From: an uncultured SAR86 cluster bacterium
GTDB taxonomy: Bacteria > Pseudomonadota > Gammaproteobacteria > Magnimaribacterales > AG-339-G14
Length of the DNA stretch: 64,000 bases
Direction: 5' to 3'
Assembly: GCA_902526045.1 (NCBI GenBank)
Contig: CABZJI010000002.1
Span: forward strand, 78,503 to 142,502
Part shown: in pieces, positions 1 to 64,000 of the stretch
Layout: the number at the start of each line of letters is the position of its first letter
How positions within the stretch are numbered: position 1 is the first letter of the stretch
The notes under the pieces: model-generated
Told to the model about the DNA's origin: nothing
Databases searched by the model: none
The model's input: only the letters and a program-made list of their open reading frames with translations
Program-made: the position numbers and the translations under genes

Positions 1-2888
1 CAAGGATATCTAGGCCAGAAATATCGTCAAATGTTCCTGTAACAGTTTTGGATAGAGCAGATATTGAAAGAACAGGTTTATCAAACCTAGGAGACATATT
101 ACGTTCTACTCCTTTAGTTCAAGGATCAGTTTCTAACAGTAATGTTAGCAACGGAGGAGATGGAACAGTAAAATTTTCCTTAAGAGGTATTGGTCCTGCA
201 AGAACTTTAATACTTTTAAATGGAAGAAGAATTCAACCCATGGGAATTGGTGCCGCATCCTCTCCTGATCTATCTGCCATACCTTCTGCCATGGTTGAGA
301 GAGTTGAAGTTTTGAAAGATGGAGCATCAGCCATTTATGGTTCTGATGCTATAGCGGGAGTTGTAAACATTATCACTCGAGATGATTTTGATGGAGCAGA
401 GTTTTCCATCCAAGGTGGTGCATCCGCAAAAGGAGATGGAAGGCAAGATCAAGCTTCTTTTGTTGGAGGTATTCAGGGTGAAAAAGGAAGTGTTGTGCTT
501 TCACTATCAATGGCTAATCAACATGCTCTAATGATGGGTGCAAGAGGGTTCTCTTTTTTTGAAATTTATGCAAATTCACCATATGTAGATCCTTCAGCAA
601 GAATTGAAGGTTCTTCATGTCCTCTGGGTTGTGAAGAAGGAGGAAGTTCAGCACCGCCATGGACAAGATTCAATGTCCCAGGTTTTGGAAATACAACTTT
701 AGGTCCAGAATTTTGGTTGAATCACATTGATGGGAATTCAGTCGGTCCTGCTGCAGGATTTGTTGATGGATCAGTTGATCCAGTTTATCCAACTCAATCC
801 GATTGGAGAGCCTTTGATAATGACTGGTATAACTATAATCCATTAAATTATCTTGTTTCTCCCCAAAAGAGATGGAATGCGACCATCCATGGAAAATATG
901 ATCTAGGCGGAAATGATTTCTTTAAAAATACTACTTTTTTTACTGAAATTATGTACTCAAATATTAAGAGTGAAATGCGAATAGCGCCACAACCTCTTGC
1001 TCCATTAGCTTTTTATGGAAAAGATGCGCCTTACTCTAAAGATAATTATTACAACCAAACATACGGTCCAAAATTTTCTACATCTTATGTATCAAATACA
1101 GATGGAGATGGTGGGTATGACCTTGTAAATGGTGCCTATGTTGAAAATGCTGACGGCACCGGTGCATACGATATCTCAAGAGCTCTTGATCCAAATGGAG
1201 AGACGGTTACTCTGACAGACTGGAGAAGAAGAGTGGTTGAAGCCTTAGGCCGTTTTGAAGATCGTGATGTTCATAACTACAGAGTACTGCTGGGCCTACA
1301 AGGAGATTTAGGAGATTCAGGTTGGTCTTGGGATATGACATATTCATTTGGTAAAAACGATTCTGCACAACTTTTGAAAGGATATTTCAACTTAGCGAAA
1401 GTTGCCGAACAAGTCGGTCCAACTTACACGGATGATACGGGAGTTTTAAAATGTGGGGCTGATTCAAGCACGACTATAGATTCATCTTGTGTGCCTCTAA
1501 ATATTTTTGGTGTAAATTCAATAACTCCTGAGATGCTTCAGTATAGTTCTGGTAATTACAATGCATTTGTTAACGGTCTGAACGAACAAGAAGTTTTTTC
1601 ATTGAACTTCAATGGTCCTATAGCAGAATATGCAGGGGGGACTGTTTATATGGCTGTGGGTGCAGAAGCCAGAACAGAATATGGAGAAACAATTAATGAT
1701 TCTTTAATTCTTCAAAGCCTTCTAACTGACCCGAGCGGTTTAAATACTTCTGGCTCATATTCTCTTGAAGAATATTACGCTGAGATTATTTTGCCAATTT
1801 ATAGCACAGCTGAATTGCAATTTGCTACTCGAACTTCTGAATATTCTACTTTTGGATCCAATACAACTTCTGAGTTTGGTTTTGAGATTTTTGCCACAGA
1901 TACTTTTACTTTGAGAGGTTCTTATTCTGAAGCATTCCGTGCGCCAACAACTCCTGGGCTTTATGGCGGCCAGTCAACTACCTTCCCTGAAGTTACCGAT
2001 CCTTGTGCTCAACTCGGAAAGGGAGACGGTGAAACAAAAGCCGAATATGCCACAAGATTGGCTACTCTTCCAGGGTGTTCAACTGTTGGTAATGGCTATG
2101 TTACCGACCAAGATCAGCTAAATGCTTTGATTGGAGGTAATCCAAACCTTCAACCTGAGAAAGCAGAATCTTCTACTTTAGGGTTTGTTTTTACCCCTGT
2201 TGACGGTCTAGATATTACTCTTGATTTTTATCAAGTTGAAATAAAAGAGACCATTGGAACTTATGGCTCCCAAGTGATTTTAGATCAATGTGCTACTACA
2301 GGCTCTGCAACTTTCTGTGATCTTATAACTAGATATGAAGCCCCTCCATCATTGAAATATCATGTCCTTGAGATAAAGAACTTGCTTACCAATGTAGGAG
2401 AAGAATCATACAATGGAGTAGATTTTTACATGAATTATGACAGCCCAGATTTAGTTAATGGTTGGAATTATTCACTAGGTTATCTAATTGCTTATACCAA
2501 TAAATTTGAAGAAACAATTCTAGGAACAGCAACGGAATACGCTGGAACTCAAGTTGAAGATAAGTTTGGATTAATTCCTGAAATTAGAGCTAGCGGCTAT
2601 ATGACTTGGAGTAAAGATTTCTTATCAATCGAGTATAACTTGAGATATATCGGTGAAGCTGAAGAAGAAAATTATGGCGGCACTCTTTGGGATGTAGATA
2701 GCATTACCTACCATGACATAAAATTTAACTTCTCCATTGGCAACAATTTTCTCGTAACGCTTGGAATAAATAATATTTTAGGCACAGAACCACCGTTTGT
2801 TGATTCAGCCTTTAATGGAAATACATCGCTTGAAAATTATGATATGTCAGGTCAATTTAAGTATTTACGATTATCAATGAGTTTTTAA
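1..2888 (+). CDS. TonB-dependent receptor (5' truncated by window edge)
   Basis: The frame is open from position 3 (RISRPEISSNVPVTVLD...). Plug motifs LRGIGPARTLILLNGRR and ERVEVLKDGASAIYGSDAIAGVVNIIT, the NPNLQPEKA barrel motif and a C-terminal Phe are present. Confidence 0.95.
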   Translation, partial: RISRPEISSNVPVTVLDRADIERTGLSNLGDILRSTPLVQGSVSNSNVSNGGDGTVKFSLRGIGPARTLILLNGRRIQPMGIGAASSPDLSAIPSAMVERVEVLKDGASAIYGSDAIAGVVNIITRDDFDGAEFSIQGGASAKGDGRQDQASFVGGIQGEKGSVVLSLSMANQHALMMGARGFSFFEIYANSPYVDPSARIEGSSCPLGCEEGGSSAPPWTRFNVPGFGNTTLGPEFWLNHIDGNSVGPAAGFVDGSVDPVYPTQSDWRAFDNDWYNYNPLNYLVSPQKRWNATIHGKYDLGGNDFFKNTTFFTEIMYSNIKSEMRIAPQPLAPLAFYGKDAPYSKDNYYNQTYGPKFSTSYVSNTDGDGGYDLVNGAYVENADGTGAYDISRALDPNGETVTLTDWRRRVVEALGRFEDRDVHNYRVLLGLQGDLGDSGWSWDMTYSFGKNDSAQLLKGYFNLAKVAEQVGPTYTDDTGVLKCGADSSTTIDSSCVPLNIFGVNSITPEMLQYSSGNYNAFVNGLNEQEVFSLNFNGPIAEYAGGTVYMAVGAEARTEYGETINDSLILQSLLTDPSGLNTSGSYSLEEYYAEIILPIYSTAELQFATRTSEYSTFGSNTTSEFGFEIFATDTFTLRGSYSEAFRAPTTPGLYGGQSTTFPEVTDPCAQLGKGDGETKAEYATRLATLPGCSTVGNGYVTDQDQLNALIGGNPNLQPEKAESSTLGFVFTPVDGLDITLDFYQVEIKETIGTYGSQVILDQCATTGSATFCDLITRYEAPPSLKYHVLEIKNLLTNVGEESYNGVDFYMNYDSPDLVNGWNYSLGYLIAYTNKFEETILGTATEYAGTQVEDKFGLIPEIRASGYMTWSKDFLSIEYNLRYIGEAEEENYGGTLWDVDSITYHDIKFNFSIGNNFLVTLGINNILGTEPPFVDSAFNGNTSLENYDMSGQFKYLRLSMSF

Positions 2889-2901
2889 AAGGATACTAGA
2901 G

Positions 2902-2932
2902 AAAAAAAGGCGATTAACATCGCCTTTTTTTT
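2902..2932. terminator. Rho-independent terminator (bidirectional shape)
   Basis: aaaaaaaggcgat-taac-atcgcctttttttt hairpin just after the first TBDR stop. Confidence 0.9.
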
Positions 2933-3013
2933 GTTTTTGGTCTTAAAAAGTTCACAATAATCCAACAATTAAGTGTAGAATTTCCCTCTTTATATATATT
3001 TGGGGTATCAATA

Positions 3014-5971
3014 GTGAAATATTTGAAATTTCTTTTTATCGCATTGGCCATAAGTTTTGCGTCAATTGCGTTTACACAAGACACCACTGCTGATTTGACG
3101 GCTTCCGTGCAAACGGCTTCTGGTGCAGACATTAACAATGCCACCGTATCTGTCACAAACGTAGGTACTGGTTTATCTAGATCAGCAGTTTCAACTGGCG
3201 GATCTGTAAGATTTGCAGCCCTTCCTCCTGGGGAATACTCTGTCTCATCTTCAGCACCCGCTCTCGATCCCGTTTCTTCAACAGTTACACTGCTTGCTGG
3301 AGCAAATGCTATTTCCATTACCATGACATCAGTTAGTGCTGAGGATTTAACTGTAAGGGGTCAAATTGTTAAGTCTTATGCATTTGAAGTAACTGAAACT
3401 GGAATTAATGTTGATGTTGAAGACCTATATTCAAAAACACCCCAATTTAATAGCTTAAACAGTATCGTTCTTCTTGCCCCAGGTACTACTGAAGGTGATT
3501 CTGCTTTCGGTGGTTTAGCCTCGATAAATGGATCATCCTCCGCTGAAAATCAGTACTATGTTAATGGATTAAACATAACTAATTTCAGAAACTTTCTAGG
3601 ATATTCAACTGTTCCGTTTGAATTCTATGATTCTGTTGATGTAAAAACCGGTGGTTATCAAGCTGAGTTTGGTAAAGCTACTGGTGGTGTAATTTATGCA
3701 ACTACTAAATCGGGTTCTAATGATTTCGAGTTTAAAGTAAAAGCTTTTTATTCTCCTGATGCCTTAAGATGGAATAGCCCAGATACCTTTTCTGCAATTA
3801 ACAAAGAAGATCAATATGATGACTTCACATACAACGTTTCTTTCAGCGGTGCAATTGTTCCTGATAGATTGTTTTATTATGTTTTAGCACAACCTAGACA
3901 AGCAACAAATATATATGCTGGTTACTTAGCAGATCAACAGTATGTTGATTCTTATGATGATACTTTCTACGGAACAAAAATTGATGCTTATTTTGACGAT
4001 AATAATATTTTAGAAATTACTTATTTCTCAGATGCATCAAGAATTGAAACAGATACTTACAATTATGATGACACTACTTTTACTCGGGGAACCTACATAG
4101 GTACTGGGTACAATTATACTGGTGGTGAAAATACAATTGTTAATTACACTTCAAATATAGATGATAACTGGACTGTTTCCGTTCTTTATGGAAAAAACAT
4201 AGCTAATAGAACTGCGCAAAGTTCTGCTGACACATGTCCTACAGTTTACGAAAGAAGAACTTCAATTACTGGTGGTTCATTTCAACCCAAAGGTTGCTGG
4301 GTAAACTGGAACATTGGATCAGGTTCTGATGAAAGGGAAATTGGAAAAGTAACGGCTGAGGTTAGTTTCGATGAGCATGTCATCAAATTTGGATACGAAC
4401 AAGAAGCTCTTGTTGCAGTGGATGAAACTACAAACTCAGGTGGGGTTTATTTCCTGCTTATTGAAAATGATTATATCGCGGCTCATCCCAGAACTACTGG
4501 TGGTACCGGTGGTATAGGTTATACAGCAGCCGGATACACTGATGAAGAGATTGTTAGAAAGAGAACATACATTTCCGGTGGAACATACAAAATCGATAAC
4601 AGTGCTCTTTTTGCACAAGGAAGCTTTAAACTGAGCGATAAATGGTTACTCAACGCAGGTCTCAGATCAGATAGTTTTGACAACGGTGATGCAGGTGGTT
4701 CTTCTTTCATTTCGCTTGACAACCAAATAGCTTACAGAATTGGAGCTACTTTTGACGTTAATGGCGATGGTTCTGAAAAACTAGGTTTATTCCTTGGAAC
4801 TTATTACCTACCGTTTGCTGCTAATACAAACATTAGAATGGCAGGAGCGGAAACATACATTCAAGAATATTACATTCTCACTGGGATAGACGATTCTAAA
4901 GGTGAGTTTAGACCAATATATGATGAGTCTACTAAGTTCTATCAAGATACCTATTCAACAGGTGCAGTCCCTGATAGTGAGGAATTAGTGGATCAAACCA
5001 TTGAACCTATGTACGCAACAGAATTCATTGCAACATATGATTGGATTCAAGACGATTGGAACCTGGGTGTAGCTTTAACTTATAGAGAACTTTCTTCAAC
5101 AATTGAGGATGTTGCTATCGATGCAGCCATTCTTAAATATTGTGAAGCAAACGGATATGCTGCTACAAATGACAGTGGAACTGGTTGTGCTCAAAATTGG
5201 TCAGGATTCCATCACTATGTTCTTACAAACCCTGGCACAGACTTAGTTTATGAAACAAATGAGTTACCTGGCGAAACTGGGTACAAAAAGGTTATGCTGA
5301 CAGCTGAACAATTGAACTATCCTGAAGTAGAAAGAGTTTATCAAGCACTTGATTTTACTTTTTCAAAAGAATGGGATGACATGTACTTTATAGATGGTGT
5401 TGTTACTGTTAGTTCTACTAAAGGTAACTACGAAGGTTCAGTTAAGTCTGATAATGGACAAGACGATGCCGGTATTACACAGGATTTTGACCAACCTGGA
5501 TTAACTGATGGTTCATACGGTTTATTGCCTAACCACAGAGATTATAGAATCAGCGTCTTTGGAGGATACCAAGCTACTGATAATCTAGTACTAGGTTTTA
5601 ATACTTCTTTAACAGCTCCAAGAAAATTTGGTTGTCAAGGAACTCACCCAACGGATGTATTTGCACAAGCTTATGGTGATGCTTCATGGTTCTGTGGAGG
5701 AGTGATGACTCCTAGAGGATCTATTTATGAAAGTGATACTATTTTCCAATTAGACTTTTCATTAGCATTTGATTTAGGAAGCACTGGAATTATTAAGGAA
5801 TCGAGCTTCAAAGTAGATATCTTCAATATACTTGGACAAGATGGAGTTGATGATACTTATGAATTTGGTGAAAGTGGTGGACCAACCTCTTACCCTTATC
5901 AATATTACCAATTGCCTACTTCTTATCAGTATCCAAGATCTATTAGATTAGGAATTGAAGCTAAATTTTAA
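3014..5971 (+). CDS. TonB-dependent receptor, Oar-like, with N-terminal carboxypeptidase-regulatory-like domain
   Basis: Signal peptide; ATVSVTNVGTG...RFAALPPGEYSVS Ig-like domain; ENQYYVNGLNIT and VKTGGYQAEFGKATGGVI plug motifs; C-terminal PRSIRLGIEAKF. GTG start. Confidence 0.93.
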   Translation: MKYLKFLFIALAISFASIAFTQDTTADLTASVQTASGADINNATVSVTNVGTGLSRSAVSTGGSVRFAALPPGEYSVSSSAPALDPVSSTVTLLAGANAISITMTSVSAEDLTVRGQIVKSYAFEVTETGINVDVEDLYSKTPQFNSLNSIVLLAPGTTEGDSAFGGLASINGSSSAENQYYVNGLNITNFRNFLGYSTVPFEFYDSVDVKTGGYQAEFGKATGGVIYATTKSGSNDFEFKVKAFYSPDALRWNSPDTFSAINKEDQYDDFTYNVSFSGAIVPDRLFYYVLAQPRQATNIYAGYLADQQYVDSYDDTFYGTKIDAYFDDNNILEITYFSDASRIETDTYNYDDTTFTRGTYIGTGYNYTGGENTIVNYTSNIDDNWTVSVLYGKNIANRTAQSSADTCPTVYERRTSITGGSFQPKGCWVNWNIGSGSDEREIGKVTAEVSFDEHVIKFGYEQEALVAVDETTNSGGVYFLLIENDYIAAHPRTTGGTGGIGYTAAGYTDEEIVRKRTYISGGTYKIDNSALFAQGSFKLSDKWLLNAGLRSDSFDNGDAGGSSFISLDNQIAYRIGATFDVNGDGSEKLGLFLGTYYLPFAANTNIRMAGAETYIQEYYILTGIDDSKGEFRPIYDESTKFYQDTYSTGAVPDSEELVDQTIEPMYATEFIATYDWIQDDWNLGVALTYRELSSTIEDVAIDAAILKYCEANGYAATNDSGTGCAQNWSGFHHYVLTNPGTDLVYETNELPGETGYKKVMLTAEQLNYPEVERVYQALDFTFSKEWDDMYFIDGVVTVSSTKGNYEGSVKSDNGQDDAGITQDFDQPGLTDGSYGLLPNHRDYRISVFGGYQATDNLVLGFNTSLTAPRKFGCQGTHPTDVFAQAYGDASWFCGGVMTPRGSIYESDTIFQLDFSLAFDLGSTGIIKESSFKVDIFNILGQDGVDDTYEFGESGGPTSYPYQYYQLPTSYQYPRSIRLGIEAKF

Positions 5972-5981
5972 TAGCTTATAC

Positions 5982-6015
5982 AAAAAAAAAGGAACCTTTT
6001 AGGTTCCTTTTTTTT
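5982..6015. terminator. Rho-independent terminator
   Basis: A9-ggaacct-ttt-aggttcc-T8 hairpin after the second TBDR. Confidence 0.9.
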
Positions 6016-6020
6016 ATAAT
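6015..6020 (+). promoter_or_regulatory. -10 box (TATAAT) 6 nt upstream of the oppA ATG; putative leaderless promoter
   Basis: TATAAT-aaatat-ATG with no Shine-Dalgarno; it overlaps the terminator T-tract. Confidence 0.6.
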
Positions 6021-6026
6021 AAATAT

Positions 6027-7631
6027 ATGAAAAAAATAAGTCTCATATTGTTAGTTCTTCTCATCTTAGGTTGCTCAAGTCAAGAATCTTTAGACGTTGA
6101 ATCTGCAAACAAACAAGGAATACTTCTTCTTGATAACGGTACTGAACCTCAAGGCTTAGATCCCCATATCGTAACCGGGGTCACAGAGCACAAGATTATA
6201 ATCGCTCTTTTTGAAGGATTAACTATGCAGAATCCCAAAGGAGAAGGGATTATCCCGGGTGCAGCTGAATCCTGGACAATATCAAGTAATGGCAAAGAAT
6301 TATTATTTAAAATAAGAGATGACGCTGTTTGGTCAAATGGCGATCCATTAACTGCAGATGATTTTGTTTATTCATGGAAAAGAATCCTTACACCAGCTCT
6401 TGGTTCAAAATATCCAGATATGCTTTATGCTGTAAAGAATGCGGAGGATTATAATAAAGGTCTTTTAAATAACTTTGATCAAGTAGGCGTTGAGGCCCTT
6501 GATGAAAAAATTTTAAAAGTTACTCTCAGGACAAAAACTCCATTTTTTTTAAAGCAACTCGCGCACTATGCCACTTATCCAGTTCATCCAAATACCATAG
6601 AGAAATTTGGAGGAATCTCAAATAGAGACAGTCAATGGACTAGACCTGACAATATGATTTCAAACGGACCATTTATTTTATCTGAGTGGTCAATTAACAA
6701 GGTAATCAAAGTAAATAAAAATGATAAATATTGGGACAGTGATAATTTAAAACTCAATGGAATACATTTTTTTCCGATTGATAATGAATCAACAGCAGAT
6801 AGATATTATAGATCTGGCAAAACGCACAATTTAAACATAATACAAACGGAAAAAATTTCAAAATATAAAAATGAATATCCTGAAGAATTCAAGCTTGAGA
6901 AATATTTTGGTACTTATTACTACAGATTAAATACAGATATTGAACCATTGAATGATGTAAAAGTGAGAAAGGCATTATCACTTGCCATTGATAGACAAAT
7001 TATTGTTGATCGTGTTACTAAAGGCGGCCAAAAACCTGCTTATTCTTTTACCCCACCTAGCGAAAATTATTATGATCCACCTACTTATCTGCCTTATGAC
7101 CCTTCGTTGGCAAGAACATTATTAGCTGAAGCGGGTTTTCCAGACGGAAATGGATTTCCAGAGTTTGAGCTCTTATACAATACCAATGAAGGGCATCAGA
7201 AAATCGCTCAGGCCATCCAACAATTTTGGTTAAAGGAGTTGGGGATTAAAGTAACTTTGACTAATGTTGACTGGAAAGTTTATCTAGATAGACAAAGTCA
7301 GGGTGAATTCGAAATTACTAGAGCAGGTTGGATCGGTGATTATGTGGATCCTAATTCATTTCTGGATATGATGGTAACAGATAGAGGAAACAACATGACT
7401 GGTTGGTCAAACAGTCAATACGATGATTATTTAACGAAGGCAGCCTTTTCTGAATCTGAGAAAGATAGAATTACCTATTTTACAGAAGCTGAGAAGATAT
7501 TAATGGATGAATTACCAATTATTCCAATTTATACGTACACAAGAGTTTATATGTTAAAAGAAGAAGTAAAAGGTTGGTTTCCAAACATGCTAGACACTCA
7601 TCCTTACCAGTTTATTTCTCTAGAAGATTGA
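6027..7631 (+). CDS. oppA: Oligopeptide ABC transporter substrate-binding lipoprotein
   Basis: Lipobox ILGC; EPQGLDPH, LFEGL, WSNGDPLTADDFVYSWKR and RAGWIGDYVDPNSFL motifs of family-5 binding proteins. Confidence 0.92.
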   Translation: MKKISLILLVLLILGCSSQESLDVESANKQGILLLDNGTEPQGLDPHIVTGVTEHKIIIALFEGLTMQNPKGEGIIPGAAESWTISSNGKELLFKIRDDAVWSNGDPLTADDFVYSWKRILTPALGSKYPDMLYAVKNAEDYNKGLLNNFDQVGVEALDEKILKVTLRTKTPFFLKQLAHYATYPVHPNTIEKFGGISNRDSQWTRPDNMISNGPFILSEWSINKVIKVNKNDKYWDSDNLKLNGIHFFPIDNESTADRYYRSGKTHNLNIIQTEKISKYKNEYPEEFKLEKYFGTYYYRLNTDIEPLNDVKVRKALSLAIDRQIIVDRVTKGGQKPAYSFTPPSENYYDPPTYLPYDPSLARTLLAEAGFPDGNGFPEFELLYNTNEGHQKIAQAIQQFWLKELGIKVTLTNVDWKVYLDRQSQGEFEITRAGWIGDYVDPNSFLDMMVTDRGNNMTGWSNSQYDDYLTKAAFSESEKDRITYFTEAEKILMDELPIIPIYTYTRVYMLKEEVKGWFPNMLDTHPYQFISLED

Positions 7632-8560
7632 CTTATTTTATTTTAAAAAGAATTTTTACTTATATTCCAGTAATGTTAGTTGTCATCTCGGCAACTTTCT
7701 TTATGGTTCATGCTGCTCCTGGAGGTCCATTTGATGATGATAGAGTTGCATCTCCAGAGATTCTTAAACAATTAAACGAAACCTATAACCTCAACGATCC
7801 ACTAGTAACTCAACTTGGAAATTATCTAGTTAATGCTGTACGGGGTGATTTTGGTCCTTCCTATAAGTATCCCGGAAGAACTGTTTCGGAGTTAATTGCA
7901 TCTGGATTACCTGTAACCGTAGAACTTGCCTTTTATGCAGTTCTTTTTGCTTTGTTACTGGGAGTACTTTCTGGAATTATTGCGTCTCTTAATCCAGGAA
8001 AATTTCTTGATTACTTTCCTATGAGTATTTCCATGATCGGTATTTGTGTTCCATCAATTATCTTGGGCCCAATTTTGATTTTAATTTTTGGGATTTGGAT
8101 TGATTTTCTCCCAGTAAGTGGATGGGGTGAATTCTCTGGCGATAAAATTCTACCTACTATTACTTTAGGGTCAGCGTATGCCGCAATCTTTGCCAGACTT
8201 ACAAGAGGTGGAATGCTGGAAATTCTTGCTCAGGATTTTATTAGAACCGCGCGAGCAAAAGGACTAAACGAAACAAGAGTTGTTTTTTTTCATGCCTTAA
8301 GAGGAGGGATAATGCCGACAATTGGTTTTCTTGGACCAGCGATCGCAGGACTTTTCGCAGGATCATTTGTTGTTGAAACTATCTTTCAAATAAATGGTAT
8401 TGGCAGGTATTACGTTCAGGCTGCTTTTAATAGAGATTATACTTTAATTTTAGGCATCTCAATTTTGATAACCTTTTTTACTCTAACATTTGTATTGGTT
8501 TCAGATATATTAGCTACTTATCTTAATCCAAGGCTAAGAGAAAAAGGATCGATGAACTGA
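7628..8560 (+). CDS. oppB: Oligopeptide ABC transporter permease
   Basis: APGGPF, GDFGPSYKY and the EAA loop DFIRTARAKGL. Likely TTG start overlapping the oppA stop (TTGA). Confidence 0.92.
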   Translation: MTYFILKRIFTYIPVMLVVISATFFMVHAAPGGPFDDDRVASPEILKQLNETYNLNDPLVTQLGNYLVNAVRGDFGPSYKYPGRTVSELIASGLPVTVELAFYAVLFALLLGVLSGIIASLNPGKFLDYFPMSISMIGICVPSIILGPILILIFGIWIDFLPVSGWGEFSGDKILPTITLGSAYAAIFARLTRGGMLEILAQDFIRTARAKGLNETRVVFFHALRGGIMPTIGFLGPAIAGLFAGSFVVETIFQINGIGRYYVQAAFNRDYTLILGISILITFFTLTFVLVSDILATYLNPRLREKGSMN

Positions 8561-8562
8561 TC

Positions 8563-9402
8563 ATGATTTTCTTGGCCAATTTTTATAAAAACCACAAGTT
8601 AGCATTCTTTAGTTCTGTTTTTATTTTTGGATTAGTTTTTCTTGCAATTTTTACCCCTTTTATTACTCCCTACAGTTATGCTGAACAAAATCTCTTTTTA
8701 GGTGCAGCACCACCTTCGTCAGAATATATGTTGGGCACTGATGTATTAGGAAGAGATCTTTTTACAAGAATGTTGTACGGAAGTCGAGTTTCACTATTAG
8801 TAGGTTTTCTTGCAACACTAGTTGCTCTTACTATAGGAGTCTTGTGGGGATCGATAGCAGGATATTTGGGGGGGAAAGTTGATTCTATTATGATGAGAAT
8901 AGTAGATATTCTTGATGGCTTACCGTTTGTTATTTTTCTAATATTAATATTAGTGATCATTGGTAGAAGTATGACCTTATTATTTTTAGCAATTGGAGCA
9001 TTTGGGTGGTTATCTATGGCTAGGATTGTAAGAGTACAAGTTCTAGGACTTAGACGTCAGGATTATGTATTAGCTGCGCAAAGTATGGGGGCGAGCAATC
9101 TAAGGATTTTATTAAAACATATCATTCCAAACGTCTTAAGTTCAGTCATTGTATATTCAACTCTCTTAATACCTCAATTCATGTTGTTAGAGGCTTTTTT
9201 AAGTTTTTTAGGCCTTGGGGTTCAACCTCCAGAAAGCTCTTGGGGAATATTGATCAGGGAAGGTGCCATTACTATGGAAGAATATTGGTGGCTTTTAATA
9301 TTCCCATCCATAGTATTTTCTTTAACTTTATTTGCGCTTAATTTTTTAGGAGACGGCCTTCGAGATTATTTAGATCCTAGAAAAACACAACAACTTAGTT
9401 AG
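8563..9402 (+). CDS. oppC: Oligopeptide ABC transporter permease
   Basis: LGTDVLGRDLFTRMLYGSRVSL, YVLAAQSMGAS and LNFLGDGLRDYLDP motifs. Confidence 0.92.
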   Translation: MIFLANFYKNHKLAFFSSVFIFGLVFLAIFTPFITPYSYAEQNLFLGAAPPSSEYMLGTDVLGRDLFTRMLYGSRVSLLVGFLATLVALTIGVLWGSIAGYLGGKVDSIMMRIVDILDGLPFVIFLILILVIIGRSMTLLFLAIGAFGWLSMARIVRVQVLGLRRQDYVLAAQSMGASNLRILLKHIIPNVLSSVIVYSTLLIPQFMLLEAFLSFLGLGVQPPESSWGILIREGAITMEEYWWLLIFPSIVFSLTLFALNFLGDGLRDYLDPRKTQQLS

Positions 9403-10798
9403 CTTTTAAATCAGAGAATTTGATATCCAAAACTTGTCCTGGATAGATAACCTCAGGATTTTTTAATTCATTCCATTGGACTATCAAGTCGCCTGTAACT
9501 CCAAATTTTTTTGCTATTTTAGAAATAGTATCGCCTCTTTTAACAGGATAAGTAAGATCATTTAAATTAACTTTTTTCATCTTTTTGGGAACAAAATACT
9601 TAGGATAAATATTTATTTGTTGATTAATTTGAAGGTATCTTTCCGTAGATAAATCATTCCAAACAATTAAATCAGAAACTTGAACGCCATATTTTTTTGC
9701 TATTGACCAGAGTGTATCGCCTTTAGAAACGAAATAGATATCTGGTTTGTTGAGATAATCTTTCAACCACTCAGGTCCTCTCGGTACGGTTAATTCCTCA
9801 TTCTCAAAAATTAGGTCATCATCTAGGTTATTAATTTCCTTGAGGAGGGCTTGAGAAATCATATATTTTTTTGAAATTGAAATTAATGTATCTCCCTTTC
9901 TTACAACATATTTATCCCACTTTACAAGTTCTTCTTCACTCATCGAATTCAGTCTAATTTCAAAACGATCTGCAATTCCGATAGGTAACAATAAATAGAA
10001 AGGTCCATTAGGATCAGTTGCCCATTGATTGAATCCAGGATTCAACTCATATACAGCCTCAATACTGAGACCTGAAATATTTGCTACTTGCATCAAGTCA
10101 ACCTGTGAAGGAATATCTATTACTCTAAAATAGGGCCTATTAGGCAGAAAAGGGAAACTAACATTATAGTTTTCAGGATTTTTAATTACTTCTAACAAAG
10201 CAAGTAATCTAGGAAGATATTTACTAGTTTCTTTAGGAAGTTTTAATGACCAAAAATCTGTTTGTTTTCCTTGATTTTTATTCTTTCTGACTTCTCTTTG
10301 GATTCTTGCTGGGCCAACATTAAAGGATGCGATGGCGAGCGACCAATCGTTGGTTTTTTGATACATCGAATCTAGATAATTAAGAGCTGAATTTGTTGAA
10401 GCGATAATGTCTCGTCTGCCATCGTACCACCAATTTCTTTTTAATCCTTGCTCTTTAGCTGTACTAAGAATAAATTGCCAAATTCCTGAAGCTCCCGCAG
10501 GGGATTGAGCATAGGGATCGAATTGACTTTCCACAAATGGTAGTAATGCAAGCTCAACCGGCATATCTCTTTTCAAGGTTTCATCAACCATATGATAAAG
10601 ATACCTTTGACCATTTTTTGATAACCTATCAACGAGATATTGATTATTTTGATAAATTTTTAGAGCTCTTTGGATTTCCAATCTCTCTGCAGAATATTGA
10701 AAATTTGAATTTTCCCTTATGACATCCCATAAGTCCTCTTGACTCGAGATGGGAATAATAAAAAAGGATAAAAATATATAGGTTATATATTTCTTCAT
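9395..10798 (-). CDS. mltD: Membrane-bound lytic murein transglycosylase D (SLT plus LysM domains)
   Basis: LALLPFVESQF catalytic motif, GIWQFI, DGRRDIIAST and three LysM repeats (xxGDTL/I); adjacent to gloB as in other gammaproteobacteria. Confidence 0.92.
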   Translation of the reverse strand: MKKYITYIFLSFFIIPISSQEDLWDVIRENSNFQYSAERLEIQRALKIYQNNQYLVDRLSKNGQRYLYHMVDETLKRDMPVELALLPFVESQFDPYAQSPAGASGIWQFILSTAKEQGLKRNWWYDGRRDIIASTNSALNYLDSMYQKTNDWSLAIASFNVGPARIQREVRKNKNQGKQTDFWSLKLPKETSKYLPRLLALLEVIKNPENYNVSFPFLPNRPYFRVIDIPSQVDLMQVANISGLSIEAVYELNPGFNQWATDPNGPFYLLLPIGIADRFEIRLNSMSEEELVKWDKYVVRKGDTLISISKKYMISQALLKEINNLDDDLIFENEELTVPRGPEWLKDYLNKPDIYFVSKGDTLWSIAKKYGVQVSDLIVWNDLSTERYLQINQQINIYPKYFVPKKMKKVNLNDLTYPVKRGDTISKIAKKFGVTGDLIVQWNELKNPEVIYPGQVLDIKFSDLKAN

Positions 10799-10801
10799 GT
10801 A

Positions 10802-11563
10802 TTAACTACTATCTTTTAAAGATCTAACAGCTGTAAAAGTTTCTAATTCAGAGGGATCATCTAATTTAGCAAAATCTTTTATATTTTTTTTGATTTCAGC
10901 AACATGAGATCTTAGAAATGGATTTATATTCTTTTCTAATTCTAAATTAGTAGGCAAGGAAATTTCATCATTCATTCTTTTTTTATCTATCTTGCTTTTA
11001 TATTCGACTAGATCATCATTGCCAGGCTCAACCTTAACTGCAAAATCTAAATTACTTTGTGTATATTCATGGGTACAATAAATTTTCGTGGATTTGTCAA
11101 GAATAGACAATTTAGATAAAGACTCATACATTTGATTTGGCGTTCCCTCAAAGATTCTTCCGCAACCGCCTGAAAATAAAGTATCTCCACAAAATAAAAC
11201 GTTTTGTTCCTCAGAATGGTAAGCAATATGATCTAAAGTATGGCCAGGTACTTCTATGATTTTAAAAGAAAAACCATGAATTGAGATTTCATCATTTTCT
11301 TTTAATTTTATTTCCACTCCATTAAAGGGCGAATCATAAGGACCATAAACATTACATTCATAGGATTTTTTTAATTGTTCCACGCCACCAGTATGGTCAT
11401 AGTGATGATGAGTAATTAGTATATTTTCTAGCCTCAAATTTTTTTCTAACAAATAGTTATTAACTACACTTGCATCCCCTGGATCTATCGCAGTAGCTTT
11501 ACCATTTTCTTCAATAAGCCATATATAATTATCTGTGAAAGCTGGTAGAGGTAAAATGTTCAT
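10802..11563 (-). CDS. gloB: Hydroxyacylglutathione hydrolase (glyoxalase II)
   Basis: PAFTDNYIW, THHHYDHTGG, PGHTLDH, FCGDTLFSGGCGR and CTHEYT motifs. Start taken at MNILPLP. Confidence 0.95.
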   Translation of the reverse strand: MNILPLPAFTDNYIWLIEENGKATAIDPGDASVVNNYLLEKNLRLENILITHHHYDHTGGVEQLKKSYECNVYGPYDSPFNGVEIKLKENDEISIHGFSFKIIEVPGHTLDHIAYHSEEQNVLFCGDTLFSGGCGRIFEGTPNQMYESLSKLSILDKSTKIYCTHEYTQSNLDFAVKVEPGNDDLVEYKSKIDKKRMNDEISLPTNLELEKNINPFLRSHVAEIKKNIKDFAKLDDPSELETFTAVRSLKDSS

Positions 11564-11612
11564 AAAAAATAATTTTACCACTTGTAATCAGAATTTTTTA
11601 TCTAGATTTGAT

Positions 11613-12041
11613 TTGAGCATTAAAATTTATACAGACGGCGCTTGTAAAGGTAACCCAGGCGATGGCGGTTGGGGAGCCTTAATTATTTATCCTGAAAACG
11701 AAAAGGAGATTTTTGGCTATGAAGAAAATACTACCAATAATAGAATGGAACTTCTCGCAGCTATAAAAGCCCTAGAAGCTATGACAGGAAAAGCAGAAGT
11801 GACAATTTATACTGACTCAATGTATCTTCAACAAGGTATAACTAGTTGGATAAATAATTGGAAATTAAATAATTGGAAAACTTCTTCAAAAAAGGATGTA
11901 AAGAATGCAGATCTTTGGAAAAGACTAGATGAATTATCAGTTAATCTCAAAGTGACTTGGAGCTGGGTAAAAGCTCATAGTGGGCATCCTCAAAATGAGA
12001 GAGCTGATTTTTTAGCAAATCAAGGTATTTTACTTAAATGA
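11613..12041 (+). CDS. rnhA: Ribonuclease HI
   Basis: IYTDGACKGNPGDGGWG, TTNNRMEL and WVKAHSGHPQNERAD motifs. TTG start at 11613 is likelier than the track start, which overlaps gloB. Confidence 0.95.
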   Translation: MSIKIYTDGACKGNPGDGGWGALIIYPENEKEIFGYEENTTNNRMELLAAIKALEAMTGKAEVTIYTDSMYLQQGITSWINNWKLNNWKTSSKKDVKNADLWKRLDELSVNLKVTWSWVKAHSGHPQNERADFLANQGILLK

Positions 12042-12700
12042 GGCAGATAACTTTAGATACTGAGACAACAGGTCTTGATGTTTCTAATGGTCACAGAGTG
12101 ATTGAAATAGGATGTACTGAAATCATTGATAGAAAATTTACAGGTGAAGAACTACACTTTTATTTAAATCCGGAAAGAGATATTGATCCTGGTGCTGAAG
12201 CAGTTCATGGTCTTTCTAAAGAATTTCTATCGGATAAGCCATTTTTTTCAGATATAGCAGAAGATCTTCTTACTTTTTTAGAAGATGCTGAGATTCTTAT
12301 GCATAATGCAGAATTTGATTTAGGTTTTCTCAATAATGAAATAACCATTTTAGAATCTGATTATCCTACAATTGAAACCGTTTCATCGAACGTTATTGAT
12401 ACCCTTCAATTGGCGAGAGCCATGCATCCAGGACAAAGAAATAGCTTAGACGCGTTAGTGGATAGATATCAAGTTCAAGGATACGATAGAAATTATCACG
12501 GAGCATTGTTAGATTCAAAAATCCTTGCTGAAGTTTATTTGTCAATGACAGGAGGTCAGACAAGCATTGGTTTTAGTCAAGAAATGTCCCATTCAGGCGA
12601 ATCAATTAGAAAATCTAATGAACAGAATTTTTTTAAAGTCAGAGTTTCTGAGGAAGAATCAAATCAACATCTTAATTACTTAAAATCTATTAGAGAATGA
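12038..12700 (+). CDS. dnaQ: DNA polymerase III epsilon subunit
   Basis: LDTETTG, HNAEFD, HGALLDS and YLSMTGGQ motifs. Confidence 0.96.
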   Translation: MRQITLDTETTGLDVSNGHRVIEIGCTEIIDRKFTGEELHFYLNPERDIDPGAEAVHGLSKEFLSDKPFFSDIAEDLLTFLEDAEILMHNAEFDLGFLNNEITILESDYPTIETVSSNVIDTLQLARAMHPGQRNSLDALVDRYQVQGYDRNYHGALLDSKILAEVYLSMTGGQTSIGFSQEMSHSGESIRKSNEQNFFKVRVSEEESNQHLNYLKSIRE

Positions 12701-14058
12701 CAGAAAGAACTAGATTTGCACCAAGTCCAACCGGCCATTTGCACATAGGCGGTGCTAGGACCGCCTTATTTTCTTGGTTATTCGCAAGATCCAAAGGCGG
12801 TAAATTTCTACTCAGATTTGAAGATACAGATGTTGAAAGATCGAAAGATGAATTTAAATACTCAATTTTAAAATCTTTGGAATGGCTTAATCTTGTCCCA
12901 GATGAAGAACCCATATATCAGTCTAGAAACTTAGAAAGACATAAATCTACAGCCTTATCTTTATTTGAGCAGGGTGCAGCTTATTACTGTGATTGTTCTA
13001 TTGAGGAGTTAGAAGAACTTCGTGCTGTTCAGATAAAAAATAAACAAAAGCCCATGTATGACGGGCGTAGCAGAGATAAAAATTTAGAATACGAAGGAAA
13101 AAATGTTCTTCGCTATAAAATGCCTGCTGTTTCAACTTCTTTTAAAGATTTAATTTTGGGAGATATTACCGTAGATAATAAAGAATTAGATGATTTTATT
13201 ATTTTGAGAGCAGATGGAACTCCTACTTATAATTTTTGCGCAGCGGTAGACGATCTAGATATGAAAATTTCAACAGTCATTCGAGGAGATGATCACCTAA
13301 CTAATACAATTAAGCAACTCAATATAGTTAAGTCACTCAATGGAAATATTCCTAGTTATGCTCATCTACCTATGGTTTTATCAGAGTCGGGAAAAAGGTT
13401 ATCAAAAAGAGATGGTGCTCTGGATATTATGGACTATAAATCTGAAGGCTACTTAAGCGAGGCGCTACTAAATTATATAGTCAGATTAGGCTGGTCCAAG
13501 GATGAGATTGAGAAATTCACAATGGATGAATTATTATCATATTTTGACCTAACAGATATAAATTCTTCTGCCTCAAAATTTTCACAACAACTGTTAGATT
13601 GGTATAACAATGAATATTTAAAAAATTCTTCAAATAAATACATTCTAGAGAAAATAAATGAAGGAAATCAAAAAATTGATCCAGCCACGCCTAAAATATT
13701 AGAGATTATTGAGGTCTTAAAAAAAGGTGCTAAAACTCTGGTTGAAATAGAGCAATCAATTTTAATGTTTACAGAAAAACCTAACATAGATGCTGATCAT
13801 GAACTTAAAAACCAAGAAAATAGAGAATTACTTCTAGACTTTATCAGTCAATTTAGAGAAGTAGATTACTCCAATATTGAGGATTTAAATATCTTTATTA
13901 AGGCATATATAAAAGCAAAAGAAATTAAATTTCCCCAACTAGGTAAACCGATGAGATACGCTCTAACCGGCAAGTCTAATGCGCCAAGTATAGGTGAATT
14001 ATTATTTCTAATCGGTAAAGAAGACTCTTTAGTAAGATTAGAAAATTTTACAAAATAA
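12697..14058 (+). CDS. gltX: Glutamate--tRNA ligase
   Basis: RTRFAPSPTGHLHIGGART, IRGDDH and KRLSKR motifs, plus the anticodon-binding C-terminus. Confidence 0.96.
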   Translation: MTERTRFAPSPTGHLHIGGARTALFSWLFARSKGGKFLLRFEDTDVERSKDEFKYSILKSLEWLNLVPDEEPIYQSRNLERHKSTALSLFEQGAAYYCDCSIEELEELRAVQIKNKQKPMYDGRSRDKNLEYEGKNVLRYKMPAVSTSFKDLILGDITVDNKELDDFIILRADGTPTYNFCAAVDDLDMKISTVIRGDDHLTNTIKQLNIVKSLNGNIPSYAHLPMVLSESGKRLSKRDGALDIMDYKSEGYLSEALLNYIVRLGWSKDEIEKFTMDELLSYFDLTDINSSASKFSQQLLDWYNNEYLKNSSNKYILEKINEGNQKIDPATPKILEIIEVLKKGAKTLVEIEQSILMFTEKPNIDADHELKNQENRELLLDFISQFREVDYSNIEDLNIFIKAYIKAKEIKFPQLGKPMRYALTGKSNAPSIGELLFLIGKEDSLVRLENFTK

Positions 14059-14086
14059 AAAAAGGAGCCTATAGGCTCCTTTTTTT
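14057..14086. terminator. Bidirectional Rho-independent terminator
   Basis: A7-ggagcct-at-aggctcc-T7 between convergent genes. Confidence 0.9.
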
Positions 14087-14100
14087 ATAATAAGAAAGGT

Positions 14101-14877
14101 TTATTCACTCCAATTTGTATTACCTGGTAATGCAGAAGATAACATCAAAGAATTTTGAGTGCAGTCTTGAAGTGGCTCAAATAATTGAGTTTGCATTGCA
14201 GCTCCACCTGTAGACATCAATGCAGCTAGTTCTGCTAACGCAGCATCACTTTCTAACACCATCATTGTTGCAAAATCATAATCTGTGGTTTGACCAGCAA
14301 CTGGGAAGATATTAAACATGGCCACTTTATTAGCCATTCCTCCAGCATCGAGAAATGCATTCATTTTTGAATATGCGGAATTAAAGTCCATCATAGAAGC
14401 ATTTTCTTTAGAGGTACACAACGCTGTAAACACGGGTCTGATGTCAGTAGGCACCCATCCATCTGCCTGCTTTGTTGGGAACATAACTCCCATTAAGTGG
14501 CCCATGCAATCTGATGGTCCCATAACTCTTTCAAACTTTTTCAACATATCGCCAGATCCATTTCTAACCCAGTTGAAATGAGATTTTGTAAAGTTTTCCC
14601 AACTGTTTGCTACACCAAACCACATTGATTTACCGTGAATTGAAGCGCCAGCGAAATCGGCTGTGAAAATATATGCATTATAGTTTTCTAAACCAACTGG
14701 ATCATTTTCTTCTTGCCACTCTCTCCACTCAGCACCCACTTCCATCATATCCTCAATGTTTTTTCCTTTTTCATAGGAACACCCATAGTACATTTCAACG
14801 GGGAAGGTCGGAGGCATGCTCTGTGCCATTATCGCCCCTGAACTTAGAAGGGCAACGATTATTAATAGTTTTTTCAT
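14101..14877 (-). CDS. Secreted hypothetical protein with two internal copies of a Cys-bracketed domain
   Basis: Signal peptide MKKLLIIVALLSSGAIMA, strong AGGAG RBS; both halves resemble the neighbouring 135 aa protein. Confidence 0.8.
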   Translation of the reverse strand: MKKLLIIVALLSSGAIMAQSMPPTFPVEMYYGCSYEKGKNIEDMMEVGAEWREWQEENDPVGLENYNAYIFTADFAGASIHGKSMWFGVANSWENFTKSHFNWVRNGSGDMLKKFERVMGPSDCMGHLMGVMFPTKQADGWVPTDIRPVFTALCTSKENASMMDFNSAYSKMNAFLDAGGMANKVAMFNIFPVAGQTTDYDFATMMVLESDAALAELAALMSTGGAAMQTQLFEPLQDCTQNSLMLSSALPGNTNWSE

Positions 14878-14901
14878 ATTTATCTCCTTATTAAAAATTC
14901 A

Positions 14902-15309
14902 TTAATCCATGTTACTCCAAGGATTTTCAATCATTACTAATGATCTTGTAGGACAATTAGCAATCTTAAGCCACCTTGAAAAAATTTTATCTCCTTCACC
15001 ATTGGTAAAGAAATTTTGAAATCCACCACCCATCTCAGTGAAGTCAGGCCAGGCAGTCATTAAGGCGAACCCATTCGGATTCATATCGCCCATAAATGTG
15101 GTGAAGATCCATTGGCCACCTTTCATTCCATTTTTTTCTGAAAACGCCTCCACGTCTTTAGAAACTTGTCTCACATCAGCAAGAGTAAAGCCCTCGTTTA
15201 ACTCACAAAGCCACATTTCAGCTGGAACCGGAGCAGAGGTATCTTGTGAAAAAGACATTCCCGATATCACTAAGATAACTACAGAAATTAAATATTTAAG
15301 ATTTTTCAT
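14902..15309 (-). CDS. Secreted hypothetical protein, single-domain relative of 14101-14877
   Basis: Signal peptide, AAGGAG RBS, PAEMWLC...IFT...NGEGD...C pattern. Confidence 0.8.
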   Translation of the reverse strand: MKNLKYLISVVILVISGMSFSQDTSAPVPAEMWLCELNEGFTLADVRQVSKDVEAFSEKNGMKGGQWIFTTFMGDMNPNGFALMTAWPDFTEMGGGFQNFFTNGEGDKIFSRWLKIANCPTRSLVMIENPWSNMD

Positions 15310-15446
15310 TTTTACTCTCCTTATAAAATATCTTTCTTCATTAATTTAACTTATAAATCAATTAATTAATACTAATTGATCAAGTTAAAAAATGTTAAAG
15401 ATTTATTGATGATATTTATGAACGACCTTAAATTTTTTGAAAAATG

Positions 15447-16730
15447 TTAATCTTCTGCTAAGTCTCTTTTTAACTCTGAGCTTGCTAGTGAAGCATGATT
15501 TAAAATATTTCTTCCCATAGAAGAAGATTGAATCTTTGAGAAAGAAGAGAATATTTTTATGCGAGCACTATGCATTTTTTCCGAATCAGGATCAGCATGA
15601 AGAGCTGTTTCAATAAGATGCGCTGCAATGTTGTGATTTCCAGCCTCTGATTCAAACAGTGCTTGATCAATAATCTTATCTAAGGAACCAACCAGCTCTA
15701 GCCACTTTTTTGCCTCCTCTGATCTTGGAGTCGGAAATAATCTGTCGTATTCTCCATCCCACCAGCCTCCATACCTTCGCCATATCATTCTAATTAAAAA
15801 CTGTGGATCATCGTATACCGGTTTTAACCAAGGTAATTTCATAGCGACTTTATTAAATTTCACATTATGGATTACGAAGTCCAAAGTTTTACCTCTATTC
15901 ATGTATGAAAGCACTTGCTCCTCAATGTCATTGAGAAAGGTCGCTGTTGTCTCTAGCGCTTTTTTTATAATTTCAGCACCAAACATAGGATAACCGTGTC
16001 CAGGCAACATAATTTCAACATCAAGTTCAGCCATCTCTCTCAATGCAGTAGCCCAATCCGATATGTATCTTTGAACTTTTTGGGGATTTCCTCCATTTGG
16101 TACAGCCCAAATAAATAAATCACCTGGAAGAAGGATTTTTTCTTGAGGAATGTAAGCCCATATATGATCATCAGTTTCCCCTCTAGCAGGATTTAAAAAA
16201 AATTCAGTCTCTCCAACTGTAAAGCTCATCTTTTTATCAACAAGGATATCGGGATATCTGTAACTATCAGGCCAGCTAAACTGGGGAACGTTGATAGCAA
16301 ACTGTCTTCTGTTAATTGCTGTATTCCATCCAAGAGTTTTCTTGTACCTATCAAAGTGATCAGGTAGTAACTTATGAGCATAGACAATCGGTCTATCTCT
16401 GTTTAATGAATCAGCCTCACGATCAAATTTTTCAACTGCAAATACATGATCCACATGATGATGGGTATAGATAGCTGCTTTTAAAGGTGCATCGGGTCTC
16501 CAATTTCTAATATCCTCAAACGCTCTATCGACATCCAGGATGCTGCCCGTATCGAGTAAAACCAGTCCATTCCCAGTATCCAGAACATAAAAACCGGCTA
16601 TCCCCTTAAATGCTAAAAGATTTTCATTAATTTCAGTTGAACCATCAATAAATGCATGTACAGGATGATATTCAAACTCAAGATCTAATTCATCATTGAT
16701 CGCTTTACTTGCTAATTCCTTTAAATCCAT
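15447..16730 (-). CDS. Alkyl/aryl sulfatase-like metallo-beta-lactamase-fold hydrolase (SdsA-like)
   Basis: THHHVDH, GETDD, PGDLFIW..PN, PGHG and YGGWWDG motifs; no C-terminal SCP2 domain evident. Confidence 0.8.
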   Translation of the reverse strand: MDLKELASKAINDELDLEFEYHPVHAFIDGSTEINENLLAFKGIAGFYVLDTGNGLVLLDTGSILDVDRAFEDIRNWRPDAPLKAAIYTHHHVDHVFAVEKFDREADSLNRDRPIVYAHKLLPDHFDRYKKTLGWNTAINRRQFAINVPQFSWPDSYRYPDILVDKKMSFTVGETEFFLNPARGETDDHIWAYIPQEKILLPGDLFIWAVPNGGNPQKVQRYISDWATALREMAELDVEIMLPGHGYPMFGAEIIKKALETTATFLNDIEEQVLSYMNRGKTLDFVIHNVKFNKVAMKLPWLKPVYDDPQFLIRMIWRRYGGWWDGEYDRLFPTPRSEEAKKWLELVGSLDKIIDQALFESEAGNHNIAAHLIETALHADPDSEKMHSARIKIFSSFSKIQSSSMGRNILNHASLASSELKRDLAED

Positions 16731-16795
16731 AATAACCTAACCATAAAAATATTTTTAAAAACCCAGGTATCTAAATATAGCACTGAATTAATAGA

Positions 16796-18019
16796 ATGCG
16801 TTTTCAGCACACAGAACAAACACTTCAACTAATTTCTAAGTTAGACAGATTTATGGATGAATATATATATCCAAATGAGGAAACTTATGCTGATCAAATG
16901 ACCATTTTTAGAAATGACGGGAATCCTTGGCAAACAGTTCCGATAGTAGAGGACTTAAAAAAAATTGCTAAAGGAAAGGGTCTTTGGAATTTCTTTCTAC
17001 CTACTAGTGAATATGGCTATGGATTAACGAATCTTGAATATGCTCCTCTTGCAGAAATAATGGGAAGAGTAGGTTGGTCATCTGAAGTTTTTAATTGCTC
17101 TGCGCCAGATACTGGAAATATGGAAGTCTTAGAAAGGTTTGGTAGCGATGAGCAAAAAGAGAAATGGCTGAAACCTCTTTTAGAAGGAGAAATAAGATCA
17201 TGTTTTGCAATGACTGAACCTAAAGTTGCTTCCTCTGATGCTACAAACATTTCTTCTTCAATAGAGCTAGATGGAGATCATTATGTTATCAACGGAGAAA
17301 AATGGTGGGCATCTGGTGTCGGTCATCCAAATTGTAAATTCTTAATTTTTATGGGAGTGAGCAATCCTGAAAGCCCAAAATATCAAAGACAATCACAGAT
17401 TATCGTACCTTTAGATTCGCCCGGGATAAAACTCAAAAGGTATCTGACTGTTTATGGTGCAGATCATGCACCCCATGGACACGGTCACCTTGTATTTGAG
17501 GATGTAAGAGTCCCTAGAGAAAATATGATTTTGGGTGAAGGCAGAGGATTTGAAATTGCTCAAGGAAGACTTGGGCCAGGAAGAATTCATCATTGTATGA
17601 GAATTATCGGTCTTGCAGAGAGAGCCCTGGAAATCTTGTGTAAACGCTCTCTCGACAGAGAAGCTTTTGGTAAGAAATTAGCAGAACTTGGAGGTAACTA
17701 CGATGTAATTGCAAATTGTCGGATAGATTTAGAGATGGCAAGACTATCTACCTTAAGAGCAGCTTACATGATGGATGAGGTCGGTAATAAGATAGCGAGA
17801 AGTGAGATAGCTCAAATCAAAGTATCTGTTCCCTCAATGGCTGTGAAGATCATAGATGCGGCCATTCAAATTCACGGCGGAGAGGGTGTTTCGCAAGATA
17901 CTATTCTCGCTGGATTATTTCAATCTACCAGATATCTTCGAATTGGAGACGGTCCAGATGAAGTGCATAGAAGAACAGTTGCAAGAGAGGAACTGGGCAA
18001 ACTTAGAGCTTCATCATAA
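16796..18019 (+). CDS. Acyl-CoA dehydrogenase (ACAD10/11-like)
   Basis: [41 protein letters not shown] and [10 protein letters not shown] motifs. Confidence 0.93.
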
Positions 18020-18028
18020 AAATTTATT

Positions 18029-18037
18029 TGTTAAGAT
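18029..18037 (+). promoter_or_regulatory. Extended -10 (TGnTAAGAT) 6 nt upstream of ATG; putative leaderless promoter
   Basis: tg-t-TAAGAT-ttccct-ATG with no Shine-Dalgarno. Confidence 0.55.
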
Positions 18038-18043
18038 TTCCCT

Positions 18044-19975
18044 ATGAAAAAATCCATTCTAATTATTTCAATTGTCCTTTCGTTGTCATCATTCTCTCTA
18101 GATTACAAAGATTTTGGAAAATTACCTTTTTTCAGTAATGTCACCATTTCTCCTGATGGAGAGAAAATAGCAGCTCTAGCTAACATTGAGGAAAAGCCTT
18201 ATATTGTAGTCACTGAATTCGGTTCAACTAATTTTAATCCCATCGCATCGCTAAAGAATGAATACGATCGTCTGGAATGGATTGAATGGGCCAACAATGA
18301 AAAAATCATTTTTCAAACAAGCAAGGCAGAAAAAGTTCGTGAAAGAACTTTTAGGGTATACGACTTAAACACTATAAATTCAGATGGCTCAAATTTTAAA
18401 GTTATTGAAAATAAATCCATTTACAAAGATAAGCAAAATTCAAATATTTCTAAATACGAAAGTATTTCTCTGGTTGATATTCTAGAGGATGATGAAAGCA
18501 AAATATTAGTATCTAGCTATGATCCTAGGGAAAGAGCAGCTGCTATTTTCGAAGTTAATTTAAAGAATAATAGATTTAAAAAAATTGAGTCACCGTTTAT
18601 TGATCAGGATGGCGATAGAGTTACAAGCTTCATTGTCTCTGAAGGAAAAATTCAATTTGCTGATTACTACGATTCCGATGCAGGCATAGCTAAAATTTTC
18701 TATCGACCAAAAAAAGAAGATAGCTGGATTGAAATATACAGAGCGAATACAGAAGATCTTGCAACAGATAGCTTTTCAGTTGGAGGTGTGGATAAAACAG
18801 ACGGTAATTTATTCATATATTCTAATTTTGATAGTAATTTCTCATACATATCAAAATTCAATGTTGAAACAGGAAAATTAAGTGATCCTATTTATCAAAA
18901 AAAAGATCATGAAATCGTAGTTCTAGAAGTTGAAGAAGGTGATATTAAGATGGTCTGTTACGAAAAATTTACTAGGGAATGCGATTTATTTGATCCCGAA
19001 GAAAACGGCATCATAAAAGCTCTAAAAAATTCATTTCCAGATCATTACATCAATATAAGTTCTTACAGCAAAGACTTTTCTAGATTTATTGCAACAATTC
19101 GGAATTCTAATTCACCAGCAAAATATTTTGGATTTGATAAGAAGACCGTTAAATCCTTTTTTATTTCAAGTCAGTATCCACAATTAGAAAACAAAATTAA
19201 CTCTATTACTGAAGTTATTGAGTATAAATCTCGCGATGGATATCGATTGTATGGTTTTTTGACTATGCCAAAAGCTATAAAAAATCCGCCTATTATACTT
19301 TTTCCTCATGGCGGGCCTACAGCAAGAGATCGAGTTGACTTCTTCGATCCGTGGCTCCAAGCCATGGTCAGTCAGGGCTATGCAGTATTTCAACCGCAGT
19401 TCAGAGGTTCAGCTGGTTGGGGAAAAGACTATCAGGTTTCTGGCTATAGAGAATCAGGCAAAATGATGCAGAATGATATGATCGATGGCTTTGATTATGT
19501 TGTAAAAAATTACGATCTTGATGGCAATAAAGCTTGTATGGTTGGCGCCAGTTACGGAGGGTACGCTGCTTTGACTGGAAGTTTTCAATCTCAAGATAGA
19601 TTTAAATGTTTTGTGAGCGTTGCTGGAATTTCAGATTTTACAAAGTTAATGAGGTCTGAAACATTCTTTAGAGGTTCTGCCAAAATTAATAAAATTATGC
19701 ACGGAGACCCATTTGAAGATAAAGCTTACTTAGATTCTGTTTCTGCAATTAACCATACAGATGATATAAAGCGACCAATCTTATTAATTCATGGAACTTA
19801 CGATACTCAGGTGCCTCATAATCAATCGGCTATGTTCTATGACAAAATTAAAAACAGTAATAAATCAGTAGAATATTTTGAATTACCTAAAGCTACCCAT
19901 TATTTTGACGAACAAGGTAATAGATTTGTTATGTTCAAAGAGATAGAAAGATTTTTAGCAGAAAATCTTAATTAA
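18044..19975 (+). CDS. S9 family prolyl oligopeptidase / acylaminoacyl peptidase, secreted
   Basis: Signal peptide; PHGGP, QFRGSAGWG, nucleophile GASYGG, HGTYDTQV and ATH. Confidence 0.9.
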   Translation: MKKSILIISIVLSLSSFSLDYKDFGKLPFFSNVTISPDGEKIAALANIEEKPYIVVTEFGSTNFNPIASLKNEYDRLEWIEWANNEKIIFQTSKAEKVRERTFRVYDLNTINSDGSNFKVIENKSIYKDKQNSNISKYESISLVDILEDDESKILVSSYDPRERAAAIFEVNLKNNRFKKIESPFIDQDGDRVTSFIVSEGKIQFADYYDSDAGIAKIFYRPKKEDSWIEIYRANTEDLATDSFSVGGVDKTDGNLFIYSNFDSNFSYISKFNVETGKLSDPIYQKKDHEIVVLEVEEGDIKMVCYEKFTRECDLFDPEENGIIKALKNSFPDHYINISSYSKDFSRFIATIRNSNSPAKYFGFDKKTVKSFFISSQYPQLENKINSITEVIEYKSRDGYRLYGFLTMPKAIKNPPIILFPHGGPTARDRVDFFDPWLQAMVSQGYAVFQPQFRGSAGWGKDYQVSGYRESGKMMQNDMIDGFDYVVKNYDLDGNKACMVGASYGGYAALTGSFQSQDRFKCFVSVAGISDFTKLMRSETFFRGSAKINKIMHGDPFEDKAYLDSVSAINHTDDIKRPILLIHGTYDTQVPHNQSAMFYDKIKNSNKSVEYFELPKATHYFDEQGNRFVMFKEIERFLAENLN

Positions 19976-20991
19976 AGCTCTACCAGTTGCTTACCAATAT
20001 TTTGACCCGTAAATAATCTATTCAAGGCATCCGGACAATTCTCTATGCCAACGAGAATATCTTCCTGATGTTTAATTTTGTCATTTTCTAAATATTCTTC
20101 TAATTGCTCCAGAGCTTTTTGGGCTTTAGATAAATAATCCATCACCAAAAAACCCTCCATAGTTGCTCTTCTAATAACTAGATTCATGAGATTTCTTGGG
20201 CCAGGAAGAGGTTCGGTCGAGTTGTAACCAGAAATTCCACCACACAACAATATTTTTGCATTTAAATTGATATGATTAAGAGAAGATTCGAGAACTTCCC
20301 CCCCAACGTTATCAAAAAATAAATCTATACCATCTTTAGCTTTGGCTTTAAGTTCTTCAGCTACATTTGAATTTTTATAATCAATCACTTCGTCTAAACC
20401 GCAATCATTCTTGAGCCAATTACACTTTGTTTCTCCACCAGCTATTCCAATAACATGACAGCCATTAATTTTAGCTATTTGAGCAGCAACTGAACCTGTA
20501 GCGCCTGCAGCTCCTGAGACAAGTACATTCATTCCTTCTTGCACCTGCCCAAGTTCAACCATTCCATAATAGGCTGTGATACCTGTTGCACCTAAAACGT
20601 TAAGGGAAGTAGGAATAGGAAACTTATCATCAAGTTTTCTAAATCTTCCAGCTTCATCAGGAGTCGTTTTACAATAAGTTTGCCAACCAGCAAATCCAAT
20701 AACTAAATCACCGACTTGATAGTTATCGTTTTTAGATTCAATGACTTCACCTACTCCCATGGCTCTTACAACTTCATCTATCTGAACTGGCGGAAGGTAT
20801 CCGGGAGCGTCATTCAGCCAACCTCTTTGTGTTGGATCAAATGAAATATATTTATTTTTTAGCATGATTTCATTTTCTGAAAGCTCACTTATCTCTTCTT
20901 CTAATAGATCAAAATCACTTTTCTTCGCCATGCCTTCAGGTCTTTCTTTTAGAACCCATTTTTTGTTGATTATTTCATTCGAAATTGTCAT
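19972..20991 (-). CDS. NADP-dependent alkenal/prostaglandin reductase-like oxidoreductase (CurA/PTGR1 family)
   Basis: SFDPTQRGW, VSGAAGATGS, FFDNVGG and GQNIGKQLV motifs. Confidence 0.9.
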   Translation of the reverse strand: MTISNEIINKKWVLKERPEGMAKKSDFDLLEEEISELSENEIMLKNKYISFDPTQRGWLNDAPGYLPPVQIDEVVRAMGVGEVIESKNDNYQVGDLVIGFAGWQTYCKTTPDEAGRFRKLDDKFPIPTSLNVLGATGITAYYGMVELGQVQEGMNVLVSGAAGATGSVAAQIAKINGCHVIGIAGGETKCNWLKNDCGLDEVIDYKNSNVAEELKAKAKDGIDLFFDNVGGEVLESSLNHINLNAKILLCGGISGYNSTEPLPGPRNLMNLVIRRATMEGFLVMDYLSKAQKALEQLEEYLENDKIKHQEDILVGIENCPDALNRLFTGQNIGKQLVEL

Positions 20992-21048
20992 TTATTCCCC
21001 GTAATTAAAATTTTGTATATTTGCCCATTAAAGTTACTATTTAGGCAA

Positions 21049-21882
21049 ATGAAAGTCACTAAAAAATTTGAACCTTATTCTTTCGGTGCCATGATTGAGA
21101 ATATCGATTTATCTGCAGATCTCACTGCTGACCAAATATCTCAGATTCGAAGTGTATGGATAGATAATCAAGTTGTTTTTTTTCCAAATCAAAAATTAAC
21201 AAATGAACAATTTGCAAGGTTCGCTAGATACTTTGGTGACTACGGTGAAGATCCCTATTTAAGAGCAATGCCAGAACATAATCATATTGTTGAGGTAAAA
21301 AGGTCTAAAGAAGAAAAGACGTCTCCATTTGGCGGTACTTGGCATTCAGATTGGTCCTTTTTGAATAAGCCACCGGCAATGACTCTCTTATACTCAAAAA
21401 TAATACCCCCTGTGGGTGGCGATACTCTCTTTGCATCAACTAAAGATGCTTGTACTGAGCTAAGCTCAGCCTTAAGGGAGCAAGTAAAGAACTTATCTGG
21501 CATTCATAGTGCCATGCTCCCGTATGCTGATAATGGTTTTTATGCCACTGAATCTGAAGAAAGATCAATGGATATTGTTACCAGCAAGGAGGCTAGGGCA
21601 ACTCAAAGACATCCCGTCATAAAAAAACATAATGAATCTAACTTTGAAACTTTGTTTGTAAATCCCGTATATACCGTTGGCATAGATAACAAGGATGATA
21701 TAGAAGCTGGAACTATTTTAAGTTCACTATATGAGCACATCCTTCAAGACAGGTTTATCTACCGTCATAAATGGGATGAGGATACTTTACTAATGTGGGA
21801 TAACAGATCCGTAATGCATATGGCCGAGGGCGGTTACGATGGTTACGATAGACTTTTACACAGAATAACTATTGCCGGTTAA
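21049..21882 (+). CDS. TauD/TfdA family Fe(II)/2-oxoglutarate dioxygenase
   Basis: WHSDWSF, GGDTLFA and WDNRSVMH...R.LHR motifs. Start taken at MKVTKK. Confidence 0.9.
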   Translation: MKVTKKFEPYSFGAMIENIDLSADLTADQISQIRSVWIDNQVVFFPNQKLTNEQFARFARYFGDYGEDPYLRAMPEHNHIVEVKRSKEEKTSPFGGTWHSDWSFLNKPPAMTLLYSKIIPPVGGDTLFASTKDACTELSSALREQVKNLSGIHSAMLPYADNGFYATESEERSMDIVTSKEARATQRHPVIKKHNESNFETLFVNPVYTVGIDNKDDIEAGTILSSLYEHILQDRFIYRHKWDEDTLLMWDNRSVMHMAEGGYDGYDRLLHRITIAG

Positions 21883-23765
21883 TTACCAGAGACTTCCAAG
21901 CCTTCTAATTTTCCCTCTTTTCGCCATTTACGCATCATACTGAAAAACTCCAGCGGGCCACCACCATAAGGATTATTCTGGGGCTGAAGATCAGGCTTAC
22001 CTTCGTTGTTATAATAACCCGGTGTACAATTTTCCCTAAATTCTTTCATGTCGCGCGATTTATGGATTATTTTTTCAACCCATTCTTTTTCAGCATTTTC
22101 AGATGCTTCCACGAAGGTCAATTGATCCTCTTTCATCTTCTTGAGTATGTAAGAAAGATGAATGCTTTGTTCATCTAGCGAGTGAGTATAGTTAGCTGTA
22201 AAAGCACCTTGTTGGGGGCCAAAAAAGAAACAATTTGGAAAACTTCTCGTATGCATGCCATGGAAAGTTGAAAGTCCATCTTTCCATTTATCAGAAATAC
22301 TTACTCCTTCTTTCCCATAAATTTCATACCCACATCTTCTGGTGTATTCGGTTCCTACCTCAAATCCAGTGGCAAAAATGATGCAATCAACTTCGTATTC
22401 CTTTTTACCAAAAATTATCCCTTTTTCAGAAATAGTGTCGATTCCCTGACCGTCAGTATCAACCAATTCAACGTTTTCATTATTGAAAGCAGATAAATAT
22501 TCATCGTGAAAACATGGACGTTTACAGAATTGACGATAATAGGGCTTTAAGGATTCAGCTGTTTTTGGATCATTAACGACACTATCGGCTCTTGATCTTA
22601 TCTGTTCCATTTTTTCAAAATCAGCCATTTCGACTTGTTTTGCTAAATTGCTAAGACCAACGTAGCTCATAAATTTCCCTTGCAAGTATGCTTTTAAACC
22701 TTCTTTATATAATTTTTTTGAAAAAACAGAACCAAGAGTCCAGAGAAAGATTCTAAATTTTGACGGACCATTATTTAGTAATGCTCCCAATATCCTTCGA
22801 AAAACTTCAGTCCAACCATCATTCACTAAGTCTTTACCATTTACGTTACCTGTTAAAAATCCTTCAAAGTTCTCTCTTCTTTTTGATTGCCATCCTGGAG
22901 ATTGATTGAGAAACCAATTCTCATCGGTATCGATGTTATTTCTTTCATCAATCGAAGAAGGAGTTCTTTGAAAAACATAAAGTTGTTTTGCTGATTCTGC
23001 TAGATGTGGAATACATTGCACAGCAGTTGCACCTGTTCCAATGACTGCAACTCTTTTATCAATAAGATTTGATAAATTTCCCTTCGATGAACCGCCGGTA
23101 TACTCATAATCCCATCTGCTTGTATGAAAAGTATGACCTTTGTAATTATTGATGCCATTTATTGCAGGCAATTTAGGACGATTAAGAGGGCCGTTAGCAT
23201 GAACAACATGGTTACACTTAATCTTATCTGCTTTATTAGTGTTTATTTCCCAAAGTCTTTCATCGTCTTTCCATCTGACGTCGTTCACTTCAGTTTGGAA
23301 AATAGCATGCTCGCTCAATTCAAATTTCTCTGAAATGACATCAAAATATTCTAAAGTTTCGGATGCGTTAGTGTATTTTTTGCCAGGAATAAAGTTAGTT
23401 TCTTCAAGCAGGGGAAAATAGATATAGGATTCAATATCGCATGATGCTCCTGGATATCTATTCCAATACCAAGTACCGCCAAAACTACCGCCTTTTTCAA
23501 TGATTTTAAAATCAGAAAACCCGGCTTCTTTAAGTCTAGATGCAGCTAGAACACCACCAAAACCACCACCAATAATTACGATTTCATAAGAATCAGTTAA
23601 AGCCTGCCTTTCAATTTCTTGATTTATATAGGGATCATCAACGAAATAAGAAAAATCACCACTTACTTCTTGATATTGATCATTCCCGTCTTCACGAAGA
23701 CGTTTATCTCTTTCCTGTCTGTATTTATCTCTAAGATAATCAGGATCAAAAGTATGATTTTGCAT
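21879..23765 (-). CDS. Baeyer-Villiger monooxygenase (cyclododecanone/cyclopentadecanone monooxygenase-like)
   Basis: GGGFGG, GGTWYWNRYPG, fingerprint YKGHTFHTSRWD, GTGATAVQ and CTPGYYNNEG. GAGGGA RBS before MQNH. Confidence 0.92.
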   Translation of the reverse strand: MQNHTFDPDYLRDKYRQERDKRLREDGNDQYQEVSGDFSYFVDDPYINQEIERQALTDSYEIVIIGGGFGGVLAASRLKEAGFSDFKIIEKGGSFGGTWYWNRYPGASCDIESYIYFPLLEETNFIPGKKYTNASETLEYFDVISEKFELSEHAIFQTEVNDVRWKDDERLWEINTNKADKIKCNHVVHANGPLNRPKLPAINGINNYKGHTFHTSRWDYEYTGGSSKGNLSNLIDKRVAVIGTGATAVQCIPHLAESAKQLYVFQRTPSSIDERNNIDTDENWFLNQSPGWQSKRRENFEGFLTGNVNGKDLVNDGWTEVFRRILGALLNNGPSKFRIFLWTLGSVFSKKLYKEGLKAYLQGKFMSYVGLSNLAKQVEMADFEKMEQIRSRADSVVNDPKTAESLKPYYRQFCKRPCFHDEYLSAFNNENVELVDTDGQGIDTISEKGIIFGKKEYEVDCIIFATGFEVGTEYTRRCGYEIYGKEGVSISDKWKDGLSTFHGMHTRSFPNCFFFGPQQGAFTANYTHSLDEQSIHLSYILKKMKEDQLTFVEASENAEKEWVEKIIHKSRDMKEFRENCTPGYYNNEGKPDLQPQNNPYGGGPLEFFSMMRKWRKEGKLEGLEVSGN

Positions 23766-23856
23766 TTTTATTCCCTCACGCATTGTTAATTTATCATATT
23801 CAGACTCAAGCAAAAACTATTCAAAAATAGTAAAGTAACTTAAAAATTTTATAGAC

Positions 23857-23932
<76 letters not shown>

Positions 23933-23963
23933 TATTACCTTTACCTAACTTTTAAAGAAAATA

Positions 23964-24266
23964 TTAAGGTTTTATTAATAACCAAACGAAGAAGAAAATT
24001 GGTGCCATCCAAGTTATAAACCCTAACAAAGTAGGTATGAACATTAAAAATATATAGGGAAAGAATATCAGAGTTGTTCTTACTAAAGACGGATTATCCA
24101 CATGTAGTTTTTTCTTTAGCCATTCATCCAAACCTTTAGATATTGCTGTGAAGAAATCGATTATGAATCTGGAATAGATACCATAAAAAATTAAACCACA
24201 CGCCACATAAATTAAAGTCAGAATTTCGATGTCAATCAAACCATTGAATAGTTCTCTGATAGTCAT
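23964..24266 (-). CDS. Small hypothetical membrane protein
   Basis: 100 aa ORF with two to three hydrophobic segments; no recognisable motif. Confidence 0.6.
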   Translation of the reverse strand: MTIRELFNGLIDIEILTLIYVACGLIFYGIYSRFIIDFFTAISKGLDEWLKKKLHVDNPSLVRTTLIFFPYIFLMFIPTLLGFITWMAPIFFFVWLLIKP

Positions 24267-24372
24267 AGGTAAATTATTACTTATTAAAGTACTAGAGAGA
24301 AGTTATCGAAGAAGTATCTTAAAAACAACTTAAGAATTCACAAATAGTTTCTGATGGTCTTACAATATAATA

Positions 24373-24483
24373 GTGAAACAATTACTTATCATTCTTGCTT
24401 TGAGTTTTGTTGGATGTTCCAAATATCCAATAACAAAAATCAATTGCACAGTTAAAGGTGCAAACCTAATAGTTATTAAATGA
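24373..24483 (+). CDS. 36 aa putative lipoprotein or truncated lipoprotein remnant (not in ORF track)
   Basis: GTG start, MKQLLIILALSFVGC-SKYPITKINCTVKGANLIVIK*; lipobox FVGC; TACAAT 6 nt upstream; stop overlaps the next ATG (ATGA). Confidence 0.55.
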   Translation: MKQLLIILALSFVGCSKYPITKINCTVKGANLIVIK

Positions 24484-25505
24484 TTTTAGGAATTTGGCTT
24501 GCAGAGAGAGGCTGGATTCCAGATTTTTTGTTAAGAATTGCAATAAAGTTCATAAGCAAAGCAAGATTAAAAAGGTCAAACAGTTTTTCTGAAAAACTTG
24601 CTGTATTAAATTCGTTGAAAGATGGACCAATAGCTGAATTAACTCCATCAGCAAACAAACAACATTATGAAGTTCCTCCAGCTTTTTTTGAAAAGGTCTT
24701 GGGAAGTAAGCTCAAATACTCTTGCAGTCTGTTTAACGATAATCAGAAAAGTTTAAATGATGCCGAAACAGAGATGCTTAATTCTTATATTGAAAGAGCT
24801 GACATTAGACCAAAGCAAGAAATTTTAGATCTAGGATGTGGATGGGGTAGTTTCTCTCTTTACGCTGCACAAAAATTTCCTGACTCTAATTTTACTGCAG
24901 TCAGTAACTCTGACGATCAAATTAATTTCATTAAATCTAAAGCTCAAGAATTAGGAATGAAAAATCTTCTCGCTTTAAAACAAGATATGAATCAGTTAAA
25001 TTTAAGAAATAATTTTGATCGTATTGTTTCGATAGAGATGTTTGAGCATATGAGAAATTATAAAATTTTATTAAAACGAATTTCAGACCTTATGGTCGAA
25101 GATGGTCAATTATTCGTTCACATATTTTGTCATAGGCAATCTGCGTATCTTTACGAAATAAAAAATGATAGGGATTGGATGACAAAGTACTTCTTTACGG
25201 GCGGCATAATGCCCTCAAGAGATATTTTTGAATTTTTTAATGAAGATTTGACTGTTTCAAAGTCATGGCAAATAAATGGCAAACATTATTCTAAAACCTC
25301 AAAAGCATGGTTAAAAAATATGGATAAAAATTCTAGAATTGTTAAACAAATCTTAAACGAACATTATGATGAAGAAAATATATGGTTTTACAGATGGAGA
25401 ATATTTTTCTTAACTTGTGAAGAATTTTTTAAAATTAATAATGGTACAGATTGGTTCGTATCCCATTATTTACTTAAGAAAAAGAATCGAGCTACAAATA
25501 AATAA
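24480..25505 (+). CDS. SAM-dependent methyltransferase, cyclopropane-fatty-acyl synthase / coclaurine N-methyltransferase-like
   Basis: ANKQHYEVP, KYSC, LDLGCGWGS, VSIEMFEHMRN and FFTGGIMPS motifs. Confidence 0.9.
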   Translation: MILGIWLAERGWIPDFLLRIAIKFISKARLKRSNSFSEKLAVLNSLKDGPIAELTPSANKQHYEVPPAFFEKVLGSKLKYSCSLFNDNQKSLNDAETEMLNSYIERADIRPKQEILDLGCGWGSFSLYAAQKFPDSNFTAVSNSDDQINFIKSKAQELGMKNLLALKQDMNQLNLRNNFDRIVSIEMFEHMRNYKILLKRISDLMVEDGQLFVHIFCHRQSAYLYEIKNDRDWMTKYFFTGGIMPSRDIFEFFNEDLTVSKSWQINGKHYSKTSKAWLKNMDKNSRIVKQILNEHYDEENIWFYRWRIFFLTCEEFFKINNGTDWFVSHYLLKKKNRATNK

Positions 25506-25561
25506 CCATAAGGAATTTTGATTTCCTGATCACATTCAGTTTATTTATATATTAAAATGAA

Positions 25562-25765
25562 GTGATTATGTTTATTGCATCTGTGATACTTTTATCCATA
25601 TGGGAGATATATTGGACAGCAAAAGCATGCTGGAAAGCTGCCCAAGCAAAAGAAGGTTATTGGTTTGTTTTTATGTTGGTGTTTAATCTCTTTGGATTAC
25701 CGGAGATCTATTACCTGCATATTAGAAAAGATAAAGATGCGTTAGAGGATATGAAAAATCGCTAA
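25562..25765 (+). CDS. Small membrane protein, DUF5652-like
   Basis: W...W...A.WKAA....YWF..MLVFN..G..EI.Y pattern, recalled as DUF5652. Confidence 0.6.
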   Translation: MIMFIASVILLSIWEIYWTAKACWKAAQAKEGYWFVFMLVFNLFGLPEIYYLHIRKDKDALEDMKNR

Positions 25766-25797
25766 AAATTAGTAAAATAATATCTAGAGGTGCAAAT

Positions 25798-26370
25798 ATG
25801 GCCGAAAAATTAGCAAAATTCACAACTATGACTAAAGGTACCGCTGAGGATTATCAGATAATCGCAGAAGCCAGCATGCAACATAGTGTCAATCTTCCTG
25901 AAAGGATGATCGAACACTTGAACCTATTGAAGGGCGATCATGGAGGTTTTGCAGTTGATAGATATACTCATTGTTTGCAAACCGCTACAAGAGCTTTGCG
26001 GGATGGGAAAGATGAAGAATACATTGTTTGTGCTCTTCTTCATGATATTGGAGATACTTTAGCGCCAGCAAACCATGCTGATTTTGCTGCTACTATGCTT
26101 GAACCATTTATTTCCGATAAAAATTATTGGATCCTCAAACATCACGGAATTTTTCAAGGTTACTACTTTTTTGACTTTCTAGGATTGGACAAAAATATGA
26201 GAGATAAGTTTAAAGACAATCCTCATTGGAAAGATTGTGCAGAGTTCTGTGCAAAATATGATCAGAATTCATTTGACCCTGAATACGATACCGAACCCAT
26301 TGAGACTTTTATTCCTATGCTAAGGAATGTTCTTTCTCAAACTAAAAAATCTATCTACAAAGCTAGTTAA
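25798..26370 (+). CDS. HD-domain metal-dependent phosphohydrolase/oxygenase
   Basis: HCLQTATRA, ALLHDIGD, NHAD, HHGIFQ and YDQNSFDP motifs; GAGG RBS. Confidence 0.85.
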   Translation: MAEKLAKFTTMTKGTAEDYQIIAEASMQHSVNLPERMIEHLNLLKGDHGGFAVDRYTHCLQTATRALRDGKDEEYIVCALLHDIGDTLAPANHADFAATMLEPFISDKNYWILKHHGIFQGYYFFDFLGLDKNMRDKFKDNPHWKDCAEFCAKYDQNSFDPEYDTEPIETFIPMLRNVLSQTKKSIYKAS

Positions 26371-27275
26371 GATTTTTTTGGTTCTGCTTTCTTTTGAATC
26401 TCAGAATCATGATTCTTTTTGGTCTCCACTAGAGAACCTATAACTCTGTCTAATTGATCAAGAGACCATAATTCATCAGATAAAAAAGATTCAATTACTG
26501 CAGGCTGCTGCATTATACCTACCGTTCCGTTTTGCACATGTATGATTTGATTTGTAACATCTGATGCCTCATCACAACATAGCCAGGTGATTACAGGAGC
26601 TAATTGTTGCGGCCCTTGTTTCCAATCGTTTGTATCTACATCTCTGCCTGCGGCTTTAATTAAGTCAATGGTCATTCTGGTAGCTGCTCCGGGAGAGATT
26701 GTATTTACAGTGCACTTATATTTAGCCATTTCAAAAGAGAGACTTCTCGTAAAACCGGCAATGCCTGCCTTTGCAGCACCATAATTAGTTTGCCCAAAAT
26801 TTCCATATAATCCAGAAACCGATGACATATTGATAATTCTGCAGTCCATCCTATTAGTTTCCCTTATGTAAGAGACAAATGGTTTAGTGCAATTAAAATG
26901 ACCTTTAAGATGGACAGCTATAACTTGATCCCAATCATTTTCTTCCATATTAAAAAGAGTTTTGTCTCTTAAGATCCCTGCGTTATTGATGAGAATATCC
27001 ATTCCACCAAAAGTATCTATAGCTGTTTGGAAGATATTTTGTCCACCAGCAAAATCTGAGACGCTGTCATAATTTGCAACTGCCTCTCCGCCTGCAGCTT
27101 TAATTTCTTCAACTACTTCATCCGCAATTTGAGTTCCGCCTGTACCATCGGTATTACCCCCTAGATCATTAACGACGACTTTTGCACCTTCTTTTGCTAA
27201 AAAAAGGGCTGTTTCTTTACCGATACCTCGGCCTGCTCCTGTTACAACAGCAATTTTGCCATTTAATCTTCCCAT
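26367..27275 (-). CDS. Short-chain dehydrogenase/reductase (MFE-2 / 3-hydroxyacyl-CoA dehydrogenase-like)
   Basis: [24 protein letters not shown] and [12 protein letters not shown] motifs. Confidence 0.92.
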
Positions 27276-27342
27276 GATTCCTCCCTATTAATTTAATGCA
27301 TTATCTTTATCACTAAAGTATATTATTTTTTTAATCAAATAA

Positions 27343-28794
27343 ATGTCAGAAGCAAAAGAATTTAAAGTTTCAAACCTCACGCTTTTCTTGCATTCAGCAG
27401 GATCAGGCGTTGTAGGTATTAAAAATGTTATTTTTGGTGCTTGGGTTCTTTTGTATTACAACCAAGTGCTAGGTCTGCAGCCATATTTAGCTTCAATTGC
27501 CATTGGTGTTTCTCTTTTTTTCGATGCAGTATCGGATCCTCTGGTTGGAGTTTGGTCAGATCGTATTAGATCTAGGCTAGGAAGGAGACATCCCTTTATT
27601 TATGCCAGCATCATTCCCTTAGCGATATGCGTTTGGTTATTATTCACACCGCCTAATTCTTACGACCAGAGTTACTTGTTTGTTAAATTGCTCGTTTTAA
27701 CGATACTCATTAGGTTAGCCATTACTTTTTTCGAAACACCCAGGGCTGCTCTAGGCCCAGAATTAACCAAAGATTACGATAGAAGAAATTTACTTAATGG
27801 AATGGGTATTTTCTTTGGATACGTTGGAGCAATAATCATTGGGTTCGTGATGCTTGAATATTTTTTACCTGAAACAGAGCAATTTCAGGGCTCAACAGCT
27901 TTCTTAAATCCAGAAGGATACGAAAAGCTTGCTTATTTTGCTGCCATCCTTGTGATAATTTTAGGATTAACAGCTGCATCCAGCACCCATAAACATATTA
28001 AGGATCTTCATGTAGTCGAACCCTCAGGACCAATTAAATTAAAAAATGTTTTAGCAGAAGTCATAGAGGCACTATCTAATAGATCATGGTTGATGATTTT
28101 TCTAGCTGGGTGTCTGTATGCTCTTTTTTTGGGATTAAATAATGGTATTGCTAATTACATCAGTGTTTATTTTTGGCAGTGGACTCCGTCAGATATATCC
28201 GTCTTTCCTTTAGCAGGGGGAATCTCTGCAATTATTGGAGCAGTTATCGCAGTTGCAATTTCTAAAGGAAGAGAAAAAAGAATTATTGCACTTTTAGCTT
28301 TTACTGGAACAATTGCAATTTCATATATTCCATTCATTCTAAGATTAGTCGATCCTTATTTTGAAGTTCAAACTTTTCCTGTTAACGGATCCGATGCTCT
28401 CTGGTGGGTGATGTTAATGCATCTATGTGTAACTGATATCTTCTCTGTTATGGGTTGGGTAGTTATGATTTCAATGATGTTTGATGTTGTTGAGGATAGT
28501 CAAATGCGAACGGGGAGAAGAGACGAAGGACTCTTCTTGTCTGGTCCGGGTTTATTCCAAAAAATATTTTCAGGTCTTGGTGTTTTTATAATAGGTTTTG
28601 TATTGCAGTTCCTAGGTTTCGATAACTCTCAATCTAATATTGAGCAGATGCAAGAACCCATCAACAACTTAGTTATTTTTGTATGCATCAGTGGGCCAAT
28701 ACTAAATTTTGCTGGATTAGGATTCATTTACTTTTATTCTATAACAAGAGATTCACATACTTCCGCAGTAGATGAGTTAGGCTATAAGACATAA
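27343..28794 (+). CDS. GPH family (MelB-like) MFS symporter
   Basis: DAVSDPLVGVWSD..RSRLGRRHPF, ALGPELTKDYDRR and TGRRDEG motifs; about 12 TM segments. Confidence 0.88.
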   Translation: MSEAKEFKVSNLTLFLHSAGSGVVGIKNVIFGAWVLLYYNQVLGLQPYLASIAIGVSLFFDAVSDPLVGVWSDRIRSRLGRRHPFIYASIIPLAICVWLLFTPPNSYDQSYLFVKLLVLTILIRLAITFFETPRAALGPELTKDYDRRNLLNGMGIFFGYVGAIIIGFVMLEYFLPETEQFQGSTAFLNPEGYEKLAYFAAILVIILGLTAASSTHKHIKDLHVVEPSGPIKLKNVLAEVIEALSNRSWLMIFLAGCLYALFLGLNNGIANYISVYFWQWTPSDISVFPLAGGISAIIGAVIAVAISKGREKRIIALLAFTGTIAISYIPFILRLVDPYFEVQTFPVNGSDALWWVMLMHLCVTDIFSVMGWVVMISMMFDVVEDSQMRTGRRDEGLFLSGPGLFQKIFSGLGVFIIGFVLQFLGFDNSQSNIEQMQEPINNLVIFVCISGPILNFAGLGFIYFYSITRDSHTSAVDELGYKT

Positions 28795-29556
28795 ATGTTT
28801 TTTCCTTTATACGACGATAATCCGACAACCATAAGGCCTTACGTAACGCAATTTATTGTTGTCGTTTGTACGATTGTTTTCGTTTTTCAATTTCTTGCTG
28901 GAATGCCTGGGCAAATATTCTTAGATTTTGGTTTTATACCAGATAGATTTTTTTCTAATTCATTTTTTGATTTAACAATTATTTCTTCTATGTTTCTTCA
29001 TGGCGGTATTGCACATATCGTGGGTAATATGGTTTATCTATGGATTTTTGGTGATAACGTTGAAGAATCTATGGGAAGGATAAGGTTCGTACTGTTTTAT
29101 ATAACTTGTGGTCTTATCGCTGCTTTATCTCAAGCTCTGGTTAATCCTGATTCAAATATACCGATGGTAGGAGCTAGTGGAGCAATAGCTGGAGTTCTTG
29201 GCGCTTATTTGATGTTGCACCCAAGGGCAAACGTCAGCTGCTTTGTATTCTTAATAATTTTTATTCAAGTCATTAGAATTCCTGCTTTTCTTGTATTGGG
29301 TTTTTGGATTTTAGGACAGTTTTTTAATCTTCCAAGTTCACTGCAAGATGAGGGCGGAGTAGCTTATCTGGCACATATAGGTGGATTTATCGCAGGGATG
29401 ATACTCGTTCCTTTATTTAAAAAAAGAGATGTTAAGTTATTCGATATTCCTCATTCAAAGCCATGGCAAAATACGAATATGAATTTTCAAAAAGAAAATT
29501 CAAGAAACTTTCTCAATGATTTTATTAAGAAGTCTGAGGACAAGTTCAGAAAATAG
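28795..29556 (+). CDS. Rhomboid family intramembrane serine protease
   Basis: SMFLHGGIAHIVGNM, FGDNVE, catalytic GASGA and AYLAHIGGF. Confidence 0.93.
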   Translation: MFFPLYDDNPTTIRPYVTQFIVVVCTIVFVFQFLAGMPGQIFLDFGFIPDRFFSNSFFDLTIISSMFLHGGIAHIVGNMVYLWIFGDNVEESMGRIRFVLFYITCGLIAALSQALVNPDSNIPMVGASGAIAGVLGAYLMLHPRANVSCFVFLIIFIQVIRIPAFLVLGFWILGQFFNLPSSLQDEGGVAYLAHIGGFIAGMILVPLFKKRDVKLFDIPHSKPWQNTNMNFQKENSRNFLNDFIKKSEDKFRK

Positions 29557-29560
29557 ATTA

Positions 29561-31804
29561 ATGCGAATTATCTTAAAGTCATTTTTCTATTTCCTGTTTG
29601 TAATACTTATCTCGGCTCTTATCTATAGTTTGGTTGCTTTTTTTGGGTATTTTGGGACATTAGAGCCTGGCGGAAAGTCAATAAATAGTGAGTTGCCAAA
29701 AAGAATATTAAATCAAAAAATAAGAAGTCAATTAAAGCACTCCAACTCATCAAAACAAATCCTCTTTGGTGACACACATGTGCATACAACATATTCCACC
29801 GATGCATTTCTATGGAGTCTGCCAATGTATAACGGAAGAGGTCCCCATCCTGTTTCAGATGCCTGTGATTACGCAAGATTTTGTTCAGCTTTAGACTTTT
29901 GGGTAATCTCTGATCATGCTGAGGCAAGTACTCCTCATAGTTGGAACAATACTATTGAGCAGGTACAAAGCTGTAATAAAAGCACTGACCCAGAAAACCC
30001 AGACATGATTACCTTTTTAGGATTTGAATGGACCCAAATCAGTGATAACCAAAATGAACACTTCGGACACAAAAATGTCATTCTTAAAGAAATTGATTCA
30101 GAATATCTACCCAAGTCTCCAATTGCTGCAGACAGAGCCAGCCTTAATAATTTTAGAGATCCCAACAGGGTGAATGAAGCAAGAATAAATATGATGGTTC
30201 AAGCGTTTAACGATCTTGGAAACAGACAAAGGTATTACGATTTTATCGCTTACAATGCAGATATTTCCAAATCAGCCGTTTGTTCAGGCAATTCAAATGA
30301 TGAAGATGATTGTCTGATGTCTGCTGATACGCCCAAAGAGCTTTTCTCTAAATTAGATGATTTGGAAACCGACTCTATAGTTATTCCTCATGGCAATACA
30401 TGGGGATTTTATACTCCCTTAGGCTCCTCCTGGGATGACCAGCTTGATGATGTTCATGATCCGGAAAAACAAATTTCTTTTGAAATTATGTCCGGTCACG
30501 GCAATTCAGAGGAATATAGAAATTGGGCTGAGATTATTTTTGAAGGAGATGATTTTTTTTGTCCAGAGACGTCAGAGAATTATCTCCCTTCATGCAAGCA
30601 AGCAGGGAATATTATCTTCGAAAGATGTATTGAGAATGGAAAAAGCGAAATTCAATGCAGAGAGGATGCTAACCAAGCTGAGATTTTCTATCTTGAAGCG
30701 GGACAATCTGGACATTTTGTAGTTCCGGGTGCAACACCAGAGATGTGGCTTGATTCTGGGCAATGCAAAGATTGCTTTATACCGAGTTTTAATTATCGTC
30801 CTAAGGGCTCCTTTCAGTATGCTTTAACAAAAAGAGGCATTAACAATGAAAAATTTATTTTTGGTGTTATTGCATCAAGCGATAACCACAGAGCCCGACC
30901 TGGTACTGGATACAAAGCTGTTGATAGATTACTGACAACGGAATCGAATGGAGTCAAAGATCCAGCTTTTGAAAGGCTCTTTTATCCCTTAGATGAAATA
31001 AGTGATAAACCTGTTAAATTTAAAATTGAAGAAAGGTTCATACCCAATCCCTTGGGATACTGGGAATCAGAAAGACAAGAATCATTCTTTACAACAGGCG
31101 GTTTAGCAGCAGTTCATGTAGATTCAAGAAGCAGGGAAGGTGTTTGGGATGCTTTTAAAAGAAGGGAAACTTACGGTACAAGCGGACCAAGAATATTGCT
31201 TTGGTTTGATTTGATTACTGAAAATGGATTAGTACCTATGGGTTCTGAGTTCACCATTGATAATAATCCAACTTTTCAAGTCAAAGCTGTCGGATCCTTT
31301 AAGCAAAAGCCTGGTTGCCCTGATTATAGTTTAGGTAAAAGATCAGCAGAGGACATAAAAAAATTATGTATGAATGAATGTTTCAACCCTGGATCTGAAA
31401 GGTATGCCGTAACAAGAATAGAGGTCATAAAGGTCTTGCCTGAAATCAATGAGTCAGAAGATCCAAATGATTTAATTATAGATCCTTGGAAAATATTTGA
31501 ATGCGAAGAAAACAAAGCTGTCTGCAGAATTAGATTCCAGGATGAAGATTTTCTCACTGATAATAGAGAAGCAACTTTTTATGTGCGTGCCATACAAGAA
31601 CCTACTGAAAGAATTAATGGTAAAAATCTTAGATGCACCTATGATGATGAAGGCAATTGTATCCAAACAAATTTTTGTTACGGCGGATATAAAACAGATA
31701 TTAATGATAATTGTATTTCAATGTCTGAAGAAAGGGCTTGGTCATCACCAATCTATTTGAGTCCATCAATAAATCCTAATTTAGCAGCGTCAAAACTAGA
31801 TTAA
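29561..31804 (+). CDS. DUF3604 domain protein (PHP-like metallohydrolase) with N-terminal TM helix
   Basis: FGDTHVHTTYSTDA, SDHAE, GFEWT, IPHG, SSDNH, RRETYGTSGPRI, FYVRAIQEPT and ERAWSSPI motifs. Confidence 0.88.
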   Translation: MRIILKSFFYFLFVILISALIYSLVAFFGYFGTLEPGGKSINSELPKRILNQKIRSQLKHSNSSKQILFGDTHVHTTYSTDAFLWSLPMYNGRGPHPVSDACDYARFCSALDFWVISDHAEASTPHSWNNTIEQVQSCNKSTDPENPDMITFLGFEWTQISDNQNEHFGHKNVILKEIDSEYLPKSPIAADRASLNNFRDPNRVNEARINMMVQAFNDLGNRQRYYDFIAYNADISKSAVCSGNSNDEDDCLMSADTPKELFSKLDDLETDSIVIPHGNTWGFYTPLGSSWDDQLDDVHDPEKQISFEIMSGHGNSEEYRNWAEIIFEGDDFFCPETSENYLPSCKQAGNIIFERCIENGKSEIQCREDANQAEIFYLEAGQSGHFVVPGATPEMWLDSGQCKDCFIPSFNYRPKGSFQYALTKRGINNEKFIFGVIASSDNHRARPGTGYKAVDRLLTTESNGVKDPAFERLFYPLDEISDKPVKFKIEERFIPNPLGYWESERQESFFTTGGLAAVHVDSRSREGVWDAFKRRETYGTSGPRILLWFDLITENGLVPMGSEFTIDNNPTFQVKAVGSFKQKPGCPDYSLGKRSAEDIKKLCMNECFNPGSERYAVTRIEVIKVLPEINESEDPNDLIIDPWKIFECEENKAVCRIRFQDEDFLTDNREATFYVRAIQEPTERINGKNLRCTYDDEGNCIQTNFCYGGYKTDINDNCISMSEERAWSSPIYLSPSINPNLAASKLD

Positions 31805-31857
31805 CCATTTACTCCAATTATCCTTATTTTATGAGATACTTCTGGAGTAGGAGATAG

Positions 31858-33300
31858 ATGGAAGTACAAAAAGATAATAATTCGTACAAGTTGCCTTTTA
31901 TGACCAAATTCTATTACGGGTTTGGTTCCTTGGCTTATGGAATTAAAGACAATGCCTTTAATTATTTCCTTTTGTTTGTTTACGTTCAGGTATTTGGATT
32001 ATCACCAGATTTAGCTGGATTGGCTATCCTTCTTATGTTGGTTTTTGATGCTATCTCCGACCCTCTTATTGGCTACTATTCAGATAATTTTAAATCTAAA
32101 TGGGGCAGAAGACATCCCTTTATGTATTTCTCAGCAGTTCCTGTTGCTATTTCATTTTTTTTAATATGGGATCCTCCAGATAACTTAACTCAATCTCAAC
32201 TATTTTGGTTTTTGTTAATCATCGGGGCAGTGATAAGAACTGCGATTACTATTTATGAGATACCGAGTAATGCTCTGGGGCCAGAACTTTCAAAAGATTA
32301 TGTTGAAAGAAGTTCATTACTTTCTTTTCGATATTGGTTTGGCTGGTGGGGCGGCTTGGCTGTTTGGAACTCTTTATGGATTTTCGTCGTTTATAGCACC
32401 TTAACCGGAACCCAAGATGCAAGATTTGTTGCAGATACTTGGATGACCTATGGATTGGTATGCAGTCCCATTATGTTTTTAGCAATTGTTGTAACTGCAA
32501 TGGGTACTCACAGACATATAAAAGATTTACATTCTCCTGAAATACAAAGAAAAACACTAAAAGTTATTTTCTCTGAACTTTACGAGACGATGACAGTAAG
32601 TAAAAACTACATAATTCTTTTTATTGCCATGATTATGATGGGAGTAGCTGGAGGAATAGGTACAAATTTAACGCTATATTTTTATAGTTTTTTTTGGGAA
32701 TTTACTCCATTAAATATCTTAACAATTGGTTTGAGTTTATTTTTAGCACCCTTGGTGGGACTTATTGTATCGCCCCTTTTAGCAAATAAATTTGGTAAAA
32801 GAAACGGAGCAATAATTCTGTTTGCAACCTCTTTAACGGTCGAAAATGGTGTTATAGCTTTAAGATTATTAGGTTTAATACCAGATAATGGCTCTCCAAT
32901 AGTTCTAGGCTTTGTTCTTCTTTTTCATTTCATTGGTGTTGCGACATCAGTTATCTCCTTCACTACATTAAATTCAATGGTGTGGGACACAGTTGAAGAG
33001 GTTGAAATAAAAACTGGAAGACGAATGGAAGGAACTTTACTAGCTGCACGGTCGTTTGCAGCAAAATGTATGAGCGGTGCAGGAGCTTTTGCGGCTGGTC
33101 TAATTTTGACTTATGCATCATGGCCAAAGAATGCTGTGCCCGGACAAGTGGATGAATCCGTTTTGTTCACTTTTGGATTTACGGCAATAACTGCTTCAAT
33201 AATTCTTTGGTCTATTTCGCTGTTTACTATTTCCTTGGTAACAACCACCAAAGAAAGTCATCAAGAAAAACTTTCTGAATTAAATTACATAGAAGACTGA
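31858..33300 (+). CDS. GPH family (MelB-like) MFS symporter, paralog of 27343-28794
   Basis: DAISDPLIGYYSD..KSKWGRRHPF, ALGPELSKDYVER, THRHIKDLH and TGRRMEG motifs. Confidence 0.88.
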   Translation: MEVQKDNNSYKLPFMTKFYYGFGSLAYGIKDNAFNYFLLFVYVQVFGLSPDLAGLAILLMLVFDAISDPLIGYYSDNFKSKWGRRHPFMYFSAVPVAISFFLIWDPPDNLTQSQLFWFLLIIGAVIRTAITIYEIPSNALGPELSKDYVERSSLLSFRYWFGWWGGLAVWNSLWIFVVYSTLTGTQDARFVADTWMTYGLVCSPIMFLAIVVTAMGTHRHIKDLHSPEIQRKTLKVIFSELYETMTVSKNYIILFIAMIMMGVAGGIGTNLTLYFYSFFWEFTPLNILTIGLSLFLAPLVGLIVSPLLANKFGKRNGAIILFATSLTVENGVIALRLLGLIPDNGSPIVLGFVLLFHFIGVATSVISFTTLNSMVWDTVEEVEIKTGRRMEGTLLAARSFAAKCMSGAGAFAAGLILTYASWPKNAVPGQVDESVLFTFGFTAITASIILWSISLFTISLVTTTKESHQEKLSELNYIED

Positions 33301-33301
33301 A

Positions 33302-33607
33302 ATGATCAAAACTGAAATTGAAAAGAATTTAACTGAAGGTATTGATTTACTTCATCTAGAGGTAGAAAACGAAAGCCCAAATCATAACGTTGAGCCAGGA
33401 AGCGAATCTCATTTTAAGGTTGTGGTGGTTTCCGATGAATTTATCGAAAAAAGATTGGTGCAAAGACATCAAATGGTTTACAGAATATTAAAAGATGAGA
33501 TGACTAAAATTCATGCTATTGCTATCCATGCATTTACAAAGGATGAATGGCAAGAAAAAACTGGTCAGGATTTAAAATCACCTAACTGTTTAGGCGGGGA
33601 AAATTAA
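33302..33607 (+). CDS. bolA: BolA family protein
   Basis: LEVENESPNH, ESHFKVVVVS, QRHQMVY, IHAIAIH and SPNCLGG motifs. Confidence 0.93.
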   Translation: MIKTEIEKNLTEGIDLLHLEVENESPNHNVEPGSESHFKVVVVSDEFIEKRLVQRHQMVYRILKDEMTKIHAIAIHAFTKDEWQEKTGQDLKSPNCLGGEN

Positions 33608-33616
33608 AATACATCA

Positions 33617-34483
33617 ATGTTCCATATTTCAACGTTTTACGATTGTCATGAGAGAGATAATTCTTTTTTAAACCAAATCTTATCGAAAAAAGCTGATGAA
33701 TTCTCCATAGTTGGAACAATTATTTTGACTCCTGAAGGAATTAATTCAACTATTGCTTGTGAGAATTTAAAATACCTCCATTCATTTGAGAATTTCATAA
33801 CTAAGTACTATCCTTCAATTAATATTGGACGTTCTTGTACAGAAATCAAACCCTTTAAGAAATTTAAGATTAAAGAGAGACATGAACTTGTCCCCTCAGG
33901 AACAAATCTGAAATTAACAGATTACTCTAAATCACATATAGACCCTGAACTTTGGAATAAGTTTTCAGAAAATGAAGATACAATTTTAATTGATGTAAGA
34001 AATAATTATGAAAATTCAGTTGGAACTTTTAAAGGAGCTCTAAATCCTGATACTAGAAACTTTAGAGAATTTAAACACTTTGTAAAAAAAAATAAGAATA
34101 ATTTTAAAGAAAGAAAAATTGGTATTTTTTGTACTGGAGGAATTCGTTGCGAAAAAGCTTCTTCTATTTTCAAATCAGAAGATATTAATTACGTTTATCA
34201 ATTGAAAGGAGGAATTCTCAATTATTTAAAAAACAGTAAAGAAAAAAACCTTTGGGAAGGCGAGTGTTTTGTTTTTGATGAGAGAGTAACTGTGGATAAA
34301 GATCTTAACAAAGGTTCTTTTCAGCAATGTTTTGCATGCAGAAGACCACTTTCTGAGAAAGATTTAGAGTCATCTCATTATTCTGCTGGTGTTTCTTGTC
34401 ATCAATGCATAGATGAAAAATCAGAAGAAGACAGATTAAGATATCTCGAGCGACACAAGCAGAGTATTAAAAAAAACAATTAA
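33617..34483 (+). CDS. trhO: Rhodanese-domain tRNA uridine(34) hydroxylase (TrhO/YceA)
   Basis: GTIILTPEGIN, DVRNNYE, FCTGGIRCEKA, LKGGILNY and GECFVFDERV motifs. Confidence 0.88.
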   Translation: MFHISTFYDCHERDNSFLNQILSKKADEFSIVGTIILTPEGINSTIACENLKYLHSFENFITKYYPSINIGRSCTEIKPFKKFKIKERHELVPSGTNLKLTDYSKSHIDPELWNKFSENEDTILIDVRNNYENSVGTFKGALNPDTRNFREFKHFVKKNKNNFKERKIGIFCTGGIRCEKASSIFKSEDINYVYQLKGGILNYLKNSKEKNLWEGECFVFDERVTVDKDLNKGSFQQCFACRRPLSEKDLESSHYSAGVSCHQCIDEKSEEDRLRYLERHKQSIKKNN

Positions 34484-34489
34484 TAAACA

Positions 34490-36940
34490 ATGGCATTTGT
34501 ACAAAAAATTTTACATTTTGTGGTTTACAAATCCTCAACTACGTTAGCAATTGTTTTACTAATCACTTTCAGCCTTGCATTTGGAGTCCAATTTTTTCAG
34601 CTAGATGCTTCTTCGGATACCTTGTTGCTGGAAGATGATGATGATCTAAAGTTTTACAGAGATACAAATAAAACTTTTGGAGGTGGAGGGGGAGGTGACT
34701 TTTTAATTGTTACCTACTCTCCCAACGACGATTTATTCTTACAAGAAACACTGACAAAAATTGAGGTATTATCAGATGAGTTAGAAGGTCTTGAAGAAAT
34801 TGATTCTGTTTTGAACTTTCTTGATGTTCCTTTGTTAGAAAGCCCTAGGCAATCATTTTCTGAAATAGCAAGCAATCCTATATCCTTAAGAAAGAAAAAC
34901 GTTGATTTATCTCTAGCAAAAAAAGAATTTTTAAGTAATCCAGTTTACAGGGGCCTCCTTGTTAGTGAACAGCTAGACACGGTAGCTTTACAGATAATAG
35001 TAAAACCAACAACTCAATATAATTCTAAGATCCAAGAAAGGTACCGAGTTATGGAAAATTCTTCTCTTAGTGAAGCTGAGAAAGAATTGAAACTTGACTC
35101 TCTTTCTCAAGAAATTGATGTCTTAAAGAAAGAAAATGTAGCCTCTCAAAAAAAGTTAGTTGCTGATACAAGGGAAATTATCTCCAAGTACAAAGGCGAT
35201 GCAGAAATATATCTTGGTGGCGGTCCGATGATATCAACTGACACAATTCAATTTATTCTGAACGATATAGTTTTCTTTGGTTTCGCCGTTGGTCTTCTTT
35301 TCATCTCTGTACTAGGCTTTATTTTTCGCCAAATCAGATGGATTCTACTGCCTTTGATAAGTGCCTTTATTTCTGCAATTGTTGTTACTGGCTTAATAAG
35401 CTTTGCAGGATTAAAAGTTACAGTAGTTTCTGCAAACTACATTGCTCTTCTCATGATTATTGCAATATCTTTAACAATGCATTTAGTTGTGAGATACCAA
35501 GAACTTTTATCTAAAAACTCTGAGTTAAGTCAAAAAGAGATAGTGTTAATGGCTTCAACACAGATGTTTATTCCATGTCTTTATACTGCCCTAACAACAA
35601 TAGTCGCATTTCTCTCTCTCATTATCAGTGATATTAAACCTATTACTGATTTTGGTTTGTTGATGGCAACAAGTATCGTTATAGCCTTTTTAGTGACTTT
35701 TTCTTTTTTCCCCGCAGTTATTTCTAAATTGCCCAAAAAGAAGAAGGACTATGTAGAGGATCAGTCTTCTGGGATAACTTTATCTATATTCCAAATTTTT
35801 AAATATTCCAGAATTAAAATTATCTTTTTTTCTCTTATAATTTTAGGACTATCTATCCTAGGAATATCTATGTTGTCTGTTGAAAATAAATTCATAGACT
35901 ATTTCAAGTCGGATACAGAAATATATAAAGGACTGTCTTTAATTGATGAAAAATTAGGTGGTACTGCCCCCCTTGATATAGTAATAAATGCACCTAAATC
36001 AGAACTCATAGAGGATGATTTTGAAGATTTTGACGATCCTTTCGGTTCAGATGATTCAGCAAATGGATATTGGTTTACAAGTCAAAATTTAGAAAAATTA
36101 GAAGAAATTCATGATTACTTGGAATCCAGAACAGAGATCGGAAAAGTTTTGTCTGTATCAAGTGGAATAAAACTTGCTGAAATAGCCAATGGAAGAAAGC
36201 TTAATGACCTTGAGTTAGCATTTATGAGAGAACTGCTACCTGGAGATATTAAAGAAAGTTTACTTAATTCCTATATTTCTGATGACGATAATCAAGTAAG
36301 ACTTCAAGCCAGAGTAAAAGAATCATTAGACGGCCTGAACAGAAAAAACCTAATAGACGAAATTAATTATGATCTTGAAAATAAGTTCGGACTTGATAAA
36401 GAACAATTCAGGCTGACAGGAATATCGGTTATTTATAATAATCTACTCCAAAGTCTTTTCTCTTCTTTAATTGGTAGCGTAGGAATAGTTTTTATAGCAA
36501 TTTTCGTAATGTTCTTATTTCTTTTTAGGTCTATCAGCTTAGCTTTGATCGGGATGATCCCTAATTTTCTTGCAGCTGGATTTGTGATGGGTTCGATAGG
36601 ATTTTCTGGTGTTCCATTAGATATTATGACTGTTACTGTGGCTGCCATAAGTATAGGAATTGGAGTTGATAATACGATTCATTATTTACACAGGTTTAAA
36701 AGAGAATTTGATTTGTCGAAAGACTATGAAGAATGTCTCAAGAATAGCCATACAACTATTGGGAGAGCAATGTTTTATACATCATCAACCATAGTAATTG
36801 GATTCTTAATTTTATTATCGTCGAATTTTAATCCATCCGTATTTTTTGGGATTTTCACTTCACTAGCTATGATCATGGCAATCTTAGGATCGTTACTTTT
36901 ATTGCCAACTCTTTTATATTATCTAAAACCATTGAAATAA
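34490..36940 (+). CDS. MMPL/RND-family lipid transporter
   Basis: LDASSDTL, two TM bundles with periplasmic loops, YTALTTIVAF and IGIGVDNTIH motifs. Confidence 0.88.
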   Translation: MAFVQKILHFVVYKSSTTLAIVLLITFSLAFGVQFFQLDASSDTLLLEDDDDLKFYRDTNKTFGGGGGGDFLIVTYSPNDDLFLQETLTKIEVLSDELEGLEEIDSVLNFLDVPLLESPRQSFSEIASNPISLRKKNVDLSLAKKEFLSNPVYRGLLVSEQLDTVALQIIVKPTTQYNSKIQERYRVMENSSLSEAEKELKLDSLSQEIDVLKKENVASQKKLVADTREIISKYKGDAEIYLGGGPMISTDTIQFILNDIVFFGFAVGLLFISVLGFIFRQIRWILLPLISAFISAIVVTGLISFAGLKVTVVSANYIALLMIIAISLTMHLVVRYQELLSKNSELSQKEIVLMASTQMFIPCLYTALTTIVAFLSLIISDIKPITDFGLLMATSIVIAFLVTFSFFPAVISKLPKKKKDYVEDQSSGITLSIFQIFKYSRIKIIFFSLIILGLSILGISMLSVENKFIDYFKSDTEIYKGLSLIDEKLGGTAPLDIVINAPKSELIEDDFEDFDDPFGSDDSANGYWFTSQNLEKLEEIHDYLESRTEIGKVLSVSSGIKLAEIANGRKLNDLELAFMRELLPGDIKESLLNSYISDDDNQVRLQARVKESLDGLNRKNLIDEINYDLENKFGLDKEQFRLTGISVIYNNLLQSLFSSLIGSVGIVFIAIFVMFLFLFRSISLALIGMIPNFLAAGFVMGSIGFSGVPLDIMTVTVAAISIGIGVDNTIHYLHRFKREFDLSKDYEECLKNSHTTIGRAMFYTSSTIVIGFLILLSSNFNPSVFFGIFTSLAMIMAILGSLLLLPTLLYYLKPLK

Positions 36941-36942
36941 TT

Positions 36943-38076
36943 ATGAGCACACTAAAAGGAACAAAAATAATTGAAATAGCTGGAATTGGTCCAGCTCCCT
37001 TCGCAGGAATGTTATTGGCAGATATGGGCGCTGAAGTAATTTTAGTTGACCGGAAACAAAATTATGGCAAAGGTTCAAAATTTGAAGTATCTGGTCGAGG
37101 AAAAAAATCCATAGCCGTTGATTTGAAGTCTGAGAAGGGGATTGAACTTGTTCTAAAGCTAGTGGAATCTGCCGATGCATTGATAGAGGGATTCAGACCA
37201 GGAGTAATGGAAAGATTAGGTTTAGGCCCAGACCTTTGTCTACGAAAAAACGAAAACTTAATATATGGAAGAATGACTGGATGGGGACAAACCGGCCCTC
37301 TTGCAAATGCTGCTGGACACGACATTAATTACATTTCTCTTGTAGGAGCTCTTGGCTCCACAGGGAGAAATGGTGAACCTCCTGCTCCTCCTTTAAATCT
37401 AATTGGAGACTTTGGTGGCGGCGGAATGTTGTTAGCTTTGGGCATATGTGCTGCATTAGTAAATGTAAAAAATGGTGGAAAAGGTCAGGTCATAGATGCA
37501 GCTATGACCGAAGGAACTGCTCAGTTGATGTCTATGATTTATGGTATGAAAGCTTCTGGATTCTGGACTGATCAACAACAAAGTAATTTACTTGATGGAG
37601 CAACACATTTTTATGATAGCTATGAATGTAAAGACGGTAAATTTATTTCTCTTGGATCTATAGAGCCTCAGTTCTATTCAATCCTCTTGGATAAAATGGA
37701 ATTAGACATTAGCGAATTCTCAGAACAAATGAATAAAGAAAAGTGGATTGAATATAAAATTAAATTTAAAAAAGTTTTTCTTTCTAAAACTCGAGATGAA
37801 TGGTGTGAGATCATGGAGGGGACTGATATATGTTTTGCACCTGTACTCTCTATGGAGGAAGCTATAAAGCATCCCCACAATAAGGAGAGAAATTCGTTCA
37901 GTACTATTGATGAAGTAACTCAACCCTCACCAGCTCCAGTTTTTTCAGAAACGCCATCAAAAATCAAACATCTGCATAATCCTATCGGAGAGGATACGCA
38001 GGAAATTTTAGATTCAATTGGATGGACTGAGCAAATAGATGAGCTCATATCATCAAACGTTATCGGTGGAGATTAA
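36943..38076 (+). CDS. CaiB/BaiF CoA-transferase family III, alpha-methylacyl-CoA racemase-like
   Basis: AGIGPAPF, EGFRPGVMERLGLGP, AGHDINY and GDFGGGG motifs. Confidence 0.92.
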   Translation: MSTLKGTKIIEIAGIGPAPFAGMLLADMGAEVILVDRKQNYGKGSKFEVSGRGKKSIAVDLKSEKGIELVLKLVESADALIEGFRPGVMERLGLGPDLCLRKNENLIYGRMTGWGQTGPLANAAGHDINYISLVGALGSTGRNGEPPAPPLNLIGDFGGGGMLLALGICAALVNVKNGGKGQVIDAAMTEGTAQLMSMIYGMKASGFWTDQQQSNLLDGATHFYDSYECKDGKFISLGSIEPQFYSILLDKMELDISEFSEQMNKEKWIEYKIKFKKVFLSKTRDEWCEIMEGTDICFAPVLSMEEAIKHPHNKERNSFSTIDEVTQPSPAPVFSETPSKIKHLHNPIGEDTQEILDSIGWTEQIDELISSNVIGGD

Positions 38077-38824
38077 AAAAATTTAAAGAGTTTTCAAAAG
38101 AAGAATTCATGATACTTTCTTTTGTCTCTTTTCTTAATAGAGCTATTTCCGCTGCAACATCAATTAAGAATTTTGGTTCATTCCGCCTTATTTTTTTCCT
38201 TGGACTTAAATAAGGAGAGTCAGTTTCAATGAGAAGCTTATCCTCAGGAATATGTTTTATGCATTCTCTCAGTTCTTTACCTCTTTTGAGATCACAAACC
38301 CAACCTGTAATCCCAATATAAAAATCTCTTTTCAAATAATCTTCCAATTCAAACAAGTTACCTGTAAAGCAATGCACAATTTGATTTTGATTAAATTTAT
38401 AATTGTCCAGTATGTCTAAGAATTCTCTATGGGCATCTCTTTGATGAAGGAATAAAGGTTTAATTATTGAATCAGCTAAATCTAATTGAGACTCAAAACA
38501 TAAAATTTGCTCCTCTTTGGAAGAAAAGTTTCGATTAAAATCAAGACCCATCTCACCTAAACATATTGCTTTGGGATCATTAAAATGAGCTGCTATGTCT
38601 TTTAAATGTTCAACTTTAAAATCCTTAGCGTTGTGCGGATGAAAGCCTACAGAATAGTAAGTATTTTCATATCTCTCAGTAATTTTTTTTGCATTCTTAA
38701 CGTCTTCTAGATTAGATGAAGTGATACAAATCTTTTCTACACCAGCCGCTAGAGAGTCACTGAGGACCCCATCAAGGTCATCTGAAAAACGACTGCTTGT
38801 TAAATTTGCTCCAATATCAAACAT
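38060..38824 (-). CDS. tatD: TatD family nuclease
   Basis: MFDIGANL, GFHPH, GEMGLDFNR, HCFTG and ETDSPYL motifs. Confidence 0.93.
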   Translation of the reverse strand: MFDIGANLTSSRFSDDLDGVLSDSLAAGVEKICITSSNLEDVKNAKKITERYENTYYSVGFHPHNAKDFKVEHLKDIAAHFNDPKAICLGEMGLDFNRNFSSKEEQILCFESQLDLADSIIKPLFLHQRDAHREFLDILDNYKFNQNQIVHCFTGNLFELEDYLKRDFYIGITGWVCDLKRGKELRECIKHIPEDKLLIETDSPYLSPRKKIRRNEPKFLIDVAAEIALLRKETKESIMNSSFENSLNFFNLHR

Positions 38825-38871
38825 AACTAATTTTAACTTTATTAATTAGCTCATACCTTTAATATAAAAAG

Positions 38872-39678
38872 ATGAATTCTAAAGAATTATTTGCAAGAGA
38901 CACAACTGTAATAAAAAAATCTGATAATTTATATATAACAGAAGTCTCTGAAAATTGGAGTATAGGGAACACAGCAAACGGGGGTTATTCAATGACTCTT
39001 GCAGCAAAGGCTATGTCGGAATTTTTGGATCATAAAGATCCTCTGAGTATATCTGCACACTATCTTGATAGGGTTGATTTTGGAGCAACAGAACTTCATG
39101 TAACTTATTTAAGTAGCAGCAGAAGTTTATCTACCGCTAGAGTAGAATTGATGCAAAACAACAAAATAAAAATAATATTCATTGGAACATTTACAGATTT
39201 TTCTTTTAAAAATGATATGAATATTTATGAAAGGAAAGTTCCTAGTTTCCCGGAATATGACTCATGCGAAGTAATTCCGTATAAAGAAGGTTTTAATCCA
39301 AAATTAGATAAAAATATTGAAAAGGCTTATTCTCAGGACTCCTTATGGTGGAAAAAAGATAGAGACAGTTCTTCGTCTACGTTGAATCTTTATATGTCTT
39401 GGCCAGAAAAGGACAATATTGACTTATTTGATTTAGTGCTGTTCTTAGATGCGACTACTCCGCCAATTTATAATAAACTAGGAACTGTTGGTTGGGTTCC
39501 AACCATATCTTTGGCTTCTCACGTAAGAGGTCTTCCTTCCGAAGGTCCTCTTAAAGTAATAGCCAAAACGGAATTTGTCACGGGTGGCTTTATGGAAGAA
39601 GATAGAGAAATCTGGGATAGTTCAGGTAAGTTGGTTGGTCAGTCTAAACAAATGGCTAAACTAAGAATTAAAAAATAA
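38872..39678 (+). CDS. Acyl-CoA thioesterase-like double-hotdog protein
   Basis: WSIG..ANGGY, HKDPLSISAHYL, GWVPTI and EEDREIWDSSGKLVGQSKQ motifs. Confidence 0.85.
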   Translation: MNSKELFARDTTVIKKSDNLYITEVSENWSIGNTANGGYSMTLAAKAMSEFLDHKDPLSISAHYLDRVDFGATELHVTYLSSSRSLSTARVELMQNNKIKIIFIGTFTDFSFKNDMNIYERKVPSFPEYDSCEVIPYKEGFNPKLDKNIEKAYSQDSLWWKKDRDSSSSTLNLYMSWPEKDNIDLFDLVLFLDATTPPIYNKLGTVGWVPTISLASHVRGLPSEGPLKVIAKTEFVTGGFMEEDREIWDSSGKLVGQSKQMAKLRIKK

Positions 39679-39720
39679 GCCTCAAAATTTTTAAAATATA
39701 GGCTACAAAAGGAATTTATT

Positions 39721-40575
39721 ATGAAATTTGAAGGAACTAAATCTTATATCTCAACTGAAGATCTTAGTATGGCAGTCAATGCTGCTATTAACTTAGAAAG
39801 ACCTTTGCTTATCAAAGGAGAGCCTGGCACGGGTAAAACAATGCTCGCCTTAGAAGTTGCTGAATCACTGGGATTACCTTTGTATGAGTGGAATATAAAA
39901 TCAACGACCAAAGCTCAACAAGGTCTGTATGAATATGATGCTGTTACAAGACTTAGAGATTCTCAACTTGGAGATGAGAGGGTTAAGGATATCTCAAATT
40001 ACATAGAAAAAGGGAAGCTGTGGGAGGCTTTCGTTTCAGGAGAAAGAGCAGTATTGCTGATTGATGAAATAGACAAAGCTGATATTGAATTTCCTAATGA
40101 CTTATTGCAAGAAATTGATCGCATGGAATTTTATGTTTATGAAACTAAAGAAACTGTTAAAGCTATTCATAGACCAATTGTAATTATTACTAGTAACAAC
40201 GAAAAGGAATTACCGGATGCATTTTTAAGAAGGTGTTTTTTTCATTACATTTCATTCCCTGATAGAGAAACTATGCAAGATATCGTTAAAGTTCATCATC
40301 CAAAGATAAAACAAAAGTTAGTAAAAGAAGCCTTAGATATTTTCTTTGATGTCAGAAAAGTTCCTGGTTTAAAAAAGAAACCATCAACGTCTGAATTAGT
40401 GGACTGGTTAAAATTGCTTATGTCGGACGACCTCCCTGATGAAATACTTAAGAATAGAGATGCTACAAAGGCTATACCACCTCTATACGGTGCATTGATC
40501 AAAAATGAACAAGATGTCCAATTGCTTGAAAGACTTGCTTTCATGGCAAGGAGAGAATCTGGAAATCAACAATAA
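39721..40575 (+). CDS. MoxR-like AAA+ ATPase (CoxD-like)
   Basis: GEPGTGKT Walker A, LLIDEIDKAD Walker B and ELPDAFLRRC. Confidence 0.93.
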   Translation: MKFEGTKSYISTEDLSMAVNAAINLERPLLIKGEPGTGKTMLALEVAESLGLPLYEWNIKSTTKAQQGLYEYDAVTRLRDSQLGDERVKDISNYIEKGKLWEAFVSGERAVLLIDEIDKADIEFPNDLLQEIDRMEFYVYETKETVKAIHRPIVIITSNNEKELPDAFLRRCFFHYISFPDRETMQDIVKVHHPKIKQKLVKEALDIFFDVRKVPGLKKKPSTSELVDWLKLLMSDDLPDEILKNRDATKAIPPLYGALIKNEQDVQLLERLAFMARRESGNQQ

Positions 40576-41750
40576 TGCTTTTAAATTTATTTGGAACACT
40601 TAGAAAAACCGGAGTGCCTTGCACCTTAAGGGAGTTCTTGGATTTATTAGCAGGATTAGAAAAACAATTAGTTTTTGCTAATTCTGAAGACTTTTATTAC
40701 CTTTCAAGGGCAACGCTAGTTAAAGATGAAAAACACTATGATAAGTTTGATAGAGCTTTTGATATATATTTTAAAGGCCTTGAGACACTTGACGATATTA
40801 TTGAAGCTCTAGTTCCAGAAGATTGGTTACGTAAAGAGTTTGAGAAATTCTTATCTGAGGATGAACTAAAAAAAATTAAATCTCTTGGAGGTCTAGAAAA
40901 GCTGTTAGAAGAATTCAAGAAAAGATTAGAAGAACAGAAGGGAAGACATGAAAAGGGAGACAAATGGGTTGGAACTGGAGGAACATCTCCTTATGGTAAT
41001 GCAGGCTCTAATCCAGAAGGCATCAGAGTTGATGGAGAAGGAAAACAAAATAAAGCTGTGAAGGTTTGGCAACAAAGAGATTATAAAAATTTAGATGACT
41101 CTATAGAGCTTGGAACAAGAAATATAAAAATGGCTCTAAGAAGATTGAGAAAATTTGCCCGTCAAGGTCTCGAGGAAGAATTTGATTTAGATGGCACTAT
41201 CAAACACACTGCAAAAAATGCCGGTCTCTTAGATATCAAAATGATAGCTGAAAAGCAGAATGCAGTTAAAGTTCTCGTTTTTTTTGATGTTGGCGGTTCC
41301 ATGGATCCTCATATTAAAGTATGCGAAGAACTTTTCTCAGCAGTTAAAACTGAATTTAAGCATCTTGAATATTTTTACTTTCATAATTTCATTTATGAAT
41401 CTGTTTGGAAAGATAATAGGCGTAGACAAAATGAGAGAATTAAAACGGATGACATTCTTCACAAATATGGATCAGATTACAAAGTTATCTTCGTAGGCGA
41501 TGCAACAATGGCACCATATGAGATAACTAATCCAGGAGGAAGTATTGAACACTGGAATGAAGAGGCTGGCTCATTGTGGATGAAAAAAATTACAACTATT
41601 TACGATAAGGTCGCATGGTTAAATCCTGTTCCATCTGAACACTGGGATTACTCTGCATCCATAGACATAACTAGAACTTTAATTGAAGATCGAATGTATG
41701 GTCTCACATTGAAAGGTCTAGAAGATGGAATGTCTTATTTATCAAAATAA
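40575..41750 (+). CDS. VWA-domain CoxE-like partner protein
   Basis: GTGGTSPYG, MIDAS-like DVGGSM, FVGDATM and WLNP motifs; start abuts the ATPase stop. Confidence 0.9.
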   Translation: MLLNLFGTLRKTGVPCTLREFLDLLAGLEKQLVFANSEDFYYLSRATLVKDEKHYDKFDRAFDIYFKGLETLDDIIEALVPEDWLRKEFEKFLSEDELKKIKSLGGLEKLLEEFKKRLEEQKGRHEKGDKWVGTGGTSPYGNAGSNPEGIRVDGEGKQNKAVKVWQQRDYKNLDDSIELGTRNIKMALRRLRKFARQGLEEEFDLDGTIKHTAKNAGLLDIKMIAEKQNAVKVLVFFDVGGSMDPHIKVCEELFSAVKTEFKHLEYFYFHNFIYESVWKDNRRRQNERIKTDDILHKYGSDYKVIFVGDATMAPYEITNPGGSIEHWNEEAGSLWMKKITTIYDKVAWLNPVPSEHWDYSASIDITRTLIEDRMYGLTLKGLEDGMSYLSK

Positions 41751-41752
41751 AT

Positions 41753-42670
41753 TTGTCTGAGAACGCTCTTAAAATTAAAAATCTCTCGAAGGTCTATGGA
41801 GATGATGTCGTTGCACTAAATAATATTTCTCTTGAAGTTAAAAAAGGGGATTTTTATGCATTGCTTGGTCCAAATGGAGCAGGAAAATCAACCACAATTG
41901 GAATCGTTAGCTCATTAGTAACCAAAACGTCTGGATTAGTAGAGTTGATGGGCATAGATATTGATGTAAACCACAGTAAAGCAAAAAAAAATCTTGGTGT
42001 AGTCGGTCAAGAGGTTAATTTCAATCAATTTGAAACTGTGTTACAAATTTTAGAACAACAGGCAGGATACTTTGGACTACCGAGAAAAATTATAAAGGAA
42101 AGATCTGAGTACTATTTAAGAAATCTTGGCCTTTGGGACAAGAAAAATGAACAGGGCAGAAACCTTTCGGGTGGAATGAAAAGAAGGCTTATGGTTGCAA
42201 AGGCTCTTATCAATAATCCAGATCTTTTGATTTTAGATGAACCAACTGCAGGAGTTGATATTGAGCTCAGAAGATCTTTATGGGATTTTCTAATTGAAAT
42301 AAATAATAAAGGAACTACCATTATCTTGACTACTCATTATTTAGAGGAAGCTGAAAAGCTTTGTAAAAATATTTCGATTATTGATAAAGGAGAAATAGTA
42401 AAGACGTCGTCAATGCAATCTTTGTTGAGGGAGCTAGATACTGAAATTTTTATATTTGATTTAAAAGACTCTATTGAACCCAGTAAAATCTCCAACAGTC
42501 CTTTTGCAATCAAAATTTTAGATAAATTTCAAATTTCCGTTGAGATAAATAAATCTCAAAATTTGAATGAAATTTTTGCTTACTTAAATGAAAATAAATT
42601 AAACATTCTTAGTATGAGAAACGAAACCAATAGGTTGGAAGAATTATTTTTGGATTTAACAGAAAAATGA
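41753..42670 (+). CDS. ABC-2 type transporter ATP-binding protein (YadG-like)
   Basis: GPNGAGKST, LSGGMKRR and ILDEPTAGVDIELR motifs. Confidence 0.92.
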   Translation: MSENALKIKNLSKVYGDDVVALNNISLEVKKGDFYALLGPNGAGKSTTIGIVSSLVTKTSGLVELMGIDIDVNHSKAKKNLGVVGQEVNFNQFETVLQILEQQAGYFGLPRKIIKERSEYYLRNLGLWDKKNEQGRNLSGGMKRRLMVAKALINNPDLLILDEPTAGVDIELRRSLWDFLIEINNKGTTIILTTHYLEEAEKLCKNISIIDKGEIVKTSSMQSLLRELDTEIFIFDLKDSIEPSKISNSPFAIKILDKFQISVEINKSQNLNEIFAYLNENKLNILSMRNETNRLEELFLDLTEK

Positions 42671-43440
42671 ACTACACAGAACAGATTAATGCTCTTTTAA
42701 GTCTTATTAAAAAAGAACTAAATAGGTTTTTCAGAATTTGGACTCAAAGTTTGATTCCTCCAGTTGCAACCTCGGTATTGTACTTCGTAATTTTTGGTTC
42801 TTTAATTGGAAAAAGAATTGGAGACATGGGAGGAGTAGATTACATGCAATTCATGGCTCCTGGATTAGTTATGCTTTCCGTTATCACTAATTCCTACTCT
42901 AATGTAGTTGCTTCCTTTTTTGGAGTTAAATTCCAAAAAAGCATCGAAGAGCTTTTAGTATCTCCAATGCCGATATATTTGATAATGATAGGATTCGTTG
43001 TGGGTGGAGTGGCAAGAGGAATTATAGTTGGATTTCTCGTGATGATAACTGCTCTTTTTTTTACCAAATTGGAAGTTCAGAACATACCTTTAACTCTTTT
43101 AATTGTAATTTTGACCGCTACTTTATTTTCTTTAGCTGGAATGATTAATGCAATCTTTGCAAATAGTTTTGATGACATTAGCATTGTGCCAACTTTTGTA
43201 TTAACTCCCTTGATCTATTTGGGTGGAGTTTTTTACTCCATTGAACTTCTCTCAGATTTTTGGCAAGGAGTTTCTAAAATTAATCCTATTTTGTACATGG
43301 TTAATTCTTTTCGATACGGAATGATAGGTATTTCAGATATTAGTGTCGATTACGCTATTTTAATGATCTGTTTATTTATTTTAGTACTTTCAGTTTTTGT
43401 CTATACTCTTCTAAAAAAAGGAATTGGGATTAGAACTTAA
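42667..43440 (+). CDS. ABC-2 type permease (YadH-like)
   Basis: RFFRIWTQSLIPP, NSYSNVVASFF and LTPLIYLGGVFYS motifs. Confidence 0.92.
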   Translation: MNYTEQINALLSLIKKELNRFFRIWTQSLIPPVATSVLYFVIFGSLIGKRIGDMGGVDYMQFMAPGLVMLSVITNSYSNVVASFFGVKFQKSIEELLVSPMPIYLIMIGFVVGGVARGIIVGFLVMITALFFTKLEVQNIPLTLLIVILTATLFSLAGMINAIFANSFDDISIVPTFVLTPLIYLGGVFYSIELLSDFWQGVSKINPILYMVNSFRYGMIGISDISVDYAILMICLFILVLSVFVYTLLKKGIGIRT

Positions 43441-44484
43441 ATGTTTGATTTTTTAATAGGAATTTTATTTTTCCTTTCATCTTTCAGCTTTAGTGAGTTC
43501 ATAGAAATAGAGAATTGCGATGACGACGATTCTTTTTCAATCGTTTGCGGATTTCAAAATCCAGAGGATTTGTATTTATCTCCTTCGAAAAATAAAATAA
43601 TTATTTCAGAATTTGGCTCTCTGGCTCCAATCACTAAATATGGGGAAATATCTTTCTATGACTTAGTTTCTGAATCTAAAAAAAGTCCAAATTTTCTTTA
43701 CGAAGAAAATACATGGGGAGATCCAAAATGTGACAGGAAAAGCCAAAAATTATCTCCTCATGGGATGGATTTGATTCAAAGATATGACGGTAAATTCATG
43801 CTTGCTGTCGTAAACCATTTACCAAATGAATCTGTCGAATTTTATGAATTAATTGAGAGCGATACCATTGAATTGATATGGAGAGGCTGCATTGATGCGC
43901 CAAAAAATAAGTATTTTAATGATGTGGCATTAAAAACTGATGGATCTTTTTATATTACTCACATGTATGATTTCAATGCATCTCAATGGTCAATTGCTTA
44001 CGCAAGTATTACTAAAAATCCTACAGGGGAGATTTATTTTTGGAATTTAGATGACGGTTTTACTGCAGTACCCAATACAACTGGATCGTTTCCAAATGGT
44101 ATTGATTTAGATAAAAGTGAAGAAAATTTATACATAAATTATTGGTTTTCAGGTAAGACAGTAAAATTTAACCTAAAAAGCTTATCTACAGAATATGAAC
44201 ATGTAGGAGGAGGTAAAGATAACCTATTGGTTACAGATTCTGGTCTTTGGGTGGCTGCGCATGATTATTCTGGTTTAGAAAGCTTACAGTGTGATTATTC
44301 AATAATACAATGTCCTTTGCCGTTCACAATTTATCATCTAGCTTTAGAAGATTTAGATGTGCTTGGCACTTATAGTTTCTCTAATGGACAGATGGGAGCT
44401 GCCACAGTTGCACTTCCAAATAAAAATAAGATTTGGCTAGGTTCATTTCATGGAGATAGAATAGCCAGCTTCAAATTAAAATAA
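43441..44484 (+). CDS. SMP-30/arylesterase (paraoxonase-like) beta-propeller hydrolase
   Basis: NPEDL, PHGMD, VVNH..ESVEFY, NDVA, FPNGI and DNL calcium-propeller motifs. Confidence 0.8.
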   Translation: MFDFLIGILFFLSSFSFSEFIEIENCDDDDSFSIVCGFQNPEDLYLSPSKNKIIISEFGSLAPITKYGEISFYDLVSESKKSPNFLYEENTWGDPKCDRKSQKLSPHGMDLIQRYDGKFMLAVVNHLPNESVEFYELIESDTIELIWRGCIDAPKNKYFNDVALKTDGSFYITHMYDFNASQWSIAYASITKNPTGEIYFWNLDDGFTAVPNTTGSFPNGIDLDKSEENLYINYWFSGKTVKFNLKSLSTEYEHVGGGKDNLLVTDSGLWVAAHDYSGLESLQCDYSIIQCPLPFTIYHLALEDLDVLGTYSFSNGQMGAATVALPNKNKIWLGSFHGDRIASFKLK

Positions 44485-44486
44485 AT

Positions 44487-44576
44487 GGAGAGATGGCAGA
44501 GTGGTCGAATGCGCTCGCTTGGAAAGCGGGTAAGGGGGAAACTCCTTCAAGGGTTCGAATCCCTTTCTCTCCGCCA
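44487..44576 (+). tRNA. tRNA-Ser(GGA)
   Basis: GGAGAGA/TCTCTCC acceptor stem, ctcgc-ttGGAaa-gcggg anticodon arm, long variable arm, GGTTCGAATC, G-CCA end. Confidence 0.97.
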
Positions 44577-44584
44577 TTATTAAG

Positions 44585-45439
44585 ATGGAATATATAGATT
44601 CAAAATATTTTAGTTACGCTGATCCAGATGATCCCTTTCTTAAAAGATTAATTATAAGATCTATCGAATATATTTCAGGTCAACCTGAGCTTTATAAACT
44701 TTATAACGAATATCAAAGATCCCCAGAGCTATATAGGAATTTTTGGGAAGGAAGCATTAAGAAATTAAATCTTAACGTTAATTATTCTGAAGAAGCATTG
44801 AAGAAAATACCAAAAGAAGGCCCATTAGTAGTGGTTGCTAATCATCCTTTTGGAGTTTTAGATGGACTAGTAATATGTTGGCTGATGAGTCTTGTAAGAG
44901 ATGACTTTAAGGTTCTGACACATTCTTTATTGCTGAGAGCACCGGAGACAAAAGGATACCTTCTACCTGTAGATTTCGCACTTACTAAACAGGCTGTCGT
45001 GACAAACATAGAGACAAGGAAGCTCTCAAGGAAATTCCTTTCTGATGGTGGATCAATGGTTATTTTTCCTAGTGGATGTGTGTCAACAAAGATGAAGATG
45101 AGAGAAAAAATTGCCTTTGATTGCGAATGGAAGGTTTTTACTTCAAGGCTTATCAAACAAAGCGATGCAACAATAGTACCAATTTATTTTCAAGGGCAAA
45201 ACTCTCAATTATTTCATCTAGCCAGTCGTTTTGGTTTATTGTTCAGATCTGCGCTTTTATTTAAAGAAGTAAGAAGCAGAATGGGCACGGATGTACCAGT
45301 TACAATTGGTGATCCATTAAATTTGAGAGATTTCAAAGAAAATATATCCAATCAAGACCTTATAAAAAGTCTAAGAACTTTAACCTATTCTTTAGATCCT
45401 AATTTACCACCAGATCCTCCTATTGGAATGGAGTTATAA
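44585..45439 (+). CDS. Lysophospholipid acyltransferase family protein
   Basis: VANHPFGVLDG (HX4D), IFPSG and VPIYFQGQNS motifs. Confidence 0.88.
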   Translation: MEYIDSKYFSYADPDDPFLKRLIIRSIEYISGQPELYKLYNEYQRSPELYRNFWEGSIKKLNLNVNYSEEALKKIPKEGPLVVVANHPFGVLDGLVICWLMSLVRDDFKVLTHSLLLRAPETKGYLLPVDFALTKQAVVTNIETRKLSRKFLSDGGSMVIFPSGCVSTKMKMREKIAFDCEWKVFTSRLIKQSDATIVPIYFQGQNSQLFHLASRFGLLFRSALLFKEVRSRMGTDVPVTIGDPLNLRDFKENISNQDLIKSLRTLTYSLDPNLPPDPPIGMEL

Positions 45440-45524
45440 AAATTTCTAATTAATAGAATTATAAATATCTTGAAAAATATTAGTTTTCCTAATAAATTAG
45501 CATTATTAATATTTCTAGGGGGAG

Positions 45525-45689
45525 ATGTTAGTTTTAAGCAGAAAAAAAGATCAAAAATTGCTGATCGGTGAGAATGTAACTATTACTGTTCTTGAAATAA
45601 AGGGCAGTCAAGTCAGATTAGGAATTACTGCACCAAATCAAGTTCCAGTTCATAGAGAAGAGATAGTCTCTTTAGAGAAGACTACTTAA
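45525..45689 (+). CDS. csrA: Carbon storage regulator CsrA/RsmA (54 aa; not in ORF track)
   Basis: [47 protein letters not shown], followed by tRNA-Arg(ACG). Confidence 0.95.
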
Positions 45690-45719
45690 CCTTTTCTACT
45701 TTATACTAAGGTTTACTGG

Positions 45720-45796
45720 GCGCCCGTAGCTCAGTTGGATAGAGCACCAGGCTACGAACTTGGGTGTCGGAGGTTCGAATCCTTCCGGGCGTGCCA
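45720..45796 (+). tRNA. tRNA-Arg(ACG)
   Basis: GCGCCCG/CGGGCGT acceptor stem, ccagg-ctACGaa-cttgg anticodon arm, GGTTCGAATC, CCA. Confidence 0.98.
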
Positions 45797-45818
45797 TTTT
45801 TTTATAGTAAAATAAGCT

Positions 45819-47192
45819 ATGGCTTTAGAGTTAAACAGCAGCAAACAACCTTTTGTAAAGATTAATTCCCCAAAATATAATCTTCAATTCCCATTTGAAA
45901 GAAATTTTGATCTTACTGATCTCATGCTTTTCACAAGAGGTGAAGAACCCTATCAACACTTTTCAAACTTAAGAAATAACGCACCAGTGTACTTCCATGA
46001 AACTGGTCCTGAAGATTCAGAACCTGGATTTTGGGTTCTAACAAAGTATAAAGATATTGAATTTGTTTCAAAAAATCAGGAAATTTTTTCTTCTCAATTA
46101 GCAGGTGGAACTCAACTTACTCATGGCTTTGAAACTCAAGATGATTTACCTTTGTATAGATCTACTATGGACCACATGCTCAGTCTCGATGGTATGTTGC
46201 ATTTAAGTATGCGTAATCCTCATATGGCTTTTTTTAACCCAAAGTACGTATCAAACTTAAGAAAGAAAGTAGAACTTAAAGTTGATGAGCTGCTGGATAA
46301 AATTGCCCCCTTAGGGAGATGCAATCTCGTTGAGGCGATCTCAGCAGAAGTTCCCATGTTTACGCTATGTGAAATGTTAGGTGTGCCTGAAGAAGATAGA
46401 CCCAAAATTATTGAATGGATGAAATTTCTGGAAATGGCCCAATTGATTGCAGCAACTCAAGTTGCAGAAAAAAGTAATGTTGAATTTTCTGAAGAGCACT
46501 CGCAAGCTGCTCCTGATCCAGCATTAGTTGAAATGTTTACAAACATGGTTTCAGAGATGTTTGATTACGGAAGAACCATTCTTGAATCTAGAAGAAAGGA
46601 TCCTAAAGATGACCTCTTATCCGTTATAGCTAATATCGAGGTTGAAGGAGAGAAACTTCCCAACGAGTATTTAGATGGCTCTTGGCTATTAATTATCTTT
46701 GCCGGGAATGACACAACAAGAAATTCTATAAGCGGAACAATGAATTTGCTATCCGAAAATCCTGATCAAAAAAATTTGGTGTTGAATGATAAAAGTCTAT
46801 TACCAAATATGGTTCATGAATCTATCAGAATGGTCTCTCCTGTTAGATACATGAGAAGAACTTCTAAATGTGATACACAAATAGGAGATCAAGAGATCGG
46901 ACCTAATGAAAAGGTGTCATTATGGTATGGTGCTGCAAATAGAGATCCTGAAATTTTTACGGATCCTAATACATACGATGTTACTCGAGAAAATGCAAAA
47001 AAACATCTTGCTTTTGGCTATGGACGTCATTTATGTCTAGGAAAGCATACAGCCAACATGCAGTTAGAAGTCGTCTACGAAAAAATATTCTCAAGGTTTC
47101 CTGAAATGAAGCAGGATGGAGAAATGATTTTAACTCCAAACAACTTTGTTAATGCCATTCAAGACGTGCCGGTTAAATTTAATCCAAAATAA
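45819..47192 (+). CDS. Cytochrome P450
   Basis: I-helix AGNDTT, ExxR (ESIR), AANRDP and heme ligand motif FGYGRHLCLG. Confidence 0.95.
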   Translation: MALELNSSKQPFVKINSPKYNLQFPFERNFDLTDLMLFTRGEEPYQHFSNLRNNAPVYFHETGPEDSEPGFWVLTKYKDIEFVSKNQEIFSSQLAGGTQLTHGFETQDDLPLYRSTMDHMLSLDGMLHLSMRNPHMAFFNPKYVSNLRKKVELKVDELLDKIAPLGRCNLVEAISAEVPMFTLCEMLGVPEEDRPKIIEWMKFLEMAQLIAATQVAEKSNVEFSEEHSQAAPDPALVEMFTNMVSEMFDYGRTILESRRKDPKDDLLSVIANIEVEGEKLPNEYLDGSWLLIIFAGNDTTRNSISGTMNLLSENPDQKNLVLNDKSLLPNMVHESIRMVSPVRYMRRTSKCDTQIGDQEIGPNEKVSLWYGAANRDPEIFTDPNTYDVTRENAKKHLAFGYGRHLCLGKHTANMQLEVVYEKIFSRFPEMKQDGEMILTPNNFVNAIQDVPVKFNPK

Positions 47193-47204
47193 AAGTTCTT
47201 GATT

Positions 47205-48074
47205 ATGAAAGCTCACCATATTTTGTGTTTATTTTGCTATTCATTGAGCCTTGCTGCAGCAGCAGTTTGTTTAAGTGCAACAGATTCTTTCGGATTTCAT
47301 CTATGGATAGATGTCCTAATTGCACATGTTATAAGCACTTTAGTAATCTATCTTTTTAGTACCTTCTATTCAAATTCCAGTTTATATGATCCTTATTGGT
47401 CCTTAGCACCAGTTCCTATTTATTTTTTCATCGCCTTATCTAATGTAAATGAAATTAATATGGAGCGTATTTTTCTTGTAGGTATTCCAGTTTGTTATTG
47501 GGCTTTAAGATTGACTCATAATTGGTTACGATCCTGGCCGGGCCTATCAAAAGAGGATTTTAGATACGTTAATTTATACGAAACTTTTGGGTCTTCAAAA
47601 TGGTTTATTAATCTCTTTGGCATTCATCTTTTTCCAACTTTGATTGTAAATTTATGTCTGTTTCCTTTGTATTTCTATTTCATTGAAAACTTTGTGGATG
47701 TAAGCATATTAGATTATTTAATATGTTTGTTTACTTTTTCAATGGTTTTACTTGAACAGATCTCTGATGAACAAATGCATACATTTAGAGGAAACACAGA
47801 AAATAAAGGGAAAACTATGAAACAAGGTCTGTGGCAATATTCTCGTCATCCAAACTATTTAGGCGAAGTAGGATTCTGGTTTGGACTATGCGGATTTGGG
47901 ATAATTGGAACTAATGGCTCGATTTTTCTTTTGGTTTGCCCCATAGCAATGCTACTGATGTTTATGTTTGCATCTATACCAATGATGGATAATAGAAGCC
48001 TTGAAAACAGGACTGATTATGAAGATTATATGAGAAAAACGTCCTCTTTGATGATCCTTCCAAGCAAGAAATGA
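47205..48074 (+). CDS. DUF1295 / steroid 5-alpha-reductase superfamily membrane protein
   Basis: NSSLYDPYW, EDFRY, SDEQ and GLWQYSRHPNYLGE motifs. Confidence 0.88.
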   Translation: MKAHHILCLFCYSLSLAAAAVCLSATDSFGFHLWIDVLIAHVISTLVIYLFSTFYSNSSLYDPYWSLAPVPIYFFIALSNVNEINMERIFLVGIPVCYWALRLTHNWLRSWPGLSKEDFRYVNLYETFGSSKWFINLFGIHLFPTLIVNLCLFPLYFYFIENFVDVSILDYLICLFTFSMVLLEQISDEQMHTFRGNTENKGKTMKQGLWQYSRHPNYLGEVGFWFGLCGFGIIGTNGSIFLLVCPIAMLLMFMFASIPMMDNRSLENRTDYEDYMRKTSSLMILPSKK

Positions 48075-48817
48075 CTATCCATCAATTAGTTATGCTTATC
48101 TGGACTTTAGTAGGTCTATCTGTGTTTATTTATTTATTTTTTCAAACTGCTCCGTATGGGAGACATCAGGAAAAAGGTTGGGGATTTGAAATAAATTCAC
48201 GATGGGGTTGGATCCTGATGGAATCTCCAGCTTTTTATTTGATGCTTGTTTTCTTGATTTTAAATTTTTCAAGCAGCTCAAATTTCTCTATTTTTGCATC
48301 CATCTTATTCATGATTCATTATTTTAATCGCAGTTTCATTTGGCCTATAAGAGCAAGAATTAAAAATAAGAGCATGCCAGTGACTATAGCTTTATCTGCT
48401 TTCTTGTTTAATTTTGTAAATGTTTATATTCAAGGAACCTGGCTATTTTATATCTCAAATTATGCTGATGACCATTTTTTCTCATTACCGTTTTTTTTGG
48501 GGCTTAGTCTATTTTTTATTGGTATGTTCATAAACATAAAATCAGATGAGATTCTATTTTCTTTGAGAAAGAAAGATGAGGGATATCAAGTACCAAAAGG
48601 ATTCATTTATAAATTTGTATCTTGTCCGAATTATTTAGGTGAATTCATAGAATGGTTAGGCTGGGCAATAATGACTTTTAGTACAGCAGGCTTAGTATTC
48701 TTTTTTTGGACTGTAGCTAATTTATTGCCAAGAGCGGTCGCTAACCACAAATGGTATAAAGAAAACTTCGAAGATTATCCGGAAGATAGAAAAGCTGTTC
48801 TTCCTAAACTATTATAG
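48071..48817 (+). CDS. 3-oxo-5-alpha-steroid 4-dehydrogenase (SRD5A-like) membrane reductase
   Basis: APYGRH, GWILMESP, HYFNRSFI, VSCPNYLGEFIEW and NLLPRA..NHKWY motifs. Confidence 0.9.
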   Translation: MTIHQLVMLIWTLVGLSVFIYLFFQTAPYGRHQEKGWGFEINSRWGWILMESPAFYLMLVFLILNFSSSSNFSIFASILFMIHYFNRSFIWPIRARIKNKSMPVTIALSAFLFNFVNVYIQGTWLFYISNYADDHFFSLPFFLGLSLFFIGMFINIKSDEILFSLRKKDEGYQVPKGFIYKFVSCPNYLGEFIEWLGWAIMTFSTAGLVFFFWTVANLLPRAVANHKWYKENFEDYPEDRKAVLPKLL

Positions 48818-48985
48818 TTTTTCTTCTAGAGTTTTCATTCTCTTTTCAAGCTCTTCAACTCTTCTGAAAATTTCTTCAACTTCTTTACTCTTGGCAAAAC
48901 CCGCTCCTTCAATATACTTTTCCAAAGCAGGCTTTAGCATTTTTTCTATATTTTTTATATCTTTAGCAATAGTAAAAGGATTCAT
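48812..48985 (-). CDS. 57 aa coiled-coil protein (not in ORF track); weak phasin/UbiK-like resemblance
   Basis: MNPFTIAKDIKNIEKMLKPALEKYIEGAGFAKSKEVEEIFRRVEELEKRMKTLEEKL*; fills the gap and overlaps the convergent stop. Confidence 0.7.
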   Translation of the reverse strand: MNPFTIAKDIKNIEKMLKPALEKYIEGAGFAKSKEVEEIFRRVEELEKRMKTLEEKL

Positions 48986-49031
48986 AATATTTATTAGTTA
49001 ATTGCTATAATTTTAACATTAGGAGGGAGAA

Positions 49032-49430
49032 ATGGATTTAACAACAAAAGTTATTTTGATTGTCTTATTTATGTTTTTTGCAACACTTTCTCTTATTTTT
49101 ATCCTTAACCCCAATTTAGTTAGTGTGTTTCCTGGTGTTGGCTTTACGAAAGAGATGATGTATGAATGGAGGTTAAGAACTATCATTCCTGCTCTTTATT
49201 TTACAATATGCTATTTCATCTATAGATTTTTTGCAGGTAGAAATCCAACTACAACTTTGTGGCCTATTTACATAGTAATAACTTCATTTGTAATTACCCA
49301 ATTTATAGCTTTTTTCTCAATGGGTATCACAATCCTACAAATCTTTTGTTTTCTAATTTCACTTGGCACAGCTTTTAATCTAAGAATGGCTGATTTAAAA
49401 CGAAGTAGACAAATAATAGGTAGATTTTAG
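49032..49430 (+). CDS. Hypothetical membrane protein
   Basis: AGGAGG RBS; about four hydrophobic segments. Confidence 0.75.
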   Translation: MDLTTKVILIVLFMFFATLSLIFILNPNLVSVFPGVGFTKEMMYEWRLRTIIPALYFTICYFIYRFFAGRNPTTTLWPIYIVITSFVITQFIAFFSMGITILQIFCFLISLGTAFNLRMADLKRSRQIIGRF

Positions 49431-49432
49431 AA

Positions 49433-50440
49433 GTGTCTATTCAAGCTCAAGGACTTCTTTGCCAATATTTATCTGAGGATATGTCAGGGATTAATCTAGG
49501 ATCTTTAGAATTACCTAAAATTGAAAATGATTTAGTAAAAATAAAAATATCGCATGCCTCATTAAATTTTCCAGATTGGTTGATGTCTCAAGGTAAATAT
49601 CAGAGAAAGCCAGAACTACCCTTTTTTTTAGGCATGGAAGGTTCTGGAACTATTGAATCTGTTGGTCCAAATGTAAAAGATTTTAAAATTAATGATGAGG
49701 TAATGTTTGGAGGTTGGGGTCATGGTGCAATAGCAAATTATATAGTTTTACCAGAATCCAAAATATCTAAGAAACCTAATGCGTTGAATATGGCGGAAGC
49801 AGCTGCATTTGCTACTGTTTACACTACCGCATACGTTTCATTAATTAGGAGAGGGGAGATGAAACCTGATGATGTCGTACTTATCCATGGTTCTTCAGGT
49901 GGCGTTGGCATGGCAGCTGTTCAACTTGCAAAAATGTTTGGCAACACGGTTATTGCAACAGGAACCTCTAAGGAAAAGCTAAAAATTGTTAAATCTTGGG
50001 GTGCAGACTTTATTTTGAATACCTTGAAGGATGGGGTTACTGCTTTCAGAGAGGAAGTTAAAGATTTAACTGATGGTAAAGGTGCGGATGTAATTTATGA
50101 TCCAGTTGGAGGAGATGTTTTTGATGAGTCTATTCGTTGTATAAATTGGAATGGAAGACTTCTAATTGTTGGGTTTACCAGCGGAAGATTACCTAGCCTC
50201 CCAGTTAATATAGCTTTGATAAAAGGTTTTTCAGTAATAGGTGTTAGAGCTGGCGAATACGGTATTCGAGATCCAGAAAAGGGAGCAGAAACAAGAAAAA
50301 TTATCCACGAGCTTGCAGAAACTGGAAACTTAATGCCACACATATGCAAAGAATTCAATCTTACTGATGCAAAAGAAGCTTTGGAATATTTATCCAAAAG
50401 AAAGTTAGTTGGAAAAGTAGTTATCAAAAATAATTTATGA
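49433..50440 (+). CDS. NADPH:quinone oxidoreductase (zeta-crystallin/MDR family)
   Basis: SLNFPD, GKYQ.KPELPF, HGSSGGVG and YDPVGG motifs. Confidence 0.92.
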   Translation: MSIQAQGLLCQYLSEDMSGINLGSLELPKIENDLVKIKISHASLNFPDWLMSQGKYQRKPELPFFLGMEGSGTIESVGPNVKDFKINDEVMFGGWGHGAIANYIVLPESKISKKPNALNMAEAAAFATVYTTAYVSLIRRGEMKPDDVVLIHGSSGGVGMAAVQLAKMFGNTVIATGTSKEKLKIVKSWGADFILNTLKDGVTAFREEVKDLTDGKGADVIYDPVGGDVFDESIRCINWNGRLLIVGFTSGRLPSLPVNIALIKGFSVIGVRAGEYGIRDPEKGAETRKIIHELAETGNLMPHICKEFNLTDAKEALEYLSKRKLVGKVVIKNNL

Positions 50441-51720
50441 AATATCTATCAGCTAAACTGTATGAGAATAAATCATATGGTTACTTCGTCTTAGGAGTTT
50501 TAACTACAGTATATAGTTTTAACTTCATAGATAGACAACTTCTAGTTATTCTTCAAGAATCAATTAAAGCTGAAATGGGCTTATCCGACACTCAGCTTGG
50601 ACTTTTATCTGGTTTTTCTTTTGCAATATTTTATGTTTCCTTTGGTATTCCTTTGGCAAAATTGGCCGATAGTTGGATAAGGAGAGATGTCATAGTAATT
50701 TCATTAACTATTTGGAGCTCAATGACTGCTGTCAGCGGGTTCGCTCAAAATTTCATACATTTATTATTGGCAAGAATTGGTGTTGCAATTGGAGAGGCAG
50801 GAGGTAGTCCTCCAGCGCATGCCATGGTTTCTGATATTTTTAATCAACAGCAAAGAGCAACCGCTTTAGCAATATATTCAACTGGAATAAATATTGGAAT
50901 CCTATTTGGCTTTCTACTGGGTGGGTGGATAAATGAATTCTATGGATGGCGGACGGCATTCTTAGTTGTTGGACTTCCTGGAATTGCTTTGGCTATTTTT
51001 TTAAAATTAGCTGTAGCAGAACCTACAAGAGGTATGGCAGAAGAAAAAGTTGATGAAGGTAGTGCTCCAAAACTTAAAGAAACGCTGAAGATCTTGTGGT
51101 CTAGAAAATCATTCCGACACCTATCAATAGCCTGCGGTATTCACGCCTTTGTCTCCTACGGAGCTGGAAATTTTATACCTTCATTATTTTTACGACTACA
51201 TGATATTGAAACTGGTGAGCTAGGAACCTGGCTAGCACTAAGCTCAGTTGCTGGTGGGATAGGAACTTTTATGGGAGGGTATCTTTCTGATCGATTAGGA
51301 AAGCAAGATCCCAGATGGTACCAATGGGTGCCTGCAATAACTACTCTCATCTATCTACCTTTTACTTTATTTATATATTTAACTGATCAAACCTATCTTG
51401 CTTTATTGACAACGTTTATAACAGGCATGCTATTCAATGCTTATTTAGCACCAAATTTAGCAATAACTCACTCCTTGGTCGGTTTAAGAATGAGAGCAAT
51501 GTCTTCAGCCATACTATTTTTTATTCTGAATTTCATTGGATTAGGGTTTGGCCCTATGGTTATAGGTTTTGTTAGCGATACGATCAATCCAACTTATGGA
51601 ATAGAGTCAATCCGGTATTCGTTACTTATTGTTATACCTATCTCAACAATATGGTCTGCCACACATTACTTTATTGCCGCTAGACATATCAGATCAGATT
51701 TAGAGTTAGCTCCAAAATAA
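50437..51720 (+). CDS. MFS transporter, spinster-like
   Basis: FNFIDRQ, LSDTQLGLL, ARIGVAIGEAG and GWRTAF motifs. Confidence 0.9.
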   Translation: MKYLSAKLYENKSYGYFVLGVLTTVYSFNFIDRQLLVILQESIKAEMGLSDTQLGLLSGFSFAIFYVSFGIPLAKLADSWIRRDVIVISLTIWSSMTAVSGFAQNFIHLLLARIGVAIGEAGGSPPAHAMVSDIFNQQQRATALAIYSTGINIGILFGFLLGGWINEFYGWRTAFLVVGLPGIALAIFLKLAVAEPTRGMAEEKVDEGSAPKLKETLKILWSRKSFRHLSIACGIHAFVSYGAGNFIPSLFLRLHDIETGELGTWLALSSVAGGIGTFMGGYLSDRLGKQDPRWYQWVPAITTLIYLPFTLFIYLTDQTYLALLTTFITGMLFNAYLAPNLAITHSLVGLRMRAMSSAILFFILNFIGLGFGPMVIGFVSDTINPTYGIESIRYSLLIVIPISTIWSATHYFIAARHIRSDLELAPK

Positions 51721-51721
51721 A

Positions 51722-52504
51722 ATGTCTAAAAAGATATTAGTATTCCTTTCCATAGCTCTTTTTCTGTATTTGGTTGATTGGCTTTTAAACAATGATGAAA
51801 GGATGATTAACGTCAGCGATAACGAAATCGATTTTTTGATATCAACTTGGAATGATCAAATGCAAAGACCCCCGAATCAGGAGGAATTAAAAATCATTAT
51901 TGATAACTACATACAAAACGAGGTTTTATACCGAGAAGCTTTGACTCTTAATTTGGATAGAGGAGATATTATTGTTAAAAGAAGACTAGTCCAAAAATTA
52001 GGTTTTTTAAAACAAGAAGAAGGAGTGATAATTCCAAACGATAGAGAGTTGAAAATATTTTTTGATGAAAATAGAGATGATTTTAGAATTCCTAAAAGAT
52101 TAAGTTTTGACCATACCTTCTTTTCAAAGGAATCGCGGTCGTTTGAGGAAGTAAAACAATATCTGATAAATAAAAACATAAAGGGCGATCCTTTTCTTTT
52201 GGGTAGAAATTTTTCAGATAAAACAATTAGACAAATACAGAGAGATTTCGGAGAAAAATTTGCTACCGTATTGGATAATTTACTAATGCTTGAAAGCAAT
52301 TTAATAATTGAATCTATCTATGGATGGCACATAGTGAATGTTTCAAATATTGAAAATTCTTACTTACCAAAATTTATTTCAATAAAGGATAAGCTTTTAG
52401 ACAGCTATTTATTAATTAAAAAGGATGAAATTTTAAAGGAATACACAGAGGAATTAATAAAATCTTACGATGTGTCTTTAAGTAAAAAATATACTTTTGA
52501 TTAA
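51722..52504 (+). CDS. PpiC-type peptidyl-prolyl isomerase-like protein (degenerate rotamase)
   Basis: RPP..EEL...I..EVLYREA..L.LDRGD.IVKRRL.QK, FGEKFA and ESIYGWHIV motifs. Confidence 0.82.
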   Translation: MSKKILVFLSIALFLYLVDWLLNNDERMINVSDNEIDFLISTWNDQMQRPPNQEELKIIIDNYIQNEVLYREALTLNLDRGDIIVKRRLVQKLGFLKQEEGVIIPNDRELKIFFDENRDDFRIPKRLSFDHTFFSKESRSFEEVKQYLINKNIKGDPFLLGRNFSDKTIRQIQRDFGEKFATVLDNLLMLESNLIIESIYGWHIVNVSNIENSYLPKFISIKDKLLDSYLLIKKDEILKEYTEELIKSYDVSLSKKYTFD

Positions 52505-53453
52505 ATTTATTCTTTACCATTTTTTATTTGCAGTTGTGAGCTTTGAGACCAGCTCTCATGAATTCACTCCCGCCCAACTAGAAATTACCCAGATATCTGA
52601 ATCTGACTATTTAGTAAACTGGAAATTTCCATTAAATCAACCTTCTAAATCAGAGATTAAGTTTCCTGAATTTTGTTCATCAGAAGATGATTTATTTCCA
52701 AAGAGAAGCGGTAAATATCTATTAGAAATAATTGAGTTAAATTGCTCAAAATCGCTCAAAGGATCAATTTTAAATGTCACCAATATGTCATTCATGACTG
52801 ACGTAATGGTAACTATTAGATTTTTTAATGACGAAGTCTTTCAAAACTATATTACTTCAGAAAATACAGATTTACTCATTCCTGACGAAGTTATTTACTC
52901 TAATTTTTCTTATTTATTCATGGGATTTGAACATCTTCTTGGAGGATATGATCATATATTATTTGTATTTGGCTTAGTTTTTCTTATCAGTGGTTGGTTT
53001 AACTTAATAAAGACAATCACATCATTTACGGTGGCACATAGTATTACTTTGGCTTTGTCATCACTAGATTTTGTAAGACTTCCTCAAACAGCAACCGAAG
53101 CTGTGATTGCATTAACAATAATATATTTAGCCTATGAAATTTTAGTTAAAAATGATTTAAGAAAAATTCCGTGGCATATTCCTTTTGGATTTGGTTTGAT
53201 CCATGGATTTGGATTTGCTGGGGCTTTAATGGAAATTGGATTTTCAGGGCAAAATCTTTTCCATACATTGTTGCTGTTTAATGTTGGTATTGAATTGGCT
53301 CAACTAAGTTTATTGCCGATAATTTTTCTATTAATTTTTCTTTTTACAAAAATTAACTTAAGAAATGAATTTAAATTAGTTTCTGCATTTTTAATTGGCG
53401 GTGTAAGTACCTTTTGGTTTTTTGAAAGAACATTTAATTTATTTATCGCATAA
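52497..53453 (+). CDS. HupE/UreJ family protein with N-terminal periplasmic domain
   Basis: SHE after the signal peptide, GFEHLLGGYDHILF, FTVAHSITL, FGLIHGFGFA and FNVGIELAQ motifs. Confidence 0.9.
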   Translation: MIKFILYHFLFAVVSFETSSHEFTPAQLEITQISESDYLVNWKFPLNQPSKSEIKFPEFCSSEDDLFPKRSGKYLLEIIELNCSKSLKGSILNVTNMSFMTDVMVTIRFFNDEVFQNYITSENTDLLIPDEVIYSNFSYLFMGFEHLLGGYDHILFVFGLVFLISGWFNLIKTITSFTVAHSITLALSSLDFVRLPQTATEAVIALTIIYLAYEILVKNDLRKIPWHIPFGFGLIHGFGFAGALMEIGFSGQNLFHTLLLFNVGIELAQLSLLPIIFLLIFLFTKINLRNEFKLVSAFLIGGVSTFWFFERTFNLFIA

Positions 53454-53479
53454 AAAAGGAGATTCAAAAATCTCCTTTT
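53454..53479. terminator. Bidirectional Rho-independent terminator
   Basis: aaaaggagatt-caaa-aatctcctttt hairpin between convergent genes. Confidence 0.8.
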
Positions 53480-53496
53480 CTAATAAAATTATCTTT

Positions 53497-54105
53497 TCAA
53501 TTTAAAGGGCTGGAATCTGGTTGAAAATCATAATAACCATCTACAGGGATCATGAGATGAGCATAAGGAGTTCCTTTAAACATTTGATAGGGCGCACCAG
53601 TTGTAAAATCTGTAGGGAAATTTTCAATGGTTTTTGTATCTTTCGGCATCAACATAAGATGAGCGCCAGACTCAATAAAGTGACCCATCATTTTAGCCTC
53701 ATCGTGATCGCCCCCATAGAAACTTGAATTCATATTATCTTCACCCATATCACCATTTAGCATCCAAATATAGGCATCTCTTTCCATGTTGGGTTTGCCA
53801 CCAGTCATGTAAGCTTCAGCCCATTTAAAACCTTCTTCATCGGCACAAAGGGTATTTCCATGTTGAGGTGTTTCGAATCCTCCTTCTGGCATTTCTAATG
53901 TGGCAGTACAGGTCCATCCATTTGATCCTTCTCTTATCACTTTACCGTCACCTCCAACAACTGTCGCAAATTCTCCGATAAAATCAGGCGCAGCTTTACT
54001 GTAAGCCCAAATTTGCCACTCTTCAGAATCATGGGCTACATTAGGTTCATCAGAAGTTGAACAAGAAATTAGGATTAAAAAAAGTACGCTAAACAAGTAT
54101 TTCAT
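53497..54105 (-). CDS. Uncharacterised lipoprotein (GSNGWTC / WMLxGD / AHLMIP family), copy 2
   Basis: Lipobox LISC, AAGGAG RBS; clear paralog of 54121-54732. Confidence 0.85.
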   Translation of the reverse strand: MKYLFSVLFLILISCSTSDEPNVAHDSEEWQIWAYSKAAPDFIGEFATVVGGDGKVIREGSNGWTCTATLEMPEGGFETPQHGNTLCADEEGFKWAEAYMTGGKPNMERDAYIWMLNGDMGEDNMNSSFYGGDHDEAKMMGHFIESGAHLMLMPKDTKTIENFPTDFTTGAPYQMFKGTPYAHLMIPVDGYYDFQPDSSPLN

Positions 54106-54120
54106 AATTACTCCTTTTAT

Positions 54121-54732
54121 TTAATTTGAAGGAGAGGATTCAGGCTGATATTTGTAGTAATCACCAACAGGAATCATTAAATGTGCCCATTTTGAGTCGG
54201 GAAACATAACATAGGGTTCTCCTCTGGTGAAATCAGCTGTGAAGTTCTTTAAAGTTTCAGGATCCTTTGGTACAACCATGAAGTGAGGACCAGACTCAAT
54301 AAACTGTCCTGGAGTTGAATCATTTTTTGAAAGAACTCCTGGAACTAAGTTATCTTCACCAACATCACCGTGAAGCATCCACATATAACCGTCTCTATCC
54401 ATATCAGGTTCGCTATTACTCATGAAGGCTGCCATCCATTTCATTGCCTCAGTATCAGAACAAGTAGGCATTGCCTGATGTGGATTATCCCATCCATTAG
54501 CAGGAAAAGGTCTGGGGTTACCGGACATACAAGTCCAACCATTTGAACCTTCTCTCAAAACTGAGCCATCACCACCCATCACAGTTGCGTAGTCTCCAAT
54601 ATAACTCGGAGCAGCAGTCGAATAAGCCCATACTTGCCACTCTGCAGAATTGTGGGGAGCGCTTGGTTCATCACTTACAGACTCTGAACAAGAGAACATA
54701 AAAACAAAAAACGCAAAAGCTATATATTTCAT
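54121..54732 (-). CDS. Uncharacterised lipoprotein (GSNGWTC / WMLxGD / AHLMIP family), copy 1
   Basis: Lipobox MFSC; shares HxSxEWQxWAYSxAAP, REGSNGWTC, FIESGxH and AHLMIPV with its neighbour. Confidence 0.85.
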   Translation of the reverse strand: MKYIAFAFFVFMFSCSESVSDEPSAPHNSAEWQVWAYSTAAPSYIGDYATVMGGDGSVLREGSNGWTCMSGNPRPFPANGWDNPHQAMPTCSDTEAMKWMAAFMSNSEPDMDRDGYMWMLHGDVGEDNLVPGVLSKNDSTPGQFIESGPHFMVVPKDPETLKNFTADFTRGEPYVMFPDSKWAHLMIPVGDYYKYQPESSPSN

Positions 54733-54832
54733 AATTTTCCTTCTTTTTATTTATATTTAAACCTTTTTTTTCGGTATTGAGAAGTTGAATTATAGTTTTT
54801 ATCAGAAAGTATAAAATCAAATTTCATAAAAA

Positions 54833-54866
54833 GCGGGCATCATATAATGACTATTAATTCAGCCTT
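54833..54866 (+). repeat. Degenerate copy of the 5' half of tRNA-Gly(TCC) (att-like direct repeat)
   Basis: gcgggcatcatataatgactattaattcagcctt versus tRNA 56139-56172 gcgggcatggtataatggctattacttcagcctt: 30/34 identical; the match stops in the anticodon loop. Confidence 0.9.
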
Positions 54867-54943
54867 AAAAGTTAAATCAATCCCCTGAAACCTCATAAAT
54901 AAGCATTCTTTTTCTGTCTGCTTGCTGTCTAATTAATACCTAT

Positions 54944-54972
54944 TTGAGAAATGATTGATGATTTATTATTAT
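54944..54972 (+). promoter_or_regulatory. Sigma70-type promoter for a leaderless transcript
   Basis: TTGAGA-17 nt-TATTAT-6 nt-ATG (54979). Confidence 0.65.
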
Positions 54973-54978
54973 CATCTG

Positions 54979-55191
54979 ATGAAAAAAATAATTTCATTCA
55001 CTTTTGTTACTTTTCTCGTTTCATGCGGCGGTAGCTCAAGTTCATCTGAACCTATCCAACAAAACAACATAGAAACCAATACACAGACCAATACTCAAAC
55101 TAATACACAAACTGAAACTGAAACTGAAACCGAAGAAGTGATAAAAGCTAATTTTGGTGAGGTTAAATTCGGTGAAGCTAAATTTGAATAG
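54979..55191 (+). CDS. Small lipoprotein with Thr-rich linker and C-terminal FGExK repeats
   Basis: MKKIISFTFVTFLVSC-GGSSSS lipobox, (TNTQ)3(TE)4 linker, ends ANFGEVKFGEAKFE. Confidence 0.8.
   Translation: MKKIISFTFVTFLVSCGGSSSSSEPIQQNNIETNTQTNTQTNTQTETETETEEVIKANFGEVKFGEAKFE
55075..55134 (+). repeat. Coding tandem repeats (12-nt x3, then 6-nt actgaa x4)
   Basis: accaatacacag/accaatactcaa/actaatacacaa followed by actgaa actgaa actgaa accgaa. Confidence 0.85.
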
Positions 55192-55200
55192 GAGATAACT

Positions 55201-56073
55201 ATGAGATTACTAACTATATTTTGTTTACTTTTTTCCTTTGGATTAACGGCAAAGGACTATAAATCGTTACAACGTTTAAACGAAGGTGATGTTATTTCTG
55301 CTGAAGTCTTTAACGACATGATGGATAGGATTGAATTAACTTTAAAAAATATAACTGAGAAAGACTTGATGGGAACTTGGGATTTGGTTCAAACTGTTTG
55401 TATCAGCGGCGTTCCTGGAAATTGTTCTCAGGGAAGTACACTAACAGGAAGACTTGACCCAATTGATGGTCTTTATTCTCAAAGATTAGATACGATAAAT
55501 TTCACTGATGATGGAGATGGAACATATTCTTTCCAACAAACTAACTATTGTTCTTTAACTAGAGGCGGGGATGTAAATGCTCCTTGCAACAAAAACTTTG
55601 CAATTGTCGACGGAAGAATAATCTTTCCTTCAGAAGGAAATTTAAGTGCTGCATACAATATGAAAAAAATTAGTAACAGTAGAATATTAATTTCAGAATA
55701 CTTTAATGGTTCTGCATCTTTTAATATTATTCGTCTAGATAAAAAAAATCTTCCACCCGAGCCACCTGCAAACTTATCTGTAACAAATTCTTCAGGAACC
55801 ATATCGCTTTCGTGGGATGCAGTGGACGTTGAAGAGACTGTTCTTGTTGATGGGACAACTTTTGTATCACAATCTGAAGGTGCCGCTAGTTCATATAAGA
55901 TTCAGTCTAAAGATGCAGCCCTTGGCACGTATACTGAGTTAGCAGCAGCTACATCGAATTCCTACACTGATACTATTCCGTCTGGCACCACTCGTTGGTA
56001 TCGTGTTTATGCTGTTAACGAATACGGAACCAGCAAAGGTTCTAATGTCGTGAGCATTAGTTATTCAGAATAG
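55201..56073 (+). CDS. Secreted protein with C-terminal fibronectin type III domain
   Basis: AGGAG RBS, signal peptide, N-terminal GDVISAEVFNDMMDRIE, central LMGTWDL; FN3 pattern PPANLSVT...LSWDAV...YTDT...YRVYAVNEYG. Confidence 0.82.
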   Translation: MRLLTIFCLLFSFGLTAKDYKSLQRLNEGDVISAEVFNDMMDRIELTLKNITEKDLMGTWDLVQTVCISGVPGNCSQGSTLTGRLDPIDGLYSQRLDTINFTDDGDGTYSFQQTNYCSLTRGGDVNAPCNKNFAIVDGRIIFPSEGNLSAAYNMKKISNSRILISEYFNGSASFNIIRLDKKNLPPEPPANLSVTNSSGTISLSWDAVDVEETVLVDGTTFVSQSEGAASSYKIQSKDAALGTYTELAAATSNSYTDTIPSGTTRWYRVYAVNEYGTSKGSNVVSISYSE

Positions 56074-56138
56074 AATAATTATGTTTTAATGGCGTCAAAT
56101 TTATATTTGGCTTAAAGTCTATATAAAAATCAATAGTT

Positions 56139-56213
<75 letters not shown>

Positions 56214-56222
56214 CGAAATAAT

Positions 56223-57359
56223 ATGACTATCCAAAATAAAATAACAGAGAAAATAGAGCAAGAAAAAATACCTTTTGCTTCCTTTGCGGTTACTAATGAA
56301 CACGAAACAGTGCTACTTGAGCACTACGGAAGTCAACTCGAAGGAGAAGATAAACCACCTTCTAACAGCACAATTTACAGACTGGCTTCAATGACAAAAC
56401 CGATTGTTACTTTTGCAGCTCTTAAATGCGTTGAACTCGGGCTAATAGACTTAGATAAACCAGTTCATAATTTTCATTCTGATCTAAAGGATCTCGATGT
56501 TGGGAAGCTTCAAGATGGAAAAGTAATCTATGAAAAAGCGAATAAGGACATCACTCTTCATCATTTGCTAGCTCATACATCTGGATTTGCATATGATTTT
56601 CACGATCCTTTGCTTGCGCATCTTGCTCTGGAGGAGAAGATTGCTCCTCTTACAGATAAAGAAGGCAACTTCATTAATGTTCCTTTGTCATACCAACCTG
56701 ATACTAGATGGGAATATGGCGTTGGTCTTGATTGGGTTGGAGTAATTTTAGAAAAATTATTGAATAAAAACCTAGAAGAAATTTGTAGAGAATTTATCTT
56801 TGATCCACTTGGAATGAACGATACATCTTTCGATCCTGATTTTTTAGGGAAAGACAGATTGGCAGAGATGCATCTTATGGATAATGGAAACTTTATTCAT
56901 TCAACTGGACTTTTTGATGACTCTGTTCAGTCATTTTTTAGTGGCGGCGGTGGAATTCTTTCTAATCCATCTGATTATTGTAAATTTATGAGAATTTTTC
57001 TTTCAGATACAAATCCACTTTTATCTGATTCACTAATCTCTCTGATGACCACAAATCAAATCGGCGATTTAAATTATTCTTATCAACCCACGTTTAATCC
57101 TGTCTTGATTCATGGAAACGAATGGTTTCCGGAGATAAAGAAAAAATGGGGATACGGCTTTTTGATTAACGAAGAGGACATACCTAATAGAAGAAAAAAG
57201 GGATCTTTATCATGGTCAGGTATTTTCAATACTTATTTTTGGATTGATCCACAATCAAAAATTGCCGGTACCGTAATGATGCAATTGTCACCGCATTACG
57301 ACGAAAAATGTAAAGGTTTGCTAGAAGTAATGGAAAAAGCTGTTTATGAAGAGATTTGA
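56223..57359 (+). CDS. Serine hydrolase, beta-lactamase (EstB/LovD-like) family
   Basis: SxxK (ASMTKP), LLAHTSG, WEYG, PLGMNDT and WSGIFNTYFWIDP motifs. Start moved to MTIQ because the track start lies inside tRNA-Gly. Confidence 0.9.
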   Translation: MTIQNKITEKIEQEKIPFASFAVTNEHETVLLEHYGSQLEGEDKPPSNSTIYRLASMTKPIVTFAALKCVELGLIDLDKPVHNFHSDLKDLDVGKLQDGKVIYEKANKDITLHHLLAHTSGFAYDFHDPLLAHLALEEKIAPLTDKEGNFINVPLSYQPDTRWEYGVGLDWVGVILEKLLNKNLEEICREFIFDPLGMNDTSFDPDFLGKDRLAEMHLMDNGNFIHSTGLFDDSVQSFFSGGGGILSNPSDYCKFMRIFLSDTNPLLSDSLISLMTTNQIGDLNYSYQPTFNPVLIHGNEWFPEIKKKWGYGFLINEEDIPNRRKKGSLSWSGIFNTYFWIDPQSKIAGTVMMQLSPHYDEKCKGLLEVMEKAVYEEI

Positions 57360-58016
57360 TTATTCTTTGAATAACTGATCAGCAACATATGGATTAGTTT
57401 TTTTTTCTTGACCAAAGGTAGATAAAGGACCATGCCCTGGAACAAAAGTAGTATCGTCATCTAACTTCCAAAGTTTATTTCTAATAGAGTCTATTAAGCT
57501 CTTAGTATTGCCTCTTGGTAGATCGGTTCTTCCGATAGAACCTTGAAACAATACATCACCGACGATAGCAATTTTTGCATCAGCTTGATGAAATACAACG
57601 TGGCCAGGAGTGTGACCTGGGCAGTGATATACATCAAAAGAAATTCCATCTAATTCAATCTTGTCCCCGTCTTTTAACCACCTATCAGGCAGAAAATTTT
57701 TTGTTCCAGGCACACCATACATTTTGCCTTGATCTTCTAAACCCATAATTAGAAATTCATCATCGGGATGAGGACCTTCTATTTTTACATCGTGTTCCTG
57801 AGATAAATTAAAAGCGCCGCCTGCATGGTCTAAATGCCCATGAGTAAGAAAGATTTTTACTAAATTCAATTTATTTTTTGATAAAAAATCATTTATTTTA
57901 TCCAAATCACCACCTGGATCTGTGACTGCTGCATTTTTAGTATTTACATTCCAAATAACACAACTATTTTGCATCAGAGGAGTGACAGGGATAATTGCTA
58001 CTTTTAGGTTTTCCAT
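57360..58016 (-). CDS. MBL-fold hydrolase, YcbL/GloC-like
   Basis: LTHGHLDHAG, CPGHTPGH, GDVLFQGSIGRTD and PGHGP motifs. Confidence 0.92.
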   Translation of the reverse strand: MENLKVAIIPVTPLMQNSCVIWNVNTKNAAVTDPGGDLDKINDFLSKNKLNLVKIFLTHGHLDHAGGAFNLSQEHDVKIEGPHPDDEFLIMGLEDQGKMYGVPGTKNFLPDRWLKDGDKIELDGISFDVYHCPGHTPGHVVFHQADAKIAIVGDVLFQGSIGRTDLPRGNTKSLIDSIRNKLWKLDDDTTFVPGHGPLSTFGQEKKTNPYVADQLFKE

Positions 58017-58031
58017 GATCTAATTATACAT

Positions 58032-59064
58032 ATGGAATATGAACTTCTTAATGGGAATGGATTAAAAATTGGTGCAGCAATTGAAGGTGAGGGTCCTTTA
58101 ATTGTTTTAGTTCACGGATGGCCTGAAAGTTGGTACAGCTGGAGAGATCAAATTCCTTTTCTAGCATCACTGGGATATAAAGTTGCCGCAATCGATGTTA
58201 GAGGATATGGCCAATCTGATAAGCCTTATGAAATTGCTGAATATTCGATGAAAAATTTAACTTCTGATGTTATTTCAGTAATAGAAGATCTTGGATACTC
58301 TGATGCAATACTCTTTGGTCATGACTGGGGAGCGCCCATAGTCTGGAATACCGCGGCTCTTTACCCTGATAAAATTTCTGCTGTCGGTGCATTATCAGTT
58401 CCTTATACAGGTAGAGGGCCAATGTCCTCTATAGATTTATGGAAAATGTTGTATAAAGGAAAATTTTTCTATCAACTATATTTTCAGGAAGAAGGCGTTG
58501 CTGAAGAAGAATTTGAAAAGGATTTAAAAAATGCTTTAGAACTTACATATTTCTCCAGCGACGGAAGAGGAATGTCCTTTTTAGCTGAAAATGCTGATAA
58601 TCCTAAATATCAAAAAAAACGTCAATTCAAAATTTTTGGACTGTCTTCCTATATTTAATGATTACCCAGAGTGGATCAACAAGGAAGAATTAATGTTCTT
58701 TGTAAAAGAATTTGAAAACTCTGGAATGAGAGGCCCTCTTAATAGATATCGCGCTCAAACTATCGATTTTGAAGAATTAGTTGAGTTAGAAACTGCAAAA
58801 ATATCTCAACCTTCTTGTTTTATTTCTGGAACTTTAGACCCTGTTGCATTTTTTTTAAAAAATTCAATTCAAGATGGAGCAGGGAAAGGAGCATTTCATG
58901 GTCCAACCGCCGAATCTATGGCTAAAGAAATGATTGAGAAGAGAAGTGACTTATATGAAGATCTTCGGATCGTTAAATTCATCGATGGTGTGGGTCATTG
59001 GACTCAACAAGAAGCACCTGAAACAGTGAATGAAAACTTCGAAAAATTTTTGAAGGGTTTATAA
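58032..59064 (+). pseudogene. Epoxide hydrolase (alpha/beta hydrolase) split by a +1 frameshift at an A8 run
   Basis: ORF1 has HGWPESWYSW and GHDWGA; ORF2 has GPLNRYR, GTLD and GHWTQQEAP. Removing one A from 58612-58619 fuses them (YQKNVNSKFLD). Confidence 0.85.
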
Positions 59065-59066
59065 GC

Positions 59067-61559
59067 TTAAGCTGATAGTTTTTTATCTATTTGCAGACTT
59101 AGTCTTTTTTTGTGACTTCGAGTTTCGTCATTAGACGATTGTCGTCTAAGCAGCTTTTGAATTTTCAATAGTTCACCAAATGCAGCAGATTGGGCAACCT
59201 CATCGTATTTTTTAAGATTAGTGATGGTTATTAATTTACTTAGGTAAGTCGCCTGAAGATTCTGAGTAATAGTATCTATTTCTTTCATTTTTTCTTTTGG
59301 AAAAATTCCCTTTGTTAAGTCACTCATCATTTCTGAAACGTTATATTCATTTCCATAAAAAGCAGAATCGGTAATTCTTCTTAACACATCTTTATTTGTC
59401 AGATGATTAAGAATTCTTTTGTGCCCTGAAAGAATATAATCATGAAATTTAGGATCTTCATTTTCATCATAAAAATCAAATCCTCTTCTTTCTCGCTGCA
59501 TGTAAGCAGCGATTGACTCTAAGGGTTTTAGTCCTTCACTACTAAAAGCATAATTATTTAACGTCTCCATTGCTTGCTTTTGAACTTTATAAGGAACAGC
59601 TTCATAAGGTTTTTTATCTGATTTCGTGTTTGCAGGGTGACGGGTGACATATACACCTCCAATTTGCCGTGACACGACATCCATGCTGGTCATAATTTGT
59701 CTCATCAAAATAAAATAAGATTGATATACAGATTCCCAAGAATCTGACTTGGATTTAATTTTTTCGACTATTCCTGGCATTATTTCCTGAACAAGCTTGT
59801 ATCTACCTATAGCATATTCAACTGGATCATCACTCATATCACCAATATTCACTCTAGGATCAATTCCTCTTCCAGGTGATCTCATATCATCAGCGTCATT
59901 ACCAAAAAAATGACCTTTTTCTTGAGACCGATTTAAAATTTTCTGAATTTCTTCATCAGAAAGATTTGGAGTGTAAGCAAATTCGATTGCCCATTGATCA
60001 TAAAGGCCAGGCTTTACATCAGAGAACTGTCCTTGTTCCACACCAGGAGGTGCTATGTTGATCGCGTGATAATCCATAACTGAGGCAGATAGTCCTTCTT
60101 TGTAAGTTATTTCTGCATTATGAACGTCATCATTATTATGAAGAGTCGTTGCTCCCATATTATGATTCAGTCCAAGGGTATGACCAACTTCATGAAGTAT
60201 TAACATAGTTAATTCTTCATCAAATAATTTATCAGTATCCTCAATTGAGAAATCCATTGAACTAGCAACCAAATTACCAAAAATTCTTTGTTCATTTCTC
60301 ATAGATGAGAAATTACATCGTTCAGAAGAAACTTCAGATGATAGAAATATATCTTCGTACCTCATTCTGTTAGTTAGAAAAATCCATTCCAACATAATAT
60401 CTGCAGATAAAATTTCTCCAGTTCGAGGGTTAGAAAAACTTGGACCATAACCTCCAAATGGTGGATTTGGAGATGAAGTCCATCTCAATACGTTATATCT
60501 AATATCTCCAGCATCCCAGTCAGCATCATCTGGCTGAACATCAACTTCGATAGCATCAATAAAACCAGCTTTTTCAAAAGCTAAATTCCATGCAAGCACA
60601 GCTTTAATTATTAAAGGCCTTAATTCATTTGGAGTAGTATTTTCTAGCCAAAATTTAATAGGCTTAATTGGTTTAGATTTTGCAGCATCAGGATTTTGTT
60701 TTTGAAGATTCCATTTCTGAACCAAGTCTCTATATGGGGTAATTTCTGTTGAACTTAAATCCGTGACCCTATCAGTAAAATAACCTATTCTGGGATCTTC
60801 GAAACGTATTTCAAATCCATTATCTTGAGGCATTTCAAGAAATGTGTACCTTAATTTTACTGAGGTATTTCTTAATGATTCGTAGCTTGCAGGATTGGAA
60901 AAAACATAATCGACTTCAAAATCGGTATTTTTTGGATAGTTGTAAACTTTGGATATAGCTGTCTTAGATCTTGATAAAGACCCAACTCCGAAACTATCGG
61001 AGTCATAATCTCTAGGTTCAGATTTTAACTTGGTTAAATTATCACTTTTCAATAATTTAGTGATATCAATGAGATAATTATTTTCATCATCATTTTTGTG
61101 GGTTATTTCAAAATTTTCAATGACCGAATCGCTTATATTGGATTGAGATTGCCTGCTAAGTTCTGAATTAGGATCAAAATAAAATCCAGTGTTCACTCTA
61201 ATGAGATTTAGGCTATTGAATTGTTTTTCAAATTTAACAACCGCTTGGTCTATATGGCTTCCTTTGAAAAGGCCTGCTTCCACAGTTCCATTAATGATAT
61301 GAGCAAAATAAATAAATTCTTTTGAGATGTCATCATCACTTAATTCTAAGTAAGTATTCCCATTTTCTGGATCTTGATAGCTTTTTAACAGGCCCTCATA
61401 GGCGATAAATTCTTCAACGAATTCTGAAATTAGCTCTCGATCGTCTTTTTTAGACTCTTCTTTAGTTTCCTCTTCTTTTGGATCATCGTTAGATTCATCC
61501 GCAATTAAACCAAAAGCTAGAAAGAAAGATAAAAATACAAATAAAATATTACTTTTCAT
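59067..61559 (-). CDS. Secreted zinc-dependent metalloprotease (DUF5117/DUF4953, EcxA-like met-zincin)
   Basis: Signal peptide, DPRIGYF, DIRYNVLRW, NPRTGEILSADI, HEVGHTLGLNHN and Met-turn SVMDY. Confidence 0.9.
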   Translation of the reverse strand: MKSNILFVFLSFFLAFGLIADESNDDPKEEETKEESKKDDRELISEFVEEFIAYEGLLKSYQDPENGNTYLELSDDDISKEFIYFAHIINGTVEAGLFKGSHIDQAVVKFEKQFNSLNLIRVNTGFYFDPNSELSRQSQSNISDSVIENFEITHKNDDENNYLIDITKLLKSDNLTKLKSEPRDYDSDSFGVGSLSRSKTAISKVYNYPKNTDFEVDYVFSNPASYESLRNTSVKLRYTFLEMPQDNGFEIRFEDPRIGYFTDRVTDLSSTEITPYRDLVQKWNLQKQNPDAAKSKPIKPIKFWLENTTPNELRPLIIKAVLAWNLAFEKAGFIDAIEVDVQPDDADWDAGDIRYNVLRWTSSPNPPFGGYGPSFSNPRTGEILSADIMLEWIFLTNRMRYEDIFLSSEVSSERCNFSSMRNEQRIFGNLVASSMDFSIEDTDKLFDEELTMLILHEVGHTLGLNHNMGATTLHNNDDVHNAEITYKEGLSASVMDYHAINIAPPGVEQGQFSDVKPGLYDQWAIEFAYTPNLSDEEIQKILNRSQEKGHFFGNDADDMRSPGRGIDPRVNIGDMSDDPVEYAIGRYKLVQEIMPGIVEKIKSKSDSWESVYQSYFILMRQIMTSMDVVSRQIGGVYVTRHPANTKSDKKPYEAVPYKVQKQAMETLNNYAFSSEGLKPLESIAAYMQRERRGFDFYDENEDPKFHDYILSGHKRILNHLTNKDVLRRITDSAFYGNEYNVSEMMSDLTKGIFPKEKMKEIDTITQNLQATYLSKLITITNLKKYDEVAQSAAFGELLKIQKLLRRQSSNDETRSHKKRLSLQIDKKLSA

Positions 61560-61622
61560 AAACAATAACAGGTTGGATATTATAGACTCAGTATCTATAA
61601 TTTTTAATTGTATCTTTATTCA

Positions 61623-62342
61623 ATGAAAAATTTTTATCGATTATTAGATCTAACTAAAATTTTAATTAATGAAATCGTTGATTACATTGCTTCTTATCTT
61701 GGAGCAAAAAAATTTAAAGTTGATATCGTTAAAGATCTTGTCTTAAAAAACAACAATAAAAATAATCCACAAGGTATTCTAGATACGATAGATTATTTTG
61801 GTTGGAACAAAGCTTTTTTAATGAATATTGGTGATGAAAAAGGCCAGCTTCTCGAAAAAGCAATTATAGAAAAAAAACCGAAGCATTGTCTGGAGCTGGG
61901 AGTCTATTTGGGATATTCATCAATCAGAATTTTAAGAAACCTTCAAGAAAACTCGATGCTAACTTCGATAGAAGCAAGTAAAAAATATTATGAAATATCC
62001 AAAGAAATTGTTTCTCATTCTGGCCTTAATAATCAGTGGAATCCTTTAAGAGGTAAGGCAAAAAATCTCATTCCATCGTTGAAAGAAAAATACGATTTTG
62101 TCTTTCTGGATCATTGGAAGGATGAATATTTATCCGATTTGACAACAATGAAATCTCTGGAATTACTGAATGATAAGGCTGTAATATTTGCTGATAATGT
62201 TGTTTTATTCAACATGGTAGATTATTTATCTTACGTTAGAAATTCATCAGATTTTGAGAGTAGATTTATATCTACAAAAAGGGAATATTCGAAGACTCAG
62301 CCTGATGGAATTGAAATATCAATGTTTAACAAAAATGACTGA
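61623..62342 (+). CDS. Catechol O-methyltransferase, animal COMT-like
   Basis: LMNIGDEKG, LELGVYLGYS, FLDHWKDEY and ADNV motifs. An alternative TTG start exists at 61608. Confidence 0.85.
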   Translation: MKNFYRLLDLTKILINEIVDYIASYLGAKKFKVDIVKDLVLKNNNKNNPQGILDTIDYFGWNKAFLMNIGDEKGQLLEKAIIEKKPKHCLELGVYLGYSSIRILRNLQENSMLTSIEASKKYYEISKEIVSHSGLNNQWNPLRGKAKNLIPSLKEKYDFVFLDHWKDEYLSDLTTMKSLELLNDKAVIFADNVVLFNMVDYLSYVRNSSDFESRFISTKREYSKTQPDGIEISMFNKND

Positions 62343-62559
62343 TCTAAAATTAGATTTGCATGGGTTGCGACATCATGAAGTTCCATTAAAGGTTGAAAAT
62401 TTTTTATACTTAAACCAAGAAAATATGCCAATTCTGATTATCTGTGGAAACAGTCAAAAAATGATAAATATAGTGAAAGATGTTCTTGAGAATATTGATT
62501 GTATTTTTGAGATAGGTTATGGGATAAACTATGGTTGTATCATAGTTCGTAAAATTTAA
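62335..62559 (+). CDS. Stand-alone Smr-like domain protein (74 aa)
   Basis: KLDLHGLRH...IICGNS; ATG overlaps the end of the COMT gene. Confidence 0.7.
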   Translation: MTDLKLDLHGLRHHEVPLKVENFLYLNQENMPILIICGNSQKMINIVKDVLENIDCIFEIGYGINYGCIIVRKI

Positions 62560-62561
62560 TC

Positions 62562-63902
62562 ATGCCTAACTTCGACTTGCTTCTTAGAAACTGCAATTTA
62601 ATTAATGAAAATTCAATATCGCAAGTTGATATTGCAATTAAAGATAAAAGAATAGAAAAAATCTCTACTACAATTTCTGAAAATGCCAATAAAGAAATTG
62701 ATGTTAAGGGAAAAAATGTAGCCCCCGGAATAATAGACGATCAAGTCCACTTCAGAGAGCCAGGATTAACCAGGAAAGGCGAAATCAAAACAGAATCATT
62801 AGCAGCACTTTACGGAGGTATCACTTCAACGATGGATATGCCAAATGTGTCGCCAGCAAGCACTACTCTTGATTTATTAGAGGAAAGATTTCAATTAGCT
62901 CAAGAAAAAAGTTGGACTAATTTCTCTTTTTACCTTGGAGCTACTCCGGATAATATTGATGAAATTAAAAAGGCTAATCCAAAAGATATTTGCGGACTGA
63001 AAATTTTTATGGGTTCATCAACTGGAGATTTATTAGTTAATGACAATGATGCTCTAGACTTAATTTTCAAAGAATCGCCAATATTAATTGTTACTCATTG
63101 TGAAGACAATAAAACGATAGAAAATAATTTAGAAAGAATAACATCTCAGCGTAATGGCAAGCTTTCTCCTCCTGATCATGCTCTTATCAGAGATGAATTG
63201 GCTTGTTATATCTCCTCTGAGAAAGCAACTAGCTTGGCAAAAAAATATTCCGCAGATCTACACGTTCTTCATCTTACGACTGAAAGAGAAATTGAACTTT
63301 TTGAAGCGAAGCCAACCAAAGATAAAAAGATTACAACAGAAGCTTGTATTCACCATCTCATATTCACTTCGGATGATTATGAGGAATGGGGAAATTTCAT
63401 CAAATGCAATCCATCAATTAAAGCTCCCAAAAACAGAGAAGCATTAAGACAGGCATTAAAAAATAATCAAATTGATATTATTGCTACAGATCATGCTCCA
63501 CATACTAGAGATGAAAAATCTTTACCTTATTCTGAAGCACCTGCTGGAATACCCTTAATTCAACATAGTTTTCAATTGATGCTGGAACTAACTAATAAGG
63601 GCATATTTACGATTGAAGAAGTAATTAAGTTTGCATCTCATAATACTGCAGATAGATTTAAAATAATTGATAGGGGTTATGTACGAGAAGGATATTTTGC
63701 AGATTTAGTAGTTTTTGAGACAGGAATAAAGCATATAGTTACAAATGAAGAGCAAAAATCTAAGTGCGGATGGACTCCTTTTGAAGGATGGGAATTAAGC
63801 TCAAGAGTTAATTCAACTATAGTAAATGGTAACGTTTTGCTTGAAGAAGGAAAGCTTCACCCAGAAAGAAGATCAAGTGAGAGGCTGGTTTTTAATAAAT
63901 AA
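62562..63902 (+). CDS. pyrC: Dihydroorotase (long, multifunctional-complex type)
   Basis: PGIIDDQVHFREPG, MDMPN, KIFMGSSTG, HCED, KCNPSIK and ATDHAPH motifs. Confidence 0.88.
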   Translation: MPNFDLLLRNCNLINENSISQVDIAIKDKRIEKISTTISENANKEIDVKGKNVAPGIIDDQVHFREPGLTRKGEIKTESLAALYGGITSTMDMPNVSPASTTLDLLEERFQLAQEKSWTNFSFYLGATPDNIDEIKKANPKDICGLKIFMGSSTGDLLVNDNDALDLIFKESPILIVTHCEDNKTIENNLERITSQRNGKLSPPDHALIRDELACYISSEKATSLAKKYSADLHVLHLTTEREIELFEAKPTKDKKITTEACIHHLIFTSDDYEEWGNFIKCNPSIKAPKNREALRQALKNNQIDIIATDHAPHTRDEKSLPYSEAPAGIPLIQHSFQLMLELTNKGIFTIEEVIKFASHNTADRFKIIDRGYVREGYFADLVVFETGIKHIVTNEEQKSKCGWTPFEGWELSSRVNSTIVNGNVLLEEGKLHPERRSSERLVFNK

Positions 63903-64000
63903 TTATTTTTTATCTAAATTCTCTCGGTATTCAGCTTCTAAGTTTTCCCTAAATTCAGAATTTTGAATATAAAGACCAAGTATCCCTGCAAGTATTCCCA
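63903..64000 (-). CDS. 3' end of a CDS entering from the right edge
   Basis: Open frame ...GILAGILGLYIQNSEFRENLEAEYRENLDKK* whose stop abuts the pyrC stop. Confidence 0.55.
   Translation of the reverse strand, partial: GILAGILGLYIQNSEFRENLEAEYRENLDKK

Follow-up and report, generated by a model that had tools for sequence, protein, structure and literature searches.

A small aromatic-tailed lipoprotein paired with an exported barrel-FN3 protein in SAR86: a candidate envelope tether

What can a lipoprotein do that consists of an anchor, a flexible stretch and a short aromatic tail, and why is it encoded just upstream of a secreted protein? This question is raised by two adjacent genes located at 54979..56073 of the window, the 64,000-nt stretch from an uncultured SAR86 cluster bacterium that was analysed here. 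SAR86 counts among the uncultured bacterial groups that are most abundant in surface ocean waters, and its genomes, at about 1.2 Mb, should contain little that the cell can do without. The original prediction had read the two genes as an undescribed module in which a tether lipoprotein displays a partner with a tail-fibre-like N-terminus. Our analyses of the pairing between the tail-bearing lipoprotein and its barrel-FN3 partner point to a hitherto undescribed mode of attaching proteins to the cell envelope.

Anatomy of the two genes

The first gene (54979..55191, stop codon included; all features given here lie on the + strand) starts with the ATG at 54979 in the ORF listing and encodes a protein of 70 aa. 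Its signal peptide and lipobox (54979..55026) comprise an n-region starting with MKK, a hydrophobic core and the motif LVSC, which on inspection agrees with an SPase II lipobox; the protein is therefore a predicted SPase II-type lipoprotein, with Cys16 as the predicted lipidated residue and Gly at position +2. Lgt (PF01790, E 2.2e-60) and LspA (PF01252, E 1.1e-31) are both encoded in the same genome with scores over cut-off. Residues 17-56 (55027..55146) form a low-complexity linker of S, T, N, Q and E, whose length differs among orthologues and whose DNA consists of tandem repeats (period 12, 3.3 copies, at 55073-55112; period 6, 4.3 copies, at 55109-55134). The last 14 residues, ANFGEVKFGEAKFE (55147..55188), constitute the C-terminal tail, with Phe59, Phe64, Phe69 and the terminal Glu70. 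The lipobox, the repeat-bearing spacer and the tail with a Phe at every fifth residue had been described beforehand and are seen in the ORF and its sequence. The absence of a globular domain was likewise borne out. Comparison with Pfam and NCBIfam returned no family above cut-off and only sub-threshold matches of the signal-peptide or low-complexity kind. An upstream tRNA-like stretch was not recognised as a tRNA by ARAGORN or Rfam (E<=1). A scan for promoters and terminators gave none exceeding shuffle expectation.

The TAG stop codon of the lipoprotein gene (55189-55191) and the ATG of the partner gene (55201) leave a spacer of 9 nt, as the original prediction had it. The ribosome-binding site of the partner, AGGAG (55190..55194), overlaps this stop codon and ends 6 nt before the ATG. 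Two 151-nt contigs from an RNA library (run X15) match the partner gene exactly, and a 388-nt RNA contig from a relative, with 24 other letters (run X17), covers the end of the first gene, the spacer and the start of the second. These contigs are a hint of expression: their depth is 2-3, such libraries may contain DNA, and a contig over two genes does not amount to one transcript. Uncovered stretches of both genes in the four RNA runs are uninformative.

The second gene (55201..56073, stop codon included in the ORF listing) encodes a Sec-exported protein of 290 aa. By inspection, its signal peptide (residues 1-18, 55201..55254) is of the SPase-I type and contains no lipobox. It is followed by LNEGDVISAEVFNDMMDRIE, the opening that had been pointed out from the sequence, and the remainder of the protein displays no hydrophobic segment beyond the cleavable signal peptide. 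The conserved N-terminal segment (residues 19-57, DYKSLQRLNEGDVISAEVFNDMMDRIE..., 55255..55371) includes a predicted helix at residues 34-48 and is the proposed docking site of the tail. An AlphaFold2 model of the partner has a mean pLDDT of 85.8, with residues 19-33 modelled at low confidence and strands throughout residues 58-181. The latter region (55372..55743) is predicted to form an eight-stranded lipocalin-like (calycin) barrel (domain model with 8 strands, pLDDT 87.3). The best match of this barrel in the PDB by VIA-align was 7sfn_B (Z 8.0, rmsd 3.3, 102 aligned); lipocalin-like chains follow by the dozen at Z 6-7.7, and all these values lie in a range rated common. The best Foldseek match was the lipocalin 1n0s_A (E 1.1e-3), and ESM Atlas structure rows name PF13648, Lipocalin_4 (TM 0.50-0.54). 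The barrel starts with the G-x-W motif: G58 and W60 are invariant in 52 sequences and, in a 32-row paralogue alignment, the W is invariant and the G present in at least 90% of rows. These data are consistent with a lipocalin-like barrel as the middle domain; at the sequence level no Pfam lipocalin family matched the partner at E<=1. An ESM Atlas feature search gave an unnamed cluster as its top match (0.86, below the level counted as more than a lead).

Residues 182-290 (55744..56070) correspond to a linker and a fibronectin type III domain, whose predicted fold matches 7jgu_A in VIA-align (Z 13.8, rmsd 1.4, 86 aligned) and about 50 more FN3 chains at Z>=11.7; Foldseek likewise matches FN3 domains. 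The sequence stays below the gathering threshold of PF00041, which is not among the matches at E<=1; this family is precomputed for 4 of the 87 homologues, and paralogues score 17.6-28.1 bits for a cut-off of 25. More generally, the partner has no meaningful match, and no family, in Pfam or NCBIfam. The Cys-containing beta-rich domain followed by FN3 that had been proposed from the sequence is found again in these models.

Conservation of the pair and of its elements

We found 87 homologues of the partner at E<=1e-3, with close homologues in SAR86-cluster genomes. A profile search of the window's own genome (93% complete) detected a single copy and no paralogue, and relatives of this genome contain up to four matches for the cassette per genome. 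Homologous small lipoproteins are encoded upstream of partner genes in other genomes. Co-occurrence of the two motifs in other genomes had been set beforehand as a test, and the outcome was strongly positive. Searching 266 genomes of the order yielded 22 distinct places with a partner homologue; at 20 of these, a tail-bearing ORF of the same strand immediately precedes the homologue or sits within the gene cluster. The pairing is also present at 7/7 loci of a genome collection, including Porticoccaceae, Woeseiaceae and a groundwater deltaproteobacterial MAG. In metagenomes, where we counted the 65 loci with at least 300 nt upstream, a regular expression detected a tail-bearing gene upstream at 53; by eye, six of the others have variant tails, four lie behind another partner gene and two have no carrier. 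The background for the loose form of the expression in the same loci is 6 of 2,380 frames. The adjacency of tail gene and partner is conserved far beyond chance.

An exception in the order is a distant member of the partner family (L016), located at a contig end behind an unrelated membrane-protein gene, with no carrier seen. In a gammaproteobacterium with a 4.3-Mb genome the pair is present with an aliphatic tail of two repeats. The cassette is chromosomal and occurs in at least five unrelated genomic contexts, in neighbourhoods of varied housekeeping genes, with no third conserved gene. The N-terminal module of the partner is the sole constant companion of the tail, even in distant taxa with degenerate tails. 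Full-text searches of the open literature found no description of the gene pair. The two-gene module foreseen by the original prediction is genuine and undescribed.

Nowhere is the system more conserved than in the tail and in the GD-V-I-S-A...N segment at the partner's N-terminus. As a consensus, the tail reads F-[GED]-x-small-x-F-[GD]-x-small-x-F-[ENQ]-COOH, with three aromatic residues spaced five apart and a small residue two positions before the second and the third. Among 66 unique 14-mer tails, Phe occupies the three periodic positions in 52, 51 and 49 cases, G or D follows the second aromatic in 63, and the last residue is E in 30, N in 20, Q in 15 and R in one. Other tail positions are free to vary, even beside near-identical N-terminal segments of the partner, and one class of tails carries Cys at both small positions. 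The tail is not a chance pattern: the window's own 1.2-Mb genome contains 15,932 stop-to-stop frames that are 30 aa or longer, of which the strict expression for the tail matches one, the present lipoprotein, and the loose expression 20. In some lineages the same tail terminates a large cadherin-repeat protein instead of a lipoprotein. The period of five, in which each Phe (i) has a small residue at i-2 (A-N-F-G-E / V-K-F-G-E / A-K-F-E), recalls pentapeptide-repeat proteins (PF00805), but the tail has only about 2.8 repeats, too few for a single coil of the repeat fold, and PF00805 is absent among the matches at E<=1.

In a 21-row alignment of the lipoproteins the lipobox Cys and the next Gly are invariant and the tail aligns gap-free. 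Over a wider set of 78 small carriers, the residue at +2 is Gly in 63 and Asp or Glu in 5, the mature length ranges from 30 to 119 aa (median 50.5), and linkers are composed of S (18%), T (12.5%), N (11%), G (9.5%) and Q (8%), with 12.6% hydrophobic residues. On the partner side, the N-terminal segment is the most conserved region, with a mean pairwise column identity of 0.65, a peak of 0.87 at residues 29-38, and G29, D30, S33 and A34 invariant. The barrel is the least conserved (column identity 0.38, 64 insertion columns). The N-terminal segment is common to paralogues of 188 to about 430 aa in which everything downstream differs, with Big_5 or cadherin-like domains besides FN3. Its family comprises 418 representative clusters at 50% identity, and in the best 150 of these 418 representatives the module starts no more than about 60 residues from the N-terminus.

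A candidate tether and its alternatives

The reading that we favour, with a probability of roughly 45%, is that the tail docks on the conserved N-terminal module of the partner and tethers this protein to a membrane through the flexible linker. The cassette would be a self-contained two-gene envelope unit. Its first product would be purely an anchor, made of the lipidated Cys, a flexible linker of about 40 residues and a tail of 12-14 residues, and its second, translated from the ribosome-binding site that overlaps the stop codon of the first gene, would be a soluble Sec-exported protein. Non-covalent binding of the tail to the N-terminal module would keep this otherwise soluble partner attached to the membrane at the linker's length, with the variable barrel and the Ig-like domains as the working end that binds a ligand or a surface. 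One anchor could serve several tandem-encoded partners. Placing the docking site in the N-terminal segment is a guess from its conservation. In E. coli, the residue after the lipoprotein Cys (Gly versus Asp) bears on membrane destination. By this rule the outer membrane would be the most likely one, because Gly and not Asp follows the Cys, although Asp or Glu at +2 in five carriers suggests that the assignment is not uniform. The partner has no anchor of its own, as a lipobox-like string occurs in 7 of 232 family members and by eye only one resembles a true lipobox. If the lipoprotein were purely a tether, anchor and partner should somewhere be fused into a single lipoprotein; we saw essentially no such fusions, with at most one plausible case among the 232. 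Complex prediction for partner residues 19-290 (52 rows) and lipoprotein residues 31-70 (20 rows) gave 0.00 twice, without controls, and counts neither way.

The near absence of fusions would suit a reversible interaction, such as one in which the tail serves the barrel as ligand, plug or regulator and is no structural tether. By filling the calyx or completing the barrel, the tail would hold the partner inactive, or folded, for as long as no signal or ligand drives the tail out. The three aromatic side chains of the tail would be in keeping with the hydrophobic ligands that calycin barrels bind; among the fold matches of the barrel are ToxS (8u2f_B, Z 7.6, rmsd 3.4, 93 aligned) and potempin E, a barrel-shaped inhibitor (8ehd_A, Z 7.7, rmsd 3.0, 89 aligned), although both lie in the common Z range. 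The pair would then be an inhibitor-target pair, or a co-component receptor of the VtrA/VtrC-ToxR/ToxS type. According to PMC4933562, VtrA and VtrC form a bicistronic pair in which VtrC requires a strand from its operon partner, which closes the open calycin barrel; this pair is a precedent for the favoured reading as well. The systems share with the present one two adjacent co-oriented genes, one of which encodes an eight-stranded calycin-type barrel, and there the second product gives a short segment to the barrel (PMC4933562). However, VtrA/ToxR and VtrC/ToxS all sit in the inner membrane by way of transmembrane helices, VtrA/ToxR with a DNA-binding domain on the cytoplasmic side, whereas here the carrier is a lipoprotein without globular part and the barrel protein is soluble and exported and includes FN3. 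We found no sequence similarity to these co-component systems, and both proteins of the present pair lack transmembrane signalling and DNA-binding parts. Moreover, the barrel is the part of the partner that is conserved least, and the tail stays nearly the same over very different barrels, an observation that speaks against a fit specific to the calyx. We consider a plug or regulator unlikely. Somewhat less credible to us is a purely functional link, in which the tail binds a third envelope component (peptidoglycan, an outer-membrane protein, or a secretion or assembly machine) and the operon ensures co-expression only. The demonstrated link is indeed genetic, and adjacency and co-conservation would equally follow from binding of both proteins to a third component, or from a simple joint requirement. 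The invariant terminal E/N/Q beside an aromatic residue resembles a C-terminal recognition signal of a kind that a machine might read, and large cadherin-like proteins end in the same tail. Nevertheless, no third gene accompanies the cassette through its unrelated contexts, and only the N-terminal module always goes with the tail.

Two further explanations have far less in their favour. The original prediction saw in the N-terminus of the partner an attachment and trimerisation segment of the phage-tail-fibre type, with the aromatic repeats docking the trimer and the whole acting as a phage-derived fibre or decoy. The FN3 part does match phage tail families weakly (phrog_31, 'central tail fiber J', E 3.3e-5, residues 180-279), and the variable barrel could in principle act as a variable head. 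However, phage matches are limited to the ubiquitous FN3 domain: the N-terminal segment and barrel (residues 19-185) matched 0 PHROG families at E<=1, the best tblastn match among 50,697 phage records was a microvirus replication gene at E=1, and a scan of viral contigs produced 11 pattern matches and 0 relatives. The predicted helix is only 15 residues long and precedes a monomer-type lipocalin-like barrel according to the model; the BFVD search returned lipocalin-like proteins (best E 1.6e-3) and, among the matches listed in BFVD and the PDB, there was no fibre domain. The cassette sits in the chromosome among varied housekeeping genes. Kinship of the partner with tail fibres is not supported, and we hold a phage-derived fibre to be very improbable. 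It is hardly conceivable, finally, that the small ORF is non-functional as a protein and serves as an upstream leader or translational-coupling element whose nucleotide constraints mimic conservation. The ORF is short and of low complexity, its stop overlaps the partner's ribosome-binding site, and one orthologue (L002) lacks an ATG, GTG or TTG start. Yet Cys and tail are conserved at the protein level across differing base compositions, including the high-GC deltaproteobacterial MAG, and they stay while the linker changes in length and sequence; the tail likewise ends large multidomain proteins.

Relation to known systems

The partner shares its predicted barrel fold, G-x-W start and envelope location with the lipocalin-like lipoproteins of the Lipocalin_4 (PF13648) and DUF5004 type; a Bacteroides lipocalin-like protein, 4qrl_A, matches the barrel with Z 7.7 (rmsd 3.2, 89 aligned), and Blc-type proteins are outer-membrane lipocalins. 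Those lipoproteins carry their own lipid anchor, whereas in the present pair a gene of its own supplies the anchor, and the signal peptide of the barrel protein is an ordinary one. In LpoA/LpoB, NlpI-Prc and LbcA-CtpA, an outer-membrane lipoprotein with a flexible N-terminal linker positions or holds a periplasmic partner. A disordered linker reaching a partner is what the proposed tether would have in common with them. Known lipoprotein adaptors, however, bind through a folded domain, while here a peptide of 12-14 residues is all that lies beyond the linker.

In cohesin-dockerin and pilotin-secretin pairs, one protein bears a small portable element for docking, and a conserved module of the other recognises it. 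Here the likeness would be one of function, with binding inferred, in that an anchor could take up different cargo; sequence and fold are unrelated, and pilotin-secretin has the opposite polarity, with the lipoprotein as receptor. The presence of the tail at the end of large cadherin-repeat proteins leads us to propose that it acts as a portable docking peptide. In its general form this proposal is speculative, and we lean against it: tail and N-terminal module would be a portable peptide-in-module docking system of the Gram-negative envelope, analogous in function to cohesin-dockerin but with a 12-residue peptide. This C-terminal peptide, aromatic-x4-aromatic-x4-aromatic-[E/N/Q], would adopt a small hairpin, closed by a cross-strand disulfide in the Cys-bearing class, and plug into the conserved GD-helix/calycin N-module. 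In streamlined marine bacteria, minimal lipoproteins or giant cadherin-like surface proteins could then carry interchangeable, fast-evolving binding heads, and a single anchor gene could serve arrays of heads.

If the tail does dock the partner, lipid, spacer and a 12-residue peptide would make a very economical envelope tether, and two families without a Pfam or NCBIfam model would be accounted for. The short natural peptide-module pair would be directly testable and reusable for surface display. It would also give a clue to what cells bind via variable lipocalin-like heads, and bear on the capture of hydrophobic or polymeric substrates by SAR86. As regards surface export, PF04575 (Slam) had no match in the window's own genome, but control genomes were equally silent, which deprives this result of weight. 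This genome encodes one secretin gene.

The two proteins of the pair

The first gene of the pair (54979–55191, + strand) encodes a 70-aa lipoprotein, hereafter the carrier. As read from the sequence, its signal peptide begins with MKK and ends at a lipobox L-V-S-C (Cys16), its linker (residues 17–56) is made up almost wholly of S, T, N, Q, E and G, and its C-terminal tail, whose last 14 residues are ANFGEVKFGEAKFE, carries Phe59, Phe64 and Phe69. The carrier stop codon shares bases with an AGGAG motif, and the ORF of the second protein, the 290-aa partner with a plain signal peptide (55201–56073), starts 9 nt after it. In the Pfam and NCBIfam searches both proteins stayed below threshold. The linker DNA carries tandem repeats of 12-nt and 6-nt period (55073–55134); the T-N-T-Q units that it encodes number three in the window versus four to five in the orthologous loci L003 and L002, so that linker length seems to drift by repeat slippage. 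In L002, from a related genome, the carrier frame (1261–1491) has no ATG, GTG or TTG after the upstream stop; an ATT at 1261, if used as a start, would yield a normal lipoprotein signal peptide, the alternatives being a rare start codon and recent loss.

The AlphaFold2 model of the partner, based on a 52-sequence alignment (mean pLDDT 85.8), comprises a signal helix, a conserved stretch of low model confidence (residues 19–33), a helix (34–48), strands through 58–181 and a second beta domain (190–288). This C-terminal domain matches FN3 (Z 13.8, rmsd 1.4, 86 residues aligned to 7jgu_A). Modelled alone, residues 19–185 (pLDDT 87.3) are predicted to form an eight-stranded barrel, the nearest solved chains being of calycin type: OlmO (7sfn_B, Z 8.0, rmsd 3.3, 102 aligned), then a Bacteroides lipocalin-like protein (4qrl_A, Z 7.7), potempin E (Z 7.7), ToxS (Z 7.6) and many lipocalins (Z 6–7). 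The best Foldseek match was a lipocalin (E 1.1e-3), a structure search of the ESM Atlas named Lipocalin_4 clusters, and the invariant G58-x-W60 at the first barrel strand fits a lipocalin-like fold. Because the scores lie in a range that the tool warns is common, we describe the modelled barrel as lipocalin-like in fold and claim no family membership.

Within the partner family, mean pairwise column identity is highest in the N-segment (residues 19–57; 0.65, and 0.87 over residues 29–38), reaches 0.56 in FN3 and is lowest in the barrel (0.38, with 64 insertion columns). N-segment and barrel, together the N-module, are the sole parts common to paralogues, some of which end after the barrel (188 and 213 aa) while others add FN3, or FN3 and Big_5 (about 400 aa). 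A profile of this module retrieved 418 representative clusters at E≤1e-3 from 1.84 billion representatives (287 at E≤1e-10, 41 at E≤1e-30); in the best 150 of the 418, its start lies no more than about 60 residues into the protein. A lipobox-like string was present in 7 of 232 partner-family proteins, only one resembling a real lipobox by eye, and a C-terminal tail in none of the 232.

The original prediction, whose description of the sequence was correct in every detail checked, had also likened the partner N-terminus to phage tail fibres and proposed a trimeric surface fibre. This kinship found no support. PHROG matches were limited to the FN3 domain (for instance 'central tail fiber J', E 3.3e-5, residues 180–279), residues 19–185 matching no PHROG family at E≤1. 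A tblastn search of 50,697 phage records gave one chance match (E=1), no relative turned up in a scan of viral contigs, and a viral structure library returned lipocalin-like proteins. In our judgement the modelled helix, at 15 residues, is probably too short for a coiled-coil stalk.

Conservation of the tail and linkage of the two genes

The last 12 residues are gapless in an alignment of 21 carriers. Among 66 unique tails, F stands at the three periodic positions in 52, 51 and 49 cases, with Y, L or I in the others. The first aromatic is directly followed by G, E or D, and the second by G or D, in 63 of the 66 each; a small residue (S, A, G, C, T) stands two positions before the second and third aromatics, and the tails end in E (30), N (20), Q (15) or R (1). 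One paralogue class has Cys at both small positions, which in an exported protein suggests a disulfide, and hence a hairpin with these two positions opposed. Even where partner N-segments are near-identical, none of the non-periodic tail positions is constant and the tail may end in E, N or Q, so what is kept is the aromatic pattern and a polar C-terminus.

A lipobox-pattern script classed 78 of 95 unique carriers as small lipoproteins; inspection by eye finds a lipobox in a few of the remaining 17, and two rows are spurious frames. The mature small carriers measure 30–119 residues (median 50.5), hydrophobic residues make up 12.6% of their linkers, and Gly follows the lipobox Cys in 63 of the 78. 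The same tail also terminates large proteins with cadherin-like repeats, as judged by eye, at L033 (89–1255), L061 (1–624), L076 (1–474), L065 (frame ending at 1884), L107 (ending at 384), L060 (ending before the first partner gene) and L067. At the first six of these loci Leu or Ile often replaces Phe, and one or two partner genes lie directly downstream.

The genome of the window spans 1.2 Mb in 13 contigs, with an estimated completeness of 93%. We searched 266 genomes of its order with the 290-aa partner and obtained matches in 16, that genome included: 11 of the 15 other genomes of the genus, 14 of 49 in the family, and 1 of 216 in the three other families. A homologue 73% identical to the partner belongs to a 90% cluster that includes a 'SAR86 cluster bacterium' protein (NCBI nr), so the organism of the window probably falls within the SAR86 clade. 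The matches occupy 22 distinct places, often several per genome. As to whether carrier and partner co-occur in other genomes, on which the original prediction had staked its proposal, a same-strand small ORF with lipobox, low-complexity linker and in-register tail lies just upstream or within the cluster at 20 of the 22. At L015 the carrier is a 131-aa lipoprotein whose tail retains in-register aromatics at two of three positions, and at L016, a contig end, no tail carrier was seen. L008 holds a full-length partner copy followed by a 108-aa partner fragment. At L004, L009/L020/L027 and L013/L022, one tail carrier precedes two or three partners of different classes in tandem. The cassette occurs in at least five unrelated genomic neighbourhoods, so the two genes travel together as a unit. 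Its neighbours, named from translations with HupE alone backed by a Pfam match, include a peptide-transporter-like gene, acyl-CoA dehydrogenase and thioesterase genes, or, in the window, HupE and tRNA-Gly.

The linkage extends beyond the order. In a collection of species-representative genomes, a tail carrier ends 9–13 nt before the partner at all seven loci, among them, as titled, one Porticoccaceae MAG, two Woeseiaceae MAGs and a groundwater deltaproteobacterial MAG of high GC. Metagenomes provided 80 loci, of which 65 extend 300 nt or more upstream of the match. A loose tail regex matched a frame ending within 420 nt upstream in 53 of the 65 (background: 6 of 2,380 other frames at these loci and 20 of 15,932 in the genome of the window). 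These 53 include L099, where the regex caught a spurious frame and a genuine carrier is nonetheless present, and L091, whose carrier has 179 aa and ends in an aliphatic tail. By eye, six of the other 12 have variant tails (aliphatic for aromatic, two repeats, or an extra or altered last residue), four are preceded by another partner in a tandem array, and two are without carrier. A stricter regex matched only the carrier lipoprotein in the window's genome. Within the class, two of 401 evenly sampled genomes have the N-module: the window's own and that of a 4.3-Mb gammaproteobacterium (G328), where a 60-aa lipoprotein with a degenerate aliphatic tail lies 21 nt upstream of the partner.

A putative tether

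The carrier tail and the partner N-segment surpass all other parts of the system in conservation, and they are inherited together across distant taxa while the parts between and behind them change. No anchor is seen in the partner itself; the carrier consists of an anchor, a spacer and a tail, and nothing else. Beyond this anatomy and linkage, we infer that the tail may dock onto the N-module and so tether the partner to the membrane, which is the simplest reading, tentatively held at a probability of roughly 0.45. The functional end would in that case lie in the variable barrel and the Ig-like domains. In E. coli, the +2 rule sorts lipoproteins by the residue after Cys; given the Gly at this position, the anchoring membrane would be the outer membrane. 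Lgt and LspA are both encoded in the window's genome. Arrays of one carrier with two or three partners (L004, L009/L020, L013) suggest that one anchor type could serve several heads, and tails on cadherin-like proteins suggest a portable docking peptide.

A barrel relying on a segment from its operon partner has a precedent in VtrA/VtrC, where a calycin barrel is dependent in this way (PMC4933562). Joint inheritance of tail and N-segment might alternatively be read with the tail as a plug or regulator of the partner, which we regard as unlikely, or as genetic linkage in which the two products do not bind directly, which we regard as somewhat less likely still. The pair is a solid, testable lead whose key step, tail–partner binding, is putative. 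Lipocalin-like barrels and FN3 folds are ordinary, and lipoprotein-mediated tethering is an established principle; the novelty lies in a split architecture and in a conserved aromatic tail of 12 residues, an apparent docking element. We found no Pfam or NCBIfam family model and no open-access full-text description of the pair.

Metatranscriptome contigs and genomic surroundings

Contigs from four marine metatranscriptome runs were compared with the two genes. Run X15 gave two 151-nt contigs identical to the partner gene (55294–55444 and 55450–55600), X16 one contig with 3 differences (55235–55385, partner gene), and X17 a 388-nt contig of a relative (24 differences over 55036–55334) that runs from the end of the carrier gene through the spacer into the start of the partner gene. 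As contig depths are 2–3, RNA libraries may contain DNA and a two-gene contig is no proof of one transcript, these are a weak hint of expression and co-transcription.

GC content is about 27–42% across 14 kb around the two genes. Just upstream of the cassette lies a degenerate copy (54834–54900) of the 5′ part of the tRNA-Gly(UCC) gene found intact just downstream (56139–56213), so that the cassette sits between tRNA remnant and tRNA. Mean column identity between them is 76%, the first ~47 columns being nearly identical. The remnant was not called a tRNA by ARAGORN or Rfam (E≤1), and the syntenic locus L002 has none within the stretch read; it may be a trace of rearrangement or of insertion at a tRNA. 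Further upstream, tandem paralogous lipoproteins of 202 and 203 aa (53497–54105 and 54121–54732, both − strand) belong to no Pfam or NCBIfam family, and L002 has a single copy. A listed 391-aa ORF (56184–57359), whose product is a beta-lactamase-family protein (PF00144, E 8.5e-50), begins within the tRNA-Gly gene; the protein more likely starts at the Met at 56226.
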